From a virus (Duplodnaviria; Caudoviricetes), in IMG/VR virus record IMGVR_UViG_3300010398_000020, positions 1 through 36,528 of that record: a stretch of DNA of 36,528 bases; one strand, 5' to 3'. Shown piece by piece: positions 1 to 36,528 of this stretch. How positions within the stretch are numbered: the first letter of the stretch is position 1; the number at the start of each line of letters is the position of its first letter. The notes beneath the pieces were generated by a model that made no database searches, was not told the DNA's origin, and was given only the letters and a program-made list of their open reading frames with translations. Both the position numbers and the translations under genes were made by a program.

Positions 1-262
1 AAAAACCCTGACATTGCAAGCCATTGAAAACGCGATGAAAATGGGGTTTGACTTGGCGCTTGTTACCCGCCACGGCACAACGATTACGAAATATGACGGC
101 GGAACCGCAACGGACGCGACAATTGCGGTTAACGATTTGGTCGCGCTTTACAATATCGCCTAGGCCGGATTAACCGCGCGGGCGCCCGGTTGTCCGGGCG
201 CCGTCGCGGCCGATCGGCCGGCGCCGGCAATTCCGCCGGTGCTTTTTTGGGAGTTAACGAAA

Positions 263-445
263 ATGACACCCGACGAATATACAGAGCGGCTTTTCGCCGA
301 TCCGCGCCCGTGGTGGTACGCCGCGGACGCGGTGCGCGGACCAAAGCACCACAAGGCGCGCAACGTGCGGTTAACGGGCGCCGCCTACACGTTCCCGCGC
401 GGCAACGTCGCGCGCACGTTCGTCGCCGATCCGGTGCGCCGGTGA
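263..445 (+). CDS. Small hypothetical phage protein (60 aa, MTPDEYTERL...)
   Basis: ATG at 263 with GGGAG upstream. The stop overlaps the next GTG start (GTGA). Confidence 0.6.
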   Translation: MTPDEYTERLFADPRPWWYAADAVRGPKHHKARNVRLTGAAYTFPRGNVARTFVADPVRR

Positions 446-630
446 CGCGCGTCACGGTGCGCCGGCGGCGCGAGCGCGAGCACCGGCGCGACGTGTGCGC
501 CGGTGTTGCGCTGATCGTTGCCGCGGTGGCGATCGGCGCCGGTTGGATAACTGGCGCCGCCTATCTTGACTGCCGGCACCCGCGGTTAGCGGGCGCCGCC
601 TATTGCTCGGTTTTCAACGGGCGCCGGTGA
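442..630 (+). CDS. Small single-TM membrane protein
   Basis: GTG at 442 coupled to the upstream stop. Arg-rich N-terminus followed by hydrophobic VCAGVALIVAAVAIGAGWITGAAYL. Confidence 0.55.
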   Translation: MTRVTVRRRREREHRRDVCAGVALIVAAVAIGAGWITGAAYLDCRHPRLAGAAYCSVFNGRR

Positions 631-655
631 AAACAGCGTCAAATCCGCGTGTATT

Positions 656-690
656 GCGGTGCGGCTACCGCGGTGCGGTAGCTGCACCGC
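656..690. other. Strong 16-bp intergenic inverted repeat (hairpin)
   Basis: GCGGTGCGGCTACCGC-ggt-GCGGTAGCTGCACCGC, with one G.U pair on the + strand. Confidence 0.7.
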
Positions 691-791
691 CGAAATTCGC
701 GCGGCCCCGGCCGGCCCCCGTAGCGAACTCTCTTAGCGGCTTCTACCGGGGTTTTTAGTCCACTCGAAACCGAAAAATCAGGAGGATCAAA

Positions 792-1085
792 ATGGCGTTT
801 CCCAAGATACCCGGAATGCAACCAAAGCGGCGCGTGATCGAGACAACGGGGACACACGTCACCGTTGGGGTAACACCACCGGATTTTATGAAATTGCCGG
901 AACAACAGTTGACGCTCACGACGGATCAATACGCGCGCTATTTGGAATGGCAGAGTGGCGGCGCGCTCATTCAAGATTTGCTACCCGACTTGACCGCGGA
1001 TCAACGCGAGGTGCTACTGTCGGGGATCGGCGACGACGATTTTCATCGGATCGCCGGCGGTGACGATGACGAGGATGACTTATGA
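792..1085 (+). CDS. Hypothetical phage protein with acidic C-terminus
   Basis: Strong GGAGGA RBS at 781-786. ATGA-coupled to the next gene. Confidence 0.8.
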   Translation: MAFPKIPGMQPKRRVIETTGTHVTVGVTPPDFMKLPEQQLTLTTDQYARYLEWQSGGALIQDLLPDLTADQREVLLSGIGDDDFHRIAGGDDDEDDL

Positions 1086-1312
1086 CAGCGTTGGGAGTGC
1101 GGCGGCTCTGGTTGCGCCTAGGGTGGAGCCGGCTACAAGCGTCGGCCTACCTTGGGCTCAACGAAAAAACTATTCGCCGCTGGAACAAGGACGGCGCGCC
1201 ACCTCATGCGTCGCGCGTGTTGACGTTGCTCGCCGCCGGCAAAATCAGCAAAGAAAGCGCCGCCGTGCTCTTGTCGAGCGATTACGAGCGGCGCCTTCCT
1301 GCGGCGAGTTAA
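1082..1312 (+). CDS. Small HTH DNA-binding protein (XRE/Cro-like)
   Basis: LGWSRLQASAYLGLNEKTIRRW fits an HTH pattern. Confidence 0.7.
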   Translation: MTALGVRRLWLRLGWSRLQASAYLGLNEKTIRRWNKDGAPPHASRVLTLLAAGKISKESAAVLLSSDYERRLPAAS

Positions 1313-1941
1313 GCGAAGCCGGCAACGCGGCGGCGCGTGCGGAACGCAAACGCGAGCCCGACGAAGCCGAGTATCATCATCGCCCATGTGGACGGTTCCG
1401 GCACCGCGCCGGCGGCAACGTCAACACGATAGTGCTCGAAATCGGTAATACTGCCCCCGGTATCGAGTAGCACGTACTGATTGATCGTCTCGCCGTTGAT
1501 GGCCGCCAACGTAAACCCGGACTGTGCGTTCGGGTCGATTGCACCGAGGTTGAACGTGAACAACATAGTGCCGCCGCCTTGTTCGTTGGCAGTCACAAAC
1601 GCGGTTACGTTGCCGGTGCCCTTTAGGGAGAAAACGTCAGTGGTAGTTGCCAACACACTAGTGTTGGTCGCATCAAAGACTTGCACTTGCAAGTCAGAGG
1701 TGTTGGCAATCTTAATGTCGTTGCCATTCGCCGCGCCCACAAACAGCGGGTTTCCAGATAGGTCGGTGAAATCAACGGTGCCTTGGTTTTGACCGTTGAA
1801 ACTCCCAAGAATGAGGCCGCCCGTCTGACTGTCAAACACCACGTTGTCACCCGTGCCACTCAGTTTATCGAGTAGAGTGACGTCAGCCATCGCAGCAACA
1901 GGCGTCATTGCCAGTGCCGACGCAAGCAATAGTCGCTTCAT
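1309..1941 (-). CDS. PEP-CTERM (PEPxxWA-CTERM) sorting-domain surface protein
   Basis: Signal peptide MKRLLLASALAMTPVAAMA|D. C-terminal VPEPSTWAMMILGFVGLAFAF followed by basic RTRRR. GGAGG RBS. Confidence 0.93.
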   Translation of the reverse strand: MKRLLLASALAMTPVAAMADVTLLDKLSGTGDNVVFDSQTGGLILGSFNGQNQGTVDFTDLSGNPLFVGAANGNDIKIANTSDLQVQVFDATNTSVLATTTDVFSLKGTGNVTAFVTANEQGGGTMLFTFNLGAIDPNAQSGFTLAAINGETINQYVLLDTGGSITDFEHYRVDVAAGAVPEPSTWAMMILGFVGLAFAFRTRRRVAGFA

Positions 1942-1999
1942 GTGGTACTACCTCCGTCTTTCGCCCCGCGGGATTGCGGGTCGAACCATCCCCCATCAA

Positions 2000-2314
2000 T
2001 CAACGGTAAAGGTGATCTGGCCCGTTTTCGGTTTGCTCCGCAAACACCTTGCCGTCGCCGTAATTCCAGACCTTAAACCCCGCGCGGCAATTCTCATTGC
2101 CGCAAAAGATGACACCGGGCGGACCCGAGAAAAATTCCTCGCTCGCGCATCGAGGGCAAAACCCGCGGTGAATTTTCATGCCAAAATAGTTTTGCCGTGG
2201 TGTTCCCGGCGTGCGCGGGATGTGGATCGGGCGCGTTTGCCAGAGCGATTTGACCCACCGAAAGAACGATTTGACCATATATCTTTCGTTAGTGGGGGTT
2301 GCGTTGTTCGACAT
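2000..2314 (-). CDS. Zn-finger-like hypothetical protein
   Basis: CPRC...CGNENC motif. Start uncertain (ATG 2314 or a downstream Met). Confidence 0.6.
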   Translation of the reverse strand: MSNNATPTNERYMVKSFFRWVKSLWQTRPIHIPRTPGTPRQNYFGMKIHRGFCPRCASEEFFSGPPGVIFCGNENCRAGFKVWNYGDGKVFAEQTENGPDHLYR

Positions 2315-2504
2315 AGGCACGGATTTCCGTTTCGTTCGCGGCAAGCCATTCCAGCGTGCGCTTGACCGCTTCAAGCCGCGCGACGTGATAATCCGCTTGC
2401 GATTGCTTGATTTTGCCGGCGCGGACCCAACGCGGGTAAACCTCCGCGCGCTTCGTTAGCTCGCGGTCGATTTCCTCGATTTGCTGGCGCAAGTTAAATT
2501 TCAT
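2289..2504 (-). CDS. Small helical hypothetical phage protein
   Basis: 71 aa amphipathic helices (QQIEEIDRELTKRAEVYPRWV). Overlap-coupled with its neighbours. Confidence 0.75.
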   Translation of the reverse strand: MKFNLRQQIEEIDRELTKRAEVYPRWVRAGKIKQSQADYHVARLEAVKRTLEWLAANETEIRAYVEQRNPH

Positions 2505-2748
2505 TGCGCAAGTCTAACGGGACCCGCCGGCGCGGCGGCGTCCATTTGGGTTTCCACAAGACAACGAGCGACGCCCGATCCGGGCGGATCGCTGCCGGGT
2601 CGATCCCGGTCAACGACGCGACTTGGCGGAGGTAGCGGTAGGGCACTTGCTTCCACCGGCGCACCGCTTGCCGGCTGACCGGCGGGCGGAGCAACCGGGC
2701 CAATTCGCCGAGTTGGCGGTTATCCCGCAATTCTTGCAACACATCCAT
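2494..2748 (-). CDS. Cro/YdaS-like HTH transcriptional regulator (84 aa)
   Basis: True start MDVLQEL at 2748 with GAGGTGG RBS. LARLL...VSRQAVRRW...VP...TGI...IRPD is the Cro/YdaS pattern. Confidence 0.8.
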   Translation of the reverse strand: MDVLQELRDNRQLGELARLLRPPVSRQAVRRWKQVPYRYLRQVASLTGIDPAAIRPDRASLVVLWKPKWTPPRRRVPLDLRNEI

Positions 2749-2792
2749 TGACCACCTCGCCGGCACACTATAGCGTCCGACAACCGATTGTC
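2748..2792 (+). promoter_or_regulatory. Divergent control region: sigma70-like promoter plus palindromic operator
   Basis: TTGACC (2748-2753)-17 bp-TAGCGT (2771-2776). Inverted repeat GACAA-ccga-TTGTC (2779-2792). Lies in the 60-bp gap between divergent genes. Confidence 0.55.
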
Positions 2793-2808
2793 CATAGGAG
2801 GAGACAAA

Positions 2809-2964
2809 ATGGCAGACCCGGAATTTGATACGGACAAACCAACGACGGGAGCGGCGCCGGCAACGACGTTCAAAAGAGAAGAACCCAACAAACTTGAACG
2901 CATACTTGACGCTTTGCGAGAGCAAGCGCGCGAAATCCAAGAAATTAAAAAGATGCTGCGGTAA
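2809..2964 (+). CDS. Small coiled-coil protein (51 aa; not in ORF track)
   Basis: GGAGGAG RBS. MADPEFDTDK...LERILDALREQAREIQEIKKMLR. TAA directly abuts the next ATG. Confidence 0.75.
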   Translation: MADPEFDTDKPTTGAAPATTFKREEPNKLERILDALREQAREIQEIKKMLR

Positions 2965-3867
2965 ATGCCCGATCCGCAAAATCGAACCGTTAGCGCGACC
3001 GAAAGCCCCGCGCTATTCAACGCGAGCCCGTATCTGACGCGGTGGATGCTTTGGCGCAAATACGCGCGCGGCGACAAGATCGAGCCGGCCGAAACCGAGC
3101 GCATGTTTTGGGGAAAGGAATTGCAGCCGCTTCTAACAAAGCGCGCCGCTCACGATTTGAAACTTGAGGTGCACGATAACGTCCACGATCATTACATGCG
3201 CCATTCAACGCTGTTGATGGGGTGCACGCGCGATGCGTTGATTTACGATCCTAACCGCGGGTGGGGTTCGTTGGAGTGCAAATGCGTATTCGATTACGGG
3301 GTGTGGTTTCGAGAATGGCAAAGCGGGCAAGTTGTGCCGCGTCATTATGAAATCCAACTCCAACACCAAATGATCTGCGGCGACGGCGAGCAACCCCATG
3401 CGTGGGGTGTGATTGCCGCGTGGGTGTGCGGTGAAATGCACTATTTCGAGCGCGCGCCGATCGAGCAATTTCATGGTGAGCTATTGACAGCGATCGGGCA
3501 ATTTTGGGCAAGCTTGAGCGGCCCGGAGCCGGAACCATTCGGCGAAGCGGTGGAATACCCGTTGCTGCGCGAGCTATTCGATCCGCCACCGGGCGCCGTC
3601 AAAGAGGACCCGCAAAACTACAAACTCGCGGAAATTGCGCGGCTCTACAAGGACTTTCGCGCCAACTATCGCTTCTATGAAAAGGGCGCAGTAGCGGCGC
3701 GGCTTGAGTTGTTGAAAGCGATCGGCCACGACCATGAAGCGCTGCACCTCGCCGGCGACATTTGGGTGCGCGTGACCAAGACGAAGAACAACAATTTGAT
3801 GGTTAAGGTGGAAATCCCCGATGTTCTACCGGACGAAATCATTGATGCTTCGGAGGGTATCAGCTAG
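2965..3867 (+). CDS. YqaJ-like viral recombinase exonuclease (lambda exo family)
   Basis: SATE..A...SPY, WG..L, CTRD, LECK and Y.IQLQHQM motifs. Upstream of RecT. Confidence 0.88.
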   Translation: MPDPQNRTVSATESPALFNASPYLTRWMLWRKYARGDKIEPAETERMFWGKELQPLLTKRAAHDLKLEVHDNVHDHYMRHSTLLMGCTRDALIYDPNRGWGSLECKCVFDYGVWFREWQSGQVVPRHYEIQLQHQMICGDGEQPHAWGVIAAWVCGEMHYFERAPIEQFHGELLTAIGQFWASLSGPEPEPFGEAVEYPLLRELFDPPPGAVKEDPQNYKLAEIARLYKDFRANYRFYEKGAVAARLELLKAIGHDHEALHLAGDIWVRVTKTKNNNLMVKVEIPDVLPDEIIDASEGIS

Positions 3868-4414
3868 CGCGCATAATTGCGCGGCGATCATTGTTGGTAG
3901 CCTGCCGTTGCTACCGTTATTAGGAAAGGATGGGTGGCGCTATGCGTTGGTGGCAATATGTTTTGTCTATCATCTTTGGTTCCGTCGCGGGTGCCTTGGG
4001 AATTTCGTGTGTGGTCTTATTAACTCAAAACCTATCGGACCGATGTACGCCGCGCTCTATAGCGCCGGCTTCGCAACCATCTTCTACAGTGTTGCCGTCC
4101 CCTTCGACTTACTGGCGCTGTACGTTTTTTGTCAGTGGGTTTGTTTGCGAGCGACCGGCCACACGATACCGGGATACATAACGCAATGGAGGCCAACGAT
4201 GACTAACATAAAAGACTTAAAAGAGGGAGATTTTGCGGAAATTAAAATCACTAGCAATGTTGTGTCACGCGAGGCGGCTGATGCCCTTCTCCGTGACTAT
4301 CCCAATTTAGCTCCGCTAACGGTCGGCCGGCCAGAACATGCCGAGCATGAAACGCTACTCGTTGATGAATGGGGTCGCTACGTTATCGTGACGAACGCGA
4401 TGCGACGACAATAG
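3845..4414 (+). CDS. Multi-TM membrane protein (RDD-like N-part) with an in-frame soluble C-terminal segment
   Basis: 3-4 hydrophobic stretches. MLRRVSA...LGNFVCGL resembles RDD motifs. Internal GGAGG+ATG at 4199. Confidence 0.55.
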   Translation: MLRRVSASAHNCAAIIVGSLPLLPLLGKDGWRYALVAICFVYHLWFRRGCLGNFVCGLINSKPIGPMYAALYSAGFATIFYSVAVPFDLLALYVFCQWVCLRATGHTIPGYITQWRPTMTNIKDLKEGDFAEIKITSNVVSREAADALLRDYPNLAPLTVGRPEHAEHETLLVDEWGRYVIVTNAMRRQ

Positions 4415-4423
4415 GAGACAACC

Positions 4424-4534
4424 ATGCTCACATTCTGGCGCTCTTACTGCTTCTATCGCCGACACGGCGGACGCTGCTTTAGCTTCGCCAACGCAATCCG
4501 GTGGGCGTGGCTAATGCGAGGCGAGGTGCGATGA
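4424..4534 (+). CDS. Small hypothetical protein (36 aa; not in ORF track)
   Basis: AGGAG RBS. MLTFWRSYCFYRRHGG... The stop overlaps the recT ATG (ATGA). Confidence 0.6.
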   Translation: MLTFWRSYCFYRRHGGRCFSFANAIRWAWLMRGEVR

Positions 4535-5607
4535 ACGAATTAGCCGTCATCCAAAAACAATTCGAGCCGCTATTACCGCGGCTTGAGGCGGCGCTAGGTC
4601 CGGCGACGCAACACCTCCCGTTGCCGCGACTGATGCAAACGATTTGGGTGTCGATCGAGCAAAACCCGAAACTATTGGACGCCAACCGGCAAAGCTTGTT
4701 CAACGCTGCGCTCACGTTCGCATTCCTCGGGTTGGAGGTGGATGGTGCGACCGGGCAAGGGTATTTGATCCCTTTCAAAAACCGCGTGCAGCCCGTTATC
4801 GGTTACAAGGGCTACAACACGCTAGGCGCCCGTAGCGGCTTGACCATCAACGGCGACGTGATCCGCGAGGGTGACCGTTTTGAATTTGCCCTCGGGTCCA
4901 ATCCTTTCTGCACGCACGTCCCCAAGCTTGGGGAGCCCGGTCGCAAAGTAATAGGCGCGTGGGCAACCGCGAGTTCCAACACCCGGCCGCCGATTATCGC
5001 GGTGATGGGGATAGACGAACTCTTAGAGGTTAAACGGCGCGCGCCCAACGGCAATCAACCGCCGTGGTCCGATCCCGCCGTCGGCTTCCCGGCCATGTGC
5101 CAAAAGACCGTTAAGCGCCGGCTCGCGCGCGGGATGCCGCTCAACGTCTTTCAATACGCGGCGCGCCTTGAAGAACAATTTGACGAACAAGGCGTCGGCG
5201 GCTGGATTGACCCGTCGCGCGGCGTCGTCGCCGAGCGCGAGGAAACGCCGCCGCCTACGTCAACCATGCTGACGCAAGAGCCGGAACCGCAGCCGGCAGA
5301 AGAAACGGCGCCGGATAATGTTTCACGTGAAACAAATGGCGCCGCCCAAACCGAGCAAGCCTTTAGGGAGCCCGCCGGTGCGCCGGCGCCGCTCGCCGGT
5401 GATGTGTCAGGCAACCTCGGACGATTTCGCATTGCCTGTTCGTCTGCCTGCGAGGAAGGCACCGCCAAACTGCAATCGGTGTGGAAAACCATTCCGTTTG
5501 AGTACCGCGCGAGCCTGCAAGCCACCTACGACAAGCAATGGTGGACGCGCGCGTTGCTCGCCGATCGGCGCGCCAGCGAGCGCGAGGAAAAGGACACGCT
5601 GATATGA
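4531..5607 (+). CDS. recT: RecT-family single-strand annealing protein
   Basis: Start MNELAVIQ at 4531 (GAGG RBS). GLE...GQGYLIPF, IGYKG, V.EGD.F and W....AMCQKTV.RRL motifs. Pro/Glu linker and C-terminal helical domain. Confidence 0.92.
   Translation: MNELAVIQKQFEPLLPRLEAALGPATQHLPLPRLMQTIWVSIEQNPKLLDANRQSLFNAALTFAFLGLEVDGATGQGYLIPFKNRVQPVIGYKGYNTLGARSGLTINGDVIREGDRFEFALGSNPFCTHVPKLGEPGRKVIGAWATASSNTRPPIIAVMGIDELLEVKRRAPNGNQPPWSDPAVGFPAMCQKTVKRRLARGMPLNVFQYAARLEEQFDEQGVGGWIDPSRGVVAEREETPPPTSTMLTQEPEPQPAEETAPDNVSRETNGAAQTEQAFREPAGAPAPLAGDVSGNLGRFRIACSSACEEGTAKLQSVWKTIPFEYRASLQATYDKQWWTRALLADRRASEREEKDTLI
5319..5334. promoter_or_regulatory. parS: parS centromere-like site (ParB binding consensus)
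   Basis: Exact 16-bp palindrome TGTTTCACGTGAAACA, read as NVSRET in the RecT linker. Confidence 0.9.
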
Positions 5608-5870
5608 AGCGCCGGCCGGACCAAAAATGCGGGAATTGCGAGTTTTGGGATGAAAACCCGCTTTACGGCCCCGGCATGGGCGGGTGCCACAAGGGTCCGC
5701 CGACGCCGGTCATGGTCGGAATGACCGCGGTGCCGCCGCCGGTGATCGCGCGGCCGGACGCGCCGATGCAACAGGCGCCGGTCATTGTTTCGTATTTCCC
5801 GCCGATCCCGGCGGAGGGTCCGCAATCGTGGTGCGGTTCATGGGAACCTAAGACGGAAGGCGAGGCATAA
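5604..5870 (+). CDS. Small Cys-rich (putative Zn-binding) phage protein
   Basis: ATGA-coupled to recT. CGNCEFW...GGCHKGPP...WCGSW. Confidence 0.8.
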   Translation: MKRRPDQKCGNCEFWDENPLYGPGMGGCHKGPPTPVMVGMTAVPPPVIARPDAPMQQAPVIVSYFPPIPAEGPQSWCGSWEPKTEGEA

Positions 5871-6196
5871 TGACCAAGCGACGGAAACAACAGATAGATT
5901 TCCCTTTTGCACAAGTGACCGCGGAAGCCGATCGACGCCGGCGCGAGGGCGCGATTATCTTTCAAAAATGGACGTGCGGCGGGTGTGGTCATCGGCTCGC
6001 CGGCGGACCCGACGGATGGACGGAGTTTGGACGATGCGAGGACGAAATTAACGGGAAAACGTGTGGCTACGTGACGGACCTCCGCAAAACCGGGTGTAAC
6101 TTTACCCTCATTTTGACGCACCCAAGTCACCGCCAACGGATTGTCGATATGGCGCGCGTGTTGGGTCCGATCGGAGAACCGGAGGGCAACGGATAA
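5870..6196 (+). CDS. Zn-ribbon-like hypothetical protein
   Basis: KWTCGGCG...RC...TCG motif. TAATG coupling at both ends. Confidence 0.78.
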   Translation: MTKRRKQQIDFPFAQVTAEADRRRREGAIIFQKWTCGGCGHRLAGGPDGWTEFGRCEDEINGKTCGYVTDLRKTGCNFTLILTHPSHRQRIVDMARVLGPIGEPEGNG

Positions 6197-6441
6197 TGCC
6201 GCTATCGAAGGACAAGCAGGACCTACAGGACGCCGCGGAGGACCCGCGCGGCGCGATCCGGCAAGCCGAGACGGAACGGCTCAACAAGCAAATTCAGGAA
6301 ATAATCGGCGGGCAAGCCGTCCGAAAATTCTGTGTCGAGCAAGCCGTTCAAAATGCCTGCCATCAACCCGGCGTCGAGGCCGACAAGCTGTGCGAAGCGC
6401 TCTACCGCTTCATGACCGCGGACATCGCCAGATTGCATTAG
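6196..6441 (+). CDS. Hypothetical protein
   Basis: Coupled ORF with helical composition, followed by a terminator-like hairpin. Confidence 0.72.
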   Translation: MPLSKDKQDLQDAAEDPRGAIRQAETERLNKQIQEIIGGQAVRKFCVEQAVQNACHQPGVEADKLCEALYRFMTADIARLH

Positions 6442-6451
6442 TCGTGCAGTG

Positions 6452-6483
6452 CAGCAAAGCCCGCCGGTGTGGGGGTTTTGCTG
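6452..6483 (+). terminator. Terminator-like hairpin ending the recombination operon
   Basis: CAGCAAAGCCC...GGGTTTTGCTG stem just after the stop at 6441. Confidence 0.55.
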
Positions 6484-6682
6484 TTCGCTAGCTAATCATC
6501 ACTAGCTAATTCGCCGCGTTTTGCTGACAAAAATAGTTGTCGTGCAGTGCGGAAACCGCTGCGGCACAGCGGGATTTCGGCGCGCGCGTTGTCAATTTCG
6601 CGGTTTTGAAAATCGCCCCTGCTATCATGGTTGCGCCCGGTGGGGACTAGACCACCGGGCGCTCAACGGAAAGGAAACCATC

Positions 6683-7051
6683 ATGAGCAAGACTAGACTA
6701 GAGCGGATGACCACCAAGCACAACGGGTTCGCCGACGACGTGACCCGGCTGCGGCTGAAGCGGGACAAGATCATCGCCCAACTCTGCCGGGCGGAGGTGC
6801 GTCTAACCGCGGCGGTCCGCGCCGTCGCTAGGTCAACCAAGCGTCTCGACAAAGAGCGCCAGCTACAAGTCAACGCGCCGCTGCCGCCGGTGGACTTTCA
6901 CGCTCGCGCGCGAGCACGATCGACCGAGGAAAAAACAAACGGCGCCATTAAATCCTCGAGCCCGCCCCGCGCAAAGAAACCGCGCCGCACGCCCGACGAC
7001 TTCAAAGCTGAGATGAAAGCGCGGAAAAAGCCCGTGGCCGAAATCGGTTAG
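6683..7051 (+). CDS. Basic coiled-coil hypothetical protein (122 aa)
   Basis: ATG 6683 with AAGGA RBS. K/R-rich. Stand-alone gene. Confidence 0.7.
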   Translation: MSKTRLERMTTKHNGFADDVTRLRLKRDKIIAQLCRAEVRLTAAVRAVARSTKRLDKERQLQVNAPLPPVDFHARARARSTEEKTNGAIKSSSPPRAKKPRRTPDDFKAEMKARKKPVAEIG

Positions 7052-7065
7052 GAGAAAACGACAAA

Positions 7066-7196
7066 ATTGTGACGGCTGTCATAGGGCACCGTCACGATGC
7101 CTGTAGTGTGGAGCGGCGGCGGGTGGAGTGAGGCCCCACAAAACCCGCCGCCACCCGACAGGGCAAGAGCGCCGCTAGGGCCAATGCGCAACTGTC
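7066..7196. other. Cluster of hairpins between convergent genes
   Basis: GTGACGG/CCGTCAC (7069-7095), GGCGGCGGGT/ACCCGCCGCC (7115-7152) and GACAG/CTGTC (7157-7196). Confidence 0.55.
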
Positions 7197-7218
7197 CCGT
7201 CGAACCGCCTTATAGCCC

Positions 7219-8346
7219 CTAGACCCAATCCCAATCCACCTTGCCCTTGCCGCTGATCCCTACGGCGCGCGCGAGCGCCGGCGAGAGGTCGATCGCGGCG
7301 TCGTTGGTCGGCACCGTGCCGGCGTTGGGTCCCGACGGCAGAGGCGTCCGGTTGGCGTAGCACGTGACCGCGATCGCGGTTTCATCCCCGAACACATATC
7401 GGTCGTCATCCACCGTCCACGGGCCTTTGTCCCTCACCTTTCCCTGCGCGGTTTGTCGCGTGGACGTGTTCCACACCTGCACCCCCCGGTCGCGCATGGC
7501 GGCGTCCGCTACGTTCGCCGGCAAGGCGACGTATAGCTCCGTGTCGTTGAGCGCGTCATAGGGCGGATAAGCCGAATTGTTGGGGTCGGAGGCCCCGCCG
7601 AACACGGTGGCGGTGATGTTCTTGTGGTTTGCCTGCGGCCCTTCCTCTGGCGGCGCTGGCTCAACCGGGCCGAACACCTGATGCCCGTTGACGTAGACGG
7701 TGACGTTGCCGGCCGCGGTTATGTCGATCTGCCCCGGCTCTGGCGGCACCGGTTCCGGTTCCGGTTCCGGTCCCGGCTCTGGCTCTGGCGGCGTCGGTCC
7801 CGGTATCGGCACCCCGCCAACCGCCTCCGCGATCCCCCGGCACACCGCATCAAAGTTAGCGTTGTACGCGCTCGCGTCGCCGGTAGACGAAACAAAGCAC
7901 ACCTCGATTAGAATTGCCGGCTTTGCGGTGTTGTTCAGGAAAAATAAATCGGTGCGTCTCTTGGCGCCCCTGTTTGGTATCGTTGCCGCGCCCGCAATCG
8001 CCGCCGAAACCTTTGCCGAGAGCGTTTGCTGAGTGACGTACAGACACTCTGCACCAATTTTGTTGCTGGTCTGCGGTGAACTTGAATTGAAATGTACCGA
8101 CACATCATAATCGCGCGATTGCGAATTGTGCCAATTGACAATGCGGTTGAGGTTTTCGTTTTGCGTGCGCGACACGTCGTCGTTGAATGGCCCGCGCACG
8201 GTGACGCCTGCCGCGGCAAGATTAGAAGCGACCGCGGCGACTACCCGGCGCGCTTCGTCTACCTCATCGAGATACGGCGGCACCGGGTTTCCGCGCGCGC
8301 CTCTGATATACAACCCGTGACCGCTGGAAATCGCGATCGTTGCCAT
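7219..8346 (-). CDS. Endolysin: N-acetylmuramoyl-L-alanine amidase (Amidase_3) + Pro/Glu linker + RlpA/DPBB-like C-terminal domain
   Basis: ISSGHG, E, SVHFNS and PAILIEVCFV amidase motifs. C-terminal V.DKGP...IDLSPALARAVG fits a double-psi barrel signature. Confidence 0.9.
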   Translation of the reverse strand: MATIAISSGHGLYIRGARGNPVPPYLDEVDEARRVVAAVASNLAAAGVTVRGPFNDDVSRTQNENLNRIVNWHNSQSRDYDVSVHFNSSSPQTSNKIGAECLYVTQQTLSAKVSAAIAGAATIPNRGAKRRTDLFFLNNTAKPAILIEVCFVSSTGDASAYNANFDAVCRGIAEAVGGVPIPGPTPPEPEPGPEPEPEPVPPEPGQIDITAAGNVTVYVNGHQVFGPVEPAPPEEGPQANHKNITATVFGGASDPNNSAYPPYDALNDTELYVALPANVADAAMRDRGVQVWNTSTRQTAQGKVRDKGPWTVDDDRYVFGDETAIAVTCYANRTPLPSGPNAGTVPTNDAAIDLSPALARAVGISGKGKVDWDWV

Positions 8347-8357
8347 GACACGCCCTC

Positions 8358-8612
8358 CTATTCGTGTGGTATAATGTCAGACGATTTCTGTGGCACGATA
8401 CACCGCGACAGCATTTCTTGCGCCTTTGAATTGCTGTCGATTAGTTGCTTCATAATTACATCGCGCGCCGTCGCGACATTCATCGAGGCCCACGTGACCA
8501 TCCCTATAAAGATCACGTTGAGCACCAACACGCCGAGCAATAGCGGGTTGTCTTTTAAGCTCGTTATCAACGTCCGGGCGGTTTGGCCGCCTTCCTCGAC
8601 TGCGCCATTCAT
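8358..8612 (-). CDS. Putative holin-like single-TM protein
   Basis: One TM (PLLLGVLVLNVIFIGMVTWA), immediately upstream of the endolysin. Confidence 0.6.
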   Translation of the reverse strand: MNGAVEEGGQTARTLITSLKDNPLLLGVLVLNVIFIGMVTWASMNVATARDVIMKQLIDSNSKAQEMLSRCIVPQKSSDIIPHE

Positions 8613-8624
8613 TGTCCGTATCCC

Positions 8625-11600
8625 TTATCCATGAATAAACGTCGCGCAAGCGTTGATGTTGATTGATGGCGCGGCTGAGACTGTCGGATTGTAACCAACT
8701 GAAACCGGATTAGTTACAGCCCGCCAATCGAGAGAGATTAGCTGATTTTGACTACCAGTTTGAAGGGCGTTGTAGAGATTAGTCCAACCCGGATCGGGTA
8801 TTGATATGGTCGAACCGGCACCTTGCACACTGGTGCGCGCGTAGCAGAAATCAAGCTGTGGCGCGGTTGTCAGAGCCGGAATGGTAACTGGCGCCGTAGT
8901 GGTCGCGCTATTAGCGCCGGCTGTCTTATCAAACGGTGAAGCAGTCGCAATGCCAGACGCTTGCGCCGCTATGATGTGTTGGAACCCGCCACCATTGGCG
9001 CCGCTGTAAGTGACCGTGATAGTCGCACCAGATGCAACCGCCGCGGCATTGGCCTTATACCAAATATCGTTAAACGCTGCGCTCGCGTTAGTTTGGTGTG
9101 CGGCTTGCGCATAAGTATTGGTTCCATCGCTCACGCCAGTGATAGTAACAACGCTATTGTTATTCTGCCCAATAGCAATGATCGCTAGATTGCCCGATGT
9201 AATAGCGTCGGTTGTCGTCGTAGTCAGGCTTGATCCGCTTACAGCTAATTGACCGGATTGTGCAAATAGCGTCGGCATTCCGATGGGCGAGGCGACCGGG
9301 TCACAGAAGGGCGTCGTCGGCGGCGTGAAGCCCGTTGTTTGATAGCGCGCCACGTTGGAAATCCGCATCTCATCTTCATAGCCGTTGAGATACCACGAAC
9401 CGTTGGGGCATGGCGTACCAGTGCCCCAACAGAAATTGGTTCCCGCAAACAATGTTGATGCGCTGGCAGCGGAAGAACCATATTGTGATCCGTCCAAAAA
9501 TGCAGATATGTTTCCGCTTCGTCTAACAACGGCATAATGGTGCCAGCTACCAGATGGCAGTGTGCTTCCATTGAAGGTGAGCGAGCCCGGAAGAAAGGTA
9601 AATTGGGTTGTAGCCGATGTGTAGAATTGCGTACTCGTCGTGTCGCCAAAAAACATTGGAGTAGCGCCACTAAACGCGCCTACATTTCCCCAAAACTCCA
9701 CCGTGAAATCGCCCGTTCCAACACTCGGGGGCGACCCAACCAGCAACCCATTGCTTGCGGCCGTGCCAGAAGATAGCGCATAGCCGCCGAACTTAGATTG
9801 CGCGCTAGAGATTGTTGTTGCTGTACCGGTGATGACGCCAGTACCCGATCGGATGCTATCCGCCGTCATTTGGTCTACGTGCCACAGCCCCATGACATTC
9901 GCATCACTGCCGCCGCCGTCCGTGTTGGCGGTGCAAATCGTGGCAGGCTGCGCGGTTGGGTGTGAGACGACTAGTAAGCCGGGGCCACCGTTGCCGCCTC
10001 TACCAGCGCCGTTAACACTATCGTTACCGCCGCCGCCGCCGCCGCCGCCGACGATCGCATCGCCGCCCGCCGTCCCGAATTGTGAGGCAGTTGAGCCGCC
10101 GCTAAAGCCGGCAGCACCACATGGCGGACTACCAACTAACAAACTTTGATAACGCCCTCCCGTGGCGCCACCCGAAACGCAATCAGGAATTGCCCCGAAA
10201 ATTGTTGTATCGACGTTGAAGCCCGGCCCACCCTTCCCGACGACGCCGGCAGTAGTGCTCGTTGCGTTGCCGGCGGAACCAACTCCCGTCGATCCGCCAC
10301 CGCCAGACCCCGCGTTTACGCCGCTCGCCGCGGTTAGAGCCTGATAGCCTTGACCGGGAACATTAGCGCCGCCCGCAGAATTGTTAGCCCCCCCGCCGCC
10401 AGACGCACCTAGCGTACCGGGTATGGTAGAACTAGAGCCTCCACCGCCGCCGCCTCTGACCGTAGCGATAACATCAAAGATACTAGGTTGACCAATTCCG
10501 CCGGCAACAACGGACGTGGCGCCGGCGCCGCCTGATCCGATAATGACGTCGTAAGTTTGGCTCGCATTAAGTTGAACTGCGCCGGTTCTGACGCCCCCGG
10601 CACCGCCGCCACCTGATGCGTTAGATACATTCGCGCCGCCACCGCCGCCACCTCCACCAACCAGCAGGTAATTGACCTGTACCGCGCTAGGGCAGGAAAT
10701 AGAGCCGTTGCCAGTAAATGTATATGTCGTGTTCGTCCCGGCCCGGCCAATCCAAGCAGTCCCCGTTACAGTGCATAGACTTGAAACGACGCCGCCCGCT
10801 GTTGCTTCTTGAACAACAACAATGCCTGATCCGCCAACGCCGCTAACAGTACCGCCGGGCGCTCCGCCTCCGCCGTCGCCTGTGTTGGGCCGTCCTATTC
10901 CGGCTTGTGTCGCGTTATTCCCGCCGGCACCGATCCCCGCACCTGAGCAACCACCCGCACCCGAATTGCCGGTGCTATCGGTACGCCCCGCGCCAGCGCC
11001 GCCACAGCCATATTGAACCGAAAAGCCGGTTATCGAGCTAATAAAACCCTTGCCGCCCGTACCGCCGCCATTGGTTGTCCCGGTGTATGGCGTTGACCCT
11101 GCGCTTCCAGCACCACCGCCGCCTGCACCACCGGTCGAGCCGCTATTTGTCCCGCCCGCAAACCCTCGCCCGGTTCCACCGGAACAATTGCCGCCAGCAA
11201 TCGAAGTACCGCCGGCAGCACTATTTCCGCCACCGCCGCCAGAACCACCAGAAGCGCCAGCCGTTGCGTTCTGGCCGCCGCCTCCGCCGCCCTTAGCGGT
11301 GCATGAACCTATCGTGCTGTCACCGCCGTTATTGCCACTGAGCCCTGTTGCAACAGCCGCGCCACCTGCGCCAACCGTGACGGTTGTCGCTCCGCTTGGC
11401 ATCGAATAACTCGAATAAGTGACAACCTCGCCAGCGCCGCCGCCGCCGGCGTAACTGTTACCGCCCGAACCACCACCGCCGACAACAAGTAGATTGACGG
11501 TGCGCGCCGACGGGCAAGTAAGGGTGCCCGACGACGTAAAAACATAAGCGAGCGTACCGCCCACCGTGGTGACGGAATTGGTGCCGCTGACAGTGCAGTT

Positions 11601-11720
11601 GTTCCCGCCCGGTGTGACCGTAATGCCCGGTCCCGGCCATACCAAGCTGATCTGTCCATGTGCGGAGACGATTGCCAGAAGCGTACTAACTGCAAGAAAG
11701 ATACCTGCAAGTTTCTTCAT
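8625..11720 (-). CDS. Signal-peptide-bearing fibre/adhesin: two Gly-rich domains + LamG/concanavalin-A-like domain + C-terminal beta domain
   Basis: MKKLAGIFLAVSTLLAIVSAHG|Q. Two repeats of FT.SG...LLVGGGG..GGGGAG...GG.G.VVV. LamG motifs GTGDFTVEFW, WHHYAVVR and DEMRISNVARY..FTPPT. Confidence 0.8.
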   Translation of the reverse strand: MKKLAGIFLAVSTLLAIVSAHGQISLVWPGPGITVTPGGNNCTVSGTNSVTTVGGTLAYVFTSSGTLTCPSARTVNLLVVGGGGSGGNSYAGGGGAGEVVTYSSYSMPSGATTVTVGAGGAAVATGLSGNNGGDSTIGSCTAKGGGGGGQNATAGASGGSGGGGGNSAAGGTSIAGGNCSGGTGRGFAGGTNSGSTGGAGGGGAGSAGSTPYTGTTNGGGTGGKGFISSITGFSVQYGCGGAGAGRTDSTGNSGAGGCSGAGIGAGGNNATQAGIGRPNTGDGGGGAPGGTVSGVGGSGIVVVQEATAGGVVSSLCTVTGTAWIGRAGTNTTYTFTGNGSISCPSAVQVNYLLVGGGGGGGGANVSNASGGGGAGGVRTGAVQLNASQTYDVIIGSGGAGATSVVAGGIGQPSIFDVIATVRGGGGGGSSSTIPGTLGASGGGGANNSAGGANVPGQGYQALTAASGVNAGSGGGGSTGVGSAGNATSTTAGVVGKGGPGFNVDTTIFGAIPDCVSGGATGGRYQSLLVGSPPCGAAGFSGGSTASQFGTAGGDAIVGGGGGGGGNDSVNGAGRGGNGGPGLLVVSHPTAQPATICTANTDGGGSDANVMGLWHVDQMTADSIRSGTGVITGTATTISSAQSKFGGYALSSGTAASNGLLVGSPPSVGTGDFTVEFWGNVGAFSGATPMFFGDTTSTQFYTSATTQFTFLPGSLTFNGSTLPSGSWHHYAVVRRSGNISAFLDGSQYGSSAASASTLFAGTNFCWGTGTPCPNGSWYLNGYEDEMRISNVARYQTTGFTPPTTPFCDPVASPIGMPTLFAQSGQLAVSGSSLTTTTTDAITSGNLAIIAIGQNNNSVVTITGVSDGTNTYAQAAHQTNASAAFNDIWYKANAAAVASGATITVTYSGANGGGFQHIIAAQASGIATASPFDKTAGANSATTTAPVTIPALTTAPQLDFCYARTSVQGAGSTISIPDPGWTNLYNALQTGSQNQLISLDWRAVTNPVSVGYNPTVSAAPSININACATFIHG

Positions 11721-14020
11721 CGCGACACACGCCAGTTAAGAGTGATCGCGCCGGGAGTAATGCTTGCATTGGTGTTGTTGCACACTTTGAAATTAGCGGC
11801 GCCCGCAGTTGGATACGGAATAATGGTAAGCATTCCGTTTGTTGACGGTTGATAGCCGACGATCCCGGTAGGATCGCCGTTGAAAGTTGCTTGAATGACG
11901 TCGGTGGTGAGTATGTTTGCGGCATTTCCTGACGTTGCGGTTCCTGCAACGGCGGTTGCACATGCGGCCGATCCGATCGAGGTTGTTCCTAACGCGGCGG
12001 TCCCTGCCGCAATTAACGCGGGGGTGCCGGCCGGCAAATCTGCCGCGACAAGCGCGCGATATGTCGGCGCCGCGGCGGCGCCGGTTGTCGGACCCGCGAG
12101 CACCTGATTTGCGCTTACGTTGCTCAACGTGAACGACAGTGCCGGCGTTGTGCTCGCCGTTGCTACGCTAGTCGTGAATATCGGGGAGAGCGCGCCGGCT
12201 GAAAATGTGGTTACGGTTCCGGTGCCGGGGGTGATTGTGACGCACCCGATCCCGGTTCCAGACGTGTAGTTGAGCACCTGATTTGTGCCGCTACACGACG
12301 GAACGGCATTAAATTGCGGCGCCGCTGCCGATGCGGCCCAATTTCCAAAAAGCGTGTTGGCTGCGGCATTTGATAGCGAGAACGATAGTGCCGGCGTCGT
12401 GCTAGCTGTTGCAACACTCGTTGTAAACAATGGGGACAATGTGCCGGCGCTAAACGTCGTCACAGTGCCGGTTGCGGTGCTACAAGGCGCGCTCGTTGTA
12501 ATGAGGTTTAGGTTTGCGTCGAATTGCGCGCAATTTCCGCTAGTGAGCGTGGTCGCCGATCCGACGGTTGCCAGCTTGTTAGGAGTGCCACCGGTGCCGG
12601 TGATCGCGCTAATCTGATTGCCGTTGACCCGAAAGACGTTGCCGGTTCCCGCGGTGTCATAGGTCTTATTCGTGAGCGTGTCGGTCGAGGCGCGCGCAAT
12701 GATCGTATCGTTGCCGGCCGGCCATGTGAGCGTGCCGCCGCCGGTCGCCGGCGGAGATACCGACACGGTGCCCGACGTTGTTCCCGGCATAGAAAAAATG
12801 CCGGCCGCACCGCTACTGCCGAGCGACATTGTGCGGGTGGTGTCGTTGTAGAGGAAATTGCCGGACCCGGCGAACGTGCCAAGCGGCGCGTTGAATTGCA
12901 CCGCTTGAACGGGTGTGCCCGGTGTGGCACCGCCGCCGCCGCTACCGCACGCGACGCCGGTTGTCGTGAGGTTTAGGTTTGTATCCCACGTTGCGCAGCC
13001 CGCGGTAATCGTGGTTGCGCTGCCGATGCTGGCGACCTTATTCGGCGTTCCGCCGGTGCCGGTGATCGGCAATTGCGCGGCGGTTGCGGTGCCGCCAATT
13101 AATGAGAACGTGTAATCAGCCGGACCCGGCGACGGACCTTGCGGGACTACAACGCCGGTGCGGCCGGCGAAACTTGTAACGCCGCCACCGCCGCCCGAAA
13201 CCGTGACGCAGCCAACGCCGGTCCCAAGCGTGTAGTTGAGTGCTTGATTAGCGCCACTACAGGACGGCCATACGTTGAACACCGGCGGCGCCGCCGATCC
13301 GCCTTGATTGCCAAACCATGTGTTTGCGGCCGAATTGGATTGCGCGAACGTCAATGCGGGCGTTGTGGTCGCTGTGGCAACGCTGGTCGTGAATAAGGGT
13401 GAAAGCGCGCCGGCTGTAAAATTCGTAACCGTTCCGCCGGTGGCGATTGAATTGCATCCAAACCCGGTTCCGGTTGTCCACGTCAGCGCATTAGTGGCGC
13501 CGTTACACGTCGAAAGAGTGATATAGAGCGGCGCGCCGGGCGTGGCCGATATGCCGCCGAGCAATGATGCGCCGGGCGTTTGCGGCAATTGTGCAAACGT
13601 AGCGGTGCCGGTGATGTTGGCAAACGCTTGGTTTTGCCACGTGGGCGCCGCAAGCGAACCATTCGAGGTGAGCACCTGTCCGGTGTTGCCGGTGCCGTTA
13701 ACGGATGACGGCGGGATAACGCCGCCGCCGCCAAGCACTACCGCGAATTGCTGCAACAACGGCGACGACGCAACGCTTGTTGTCGTCGTGTAGTACAGCA
13801 TTCCGCCGACGGTGCCGCTTGGAATTGCGCCGCCGCCGCCGCCGGCATTCTGTAGCACCCACCTCGTAGAAGCCGCGGCGTCGGTGTTGTCACCGGGCGG
13901 ACGCATTGGAACGATGCAGCTAGGGTTATTTGATCCGCACCCTTGCGCTGCGGCCGGCGCGGCCGGCGTCGCCGCGTAGCCGAGTAGCGCCAGCAACGCG
14001 ACGGACAACCACCGTTTCAT
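11717..14020 (-). CDS. Signal-peptide-bearing tail-fibre-like repeat protein (767 aa)
   Basis: True start MKRWLSVALLALLG at 14020 (ATGA overlap with the upstream stop). Fibre-type motifs GDNTDAAASTRWV, VTSFAGRTG and TDTLTNKT. Internal repeats. Confidence 0.8.
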   Translation of the reverse strand: MKRWLSVALLALLGYAATPAAPAAAQGCGSNNPSCIVPMRPPGDNTDAAASTRWVLQNAGGGGGAIPSGTVGGMLYYTTTTSVASSPLLQQFAVVLGGGGVIPPSSVNGTGNTGQVLTSNGSLAAPTWQNQAFANITGTATFAQLPQTPGASLLGGISATPGAPLYITLSTCNGATNALTWTTGTGFGCNSIATGGTVTNFTAGALSPLFTTSVATATTTPALTFAQSNSAANTWFGNQGGSAAPPVFNVWPSCSGANQALNYTLGTGVGCVTVSGGGGGVTSFAGRTGVVVPQGPSPGPADYTFSLIGGTATAAQLPITGTGGTPNKVASIGSATTITAGCATWDTNLNLTTTGVACGSGGGGATPGTPVQAVQFNAPLGTFAGSGNFLYNDTTRTMSLGSSGAAGIFSMPGTTSGTVSVSPPATGGGTLTWPAGNDTIIARASTDTLTNKTYDTAGTGNVFRVNGNQISAITGTGGTPNKLATVGSATTLTSGNCAQFDANLNLITTSAPCSTATGTVTTFSAGTLSPLFTTSVATASTTPALSFSLSNAAANTLFGNWAASAAAPQFNAVPSCSGTNQVLNYTSGTGIGCVTITPGTGTVTTFSAGALSPIFTTSVATASTTPALSFTLSNVSANQVLAGPTTGAAAAPTYRALVAADLPAGTPALIAAGTAALGTTSIGSAACATAVAGTATSGNAANILTTDVIQATFNGDPTGIVGYQPSTNGMLTIIPYPTAGAANFKVCNNTNASITPGAITLNWRVSR
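12030..13530 (-). repeat. Intragenic modular repeats in the 767-aa fibre
   Basis: 3x GTVT.F.AG.LSP.FTTSVATA.TTPAL.F; 3x C.G...L...GTG.GC; 2x ITGTGGTPNK.A..GSATT...CA..D.NLNL.TT...C. Boundaries approximate. Confidence 0.8.
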
Positions 14021-14328
14021 TGGACGAACTCCAAAACTGACACGCCTCCCGTGCCGGCGATCCCGTAGATTGCGGACCACCCGCATGTTGCGCGAGTTGC
14101 GTCGATAAACAGCCGATCGGCCCCGGAGAAAATCACGTAAGAACCTGCGCCGTTTACTGCCGGCGTTGTGCCTAGCGGTGCAATCCAAATGGCCGCGCCT
14201 GCCCCCACATTCGGGTTGTGAATTAACAGCGCGCCACGCGACGGATTAGGCGGGATGATTTGCGTTGGGGTGGCGCCGTTAATCACCGTTCCGGTGTTAA
14301 ACGGCATAATAGTTGTTGTTTGGCCCAT
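14017..14328 (-). CDS. Small putative virion protein
   Basis: 103 aa beta-rich (NPSRGALLIHNP). GGGAG RBS. Lies in the fibre module. Confidence 0.7.
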   Translation of the reverse strand: MGQTTTIMPFNTGTVINGATPTQIIPPNPSRGALLIHNPNVGAGAAIWIAPLGTTPAVNGAGSYVIFSGADRLFIDATRATCGWSAIYGIAGTGGVSVLEFVQ

Positions 14329-14340
14329 GACAGCGCTCCC

Positions 14341-15519
14341 CTATATGTTCACGTCCCAACCTTCGACCATAACTTGCGCCGCCGCGCCATTGACGCCCCA
14401 AAAGAACGGTCCGCTCCCGAGTAGACGACCCGGAACGGTCGCCGGCCCTTGCGTTCCCTGACCAACGCCCAACGTAAGCGCAAAATCCATCATGATCGGC
14501 GCGTTATTTGTCGTTGACGAGGATGCGGTCGCATAGCTGTTGTTAGGCGCAATCGCCGCAAAAATACCTTGCGACGCGACACCGTTGGCTATTTTGTAGA
14601 GCAACAAGCTTGTCGCCTTGACATTTGACGACGGCACAAAATTAGCGAGGCTAAACGAGGTCCAGAACGTGACCGACGATCCGCTTGCAGCCGCCGCCGG
14701 CATTCCTTGAGCGACACCCGGCCGATACGAAAACCGATTGCCGTATTGCGCGCCGCCCATAAGTTGCGCGGTTCCGGTCGCTGTCCGCCACATGCCGATT
14801 AGTTTGCCGAACGTGTAGCCGGTCGGCGGTAATGTGCCAGCGAATGTTGTCGATGTTGAAACTAATCCACGCAGAACACCACCATTGCTGATCGCGTAAA
14901 TATAGTAATTTGTGTTGACGTTGATCGCACCGGTGTCGAGCCCGTTGATCCCGTTTACTGTGAAATCAATCGTGAATGCCGCGCCGCCGGGTGCAAACCG
15001 GATTGATTGTCCGGCCGCATTGTTCAACGTAACTTCCGCTATTGAAACGTCGAGTTTGGTATTTGGCGTTGTGATGTTGTTGGCTATAACCAAACCGACG
15101 ACAGAACTACCCGCCGCAACCGTAGCGGCCGGAACCGTCGCCTCCTCCAAAAACCAACCACCGGAGCCGCTATTGAGCGACTGTGAAAACACGCAAACGT
15201 ACTCTTGACCAAGCACCAAATTGTTAGCACCGGCGGGTGTTGCACCGTCGCCCAAATAAACCGGCAAATTCGGGAGCGTGAGAAAATTCAGGCTCACGGT
15301 GCCGTTGGACGTTTGCACCGCCTTGAACCGCACCGCGCAAAATTCGGTGTAAGACGTGAGGATAGGACAATTCGGGTTAGGCGAAACCGTGATCGAGTTT
15401 TGGCCCGCTGCCGTGCACGGTATCGCAATCATTTGCGCGACTTGCGCAAACATCGTGTCGAAGATTGATAGCGGTTGATTGCCGCCGGCGAGTTGCGAGA
15501 ATGTGGTAGGCCACCCCAT
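14341..15519 (-). CDS. Putative tail fibre/fibre-anchor protein (no signal peptide)
   Basis: Thr/Gly/Ala/Asn-rich. NGINGLDTG...YYIYAI...LPPTGYT..KLIG is a phage fibre-type motif. Confidence 0.7.
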   Translation of the reverse strand: MGWPTTFSQLAGGNQPLSIFDTMFAQVAQMIAIPCTAAGQNSITVSPNPNCPILTSYTEFCAVRFKAVQTSNGTVSLNFLTLPNLPVYLGDGATPAGANNLVLGQEYVCVFSQSLNSGSGGWFLEEATVPAATVAAGSSVVGLVIANNITTPNTKLDVSIAEVTLNNAAGQSIRFAPGGAAFTIDFTVNGINGLDTGAINVNTNYYIYAISNGGVLRGLVSTSTTFAGTLPPTGYTFGKLIGMWRTATGTAQLMGGAQYGNRFSYRPGVAQGMPAAAASGSSVTFWTSFSLANFVPSSNVKATSLLLYKIANGVASQGIFAAIAPNNSYATASSSTTNNAPIMMDFALTLGVGQGTQGPATVPGRLLGSGPFFWGVNGAAAQVMVEGWDVNI

Positions 15520-15528
15520 AGCGCCCTC

Positions 15529-15951
15529 TCAGTAGGTGAGTTGCAGAACCGCCGCCACGGTGTCGGTTCCCGACAAGCCAGCATTGTCAACGAACGCGAT
15601 GAACGCATTTGGCGGGAGCAATATGCCGCGCGGGATGGGCGCGTAGTTGATCGCAATGCCGGCCGCCGCGGTGCCAAGCGCTACGTTTTGTCCCCACGCA
15701 TAGTTGCCGGTGAGGCTCGCGGCTTGGTTGACGCCGGGGTTGCCGATCCAGAAATTCGCGCCGGCGGCGGTTGTGCGGAGTGCCATGTATAGATTGCGAT
15801 TGCCAATGGTGGCGCTCGTTACGAATGAAACAAGCACCGAATTAAGAATGCCGGGTGTGCTATTGCCAACGGCGACTGCGACGCCGCTAGCCCCTCCGAG
15901 TGCGATTGCAGCGATCGTTACGAGTTGCGGTGTACCGACTACGCCGGACAT
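15529..15951 (-). CDS. Putative virion structural protein
   Basis: 140 aa beta-rich, within the tail module. Confidence 0.65.
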   Translation of the reverse strand: MSGVVGTPQLVTIAAIALGGASGVAVAVGNSTPGILNSVLVSFVTSATIGNRNLYMALRTTAAGANFWIGNPGVNQAASLTGNYAWGQNVALGTAAAGIAINYAPIPRGILLPPNAFIAFVDNAGLSGTDTVAAVLQLTY

Positions 15952-15954
15952 TTG

Positions 15955-16356
15955 TCACCCCCGTTTGAGATAGAGGAAAACGATCGGCCATAGGACTACG
16001 GCCGCATAGGTTCCCACGGCGGCGAGCCGCCACGGTTGCGGATCGTACACCGCCCAACCGAACATTAAGACGGCGCCGATTACGGCAATCATTCCCAACA
16101 AGCGCGCGCTCAACACCTGTAGCGCGGCGGTGAGCGTGTCGAGCACGCTGGCCTTGTTTTCCAGCGGAACCGGCGGCGCGAGGCCGACAAGCATTCCGCC
16201 GGGTTTGTAGTCAGCCGGGTAATCGGCAACAGCGCCGGCGTTCGCCGGGAACCGTGTCACGTTGTCGGGATTTGGCCCGTCGTATGTCTCGCCGGGGTCG
16301 ATCCCCAACTCGCGTAGGTGTTCCGCCGCGTTCTTTAGCTCCGCCTCAGTGCTCAT
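15955..16356 (-). CDS. Membrane protein with two C-terminal TM helices
   Basis: Start MSTEAELK at 16356 (AAGGA RBS). TM segments LLGMIAVIGAVLMFGWAV and LAAVGTYAAVVLWPIVFLYL, followed by KRG. Confidence 0.75.
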   Translation of the reverse strand: MSTEAELKNAAEHLRELGIDPGETYDGPNPDNVTRFPANAGAVADYPADYKPGGMLVGLAPPVPLENKASVLDTLTAALQVLSARLLGMIAVIGAVLMFGWAVYDPQPWRLAAVGTYAAVVLWPIVFLYLKRG

Positions 16357-16543
16357 CGAAATATCCTTTTTCGTCCTCGCCGGCGCCGTCGATCTTGTGT
16401 TTGATTTGCAGGAGTTTTGCGCCCGCCTCGATCGCCTTGATTTTCTCCGCCGGTGTCGCAACGCTGTCGGGCGCTAGCACGCCTTCGACTGCCCTTTCGA
16501 GCGTGAATAAAAACTTGCTGCTATTGCCCTTGCGCTTGGTCAC
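16346..16543 (-). CDS. Small hypothetical protein
   Basis: GTG start overlapping the upstream stop, with GGGAGG RBS. Confidence 0.7.
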   Translation of the reverse strand: MTKRKGNSSKFLFTLERAVEGVLAPDSVATPAEKIKAIEAGAKLLQIKHKIDGAGEDEKGYFDEH

Positions 16544-18474
16544 CCGCGCGTTCCTCCCGCGCCCACAGTATCCTCCGCGCCACCGGGCGGCGTCGCCGGT
16601 GGCGGGAGCGCGCGCATTTGTGACGCTGTAGCCGGCGCCGGTAATCCCTCGCGGAACGGTTTAATCGCGACGTTGACGCCGGGTTTCACGCCCGCCAGTT
16701 TTGGCCCCGTTAACTCGCTATCGCCGCTCAATGCACTTTTGTCGGCGCCGCTTAACGGCTCTTGCGGCAATGGACGATTGAGCCAGCGACCACGTGCCTG
16801 CGGCGTGCGTAACCACGCCTCCGTTAGCGGTACGGCACCGGGCAGCTTGCCGGCGAGGCGAGCCGGTTCCTTTGCCAACGCGACGCCGGTGCCGGCGATC
16901 CGCGCGGCATGACCGGCAAGGCGAGGCGATGTAGCCGCGAGCCCCGCGGCGGCGACTAGTCCCTTACCGGAGAGTGCTTCGCCGGCGCCTAGCGCCGTAA
17001 ACAGCCGCCCCATGCCGCCGCGCGAGGTAGTTTCGCCTAGCGCCATGCCCGATAACATGGCGCCGAGATTTGGCGCACCGTTGTCCTGCAAAAATTCAAT
17101 CAGCTTGCCGCGATGTGCGTATGCGCTACTGACATTGTTGCGCAATCCCGACGATAGCTTGCGCAAGGTCATGCCGGCGTTGGCGTCTTTCCCGAGGCTC
17201 AATTCCCTCTGCACTTGTTTGAGGTCATCCGTCGCCGTTTGATACGCCATCATTACCTTGCCGTATTCCGGCGACTTGGCGTTGATCGTGTCGCGAACCG
17301 CGCGCGTGACGGAATTAATCACGTGCCCGCCCGAGTTCGCGCGCCCAAACTGATCTTGAAATTCCGGCCGCTCCGCTAGCTGTTGCAATTTTTGTTTCAT
17401 CGCGTCGGCGATTTCCACCGTGAAATCGTCGGGAGGCAATTTGCGAAATTCCGACAATACTTCCTCAACGGCTTGCACCGCTTTTTCCGATAGCGGGTTT
17501 TTAGTGAGCCGCACGCCGCTCTTGGTAATGACGGTGTGATCGTTGAGTGCGTCGATTAGCGCGTCGTCAATGTCCTGAAACGGCAACGGCGTTTGATTGA
17601 GTTTTACCTTCGCCATTTCTTGCTGATAAATCTTGCCGCGCTTCTGGATTAGTTCGCTAACCGCCTTTTGCGCATAGCTCGCGGTTTCCTCTGGCGCCGT
17701 TGCGCCAGTGAAAGCGTCAACAAATGCCTTGTATCGCGCCGGATCGGCGAACCGATTAGCGGCGGCGGACACGGCTTGCCGAATAGGCTCGCCGGTTGTC
17801 CCGGTTGCAACACCGTAAACGTCGGTGCCGGCCCGATATATTCCCTTGCCGGCAAGCCCGGCGGCTTTGCCGGCGAGCGTAACCGGATTGACGTAGGCAC
17901 TTGTCGCCTTCGCCACGTCCGCGGCTTTGCCGGCTGCACTCGCAACTTTAGCGGCGCCGCTTACTTTACCCGCTAGCTCCGCGCCGCGGAGTGCAACGCC
18001 GCCGCCACCGATAACCGTCGAGGCGTCTGACAAGAACCCTACCGGATCGGTCGCGATCGTGTGCTTGAGCGCTTCAACGCTGCCGTAGCGGTCCATAAAC
18101 AATTTGCCGATCATTTGCGCATAGATGCGCCGATCGTTCTTGTGTTCCGCCGGCAACGTGATCCCGAGCGCGTCGGTCACTAATTGACCGGCGCCCTCTA
18201 ACGTGTACGCGATCCCCTTTGTCGTTTCGCCGGGATGCCGAACCGCGCTGTAAATATCCGAGGCGGCTTGCTCGCCGCTGTGCAGGATCGTCGTCGGGTC
18301 TATCGCGCTCTTGAGCGTTTGGCCCCATGTTTGTGCCGGCAATGACACCCACTCGCCCGTGTCAGGGTCTTGCGCCATGCGGTGACCGGCGTCGTTTTCC
18401 GCGACGGTCGCGCGCACCCATTTCCCGCCTTTCAGCGCTACTGCTTCGCCTTTGTCATTCACGGCGATCGGCAT
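16540..18474 (-). CDS. Probable internal virion/DNA ejection protein
   Basis: 644 aa Ala/Gly-rich and helical. Third of three large genes downstream of the tail proteins, as in podoviruses. Confidence 0.65.
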   Translation of the reverse strand: MPIAVNDKGEAVALKGGKWVRATVAENDAGHRMAQDPDTGEWVSLPAQTWGQTLKSAIDPTTILHSGEQAASDIYSAVRHPGETTKGIAYTLEGAGQLVTDALGITLPAEHKNDRRIYAQMIGKLFMDRYGSVEALKHTIATDPVGFLSDASTVIGGGGVALRGAELAGKVSGAAKVASAAGKAADVAKATSAYVNPVTLAGKAAGLAGKGIYRAGTDVYGVATGTTGEPIRQAVSAAANRFADPARYKAFVDAFTGATAPEETASYAQKAVSELIQKRGKIYQQEMAKVKLNQTPLPFQDIDDALIDALNDHTVITKSGVRLTKNPLSEKAVQAVEEVLSEFRKLPPDDFTVEIADAMKQKLQQLAERPEFQDQFGRANSGGHVINSVTRAVRDTINAKSPEYGKVMMAYQTATDDLKQVQRELSLGKDANAGMTLRKLSSGLRNNVSSAYAHRGKLIEFLQDNGAPNLGAMLSGMALGETTSRGGMGRLFTALGAGEALSGKGLVAAAGLAATSPRLAGHAARIAGTGVALAKEPARLAGKLPGAVPLTEAWLRTPQARGRWLNRPLPQEPLSGADKSALSGDSELTGPKLAGVKPGVNVAIKPFREGLPAPATASQMRALPPPATPPGGAEDTVGAGGTRG

Positions 18475-20097
18475 TTATCCGCCTCCGTGTTGAATGATCT
18501 TGTACCCGCCGGGTAGTGCCGGTGGCCCCGCCGCCGGCGGCGCCGCCGCGGCGGGTTCCTCGCCACCTTCAAGCGGTGCCGCTCCGACGACACCGCTTGT
18601 TGGTTGATTGCCGGTTGTCCCGGTGTAGCGATTAGCGGCGCCGGGTCCGTAGGTTTGCATCAGCGGGATTGCTTGCATTCGGAACCGCGTTATCCGGCGC
18701 ATTTCGTCTAGCGCCGCGGCCATTGTGTTCACGTCATCGGAAGCGTTGATTTGATCGCGTGCCGCCTCCCATGCCGGCTCTGTCGGAGCGTACCCGCCGC
18801 TTTCGACTTGCGCCGCGTCACCTCGCAACTGTCCGATCGCCGACAAATAGCGCCGCACGACTTCCAACTCTGGACTACCGGGGGCCAATTCGACCGCCTT
18901 GCGCATCCTCTTTTCGTTCCACCAACGAAAATCCGTCAAATTGAGTTGTTCCGATAGGTCTTTCACTCGGTCAATTTGTTGATCGAGGGTCCGCAACGAT
19001 CCCTCAAATTTCTGCATTTGATTGCTATTGACGGCTTGCACCGCTTTCTTCGCCGCCTGCCATTCGAGTTCTAGCTTGGTGAGCGGCACGCCTTTCTTTG
19101 CCAGCGCTGCCGCGGTGAACGGCGCCGCACGTCCGAGCCGCACCATGTCCGGCGGGTAATCCCCGCGGATCATCGCGTCGGATATTTCGTCGCCTTGCGT
19201 CTCGTAGACTTTCTGTTGATCCTGATTTGCCTTGCTAGTCGTATCTTTGAGAATTTGTATTTGATTGTTGTATTCGTCCGGGTCCTCTTTCTTTAGCTTG
19301 CTCATGTAATCGAGCCATTGCGGCGAGCCCTTTTGAAAAAGCCTTTGGTTCATCTTGTCGTGCGCTTGCTTCACCTTTTCCATTTCGGTATTGAATTTGT
19401 TTTGCGCTTCGTCATTCTTCATGATGATTTCGGCGAGCGCTGTAAAATTCTTGTCACGCGCCGCTTGTGCGGCAATTTCATCGCGATACTTGTTGGAGAC
19501 TAGCTCCATCATCGACATTTTCTGTTCAATGTCGTAGTGCCGCGCCTCCATGACGGCCTTATATTCGTTCATTTTCTGCTCGTTGTTTTCGCGGGTCGCG
19601 CGCGCGTTGGCTTCCCATTGCTTATAGGACCGGTTGTAATTTTCGATGTTGCCTTGCGCGAGCCCTTCATTCATGCCGGCAATCGCGTTGAGCGATTGCG
19701 TTGCGCTCCGTCGCCCGAGCGCGCCGGCAAGAGCGCCAACTAACAATGCGGCTTGCGACCAATTCCACATTGCTTCCGTTCCGGGTGACTGAAACGGCTG
19801 TTGTTTTTGCATCTGCGGGCGCGCCGGCGCCGGTTGTGCCATTGTCCGCGCCAGCGAAGAACGATAGGGCGCTAATTCCTTTTCACGGCGCCCTAAAATG
19901 TCTTGCTCCTCCGCGCCTAATTGTTGCCGCGCCTCGAAAATGTCTGCGGCGTGCGTCTGAAATTTCGGTAGCTGCGGCGCCTCCGTCGGTGCCGGCGGTT
20001 CCGCACCGGGCGGCGGCGTGTCTTTAAGTGGCGGCTGCACCACAACGGGTTGATTAGGGTCGTTTGCCGCTACGGTATCGGGCGCGTCATCTGCCAT
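18475..20097 (-). CDS. Probable internal virion/DNA ejection protein (coiled-coil)
   Basis: 540 aa Q/E/K/A-rich helical protein with one hydrophobic segment. Gene position supports the call. Confidence 0.65.
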   Translation of the reverse strand: MADDAPDTVAANDPNQPVVVQPPLKDTPPPGAEPPAPTEAPQLPKFQTHAADIFEARQQLGAEEQDILGRREKELAPYRSSLARTMAQPAPARPQMQKQQPFQSPGTEAMWNWSQAALLVGALAGALGRRSATQSLNAIAGMNEGLAQGNIENYNRSYKQWEANARATRENNEQKMNEYKAVMEARHYDIEQKMSMMELVSNKYRDEIAAQAARDKNFTALAEIIMKNDEAQNKFNTEMEKVKQAHDKMNQRLFQKGSPQWLDYMSKLKKEDPDEYNNQIQILKDTTSKANQDQQKVYETQGDEISDAMIRGDYPPDMVRLGRAAPFTAAALAKKGVPLTKLELEWQAAKKAVQAVNSNQMQKFEGSLRTLDQQIDRVKDLSEQLNLTDFRWWNEKRMRKAVELAPGSPELEVVRRYLSAIGQLRGDAAQVESGGYAPTEPAWEAARDQINASDDVNTMAAALDEMRRITRFRMQAIPLMQTYGPGAANRYTGTTGNQPTSGVVGAAPLEGGEEPAAAAPPAAGPPALPGGYKIIQHGGG

Positions 20098-20104
20098 AGG
20101 TCAC

Positions 20105-21562
20105 CTATGACGGTGTTACGGTTGAACCCGGAGGCGCATTGATCGTGACGTTACCGCCGCGCCCGCCGCTGAGTGCCGCCATCATTCCGAACGATGAAAG
20201 CGCGCTACTCATTGACTGATTGAAAGCGTTGTCGAGCGACACTTGTTGCTGTGCGGCGCCGGTCAATGTGTTTGATGCCGCCGTTTCGAATGACAACCCA
20301 TTCTGTATCATCGTTTGAATGATTGCCGAACGCTGCGCGAGCGCTTGCGCGTCGATTTGTGCCGACGCTTGCGCAAAATCGGTCGAGGAGTGCGGGTCAA
20401 TACCGCGCGAGGCATAGAGTTGATAGAGTTGGTTTTTCTGTCCCTGCACCCATTGATCTATCTGCGCTTGCTGCGCTGGCAAAATCTGTCCTTGCTGCGC
20501 GAGTTGGAGTTGCGTGGCGCCAAACGTGGCTTGTTGATTTGCAAGGTCGATCGCGCCTCGCTCTTGCGGCGGGAGTTGTCCCGGCCCGCGGAGGAATTGC
20601 GCGCCGATAACGCCCAACGGCAGCCCGTATTTGACCCACGGCGATCCGAGCGCGCCTTCAATACCCTTGCCGAGCCCGCCGAGATTAAACCCGCCGGCGC
20701 CCGCACCGCCGCCAGTGCTGATCGAGCTAGCCCCTATGTCCCCGGCCGCGCTCGCGGACCCGCCGCCACCCGTGGTTAACGCTGTGTCAATCGCTTGCGC
20801 GGCCGGCGCGCCGCCGCCCGGTGCCGCACTCGCCGGCGTTCCCGCAAACGACAACGGGCTTTGTTCCGCGGCGGTTGCCGCTTGGCTAAACGTGCCGCCC
20901 GTGGGCATAGCCTCGCCGGTGTCCGGCAAGGGGAAACGTCCGGCCACGGTTTCGGCCGGCGACGCCACGTCCGGCAATTCGCCCGCGAGCGGAACGTCTG
21001 ACACACCTCCGCCGGCCGTGACGCCCGTCAAATCGCCACCTCCGACGCCGATTAACCCTCCTTCGTCCGCCGCCTCAAGTGCCGCAACGTCTGTGCCCAC
21101 GCCGCCTACGCCGCCCTCGATGCCGGCCGCTCCGCCGCCTAACAGGGTATCGAGCGAGCCGCCGGCAAACGCTTCGGTGCCGCCTTCGAGCGCGGCGCCC
21201 GTCCACGGCGCGACCGTAATATCCACCGCGCTCGGTATCGCCTCCGCTGCGGCTACGTCCGCCGCGGTGCCACCAATGCCGGCTTCGATCCCCGCGGCAC
21301 CTTCGCCAAACGCTTCCGCGCCCGCGCCGCCGAGTAGTTCGCCGCCGAACCCGCCGGCCGCCGCTGCTTCTCCGCCAGCCTCCGCCGCCGCCGCACCGCC
21401 TAATAGCTCCGGGGCAAGAGCGCCGGCGAGTAGCCCGCCGGTCGCGACCGCGCCGACGCCAAGCGCGACGGGTAACAGCCAGCTTTCATTGGAAGCGGCC
21501 CAACTCCCAACGTCCGAAACGACGTTTTCGATGCCGTGCCATGCGTCCGAGAGCCAAGACAT
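20105..21562 (-). CDS. Probable DNA transfer/ejection protein (Gly/Ala-rich, acidic)
   Basis: Amphipathic MSWLSDAWHGIENVV start, TM-like segment, low-complexity G/A/E region and Q-rich C-terminus. Confidence 0.65.
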   Translation of the reverse strand: MSWLSDAWHGIENVVSDVGSWAASNESWLLPVALGVGAVATGGLLAGALAPELLGGAAAAEAGGEAAAAGGFGGELLGGAGAEAFGEGAAGIEAGIGGTAADVAAAEAIPSAVDITVAPWTGAALEGGTEAFAGGSLDTLLGGGAAGIEGGVGGVGTDVAALEAADEGGLIGVGGGDLTGVTAGGGVSDVPLAGELPDVASPAETVAGRFPLPDTGEAMPTGGTFSQAATAAEQSPLSFAGTPASAAPGGGAPAAQAIDTALTTGGGGSASAAGDIGASSISTGGGAGAGGFNLGGLGKGIEGALGSPWVKYGLPLGVIGAQFLRGPGQLPPQERGAIDLANQQATFGATQLQLAQQGQILPAQQAQIDQWVQGQKNQLYQLYASRGIDPHSSTDFAQASAQIDAQALAQRSAIIQTMIQNGLSFETAASNTLTGAAQQQVSLDNAFNQSMSSALSSFGMMAALSGGRGGNVTINAPPGSTVTPS

Positions 21563-21572
21563 TTGCTTGCTC

Positions 21573-21929
21573 CTACGTCAAATTGAGCGCTTGCCTGATC
21601 GCGCGGTGTTCCGAGGCGTGGTTGTCCATCCACACAAACCAAAATTCGTCGTTGTTTAGATCGCCCTCCGACAAATCAATCGCGCTGTCCACCTTGCTAA
21701 ACTGCCGCAAAGCATCGTGAATGCTCGCGTGATAGCCCATCCATTGCGTGAGTAAATTCGGATCGTCAAAAACGATTGTCGAAATATCGTAATCGGGAAT
21801 GATGAACGGCGGCGATGCCGCCTGCCCTAGCTCAATGAATTGGCGGTGCTCTAGATAGTGTTCCATGCGCCAAATCGAGAACCCGTCGGGGTCCTTCGGC
21901 AACACCGTGTCGTGAAAGAAAATCGCCAT
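21573..21929 (-). CDS. His-rich hypothetical protein (118 aa)
   Basis: Start MAIFFHD at 21929, 2 nt after the upstream stop. Three HxxxH motifs (HYLEH, HASIH, HASEH). Confidence 0.75.
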   Translation of the reverse strand: MAIFFHDTVLPKDPDGFSIWRMEHYLEHRQFIELGQAASPPFIIPDYDISTIVFDDPNLLTQWMGYHASIHDALRQFSKVDSAIDLSEGDLNNDEFWFVWMDNHASEHRAIRQALNLT

Positions 21930-21931
21930 TC

Positions 21932-23731
21932 CTACCGCTCCGGTTTCGATGCCATTACGGTTGCGTCTTGATATTCTATCACAAACGAGTTGAAAGACAT
22001 TTGCGCGACGCTGCCGGTGACCGTAAGCCCGAGATAAAGCCCCGTCGCCGCCGCTTGCCCGCGCTGCCAGAAAAACCCGGTTCCTAGCCACGTAACGAGT
22101 TGCCCGAGGCTATTAATCCAATTCACGACCTGTCCCATCGAGTTAATCCATGTCACCGGATTGCCGGCGACATAGCTCGTAAACCCGACGTTTGAATTTT
22201 CGCTATCAACGGACCCGCTTATCGTTTGCCCGCCGGTGACGTTCTGTCCGATCCCAAACCGGATAGCGCGCTTTTGCTGATACGGCTTGCTATGGTCCGC
22301 GAGCGCGAGTTGTAGAATGATCGGAACCGGCGCCGTCGGCTGTTGTAGGATTTGCGTAATGTCCGGTCCGCTACTCGCAAACGTCTCGATTGTGCCGGCG
22401 ATCGGAGCGTGACAACACGACAGTATGTTTGCGCCCTGATTAATGACGTACCAGCGTTTTTCCGCAAACGAGAGCAAAAGCGACCGGGTGCCGCGGAACG
22501 GGTCAACGTATCTGACCAGCACCATGTAGGTGCGAACGGACGTAATGTCCGCGAGCGCTGCCTGTAGTGGTTGCGTGAAATCGAGCTTTGAGAATATCCC
22601 ATCCATAGGGCTTGAGATTTTTTCAACGCTAGCGCCAAAAATGGCGTAGGCACCAATCTTGTTCGCAAAAAACACAAGCCGGTTATAGGACAGGATTGTA
22701 CGTTGAAAGGTTGTGCCCACGTCCGATGAAAGCGTAACGATCGTGAAATTCGTAGTCGAGCCGCTAACGCTGATCGTTCCGATTTGTTTGATCGAGTTGT
22801 CGCCGAAAATGAAAAGGTAATTGTTGAGTGCGCGGAGTGCAAAAATCGAATGCACAAGATCGGCGTCGGTCACCGTGAGCGAACCGGAGGCGTTCGCGGT
22901 GCTGCTATCATCAAATCCGCCGGTGCCGGTCCACGTCAATACGCGCCCGCTGGCGATCCACACGCGCCCTTGATACACGGCGAGCGTGGTCGGTGGTGTG
23001 CCGGCGGGGAATGAGAAGAACGGCCAGATTTTTGCCGTCGCGGTCGCCGGCGTTGTCGGACTACCGCCGCTGAAATTGACCGTGAGCGTGTCGCCCGCGT
23101 GATACCCGCTGCCCGCACTATCAATAACGACCGAGGTTACTACGCCGCCGACAACAACCGCATGGGCGAGAACGCCGGTGCCGGACCCGCCGGTAATCGT
23201 GACCGATGGCACACTCCCGTAACCAACCCCGCCGTTGGTGATTGTGACCGTCGGCGCGACGCTGCCGGTTTTGATGAATACGGTTCCGTCCCACGTGCAG
23301 TAACCAGCAACCGGGTCCGCGATGAGCACCCGTTGCGATTGCCATTGCGTCACATCCGGCGTTGACGAAAACGTGCCGGGTCCACCGATCGTAACTTGCG
23401 CGCCCGTAGAAATGTCCACCTGATAGCCGGCGCCATCCTCCGTGAAACAAATCAAATAGTCGTTATTGTTATAGTTTGCGTAAACTTGCGTAGATATTAG
23501 CTTGCCCAAGATTTGCGTTAATGGCGGTTCTGGCCCATCAACAGCAACAAGCTGATTGTCGGCGAGTATTTGCAGATTTTCGCACCATGCTAGTCGCTGC
23601 GGCGGGAGTGACGCACGCGCGCGCTGCGTGTCCATCGTCTCAAACTTGTTGAAAACCAAATATTCTTTGGTGGCCGTCTGCGTGGACGTTATCGCGCCGC
23701 CGCCACGTGTTTGTTGTGGCTGTAAGGCCAT
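21932..23731 (-). CDS. Tail nozzle/packaged-DNA stabilisation-like protein
   Basis: 599 aa beta-rich, directly after the adaptor. Inserted GG.GY..P.V domain. Confidence 0.65.
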   Translation of the reverse strand: MALQPQQTRGGGAITSTQTATKEYLVFNKFETMDTQRARASLPPQRLAWCENLQILADNQLVAVDGPEPPLTQILGKLISTQVYANYNNNDYLICFTEDGAGYQVDISTGAQVTIGGPGTFSSTPDVTQWQSQRVLIADPVAGYCTWDGTVFIKTGSVAPTVTITNGGVGYGSVPSVTITGGSGTGVLAHAVVVGGVVTSVVIDSAGSGYHAGDTLTVNFSGGSPTTPATATAKIWPFFSFPAGTPPTTLAVYQGRVWIASGRVLTWTGTGGFDDSSTANASGSLTVTDADLVHSIFALRALNNYLFIFGDNSIKQIGTISVSGSTTNFTIVTLSSDVGTTFQRTILSYNRLVFFANKIGAYAIFGASVEKISSPMDGIFSKLDFTQPLQAALADITSVRTYMVLVRYVDPFRGTRSLLLSFAEKRWYVINQGANILSCCHAPIAGTIETFASSGPDITQILQQPTAPVPIILQLALADHSKPYQQKRAIRFGIGQNVTGGQTISGSVDSENSNVGFTSYVAGNPVTWINSMGQVVNWINSLGQLVTWLGTGFFWQRGQAAATGLYLGLTVTGSVAQMSFNSFVIEYQDATVMASKPER

Positions 23732-23734
23732 AGC

Positions 23735-24637
23735 TCACAGCCTTGACATTCGACGCCACCAATTCTGATAGACAGAAATGATGCGCCGATCCTGTCGCTG
23801 CATTATCATCTTCTCAACGCGGGCTTGATATTTTTGCTGCAAAAACTCCGCTTGCTCCCAATTTTGCGACTTCAAAATAGCTTTGTGCCCCGCATACCAT
23901 TGCACGCAATCGGACGTCGGCGGGATGATTTGCGTATCAACGTCGGTCGGGGCGACTAACGGAGTTGGTAACGCAATCGCGTCTATATCAACGAGGTACG
24001 TTTGATCGGGTATCGGACAAAGAAAGGTGATGTTGGCTTCCTGAATTTGCGACCAGATAGATGACGGGCGCCGGAATTGCGTGTAGGCGCGACAGAACGC
24101 TTGAAACGGCGTGAACGGGAGCCAGCGCAACGTGTAGCGGAGCGTTCCGTTGAGCAACGAAATCGAGTTCCAATCGAACACGTTAAACGTGCACATAGCT
24201 TTCGCGGTCGCAGGCGTGCCAACGCCGGGCGGAGCAATCGACATGGTTGGCTGCGCGACATAGCCGGCGCCCCAATTCGTCATGTTGATTTGCTGTACCG
24301 CGGTGGTGAGGCCGGTCGGGTCTACCACCGCAACCGCCGTCGCTTGTGTTCCGCCCGCCGGCGGTGCGCTGATCGTGACAGCGGGAGGCGATACCGCTGA
24401 GTAGCCGCTACCGCCGGCGGTGACGGTGCCACCAATCACGGCACCGAAAATCGGATACTGTTCCTGATTTGCGATGATTGTCGCGTTCTGGAACAATATC
24501 CGAACGCAATGCGTGTCGAGCGCGACGCGCTCACGTCCAGCATTCACAAAATTTGTTAGCTCGGTCGGGGAGTAATCCAACCCCGCGAGGTCATGCACTA
24601 GTTCTTGGACTTGTAACGTATAGTCCTGTAGTTGCAC
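23735..24637 (-). CDS. Head-tail adaptor-like protein
   Basis: Helical N- and C-termini (ELTNFVNAG; P.P...Y motifs) with an inserted GGSGY..P domain. Gene position supports the call. Confidence 0.65.
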   Translation of the reverse strand: MQLQDYTLQVQELVHDLAGLDYSPTELTNFVNAGRERVALDTHCVRILFQNATIIANQEQYPIFGAVIGGTVTAGGSGYSAVSPPAVTISAPPAGGTQATAVAVVDPTGLTTAVQQINMTNWGAGYVAQPTMSIAPPGVGTPATAKAMCTFNVFDWNSISLLNGTLRYTLRWLPFTPFQAFCRAYTQFRRPSSIWSQIQEANITFLCPIPDQTYLVDIDAIALPTPLVAPTDVDTQIIPPTSDCVQWYAGHKAILKSQNWEQAEFLQQKYQARVEKMIMQRQDRRIISVYQNWWRRMSRL

Positions 24638-24643
24638 GGCCCA

Positions 24644-25042
24644 TTACGCACGTCGCGTTGTCTCGCGCGCCCCTAGTTCGATCGGCAGCGCGTCGGCGGC
24701 TTCCTCCTCCGACACCTCTACCAGTTTGAAATGTGCGCTTTGGATTGAAAACTTGTCCCAAAACCGCTGCGCCTTGTCTCGCCATTGCGGCGTATTCCAG
24801 CCCCACCGCTTCTGCACGTGCTGAAACATTTGTGCGTGCGTCGCGCTTTCGGTCCAGCCGAAAATGTGGTGCGCGGCGTCCGCCGGCATTTTTAGTTCCT
24901 TGCCGGGTTCAAACACATAGGGAACGCTGTCATACATATCCGACAACGCAAAATCGTTCTTGTTGGTGACCTTCACCAACGTATGTCGCACCGGGCGTTC
25001 ATTTAGGTCCCGGTCGAGCACCGGCATTGGAGGGTTAGGCAT
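24644..25042 (-). CDS. Hypothetical protein in the head module
   Basis: AAGGA RBS. 132 aa, contiguous in the operon. Confidence 0.75.
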   Translation of the reverse strand: MPNPPMPVLDRDLNERPVRHTLVKVTNKNDFALSDMYDSVPYVFEPGKELKMPADAAHHIFGWTESATHAQMFQHVQKRWGWNTPQWRDKAQRFWDKFSIQSAHFKLVEVSEEEAADALPIELGARETTRRA

Positions 25043-25051
25043 TGCGTTCCT

Positions 25052-25966
25052 TTACGACGTGATAGCCGGGAATAGATACGAGGTATCGTTAGCCGCGGCG
25101 GCGCCGACGGTGCTTGTGAGGGTCGCGGCACCGGCGCCGGTAATCGTCGGGGTGACGGTGCCGGAATAACCGACGCCGCCATAGGTAAGGACCGCACCGG
25201 TGAGGGTGCCAGAACTCGCGGAAAGCGGGGTCGCCGACGTCCAGTTGAGAATTGCGCCGCCGGACACCGGCACGATGCCGGTCATGGCGAAGTAATTCAA
25301 ACCGGGAGGCGGGAGCCCGACGGTGCCGGGCGGAACCGCGGTCACGGGCGGCGTCGTATTCGGCGGGATGGCCGCGGACGGATTGAGGGTGATTTGCGGG
25401 AGCACGAAAATGTTGGGCGTCGAGGAATAACCAGCGCCGGCGTTGACCACCGTCACGGTGTTGATGGCGCCGCCGGCGGTGATCGTCGCAACCGCCGTCG
25501 CCTGAATGCCGCCAACCGGCGGAGGGTCAATCACAATGACGGGCGGACACGTAAAGCCGCTTCCGGCCGCGGTGACCGTGACGCCGCCGCCAAGCGCGCC
25601 GCCAATGATCGGGTAGCCGGTCGCGTTGCTGTTGGCGGTGCCGGCCGGGATGGTGAGCGCAACGCCCGCCGGGTTGATGCCGTTGTTTGGAGCCCCGGTG
25701 CCGGCCGCCGAGATGCCAAGCGCGAGTAGCGTGCCGGTGATGTTCAACAGGCGCCAGTTAATTCCATCGCTGTCGAACGCGACAAATTGCGACGGGGTGG
25801 CTGTCACGTTGCGCCACACAAGGGCTTGCGCATCGAACACCTGCAACACGGTTGCGGTGCCGAGTGACACGATGTAGTTGCCAGCCGGCGGATAGAACAA
25901 CCCGCCTTGCCCGAGTGATACTGCAATGGGTTTTTGACCCTGAGTGAATGCGCCGGCGATACGCAT
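25052..25966 (-). CDS. Putative capsid decoration/minor structural protein
   Basis: Immediately after the major capsid gene. G/T/A/P-rich with GSG[YF]..PP repeats. Confidence 0.65.
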   Translation of the reverse strand: MRIAGAFTQGQKPIAVSLGQGGLFYPPAGNYIVSLGTATVLQVFDAQALVWRNVTATPSQFVAFDSDGINWRLLNITGTLLALGISAAGTGAPNNGINPAGVALTIPAGTANSNATGYPIIGGALGGGVTVTAAGSGFTCPPVIVIDPPPVGGIQATAVATITAGGAINTVTVVNAGAGYSSTPNIFVLPQITLNPSAAIPPNTTPPVTAVPPGTVGLPPPGLNYFAMTGIVPVSGGAILNWTSATPLSASSGTLTGAVLTYGGVGYSGTVTPTITGAGAATLTSTVGAAAANDTSYLFPAITS

Positions 25967-25978
25967 GGCCGATCCCCC

Positions 25979-26986
25979 TTAGATGTTGAGGAATTGGAGG
26001 TTGGTGAACTTGCCGTGCGCTTTGCACTTATGGTCTACCAACTCCAACAAGGTTAAGAGTGCACCCACATAGCCAAATTGGCCGTTCGCCAAGGTGCTTT
26101 CAAAGCCGGTGAAATAGAACGCGGCTTTTTCGTGGACATACAAACTCAGATAGTCGTTGTTGATGAGATACAACGTGCCTTCCGGGCAATACGGATCGGC
26201 ATAGAACGGGACGCCAGCAACGTCGAGCGCACGGAACAAGGCTTGCACCTTGCCGGCGCCGAACGCGAGATTTGGCGTCACGTTGTAGCGTTCTTGTGAG
26301 GTGAAATCCTGCGCGAGTTGGGTCCACGTGCCAAACCCCAACAGGCCCATTTTAGGAATTTCGCCGGTCGCCTTCGTAACCTGCGCGATGTATTGCAGCA
26401 TGAGGTTACGGGTCGGCGCGGTGGGCGCGCCGTTGTTGACGACTTGCGAACGCCAGAAAGTTTGCGTTGATCGGTTGAGCCCGCCGTAGGTGGTGGCAAC
26501 CGTTCCGTCATCAATCGCCGCCGGCAAGCCGATCATCGCTTGCGTCTGCGCGATGTTGTTGAACACGTCGGTCGCAAACCTGTCGAGTGTGACGTTGGTT
26601 GCGTCGTTCATGCGCGCTTCGATGAGCGGCACAACGCTGTAGTCGATTTGAACAAGCCCCTCCATTCCGAGGAACGGAATTGCGGTCAAATAACCCTTCA
26701 AATTAAATTCGGCGTTCTGAATGCCGGGTGTGACGCCGGGTTGATTGAATGACCCGTCATAGCCGACGTTCTGCACCGTCACCATCGGGTTGCCCTGCAA
26801 CGGAACGGTGATCGGCGACAAGCCGCCGGACGCGACTTGCGCGTGCGCGAGCAACGCCGCCATTGTCGGCGTTGATTTCCAGAGTTGCACGAACACCTTT
26901 GGCAAGAATGCTCGGCGGACTGTTGCCGCAAGCTCGGCCGCTACCGCGCCTTGTTGCGGAATTATGCCAGAACCAAATTGCGGCAT
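25979..26986 (-). CDS. Major capsid protein
   Basis: 335 aa. GGGGAG RBS. GL.A.IDDG...YGGL.RS...W and G.P..ADPYCP.G.LY..N motifs. Follows the scaffold gene. Confidence 0.85.
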   Translation of the reverse strand: MPQFGSGIIPQQGAVAAELAATVRRAFLPKVFVQLWKSTPTMAALLAHAQVASGGLSPITVPLQGNPMVTVQNVGYDGSFNQPGVTPGIQNAEFNLKGYLTAIPFLGMEGLVQIDYSVVPLIEARMNDATNVTLDRFATDVFNNIAQTQAMIGLPAAIDDGTVATTYGGLNRSTQTFWRSQVVNNGAPTAPTRNLMLQYIAQVTKATGEIPKMGLLGFGTWTQLAQDFTSQERYNVTPNLAFGAGKVQALFRALDVAGVPFYADPYCPEGTLYLINNDYLSLYVHEKAAFYFTGFESTLANGQFGYVGALLTLLELVDHKCKAHGKFTNLQFLNI

Positions 26987-27005
26987 TGTTTCTTACTCCC
27001 CGCTG

Positions 27006-27542
27006 TTACGGGCGGAACACGCCCGTTTTGATTTCGTCAATCACCTTCACGGCTTCGTCCGTCGCCCACTTTTGCGGGTTTTCAAACAAACCGTCGGCTT
27101 GCGGAAATTCCCACGTGCGCCCGTTACTCAACGCGGCGTCGCGCGCGACACCCGGCTTGCGGCGGGACAAATACAATTCCTCGCCGATTTCGTAATCGGT
27201 GAGCCCCGCCTTTTCCATGATCTTGTCAATCTCTTTCATTTCGTCGTCGGTGTAGCGGCCGGCGACGATTTTGCGCTGCGCCTCGATAGCGTTGATTATC
27301 TTGTCGTGATCGGCCTTCTCTTTGGCCTTTCGTTCGCGCTCCGCCATTTCCTCGCGCAAATCCGCAACGTCGTCCGCCGGGAATGTGCGGGTCGGGTCGA
27401 TCTTTTTGACCAGTGCGCGAAACGGGCGCCCGGTTTCCTTGTTGCGACCAAGCGCGATTGCAAGGCGGCCGGCCGCCATCAATGTCGCTTCGTCAAACTC
27501 TGGCGTCGGTTGCGCGGTGTGGGGTTGGGGTTCGCCTGCCAT
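27006..27542 (-). CDS. Probable capsid scaffolding protein
   Basis: Charged helical 178 aa directly upstream of the major capsid gene. Confidence 0.65.
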   Translation of the reverse strand: MAGEPQPHTAQPTPEFDEATLMAAGRLAIALGRNKETGRPFRALVKKIDPTRTFPADDVADLREEMAERERKAKEKADHDKIINAIEAQRKIVAGRYTDDEMKEIDKIMEKAGLTDYEIGEELYLSRRKPGVARDAALSNGRTWEFPQADGLFENPQKWATDEAVKVIDEIKTGVFRP

Positions 27543-27543
27543 T

Positions 27544-27951
27544 TTAGTACCTCTTACCTTTCGCCTGCTTTTTCTGTCTGCCTGTCGGCTTGGCGCGTTC
27601 CTGCGGGTGTGTCGCGGGGAACATGCCGCCGATCATCATGCCTTCCATTGGCTTGTCCGGGTTAGGTCCGGCCATCCCGCGCGTGCGCCGGCGCGTCGCG
27701 CGATCCTGTTCAATGGAAAACACGCCTTCCAAAACTTGCGGTGCCGCGCGCGAAAGCCGTTCCCACGGATCGCGGTTCAAACCGAATGTGTTGTTGAGCC
27801 GGAAATATCTGTTTGGGTCGATATAAACGTCGTCGCGATAAGTGTCGCGCTGTTCTTCAAGGTTACCCGCCCGAAGGGACGTAAGCCGTTTAGCCCGCAA
27901 GTTGCTAGGCTTGGGCATTCGATGTCCGGGCGGGTTCCTCTTTTGCGGCAT
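27544..27951 (-). CDS. Basic hypothetical protein
   Basis: Fills the operon with 1-nt gaps on both sides. K/R-rich termini. Confidence 0.65.
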   Translation of the reverse strand: MPQKRNPPGHRMPKPSNLRAKRLTSLRAGNLEEQRDTYRDDVYIDPNRYFRLNNTFGLNRDPWERLSRAAPQVLEGVFSIEQDRATRRRTRGMAGPNPDKPMEGMMIGGMFPATHPQERAKPTGRQKKQAKGKRY

Positions 27952-27952
27952 G

Positions 27953-28153
27953 TCAGACCGGCCGGCCCTTGCGGGTCAAATCGCCCTTTTCGAGCGCGAG
28001 CGGTCGATCGGCTGTCGGCATATCGCCGGCGTTACCGAAGCCGCCGAGTTGCGGATACGACGACACATTTTGAAACATGCCGTTTTGTTTCTTGCGCATA
28101 CCGAGGTCGGACCCCGACACGCCGCGCGGTTTGAGATACGTGCTCTCTGCCAT
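27953..28153 (-). CDS. Small hypothetical protein
   Basis: AGGAGAGG RBS. 66 aa. Confidence 0.75.
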   Translation of the reverse strand: MAESTYLKPRGVSGSDLGMRKKQNGMFQNVSSYPQLGGFGNAGDMPTADRPLALEKGDLTRKGRPV

Positions 28154-28164
28154 GTTTGCCTCTC

Positions 28165-28656
28165 CTACTCCTCGCCTCCGCCCGGTGCGGGCGGAGGTGG
28201 AACGGGTGGACCGCCGGCGGCGCCGGGTCCTCCGGGCGGCGGCGCACCGCCTCCGGGTGGCAAGGCGGCCGGCGCGATACCCGGCGGCGGAGCCGCTTGC
28301 ATAGGCCCGCCGCCTCTCCGTGCCGCCAATGCCATTTGTTGAACCGCGCCCGGCACCATCTGTTGCGTTTCCTGTCCCGCAAAGTTTGGCGCGAGCGCGC
28401 GAATTGCGTGCATCGAAGCGAGATATTTTTTGGAGCCGATCGGATATGCGGCCATTGCCTTGTGGAGCCCTTGCAACACCATGACAATGATTGCGTCGGC
28501 CGCCGCCTCTTGACCCGCGCCGGCGCCCGCCGCTGTCATTGGACTACCACCGGGTCCGCCGGGTCCGCCCATCGGCGAGCCGGGGAGTGACGGACGTCCG
28601 GGGAGTGGACCGCCGGGTGTTGGGGGTGGAGCCGCGCCGGGTACTAGTGGTGGCAT
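28165..28656 (-). CDS. Pro/Gly-rich hypothetical protein with a central helical hairpin
   Basis: 163 aa. First gene after a putative promoter. No RBS. Confidence 0.7.
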   Translation of the reverse strand: MPPLVPGAAPPPTPGGPLPGRPSLPGSPMGGPGGPGGSPMTAAGAGAGQEAAADAIIVMVLQGLHKAMAAYPIGSKKYLASMHAIRALAPNFAGQETQQMVPGAVQQMALAARRGGGPMQAAPPPGIAPAALPPGGGAPPPGGPGAAGGPPVPPPPAPGGGEE

Positions 28657-28664
28657 GGCGCGTA

Positions 28665-28700
28665 TAAATAGCGCCGTTTAACTGATTGGTCAGCTTACAG
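28665..28700 (-). promoter_or_regulatory. Putative late promoter for the head genes
   Basis: CTGTAAG-CTGACC-17 bp-TATTTA. The 12-bp CTGTAAGCTGAC is shared with the element at 28989-29000. Confidence 0.55.
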
Positions 28701-28702
28701 AT

Positions 28703-28736
28703 AACAAAGCCCCCGCCGGCTCAAAACGACGGGGGC
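28703..28736 (-). terminator. Rho-independent terminator after the micropeptide genes
   Basis: Minus strand GCCCCCGTCG-ttttgagc-CGGCGGGGGC-TTTGTT. Confidence 0.75.
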
Positions 28737-28778
28737 AAGGTGAGTTGTGCGCTTGAGTGGTAGTGCGTGCGAGTTCGC

Positions 28779-28817
28779 TTACCGTCTCCCTCGCCGATGT
28801 TTCCTTCGTCGTGCCAT
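28779..28817 (-). CDS. Arg-rich micropeptide MARRRKHRRGRR (12 aa)
   Basis: GGAG RBS, ATG at 28817, TAA stop. Paralogous to the adjacent micro-ORF but with different Arg codons. Confidence 0.7.
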   Translation of the reverse strand: MARRRKHRRGRR

Positions 28818-28872
28818 TTCTACACTCCGATCAAAGAGTTGATCCCGAATTGTCGAAGCCGGTTGTTAGGGT

Positions 28873-28908
28873 CTACCGGCGACCGCGACGACGACGACGT
28901 GCCATCAT
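28873..28908 (-). CDS. Arg-rich micropeptide MMARRRRRGRR (10-11 aa)
   Basis: Strong GAGGGAGG RBS, ATG-ATG-GCA start, TAG stop. Confidence 0.72.
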   Translation of the reverse strand: MMARRRRRGRR

Positions 28909-28965
28909 ATGCCTCCCTCGTTGTTACCTCTCGGCGGGATTGCCGGGGCAAAGGGTCGATAGCCC

Positions 28966-29000
28966 ATCATAGAGAATAAACGGCGCCCGTCAGCTTACAG
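28966..29000 (-). promoter_or_regulatory. Putative promoter for the micropeptide cassette
   Basis: CTGTAAG-CTGACG-16 bp-TATGAT, starting right after the portal stop codon. Confidence 0.6.
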
Positions 29001-30731
29001 CTAGGCCGCCTTCTTGCCGCGCGTCCCGCCGCCGGGTGCACCTTGCGCCTTGGCGGCGGCGGCGGCTTGCGCCATCTGATTTTCTTGCGCCACCATCTTG
29101 CGAATGCCGGTAATCATCGCGTCGGCGCCCGGCGGGTTGAGCATTCGGATAAACATTTCGCGGTCGATCGACTTCGCCTTCAACAACAACGCGGCTAGCT
29201 CGCGGCTCTCGTTGGCAAACAGCGGCGAGTGCGAGTGACCGCTAATCCGCAAATTCCAATCGTCCGTTGCAAATTGCGCCGGATAGAATTGCTCGCCGCT
29301 TTTCACCCGGAGTTTTTCTTTCGAGTTGCGCTGTACCAACTTGATCCCGAGGTCACCCATCTTAACTAGCGGTTGTTCCATGTTGACGGCGATCTTGCGA
29401 ATGCGGCTAGAGCCGGTCGCCGCGAGTTGCTTGGCGTGGCCGCCGCCGCGGACGCCCGCCTCGCCTTTGCCGGTGACGGTTTCCGTGAGGCCCGACGCCT
29501 CCAAAAAGATTGACCCGATTTCCTTAAACTCGGTGAACAAATCTTGCGGCATTTCCGGCCGCATCGGCTCTACTTTCGCATTCGGGAGTTGGTCGAGCAC
29601 CCACGTGCCGGGACCGCCGAACGCACCGGCTTTCTCATCGTTGAGGCCCATGAACCCGGAGAACGCTTTAGGTGGGTCAACTTGCATTTCCAGAATTTCG
29701 GCAATTTGATCGAGCCGCTCGTTCGTCCACCGCTGGAGCGGAATAAGCCTGTCACAGTGCGCCTCTCCCCAAAAGAAATCCGGCAAGGTAAACGGCGTGA
29801 ACGGCACAAACGGGTGTTCGCCGGCCATGTAGGGGTTGGTTTCGGTGTTCCAATTTGCCGGGTCCGTTTCCGATCGGCGGCCTAGCGTCGCGATCGTCTC
29901 ACGGCTGTCGGTGAGGATAATGTCGGGTTGCGCAATCGTGCACACGACGTAATCATCGTGCACGTCATCCCACATCCACACTTCCTGAAATTCCACCGTC
30001 GGAAAATCGTTTTTCGGCTCATAGGTTGGAACCGGCGAGAACACCGCGGGCGCCATGCCGGCAATGTTGCCGGTGATATTGGTGCCGCCGGTGGCGCTAA
30101 TCATCAGCGCTTGAAACACCGGCGGGTACTCGGCGCGCTCGGTTCCCTGTGTCGTGCCTAGCTTTTTGATTTCGTCCTTCAAGCCGGCGCGCAACAGCCG
30201 GACAACCGCATTGTCCCACGGAATACGATAGCGATGTGTGAAAGCCTCTTGGTGGTCGAGGTCGGTATTGCTTTCATCAAAAACGCCGAAATTGGCGGGG
30301 TTGACAAGGGTGCCGTATAGCTGGCGCCGCTCATTTGACCATCCCATTTTGATGAACATTGTGTCGTTAACGAGCGACCACAACATTGCGTCGCCGGCGA
30401 GATAGGCAAGACCGCTATCGCGAAACACGTCATTCCAATGATCCTGCAATGCTAACGCTTGATCGACTAGTGCTTGCTCTTTGTTTTGCCCGACAGACAA
30501 ATCGTATTTGGCATAGTCGGCGGCGTATAAGAATGAGGCCACTAGGTCGAGGTGTGCTTGCAGCCGGTTGAATTTGACGCTCTCGGTTCTGTTGTTGTCG
30601 GTCCCGTACAGAAAGAACCGGCGCCGCAAATCATATAGGCTTCGCCGTTCCTCGCGCGACGACAGGCAAATGTCGCGCACCTCAAGCACCTTGTTGTCGC
30701 GGAATTTCTTGTTTGAGAGTGGGATTATCAT
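29001..30731 (-). CDS. Portal protein
   Basis: 576 aa downstream of terL. N.L, V.P.NF, HPFVPF...FWG...LIPLQ..N pattern and a helical C-terminus. Confidence 0.85.
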   Translation of the reverse strand: MIIPLSNKKFRDNKVLEVRDICLSSREERRSLYDLRRRFFLYGTDNNRTESVKFNRLQAHLDLVASFLYAADYAKYDLSVGQNKEQALVDQALALQDHWNDVFRDSGLAYLAGDAMLWSLVNDTMFIKMGWSNERRQLYGTLVNPANFGVFDESNTDLDHQEAFTHRYRIPWDNAVVRLLRAGLKDEIKKLGTTQGTERAEYPPVFQALMISATGGTNITGNIAGMAPAVFSPVPTYEPKNDFPTVEFQEVWMWDDVHDDYVVCTIAQPDIILTDSRETIATLGRRSETDPANWNTETNPYMAGEHPFVPFTPFTLPDFFWGEAHCDRLIPLQRWTNERLDQIAEILEMQVDPPKAFSGFMGLNDEKAGAFGGPGTWVLDQLPNAKVEPMRPEMPQDLFTEFKEIGSIFLEASGLTETVTGKGEAGVRGGGHAKQLAATGSSRIRKIAVNMEQPLVKMGDLGIKLVQRNSKEKLRVKSGEQFYPAQFATDDWNLRISGHSHSPLFANESRELAALLLKAKSIDREMFIRMLNPPGADAMITGIRKMVAQENQMAQAAAAAKAQGAPGGGTRGKKAA

Positions 30732-31255
30732 TTGAGCCCCTTCACCGCCGCCGCTATGTCGGCTTGTGTCAGATTGCTACTGCCGACGATTTCCGATCCG
30801 GCGCCTAGCTGTTGTCCCTGCTTACTAAGCCGCGCCGTCTGATTGATAATCCGCTCGCCTTTCATCTTGGCGCTAACCCCGGTCGGGACACACATGGCGC
30901 GCGGCTTGCCGTCCTCGCCGATCGCGAATTGTCCTTGCCACGCCGGCGCGGCTTGCATCCGAAACGGTATGACGTTCTTGGGAACCGGCGCCGGGGCGGC
31001 TCGCTGACCGGCGCGCGCGGAATTGAGGTTTGACATTCCGTAGTCGGCCGCGAGTTGTTTGAGGTCGGCGTCGGCTTGCCGTGTGCCGCCGCTCATAATG
31101 GCGATCGGCTTGGGCACCCATCGGACCCGGTTCCCGCGGCAACGCGGGCAATACTGCGCGTCGCGCTCGCTATCAAATTCGGTTAAGCAATTGCGGTTTA
31201 GGCAGAGGAATGATCTTCGCGGCACGGTCCGACCCCGTTTTACCGGCGCCAGCAT
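30728..31255 (-). CDS. Zn-ribbon (FmdB-like) protein
   Basis: FLCLNRNC..EF...CPRC. ATGA-coupled to the portal gene. Start uncertain. Confidence 0.7.
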   Translation of the reverse strand: MLAPVKRGRTVPRRSFLCLNRNCLTEFDSERDAQYCPRCRGNRVRWVPKPIAIMSGGTRQADADLKQLAADYGMSNLNSARAGQRAAPAPVPKNVIPFRMQAAPAWQGQFAIGEDGKPRAMCVPTGVSAKMKGERIINQTARLSKQGQQLGAGSEIVGSSNLTQADIAAAVKGLK

Positions 31256-31532
31256 AATCGCTAGCCGGCCGTTCGCAAACCTCCCACTTGAAACCTACCC
31301 GGACAAAATAGATTTGCCCGGCCATTATCTTCTCAATCACCGGACCAAATCGAGACAGGCATTTTGGCCCCGCGTCTTTGACGCCGTTGATGATTTCCCG
31401 CGCCGTCTGCGGCGCTATTCCGCAGTACCGGCATAGGGGCACGATCGGCACCCGCCGGCTCGGTTCCTTGTAATACGGGTCATAGATGAACCGTCTTAGC
31501 TCGCGCCTGATTTCACCCGCTGTGAGGCTCAT
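31173..31532 (-). CDS. Hypothetical protein, possibly HTH
   Basis: LCRYCGIAPQTAREII segment. GGGAG RBS. Confidence 0.6.
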   Translation of the reverse strand: MSLTAGEIRRELRRFIYDPYYKEPSRRVPIVPLCRYCGIAPQTAREIINGVKDAGPKCLSRFGPVIEKIMAGQIYFVRVGFKWEVCERPASDYAGAGKTGSDRAAKIIPLPKPQLLNRI

Positions 31533-31785
31533 TGTTGCTCCCGATCCCTTTGCATGATGGACACACCGCTCGGTCTTTCTTCAAGTCAATCACCCATCCA
31601 TGATCCCGCAACAATTCGGAAACCGCCACGCGGATTTTGTAGTTGCGCGTGACCCGCTCGCGCTTGTCGTAGTCGCGCGTGCGCTCGACAAATACAATGG
31701 GACTAGGGTCACCGCAGATTGCACACGTCGATCGGCAGGCAGACATTTCAAAAAACGATTTGTAGTCGTGCTGCGGCTCCGTCAT
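31513..31785 (-). CDS. Zn-finger hypothetical protein
   Basis: CAIC...HGW...CPSC. ATGA-coupled to terL. Confidence 0.72.
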   Translation of the reverse strand: MTEPQHDYKSFFEMSACRSTCAICGDPSPIVFVERTRDYDKRERVTRNYKIRVAVSELLRDHGWVIDLKKDRAVCPSCKGIGSNNEPHSG

Positions 31786-33614
31786 CCGGGTATCTCATCG
31801 TTAACCATGATTTTCGCCTCCTTGAGATAGTTCAATGCCATGCGCTGCACTTGAGTAGGTGTTGGGTTTTGCTCTGAATGTTGCGCTTTCAAATAGGTCA
31901 TGCCCATGCCGCGAAGCTTCTGGCGCGCCCACCGAACCCACGCCTCATGCGCGAGCGCGGCCGCGATTACGCGATCGTCTTTCTTGCGTCCCTCCGCTTG
32001 GATTTGTCCGTTTTCATAAACGATGGATTTCATTTCCTCTAGCAAGTGCATTGAATTGAGAATGTGCCGTTGCAATTCAAAACTGTCCTTGTACCCGGTC
32101 ATCATCGCTAGCTTGTTGTCCATCGTCATGCGCCATTGATAGGCAAGCTCGCCGGCCATTGCGTCCGGGCGCCGGTAGAGGAAATGCCGCATGGCGTTTA
32201 GGACGTTGCGGAGCGCTTCTTTGCCTTTGGGCGGTTGCTGCATGACTTGTTCGCGGAGGTCGTTGAGCGCTTGGAACACCGTGGTCCCCGGCCCGGAAAT
32301 TTCCAAGTTAACGAGCGCTCCCGCTGCCCCGGAGTAGTAGCCCGCAAGGTGAGCGAGCACCCAAGCACATTGATATGTTGACACTGTTGGGGAGACAAAT
32401 TCAGCGACTTGCACAAGTCGGTCGGCATAGGCCCGTGCAACATGAATGACTGTACGATCGGCGGTGTCGCTTGATCCGTAAGCTGGATCGCAACCAATAA
32501 CGTAGTGTCCATGCGGGTGCGCCTCCTCCCAAATCTTTAGCTCGGCGCGTGCCAGTGCGGCCGGCACAACGGCGAGGTCCGTCCACTCAAGCCCGATCAC
32601 GTAGCGATATGGCGACAACGCTTGGTGCCGCGCGCGGCGCATACTGTCGGTCAAGCTTTCGTTGGTGAAAAACTTAGAGCCGGTCGCGACAAACGCATCC
32701 TCGGGCACCCACGGAAACATTTCGTCCATCTTCATTTGGTCACCGCCGGCGTCGTCGTCTAGCTTCCAGCGATACCAAGCGATTTGCTCAATCGCGATTG
32801 TAAATCCGTACACCTCTTTTACGAGATTGAACCGCTTGCGCTCTAGCGCGGTTAGTTTTTCGTCATCGCCCGCCGGACAATATACCGTAAACCGCGGGTC
32901 CTCGCGATTGAAGCGATAGAGTTCGTTGCGCCACCATCCTACGAAAATGAATTTTTGCGTCCGGCTGTCCTGCGCCGTCTGACACATATCCTCGTAGTGA
33001 TTGAACCCGTTGGCGGTGCTCTCGTAAATCTGTAGTCTATGCGGATAGTGCGTTGAGAGCGTGGCGCGTAATTCGTTCAAGTCTTGTTCGTTGCCCCAAA
33101 ACGCCACCTCGGTTGCGTGCAGAAAATTGAACGCACCCGATCGTCCAAGGTTCGTCGCTGTCCGCTCTTTCACGCCGGCTACCAAATACTGAAACGTCGA
33201 TCCGTTCTTCAGGATCAACATGGTGCGGTTATGTTTGGCATAGCGGATTTTGTGCGTGCGCGGCAAATGATTGAAATATGTCTCAATGATGTTGCGAAAT
33301 TGATCTCGGGATTGCTCGTTGTGCGTGGCGAACGCTCCCGCGAGCCCCGCGTGCTCGAAAGCCCAAAACAAATCCAACGCGATGAAAGCCGTGCTCATCC
33401 CAAGCTGGCGCGCTTTGAGGATTATGAACGTAGTGATACCGCGAGAAAGCCCCTCGTCAATTTCATCGAGCACGTATTGTTGCGTCCCCAACAACGAGAA
33501 CGGGATCAATCCGAAATCTTTGGTGATGATTTTAAGTTGCTTGATGAAACCAAGGAACCGCTCAGTCGGGAACGGCGCGACGTGAGGTAGCGGGACTTGC
33601 TTCGGCTTGTGCAT
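31782..33614 (-). CDS. terL: Terminase large subunit
   Basis: Walker A LKARQLGMST, Walker B FLHATE, coupling motif ESTANG, nuclease motifs IGCDPAYG and KDDRVIA. Confidence 0.95.
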   Translation of the reverse strand: MHKPKQVPLPHVAPFPTERFLGFIKQLKIITKDFGLIPFSLLGTQQYVLDEIDEGLSRGITTFIILKARQLGMSTAFIALDLFWAFEHAGLAGAFATHNEQSRDQFRNIIETYFNHLPRTHKIRYAKHNRTMLILKNGSTFQYLVAGVKERTATNLGRSGAFNFLHATEVAFWGNEQDLNELRATLSTHYPHRLQIYESTANGFNHYEDMCQTAQDSRTQKFIFVGWWRNELYRFNREDPRFTVYCPAGDDEKLTALERKRFNLVKEVYGFTIAIEQIAWYRWKLDDDAGGDQMKMDEMFPWVPEDAFVATGSKFFTNESLTDSMRRARHQALSPYRYVIGLEWTDLAVVPAALARAELKIWEEAHPHGHYVIGCDPAYGSSDTADRTVIHVARAYADRLVQVAEFVSPTVSTYQCAWVLAHLAGYYSGAAGALVNLEISGPGTTVFQALNDLREQVMQQPPKGKEALRNVLNAMRHFLYRRPDAMAGELAYQWRMTMDNKLAMMTGYKDSFELQRHILNSMHLLEEMKSIVYENGQIQAEGRKKDDRVIAAALAHEAWVRWARQKLRGMGMTYLKAQHSEQNPTPTQVQRMALNYLKEAKIMVNDEIPG

Positions 33615-33626
33615 CTGCGTGGTTTA

Positions 33627-33908
33627 TCACGCGCGCTCCGGTAGCTCTAGCCGGCCATCCCGCTTGCGCGGCCACCACGCCCAACAACCAAATTCAAAAC
33701 CCGCCGCCTCAACCGGGTCCTTGAATGTCTCCGGTAGCTGCGCCGACGGATTGCCGGTCACGTCGCCGTCGGCGAGATACATCCGCCCGATTTCCCAAGC
33801 GTAGTCGCGCGCGAATTTCTCTTTTTCGGTGTGTCCGCTCGCAACCGCAAGGTCGATCAATCGCCGCACAAAGCGCTTTAGCCACGCCTCTTGCTCATCG
33901 CTATACAT
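33627..33908 (-). CDS. Hypothetical protein
   Basis: GAGG RBS. 93 aa, upstream of terL. No small-terminase motif recognised. Confidence 0.65.
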   Translation of the reverse strand: MYSDEQEAWLKRFVRRLIDLAVASGHTEKEKFARDYAWEIGRMYLADGDVTGNPSAQLPETFKDPVEAAGFEFGCWAWWPRKRDGRLELPERA

Positions 33909-34369
33909 GGTGCTGCCGCCTCTACGGGGGTCAATTCAACCCGTATGCCCTCGGGCACGTCTCCCGGCTCCACCACAAGCCGGCGCAAGTATCGCGGGGC
34001 ATCGTCGGGAATTAACTCCACCCGTCGGAGGTAATCGAGCACGACTTTCGGCGTGTTGTCAAAATCTATTCGGTGTTTTTCAGAAACCAGTATTCGGCAC
34101 TCAAACGCGCCGGTCATCTTGACTTGGTGCGGTTTGATTTTTTGCAGGATCAACCGCGCGTTGGCGCGATCTTTCCAGAGGTTCGCTTTCTTGTAGCCCT
34201 CCCAATCGATCCGCCGGGTGACGTTGAGGCTCGGCGGCGTCGGGAGGTCGAATGTCAGCGGCGCGCCCGTCGCATCCTCCGCCCGCGCTTGACCACCCCG
34301 GAGGCCGCTCGGATCGCCGTGCCCTTGGAGGCGCCCCGCGAGCGCATACTGTCGTAGACGTGCTGCCAC
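33878..34369 (-). CDS. rusA: RusA-like Holliday junction resolvase
   Basis: LPTPPSLN...RIDFDNTPKVVLDYL...IPDD motif. Start codon uncertain. Confidence 0.82.
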   Translation of the reverse strand: MAARLRQYALAGRLQGHGDPSGLRGGQARAEDATGAPLTFDLPTPPSLNVTRRIDWEGYKKANLWKDRANARLILQKIKPHQVKMTGAFECRILVSEKHRIDFDNTPKVVLDYLRRVELIPDDAPRYLRRLVVEPGDVPEGIRVELTPVEAAAPCIAMSKRRG

Positions 34370-34422
34370 TGGCGCGCCTTGCGCGGGGTGTTCGCCTTGC
34401 GGGTGAACCGTTCAGCGGGCAT
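34255..34422 (-). CDS. Small very basic protein (55 aa, ChaB-like; not in ORF track)
   Basis: MPAERFTRKANTPRKARQWQHVYDSMRSRGASKGTAIRAASGVVKRGRRMRRARR. The start overlaps the end of the upstream gene. Confidence 0.65.
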   Translation of the reverse strand: MPAERFTRKANTPRKARQWQHVYDSMRSRGASKGTAIRAASGVVKRGRRMRRARR

Positions 34423-34555
34423 TTTTGAACACTAACACAAGCAGCGCGCCAAGTATTGCGCCGTGTATCGCGCTGTCGCCGCCGGTGAATTGTCCCGCGA
34501 CATAACCGGCGACGCCTAACACAATGACGGTCGCAACGCCGGGGATCGAAGGCAT
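34412..34555 (-). CDS. Small two-TM membrane protein (47 aa; not in ORF track)
   Basis: MPSIPGVATVIVLGVAGYVAGQFTGGDSAIHGAILGALLVLVFKNAR. ATG abuts the upstream TAA. GAGG RBS. Confidence 0.65.
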   Translation of the reverse strand: MPSIPGVATVIVLGVAGYVAGQFTGGDSAIHGAILGALLVLVFKNAR

Positions 34556-34747
34556 TTACGCCGCCTCTTGGTCCTCGGCTTCCTCCTCCGCCTCCGCCGC
34601 GCGCTTCATCCACACCCGCACATGCGCGCCGCCGGACGTCGGATCGGCAAAGCAAAAATCCCAACCGTCGGCGCCTAGCGCATTCAACGCCGTTTCGCCG
34701 GCGGCCGGATCGGTGTTGAGAACGTCCACATATTTAAACTCCCACAT
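34556..34747 (-). CDS. DUF4177-like small protein
   Basis: WEFK...LNALGADGWD...MKR signature. Confidence 0.75.
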   Translation of the reverse strand: MWEFKYVDVLNTDPAAGETALNALGADGWDFCFADPTSGGAHVRVWMKRAAEAEEEAEDQEAA

Positions 34748-34749
34748 CC

Positions 34750-34995
34750 TCAGTCTCCCATGCTCGCATGTAGGCCCGCGACTATAGCGTGTTGCAAGCC
34801 TAATAACACCTCCTGCGCCGTTAAAAGAACAGCCGCCTTCTCCGGCTCGCCGGCGTCTTGCGCCTGCCGTATCGCCAGCGCCCGTTGGTCAATGTTGTTC
34901 TGCAACATCGTCGAGAACGCCAGCCAATTCATTTCCGGGTTTAGCGGCGGCGCGCGTCCCGCCCTAGTCAACGGTAGCTCGCCCGATAGTTTCAT
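34750..34995 (-). CDS. Hypothetical helical protein
   Basis: ATG 34995 overlaps the upstream stop (ATGA). Confidence 0.65.
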   Translation of the reverse strand: MKLSGELPLTRAGRAPPLNPEMNWLAFSTMLQNNIDQRALAIRQAQDAGEPEKAAVLLTAQEVLLGLQHAIVAGLHASMGD

Positions 34996-35234
34996 GCTGT
35001 TAATGCCTTGATTGCCCACATGACGCTTTCCTCTAACGCCGTCGTCGCCAGCGCCCGATAGCGCTGATCTTTCGACGCTTGCATATACAATTCCTCTAGT
35101 TCCTCGGCGCGCGTCTTAATCAAATCATGCAACGCCATTTCCTCGGTTGTCAGCTTGCGATAGCGCGGCCGAAACCGCGACACCTCAATATCGCCTTCCT
35201 GCCGCTTGTCCGGCTCGCCTTGAAACTGGCTCAT
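34992..35234 (-). CDS. Acb2/Tad1-family nucleotide-signal sponge-like protein (80 aa)
   Basis: Start MSQFQG at 35234. YRKLTTEE...IK..AEEL...RYRALATTALEESVMWAIKAL resembles Acb2 (YRxLSxEE) and Tad1 (LAxTxLEExxMW) motifs. Confidence 0.72.
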   Translation of the reverse strand: MSQFQGEPDKRQEGDIEVSRFRPRYRKLTTEEMALHDLIKTRAEELEELYMQASKDQRYRALATTALEESVMWAIKALTA

Positions 35235-35398
35235 TCTTGCTCCCGATCTAGCCGGCGAACGTCGCGGCCACGTTGAAACGCGCCGTCCAGCACCCACAGC
35301 ACTACCAGCACCGCGCCTAACACCCACAACAACAAGACCAGCACAATTACTGACACTCTTTGTCCTGCAACGTGAGCAACGCTTGTTGCCTCACTCAT
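35231..35398 (-). CDS. Small single-TM membrane protein
   Basis: Start MSEATS at 35398. Hydrophobic VSVIVLVLLLWVLGAVLVVLWVL. Confidence 0.65.
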   Translation of the reverse strand: MSEATSVAHVAGQRVSVIVLVLLLWVLGAVLVVLWVLDGAFQRGRDVRRLDREQE

Positions 35399-35573
35399 GA
35401 CCAACCGCTCGCGAGACGCGCTCAATCGCTTCCGCAATGCGGCCGGGGTTGACATCAAACAGATCGGCAAGCGTGTGTTGCGCGATGCCTTTGATTAAAT
35501 GAAAATACGCAACCTTGATTTCTTCGTCGGGGCTCAATCCGGTTTTATCAATATGACCACGGGCCTTGCTCAT
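35391..35573 (-). CDS. Small HTH DNA-binding protein
   Basis: GIAQHTLADLFDVNPGRIAEAI fits an HTH pattern. Confidence 0.75.
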   Translation of the reverse strand: MSKARGHIDKTGLSPDEEIKVAYFHLIKGIAQHTLADLFDVNPGRIAEAIERVSRAVGHE

Positions 35574-35731
35574 CGCCCGTTCTCAATTTCCTTCAACGCC
35601 TTGGTCATCTCCGCCTTGCTGCGGTTGATGCTCCGTACCAGATCGAGCGAAAACAAAATCCCCTGCGAGTGAACCGGCTCCACTCCCGCTCGCGCGTACT
35701 CCCGTAACATCGTGTTTTCGTTCGCCAGCAT
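35570..35731 (-). CDS. Small hypothetical protein (overlaps the tail of the upstream ORF)
   Basis: Ends in ATGA coupling with 35573. Start uncertain. Confidence 0.45.
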   Translation of the reverse strand: MLANENTMLREYARAGVEPVHSQGILFSLDLVRSINRSKAEMTKALKEIENGR

Positions 35732-35978
35732 CGAGGCGGCGGCAGGTGGCTCGGTACTCATAATTAAATGCGCCCAAGCGTTTTTGTGTGAGGTATAGCC
35801 GATCACGTGCGCGCCAGACCGCGCGTTGTAAGTCGCTAAGGATAACCGCTTTTGGCGACGCAACGCCAACCTTATCCAGCGGAAGAAAACCGACATGATA
35901 CAAAACCGTCTGACCCGGCTCCGCATACTTCAGGAACGCAGCTAACGCGCCGGGTGTCGTCGCCTCAAACAAGATCAT
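35583..35978 (-). CDS. Hypothetical phage protein
   Basis: A.PG...YH.G.L..D...L.Q.R.G...Y.Y.A globular part. AAGGT RBS before ATG 35978. Confidence 0.65.
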   Translation of the reverse strand: MILFEATTPGALAAFLKYAEPGQTVLYHVGFLPLDKVGVASPKAVILSDLQRAVWRARDRLYLTQKRLGAFNYEYRATCRRLDAGERKHDVTGVRASGSGAGSLAGDFVFARSGTEHQPQQGGDDQGVEGN

Positions 35979-36260
35979 GTGTTGTGACCTTGTTCGCATT
36001 CACATATGTAGTAGTCCGCTAACCGAATACCAACCGTCGTTGTCCTCGGCTCCCGTCGCGACGGGGAGGGGCATAGCGGGTTTGACTTTCCTGCCCTCGG
36101 AAACCGTGCGTCCCCGACGGGCTTGTGGACCCGCCGGGGACTAAGCGAAGCGCGCTCGTTGGAGTAACGCGCCGCCGCCTCTGGAAATGGGTGGCCGGCA
36201 CCGGTTGACAACAAACTGGACCGAAACCGGTGCCGGCCGGTTGTGCTTTCACACAACATA
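35975..36260 (-). ncRNA. Candidate structured leader or non-coding RNA
   Basis: Four hairpins in 220 nt, including a GAAA tetraloop and G.U pairs that only work on the minus strand. No convincing CDS. Confidence 0.45.
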
Positions 36261-36528
36261 ATCAAACCATCAATCCCATCATCCGCGGTGACGGCAACGC
36301 CCCGTTGCGGATCGCCATCGCATACCGCAACTTGGCGCCGCGCAACCGCCGCTCCGGTGACCGCGCGCCCGTCACCCGACGACCTTGGCCGGGACGGCCG
36401 GCCTTTTTACTGCCATATCCGCCTCCAATGGGTCCCGCGGTGCCGGTTCCATGTCGGCCGAAAATGCACTCCGCTTACTGCTCCGGGCACCGTGAAACCG
36501 TTTCTGAGAGCCACCGACGACCGCGGAA

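Follow-up and report, generated by a model that had tools for sequence, protein, structure and literature searches.

A consensus parS site in the linker of a phage recT gene

The window (the whole stretch of phage DNA analysed here, 36,528 nt, a record that is ~91% complete, with ~9% of the genome missing) codes for a terminase, a portal, a capsid protein, RecE and RecT, RusA and an amidase. Its RecT was assigned to the RecT family on the basis of a PF03837 match above the cut-off and of a RecE/YqaJ partner encoded nearby (Table 1). Within the coding sequence of recT lies TGTTTCACGTGAAACA, a 16-bp palindrome that fits the chromosomal-type pattern TGTTNCACGTGAAACA and is identical to the consensus parS as used in PMC7383237; the same 16-mer is given for Hyphomonas neptunium in Table 1 of PMC7022226. 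It is the sole match to this 16-mer in the 36.5-kb window, even with three mismatches allowed, and uniform base frequencies would yield 36,528 x 4^-16, or ~9e-6, occurrences. Both the exact palindrome and its chance expectation, put at about 1e-5, had been correctly recognised in the initial annotation. Contigs from other soil runs span the site and, among the differences listed, none falls within it, so that an assembly artefact is unlikely.

Table 1. Positions of the features discussed in the text (coordinates of the window).
Feature	Position	Strand	Basis
RecE/YqaJ-like exonuclease, RecT partner	2965..3867	+	phrog_434; PF09588
recT, ssDNA annealing protein, 358 aa	4531..5607	+	PF03837, E 3e-24 (residues 33-215); phrog_148, E 1e-38
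RecT core-helix position homologous to the L305 parS; reads LLEVKR, no parS in the window	5020..5037	+	alignment; AlphaFold2 helix, residues 161-170, pLDDT 94; column counts
Lineage-specific in-frame Pro/Glu linker extension holding parS	5290..5358	+	protein and DNA alignments; edges approximate
parS, predicted host ParB loading site	5319..5334	.	exact TGTTTCACGTGAAACA; identical in L302-L304
PEPxxWA-CTERM protein, host clue	1309..1941	-	NF035944 above cut-off; nearest Atlas clusters mostly Pseudomonadota

As first noted from the sequence, the six codons of the site read NVSRET (RecT residues 263-268) within a Pro/Glu linker of RecT. An AlphaFold2 model built from a 98-sequence alignment renders residues 249-291 as coil (mean pLDDT 47 at residues 261-270), flanked by the RecT core and, towards the C-terminus, by a confidently modelled helical domain, and the linker carrying parS is predicted to be disordered. 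In the six closest RecT clusters (57-72% identity) the linker is 11-19 residues shorter, and the site falls in the extra part; aligned as DNA, the linker of the window is 48 nt longer than that of the relative L305 described below. The predicted coil, the low pLDDT and the lack of a counterpart of the extension in sister RecTs all support the earlier suggestion that parS is overprinted on a tolerant stretch of protein; writing such a site costs least in a disordered linker. The extension itself may stem either from host DNA that was captured or from duplication and mutation in place.

The 16-mer is unchanged in all three close relatives (recT identity 93-99%), in which adjoining bases are altered. 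Given the peptide NVSRET, the phage's own codon usage would produce these six codons with a probability of 1.1e-4. The initial annotation had proposed conservation at synonymous sites as a check, and this gave a divided answer: the 16-mer is intact in the three relatives, but 46 of 192 fourfold sites vary among them and the six invariant positions reach P = 0.23 only, the relatives being too similar to one another. As a conserved feature of recT, parS was ruled out, VSRET being present in just one of the 120 RecT homologs listed (of 566 found), namely the window's own cluster. The earlier tie between parS and recT therefore does not hold, in that relatives place the site elsewhere or are without it.

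A second perfect site in the recT gene of a relative

The recT gene of the relative L305 (68% protein identity) also contains a perfect 16-mer, which lies at L305:956-971, ~300 nt further upstream in the gene and in a different reading frame; L305 has no parS in its linker. At this second site the peptide reads LFHVKQ in place of the LLEVKR of the window, and the position falls in a confidently modelled helix (Table 1). LFHVKQ is found in all six members of the L305 protein cluster, and both of its distinctive residues are rare at these columns, with F in 1/120 and H in 2/120 homologs against a consensus of L/M-A. On the simplest reading, the RecT of the L305 lineage would have taken on rare residues to create a DNA site, and the sites in the recT genes of the window and of L305 are likely to represent parallel, independent gains. 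Two likely independent gains of parS inside one gene are the distinctive evidence presented here.

A sister RecT cluster (P0004, P0123-P0126) reads LLHVKQ at residues ~164-169, one residue off LFHVKQ, and possibly represents an intermediate or a decayed parS. A degenerate scan of viral contigs for DNA of the LLHVKQ lineage gave 0 matches.

Distribution of the site across related phages

We then searched the whole records of related phages for the 14-mer core of the site, allowing at most one mismatch and using the reversed motif as a control. The core was detected in 18 of 122 related records (50 + 50 + 22, some of which may be near-duplicates), as compared with 0 of 122 for the reversed control. 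The positive records comprised 12/50 of the longer records among 89 loci, 3/50 of the RecT-linked records and short fragments, and 3/22 of the terminase-linked records, and all but one of the 18 (17/18) carry exactly one site. In line with these counts, the parS motif ranked first among 420 palindromes of the same composition in 20 whole genomes, where it was present in 6 genomes against a control mean of 0.064 and a maximum of 2. The best match to the full 16-mer over 18 genomes had 0-2 mismatches in seven (the window included) and 3-5 in 11; furthermore, two of the 16 positions are changed in four of the six site-bearing relatives among them, and a CCC half-site variant occurs in 5/18 positive records. 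Among the near-complete relatives that share the capsid or the terminase, the site is present in 5/21 and absent from 16/21, so that this phage family can dispense with parS.

The settings of the sites vary, and include positions beside replication-like genes, before gcrA, at a methylase start, in the portal region and in recT. Comparison of the flanks of 17 sites revealed four similar pairs only, leaving at least 13 unrelated contexts. When the presence of the site was mapped on a 22-tip tree, at least seven changes were needed and the clustering was no greater than in shuffles; this tree came from a quick search and includes five records because they bear the site, so that it portrays scatter and not frequency. 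Since the site is usually single and lies in at least 13 unrelated contexts, selection acts on the genome rather than on recT. The codon choice (P = 1e-4), the occurrence of the same DNA in two reading frames and the 18/122 against 0/122 records indicate selection on DNA and not on peptide. Judged from these sequence comparisons, parS is an optional element that has been gained and lost repeatedly and whose DNA is under selection at the genome level.

The same settings bear on whether ParB, together with SMC, might be loaded to act locally, in concatemer organisation or resolution, in shielding of the DNA or in damping nearby early genes. The non-structural arm contains most of the sites, several of them immediately ahead of genes or beside replication-like ones, and ParB is reported to recruit SMC in several species (PMC7022226). 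Such a role is nevertheless unlikely, as the positions are unrelated to one another, two of them are mid-gene in recT, which speaks against operator function, and spreading from one site extends over ~2 kb only in Caulobacter (PMC5815017).

Among the variants, one (L233:1490-1516; G012:34957-34982) overlaps an additional inverted half-site to form a 20-bp palindrome, and another, in L235:979-1516 (G036), lies ~10 nt upstream of a phage gcrA.

Across IMG/VR, the exact 16-mer is present in ~5,700 stretches, as estimated from 2 of 64 parts, whereas a full scan for the reversed 16-mer gave 2; the records that bear the 16-mer include many fragments and, perhaps, some host DNA. ParB_N was found in 2/49 of those tested, a sample drawn from 139 loci. 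The parS-bearing records of IMG/VR also include small (13-18 kb), near-complete ones (L033, L041, L048, L051, L070 and similar records) that are reminiscent of phi29, three of them with inverted terminal repeats.

These figures leave a neutral origin highly improbable, whether as a chance match or as a remnant of host DNA that RecET picked up and that has still to disappear. Such an origin would suit a site that sits in a linker extension peculiar to one lineage, in a gene for recombination, and the close relatives are too alike to prove synonymous constraint. However, the L305 site arose in register through substitutions in a conserved helix, and neither 18/122 records against 0/122 controls nor ~5,700 IMG/VR stretches, where the reversed 16-mer has 2, would be expected of neutral sequence.

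Partition, integration and lysogeny genes

Profile searches of the window for ParA (PF13614), ParB (PF02195, PF08535), tyrosine integrase (PF00589) and serine recombinase (PF00239) identified none of these, as the initial annotation had already reported for parA, parB and integrase. That annotation had also pointed to the rest of the genome as a place to look for parAB; in the near-identical contig L449, which extends ~1.6 kb beyond the right end, inspection by eye revealed a small HTH-like ORF and nothing parAB-like. In addition, ParB_N was found in 0/22 virus records and AAA_31 in 1/22 (G018, which is without parS). In this relative, the ParA-like AAA_31 gene (G018:C1:33198-35400) adjoins an IS-like ORF, and ParB was not found.

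The palindrome might also be recognised by something else than chromosomal ParB: a factor coded by the phage or a helper element, for instance, or a host regulator. With ~9% of the genome missing and many small ORFs without a family, there is some room for such a factor, and the CCC half-site variant (5/18) resembles half of the Noc site (PMC7383237). Yet not one base departs from the parS consensus, ParB_N is absent from all 22 records searched, and a phage-coded factor would need no exact host sequence at unrelated places in many lineages, which together make this reading very unlikely.

With regard to lysogeny, the S24 repressor profile (PF00717), which represents the cI-type cleavable class only, was found in 0/17 genomes, the window included. 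Tyrosine recombinases were detected in 4/21 near-complete structural relatives, in one case below the cut-off, and small resolvases in 4/17 genomes. None of the 84 capsid- or terminase-linked records (0/84) falls in the provirus class, and the capsid patterns were matched by 3 MAG contigs in 185,579 species genomes versus 107 viral stretches. Judging by gene content and these counts, integration seems to be the exception in this family, some members being temperate. There was no visible link between the site and an integrase (1 weak match among 5 relatives with the site; 3/16 without it) or GcrA (3/5 with the site; 8/11 without it), and none was seen with a resolvase. A replication initiator was not identified in the window. 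At 2730-2965 of the window, the recE/recT arm and a short leftward ORF that looks Cro-like by eye diverge from one another, and no cI-like gene was seen there.

The initial annotation had raised the possibility that the phage segregates as a plasmid-like prophage. This is not well supported, given the 0/17 result for the S24 repressor and the report that one strong parS on a low-copy plasmid cuts the viability of Caulobacter 100-1000-fold (PMC5815017), a cost that argues against a stable plasmid prophage in a Caulobacter-like host.

Probable hosts

The hosts are likely to be Alphaproteobacteria, as had been assumed at the outset. This assignment is favoured by GcrA genes in the family and by the PEPxxWA-CTERM protein of the window, while the window itself is without a GcrA match and one relative lies in an Acidobacteriaceae MAG. 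GcrA was detected in 18/50 records and in 13/23 near-complete ones, by a profile that, among 14 control genomes, was positive in Caulobacter and Sulfolobus only. The PEPxxWA-CTERM surface-sorting protein is phage-borne, with a 59% homolog in the relative G041.

The MAG contigs that were matched belong to Acidobacteriaceae, Gallionellaceae and Methylomirabilota. Since the Acidobacteriaceae contig (G051:C2, 42.6 kb, carrying the 14-mer) resembles a whole phage, we gave its bin label little weight. The 14-mer is present in 111/121 sampled genomes from the phylum of G052, a Gallionellaceae genome. A tblastn search against cultured phages and plasmids returned distant matches only, and the RecT profile gave two distant matches only over 151 genomes.

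In 12 of 14 host clusters, picked from the list of 14-mer-bearing genomes of the G052 phylum, a host copy of parS reads VSRET inside rsmG, and GcrA was found in 5/5 tested genomes with parS overprinted on rsmG. The parS sites of Caulobacter are likewise reported to lie within genes (PMC5815017). Overprinting of coding DNA is how these hosts write their own parS, and is ordinary for this element.

The window is devoid of several short motifs. GANTC, the CcrM site, occurs 0 times in it versus ~90 expected from a Markov model and 133 by base composition; the sister genome G005 has 2 versus 67 expected, and most other relatives have 42-156. This absence suggests that the hosts of this clade have a defence that targets the CcrM site, or else that CcrM/GcrA is being avoided in them. 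GAATTC, CCCGGG, AACGTT, GTCGAC and CCATGG are also absent from the window. At 34992-35327 (minus strand), a match to the Acb2/Tad1 hairpin domain (PF24729) passes the Pfam cut-off with E 7e-12, the protein being likely to serve as a signal-sponge anti-defence protein. Full CtrA boxes were found in 2/18 genomes and not in the window; a dif-like pattern and a repABC-type parS pattern were found in 1/18 and 0/28, respectively.

A proposed role for the site

Taken on its sequence, the 16-mer is very probably a loading site for host ParB. The sequences show an exact, lone site that close relatives have retained and that recurs at unrelated places in about one quarter of the near-complete relatives. 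In a second step, host ParB-CTP would in all likelihood bind parS and spread from it, ParB not having been found in the phages; in Caulobacter, ParB is reported to bind a single site with low-nM affinity, to spread over ~2 kb, and to connect to ParA, MipZ and the PopZ pole anchor (PMC5815017). In a third step, about half as probable as the second, the ParB-coated phage DNA would engage ParA and the MipZ/PopZ pole anchor, with the outcome that a few-copy genome stays in, or reaches, a viable daughter cell. The gene around a DNA site does not matter to ParB loading, so that any position in the genome would serve. The phage lineage is likely to have gained parS anew inside recT.

We tentatively favour a reading in which the ParB-loaded, non-integrated, few-copy genome hitch-hikes as the cell divides, while the phage is in a carrier state or delays lysis. 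Two points speak for it: nearly all positive records have one site only, and phi29 reportedly relies on host Spo0J to segregate. This would be a non-sporulating analogue of phi29 spore entrapment. By analogy with Caulobacter, however, the loss of viability caused by a plasmid-borne parS would fit harm to the host better than quiet co-inheritance. A more far-reaching version is possible but doubtful: alphaproteobacterial phages would repeatedly evolve a host centromere de novo, plugging into the essential ParABS-MipZ-PopZ cell-cycle machinery, such that the non-integrated genome is carried to a chosen pole or daughter (for example the dispersing swarmer) during deferred lysis.

The family looks largely non-integrating, and the strong restriction-site avoidance in the window may point to a mainly lytic history. 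Both would suit a phage that uses parS as a decoy, its replicating copies drawing ParB, ParA and MipZ off the chromosome and blocking segregation and division, to leave an undivided cell and a larger burst. The initial annotation had named titration of ParB as an option, and it draws support from the 100-1000-fold fall in Caulobacter viability with a single strong plasmid-borne parS and the perturbation of MipZ foci by ectopic chromosomal parS, both reported in PMC5815017, as well as from the essentiality of ParB in Caulobacter and Hyphomonas (PMC7022226). We nonetheless regard such sabotage, the chief rival of hitch-hiking, as somewhat unlikely: arrays of sites would serve it better, yet 17/18 positive records are single-site, and a lytic cycle may be too brief for a block in division to count. 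Hitch-hiking and the decoy may also be phases of one infection.

Should the more far-reaching version, with repeated de novo evolution of the host centromere, be true, phages now called lytic would possess a mode of inheritance that is free of partition genes, and the amino-acid changes in a conserved protein helix would be the price paid for the site. The ~5,700 parS-bearing IMG/VR stretches suggest that such inheritance may be common. The presence of parS is suggested as a marker of lifestyle that classifiers based on integrase and parAB overlook. The linker parS can be removed by synonymous recoding with the protein untouched, and the two recT sites thus provide a clean test.

Comparison with known systems

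Phages and plasmid prophages of the P1 and N15 type have their own ParA and ParB and their own centromere sequence. The phage studied here resembles them in having a centromere on the phage genome, but differs in that ParA and ParB of its own were not found, as a plasmid prophage with its own ParABS would require. Phages that code for their own ParB are dealt with in PMC10286716. With the chromosomal ParABS systems of Caulobacter and Hyphomonas (PMC5815017, PMC7022226) the window phage shares the 16-mer and its overprinting in coding DNA; unlike chromosomal-type sites, which cluster near oriC and parAB, its parS is a lone site, outside any origin cluster and with no adjoining parA or parB.

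A further parallel is CtrA-site lytic deferment, in which phages of Alphaproteobacteria independently gain sites for a host cell-cycle protein. This deferment uses promoter-linked CtrA boxes, whereas the window is without a full TTAA-N7-TTAA box, and the text of PMC9437464, which describes it, leaves open how the waiting phage genome survives. A borrowed parS would explain in concrete terms how a phage genome that is not integrated might survive the waiting phase, or stall host division. A search of the openly accessible literature listed no paper that describes host-type parS in phages of Alphaproteobacteria or its de novo overprinting in phage genes.

The primary paper on the parS sites of phi29 and Nf is reportedly that of Meijer et al. 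2005. These Bacillus phages carry host-type parS that is read by host Spo0J/ParB (PMC2731898; cited again in PMC9437464). Like them, the window phage, as far as its ~91% complete record extends, appears to borrow a host chromosomal parS, in keeping with ParB_N in 0/22 records. An effect of the host's partition protein on the phage genome is reported for phi29 (PMC2731898), whereas here it is predicted from sequence. Moreover, phi29 is described as having five sites together with Spo0A boxes, spore entrapment and a Firmicute host (PMC2731898); the window phage, in contrast, has one optional site, repeatedly gained and twice so in recT, and hosts that are inferred to be alphaproteobacterial, which makes a scheme of spore entrapment in a sporulating host unlikely. 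Borrowing of host ParB has already been reported for phi29, where it is tied to sporulation, and the new aspect is likely to be its repeated gain in likely non-sporulating hosts, which would imply a more general benefit.

Follow-up and report, generated by a model that had tools for sequence, protein, structure and literature searches.

The window analyzed here (the whole stretch of DNA under study, 36,528 nt of a single viral record that is ∼91% complete) encodes two very short, strongly basic peptides between its portal and head genes. Comparison with related phage sequences indicates that these micro-ORFs are real genes and that they belong to a near-universal conserved family in the head module. 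Of 166 distinct relatives among the matches listed, 164 have a strongly basic micro-ORF in the interval from portal to head genes (157 found by an automatic rule and seven by eye). The conserved trait, read from 182 predicted peptides, is charge rather than sequence, and the family apparently has not been described so far. We propose that the peptide may be a late-made, non-specific polycation that partly neutralizes DNA during packaging and remains in the head, a proposal for which we find the case evenly balanced.

Gene context of the window

On the minus strand, the gene for the terminase large subunit is followed by the portal gene, a Pro/Gly-rich gene, two small genes, a scaffold-like gene, and the gene for the major capsid protein; tail genes, probable ejection genes, and an endolysin lie beyond it on the same strand. 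The portal gene (29001–30731, 576 aa), which is the upstream anchor of the micro-genes, matches PHROG 1216 (portal, E 6.7e-6) and has homologues with PF23899/PF16510. The Pro/Gly-rich gene (28165–28656, 163 aa) is the first long gene of the head block; it matches no family in PHROGs, Pfam, or NCBIfam, and its homologues are a constant downstream neighbor in relatives. The scaffold-like gene (27006–27542) is named by position with a weak feature lead, its nearest named cluster being labeled PF09306 on 15% of members (score 0.85, a lead only). The major capsid protein (25979–26986) is assigned the HK97 fold from PHROG 9953, NF033394 (capsid_maj_Podo), and Foldseek. Foldseek matches the capsid model to the Mic1, A-1(L), SU10, and HK97 capsids at 8–17% identity and returned no solved relative above 17%. 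No head protease family was matched among the head genes scanned, and an Rfam scan of the window returned no families.

The nearest annotated genomes are two uncultured ones with portal identities of 31–32%. Cultured phages match through the capsid protein only (24–28% identity), and none of the 15 phage records matching this protein is a cultured close relative.

Several other genes of the window have features of their own. A 66-aa gene of the head block (27953–28153, minus strand) is 56–82% conserved in relatives, lacks a PHROG match, and is a possible minor head protein. A secreted protein encoded at 1309–1941 (minus strand) carries a PEPxxWA-CTERM sorting domain (NF035944, above cut-off); this bacterial surface-protein tag is unusual in a phage and is a possible hint to the host group. 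The 599-aa tail gene had no match in a PDB sequence search, and its putative ‘nozzle’ label is taken from position only. The lysis region (7219–8612, minus strand) codes for an endolysin of the amidase type and a single membrane protein of 84 aa, with no spanin pair evident. Neither the window nor any of five near-complete relatives has a tyrosine integrase; one of the five carries a resolvase-family gene.

Two micro-ORFs behind the portal gene

The gap of 344 nt that follows the portal gene (28657–29000) holds no minus-strand ORF of at least 60 aa. The initial annotation had placed in it a self-contained unit of a promoter-like element, two Arg-rich ORFs with ribosome binding sites (RBSs), and an intrinsic terminator. 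Both ORFs are indeed present on the minus strand with Shine-Dalgarno (SD) sequences. Micro-ORF1 (28908/28905–28873, minus strand) encodes (M)MARRRRRGRR; its SD, GGAGG (28912–28916, minus strand), has an A/C-rich stretch ahead of it and stands 6 nt ahead of the second ATG, so the 10-aa form (+7) starting at 28905 is likelier than the 11-aa form. Micro-ORF2 (28817–28779, minus strand) encodes MARRRKHRRGRR (12 aa, +8 plus His) and is preceded by GGAG (28825–28828, minus strand) 7 nt before its ATG; tandem copies are also found in relatives. The Arg codons are split between the two ORFs as first described: ORF1 uses four CGT, CGC, and CGG, and ORF2 uses CGA, AGG, AGA, and CGG, rare codons that make it an exception to the family norm. 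No other basic-tailed micro-ORF occurs on either strand of the 36.5-kb window, and none of 2000 dinucleotide shuffles of the gap yielded even one.

The terminator was likewise found (28701–28736, minus strand), with a 10-pair stem containing nine G-C pairs (28736–28709) and a T-rich tail. The promoter-like element, P1 (28966–29000, minus strand), is present as CTGACG-16-TATGAT at 28993–28966, but this match is not significant alone (one found, 0.6 ± 0.9 expected). P1 carries the 12-nt repeat CTGTAAGCTGAC at 29000–28989, and a second copy lies in another promoter-like site, P2 (28657–28700, minus strand), directly ahead of the Pro-rich gene. The window has just these two copies of the 12-mer (at 29000 and 28700), each at the upstream edge of a promoter-like site; repeats of at least 12 nt arose in 4 of 2000 shuffles. 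One relative (L002) has the same motif at both of its promoter-like sites, and pairs of this type share a word of at least 8 nt in 13 of 46 related genomes, versus 10% of cross-genome pairs and 7% of shuffles. The 12-nt word found only at P1 and P2 and the similar within-genome pairs in relatives lend the weak P1 match some support and suggest that the peptide genes and the head block may have a common promoter class.

A 10-mer, GCGCCGTTTA (28671–28680, 28977–28986), is present in P1 and reverse-complemented in P2; this pairing may be chance, because the 10-mer is found elsewhere in the window too. The Pro-rich first head gene often lacks an SD, and its start lies 7–9 nt behind a TTGAC-N18-TAnnAA-like site (28657–28700, minus strand, in the window, and in relatives). 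The window copy has no SD, which suggests a leaderless mRNA start. Both MFE and centroid folds place a weak, possible 5′ leader hairpin ahead of ORF1 (28915–28955, minus strand), and the cassette as a whole folds no better than shuffles (z −1.0).

The micro-gene is conserved in three groups of relatives

The relatives fall into three groups, with portals 21–100% identical to that of the window. Scans with the portal, two of which kept the best 80 of 317 and the best 80 of 146 matches, yielded 145 loci in all; the portal 3′ end is present in 137 of these, which group into 83 clusters, including one that is identical to the window. The second and third groups were collected with two narrow capsid-protein patterns (best 80 of 575 and best 80 of 316 matches) seeded with loci first found via the peptide pattern, and 19 loci in the second-group scan and five in the third-group scan lack a portal. 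In IMG/VR, the capsid patterns have matches in ∼2000 stretches. Our automatic rule called ORFs of 7–45 aa with an SD and with R, K, or H at seven or more of the last nine residues.

A scan of related phages for RBS-led basic micro-ORFs, which the initial annotation had proposed, was positive in every group among the matches listed. In the portal-selected group, 82 of 83 clusters carry the micro-ORF; with the rule alone, the 0.18 Mb of sequence behind the portal yielded 80 ORFs from 78 clusters. Its five misses are three Gly-/Ser-richer versions, one ORF with an ATA start, and one locus that ends 312 nt past the portal. The second group (portal 30–36% identical) has the micro-ORF in 30 of 31 distinct loci, again among the matches listed, and more than one copy in 17 of the 31 (16 phages with two, one with three); the micro-ORF is absent from L226. 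All 52 members of the third group (portal 21–30% identical; many contigs of 62–67 kb) carry it, 49 by rule and three by eye, and the few second matches there are probably chance. By comparison, flanking DNA gave 12 stray rule matches in 2.8 Mb (portal-selected group, 4 in 1.11 Mb; second group, 2 in 0.57 Mb; third group, 6 in 1.09 Mb).

The association also appears in reverse. Two DNA patterns for the peptide alone retrieved 28 and 21 viral contigs. With the first, 24 contigs have a portal homologue upstream, three matches belong to more distant relatives and are located in their virion module, and one falls in an unrelated long ORF; with the second, a portal, terminase, or capsid homologue lies within the locus in 20 of 21. 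None of nine annotated outgroup head regions (P22, BPP-1, epsilon15, F116, Bcep22, Mx8, ppBjS10J-1, Jasmine, and ctMlz233) carries the micro-ORF, three stray antisense matches aside.

Conservation with an RBS across very distant relatives bears out the earlier suggestion of selection on the peptide. The expectation that gene callers would overlook such ORFs also proved correct: MW202753 and MW202825 each hold two unannotated copies, and their annotation calls opposite-strand hypothetical genes where the micro-ORFs sit. Four of the peptide strings have no match in full-text papers, and no description of such a gene in tailed phages appears among the titles and abstract openings listed for the topic; small-ORF catalogues may list the peptides unnamed. 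Fremin et al. reportedly treated small phage genes from IMG/VR in 2022. The GMSC catalogue is described as calling ORFs from 30 nt up (PMC11364881), so the peptides may be anonymous entries in such collections.

Charge, length, and dosage of the peptides

The 182 rule-found peptides comprise 157 distinct sequences. Of the 182, 147 carry a net charge of +7 to +9 (full range +5 to +11, median +8), and 169 are 10–16 aa long (median 13 aa). Among same-length pairs, which are unaligned and non-independent, K/R is the commonest exchange, and the Lys share goes up as GC goes down (rho −0.43, a value that ignores kinship). ‘Arg-rich’, as the initial annotation had it, is accurate for the window peptides but not for the family, in which Lys replaces Arg freely and two versions have no Arg at all. 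Cys and Trp are absent, Pro is nearly so, and hydrophobic residues make up 2–10%; His occurs in 135 of the 182 peptides, and the C-terminal residue is R, K, or H in nearly all and Y in a few. Eleven clusters encode the same 12-mer with differing codons, and across 69 same-peptide pairs the differences at codon positions 1, 2, and 3 number 86, 0, and 362. The gene is also retained at a GC content of 0.40–0.50. As in viral basic core and DNA-binding proteins, the products (n = 182) are short, strongly positive, and of low complexity, and their genes are conserved in a late virion-assembly module (164/166, among the matches listed).

Several features bear on dosage. GGAG or GAGG precedes 73 of the 80 close-group ORFs, with AACAA upstream in 20 of 80, and CGT accounts for 31% of micro-ORF Arg codons, compared with 9% for the portal genes and 12% for those of the capsid. 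Strong SDs and CGT enrichment are consistent with efficient initiation. Genomes carry one to five copies of the micro-gene (about four in L028). The strong SDs, codon use, additional promoters, and tandem copies lead us to infer high late expression.

Some peptides (L077, L084, L086, L156, L157, L160, L170, L171, and most of L280–L359) carry an N-terminal extension of 3–22 residues, often with Asn, Tyr, or Phe just ahead of the basic run, that could be a targeting or processing leader. Three more distant relatives hold chained arrays of ∼4–7 Arg-rich ORFs of 14–57 aa (L008 4013–4930; L024 ∼2670–4029, minus strand; L032 3860–4770). These arrays are in the virion module behind a homologue of the window's 599-aa tail gene, and two of the three are broken by an unrelated-looking gene.

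The surrounding architecture varies

In the close group, a terminator-like hairpin lies behind 76 of 78 loci, against a background of 30 of 152 for the finder. The frequency is 17 of 30 in the second group and at background in the third (11 of 49). Placement relative to the portal stop varies as well (n = 76): 15 close-group ORFs overlap or abut it, 42 start 31–140 nt behind it, and 19 start farther away. In the third group the head operon opens with the micro-ORF, whose start lies −1 to 67 nt ahead of the Pro-rich gene (49/49). The self-contained cassette of the initial annotation thus describes this genome but is not a family unit, given the portal-stop overlaps and the third group without a terminator. 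The cassette is reversed in L151 and L167. In eight clusters, of 53 with the terminase placed, the portal block is inverted and the micro-ORF stays with the portal. Every layout links the micro-ORF to the packaging or head transcript.

The inverted block extends from a 175-aa gene through the portal to the micro-ORF, such that the terminase converges on the block and the head genes diverge from it; its carriers are L130, L131, L132, L140, L141, L148, L165, and L168, and in addition L174, L177, L178, L180, L185, L189, and L193. Insertions of ∼0.5–0.6 kb flank an intact cassette on one or both sides in the close relatives L004 (6940–7500) and L053 (3960–5250). In second-group phages, a conserved ORF of ∼54 aa lies between the portal and the micro-ORFs, as in L194 (4573–4737) and L195 (5611–5770), and is retained in L226 (3350–3520) despite loss of the micro-ORF.

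The RNA around the gene is equally inconstant. The distance from stop codon to hairpin ranges from 4 to 130 nt, leader:terminator pairing shows no excess (mean z −0.12, n = 76), and, generic GC hairpin words aside, no flanking hexamer exceeds about one-third of the loci in all three groups. Such variable architecture indicates that the peptide, rather than an RNA layout, is under selection, and argues against attenuation and specific RNA recognition.

Comparison with known systems

By analogy, the peptides come closest to adenovirus mu and to J/VP8 of microviruses, and they recall the basic internal proteins of T4. Adenovirus mu (pX) is described as a very short Arg-rich peptide (19 aa, 100–300 copies per virion) that binds a linear dsDNA genome non-covalently (PMC7998265). 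However, mu is released from a 79-aa precursor by the viral protease and functions in a low-density eukaryotic capsid, whereas the phage peptides are predicted to be made directly at their final length, with no precursor in most cases, in motor-packaging phages with the HK97 fold; the likeness does not come from sequence comparison. Microvirus J/VP8 is described as a small Arg/Lys-rich protein, encoded by a gene of its own, that directs the DNA into the capsid and remains there (PMC11281519). It belongs to ssDNA viruses with a T=1 shell, is ∼38 aa long in SpV4, and has a buried C-terminal aromatic anchor, in contrast to the 10–16-aa peptides with R/K/H ends in these dsDNA tailed phages. Membership of the J/VP8 family is rejected, since these phages have a terminase, a portal, and an HK97-fold capsid rather than ssDNA in a T=1 shell, and the peptides have no C-terminal aromatic anchor.

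T4 IPI, IPII, and IPIII are reported to be basic, to be present at ∼300–370 copies per head, to bind DNA at low salt, and to be non-essential on standard hosts (PMC9026906). They are folded proteins of 8–20 kDa with a 10-aa capsid-targeting sequence, undergo cleavage by gp21, and show little conservation among relatives; by contrast, the micro-gene products are ∼1.5 kDa, near-universal in their lineage, and without a common leader. They are not members of that class, as most begin with the basic run and the minority leaders have no fixed sequence. Like spermidine and spermine, the peptides are polyvalent cations, but they are virus-encoded. Their Arg clusters are broken by Gly, Ser, or His, as in sperm protamines, from which they differ in being much shorter, lacking Cys, and tolerating Lys. 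The promoter-ORF-terminator layout in this genome is also that of lambdoid morons and leader-peptide attenuators; unlike these, the micro-gene is a core gene with variable architecture, and the attenuator tests are negative.

A candidate gene-encoded counter-ion

Repulsion between DNA segments inside phage heads is described as screened by polyvalent cations (PMC6122950, PMC6755088), and the DNA of tailed phages is described as naked and packed with polyamines and cations from the host, in capsids without R-arms (PMC6755088, PMC7096446). The two window ORFs are copies of a conserved micro-gene whose product (10–16 residues, ∼+8) is probably made in bulk late in infection. The peptide would bind new phage DNA non-specifically as a counter-ion, making it easier to pack, and would likely stay inside the head. 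It could enter the procapsid through shell pores, through the portal, or in the grooves of the DNA, and may affect motor load, internal pressure, or particle stability. At hundreds to a few thousand copies, it would cover part of the genome charge and act as a gene-encoded stand-in for polyamines, not as a true protamine coat. Full neutralization of the genome would require ∼9,100 peptides, or ∼17,700 nm3 of peptide versus ∼39,000 nm3 of DNA (∼45%), which makes a protamine coat unlikely and partial neutralization plausible. Of the DNA-neutralizing or condensing role that the initial annotation envisaged, non-specific neutralization of nucleic acid fits best, but full protamine-like condensation is geometrically unlikely.

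The argument for a DNA counter-ion has two parts. Charge, length, and dose appear to be selected without fixed residues, for which a non-specific polycation is the simplest explanation. Given the way phage genes cluster, a constant location within the packaging and head module suggests a part in the packaging of DNA or the assembly of the head. Genomic position and chemistry make DNA the presumed binding partner; position itself is equally compatible with binding to DNA, binding to an acidic protein, and a role in the cytoplasm. Other observations count against a packaged counter-ion. A packaging motor may strip material bound to the DNA, and most members have no capsid-targeting leader or aromatic anchor that would favor retention in the head. 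One phage lacks the gene (L226), one relative has an ATA start, and ORF2 of the window uses rare codons. Absence from the nine annotated outgroup head regions indicates that motor packaging generally manages without the gene.

A late polycation that stays unpackaged would account equally well for charge-only conservation and the dosage signals. Such a peptide could compact or shield replicating phage DNA or the host nucleoid, or bind ribosomes or RNA to turn the cell toward virion production. Possession of its own promoter and terminator is possible, and the cassette is reversed in L151 and L167, so co-translation with head proteins would not be needed. We nonetheless consider a cytoplasmic role unlikely: the gene is fixed in the head module in nearly all relatives among the matches listed (164/166) and moves with the portal in eight rearranged genomes, whereas host-takeover genes usually occupy early, variable regions.

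The peptide might instead help to assemble the procapsid by bridging or screening acidic surfaces of the portal, scaffold, capsid, or Pro-rich neighbor, and then leave or stay as a minor core component. The proteins encoded by the portal, scaffold-like, and capsid genes have a mild net acidity, the micro-ORF overlaps or abuts the portal stop in 15 of 76 close relatives, the 49 third-group phages have it immediately upstream of the Pro-rich gene (−1 to 67 nt), and T4 IPIII is reported to influence head assembly (PMC9026906). We judge an assembly helper quite unlikely, however, because a protein partner normally fixes residues, and here there are 157 distinct peptides with freely diverging paralogues. 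Fusion to the portal C-terminus occurs in 0 of 120 homologues, and the standalone and inverted cassettes suggest that stoichiometric coupling is unneeded.

An accessory role in lysis or at the membrane, in which the cationic peptide would weaken the outer membrane in place of spanins or block superinfection as a ‘moron’, seems very improbable. Cationic peptides can replace spanins, as phiKT gp28 reportedly does, and an Rz spanin family match is found in none of the five near-complete relatives; a promoter-ORF-terminator unit amid head genes is also moron-like. Yet with a hydrophobic share of 2–10% the peptides have no amphipathic face or signal, and the endolysin (7219–8346) is ∼20 kb from the micro-genes. 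The same two observations speak against an amphipathic cationic lysis peptide of the disruptin type. Morons are a sporadic trait of temperate phages, in contrast to a near-universal gene in a lineage where none of six records has a tyrosine integrase; the moron-like trait of an own promoter and terminator is predicted in the window and in many close relatives and is absent in others.

A regulatory leader (an Arg-sensing attenuator, an arrest peptide, or an arginine-rich-motif antiterminator that gates the head genes via the hairpin) is barely credible. The window order of promoter, Arg-rich ORF, terminator, and structural genes invites this idea, as do the rare Arg codons of ORF2. It is largely refuted already by third-group terminators at background (11/49 vs 30/152), pairing without excess, a 4–130-nt spacing, and a family preference for common codons. 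In addition, the terminator has a promoter-like site behind it, two genomes carry the cassette inverted, Arg-free versions exist, R, K, H, and G are mixed with almost no Pro, and the groups have no flanking hexamer in common. That the ORFs are a chance or RNA-level pattern in GC-rich intergenic DNA, in which Arg-rich frames arise easily, has next to no probability given the shuffles (0/2000), the 12-mer kept by eleven clusters with differing codons (86/0/362), and retention at GC 0.40–0.50.

Implications

A core gene of 33–50 nt can escape annotation across genomes, and a search by position and charge finds what homology searches miss. The packing physics of the proposed counter-ion can be tested in vitro with synthetic 10–12-mers, with no need for phage culture.

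Tailed phages are the standard case of naked, pressurized DNA that is neutralized only by host ions and polyamines. The presence of a dedicated, near-universal polycation micro-gene suggests that some phages provide their own counter-ion. We tentatively suggest, with somewhat more doubt than confidence, that this motor-packaging tailed-phage lineage has its own polyamine substitute, a +8 peptide loaded in the head that tunes packaging force, pressure, and ejection. If so, the peptide would be among the smallest products of conserved viral core genes, and its frequent His would add charge at low pH outside the cell and shed it upon entry. Such a peptide would overturn the rule that tailed phages pack naked DNA.
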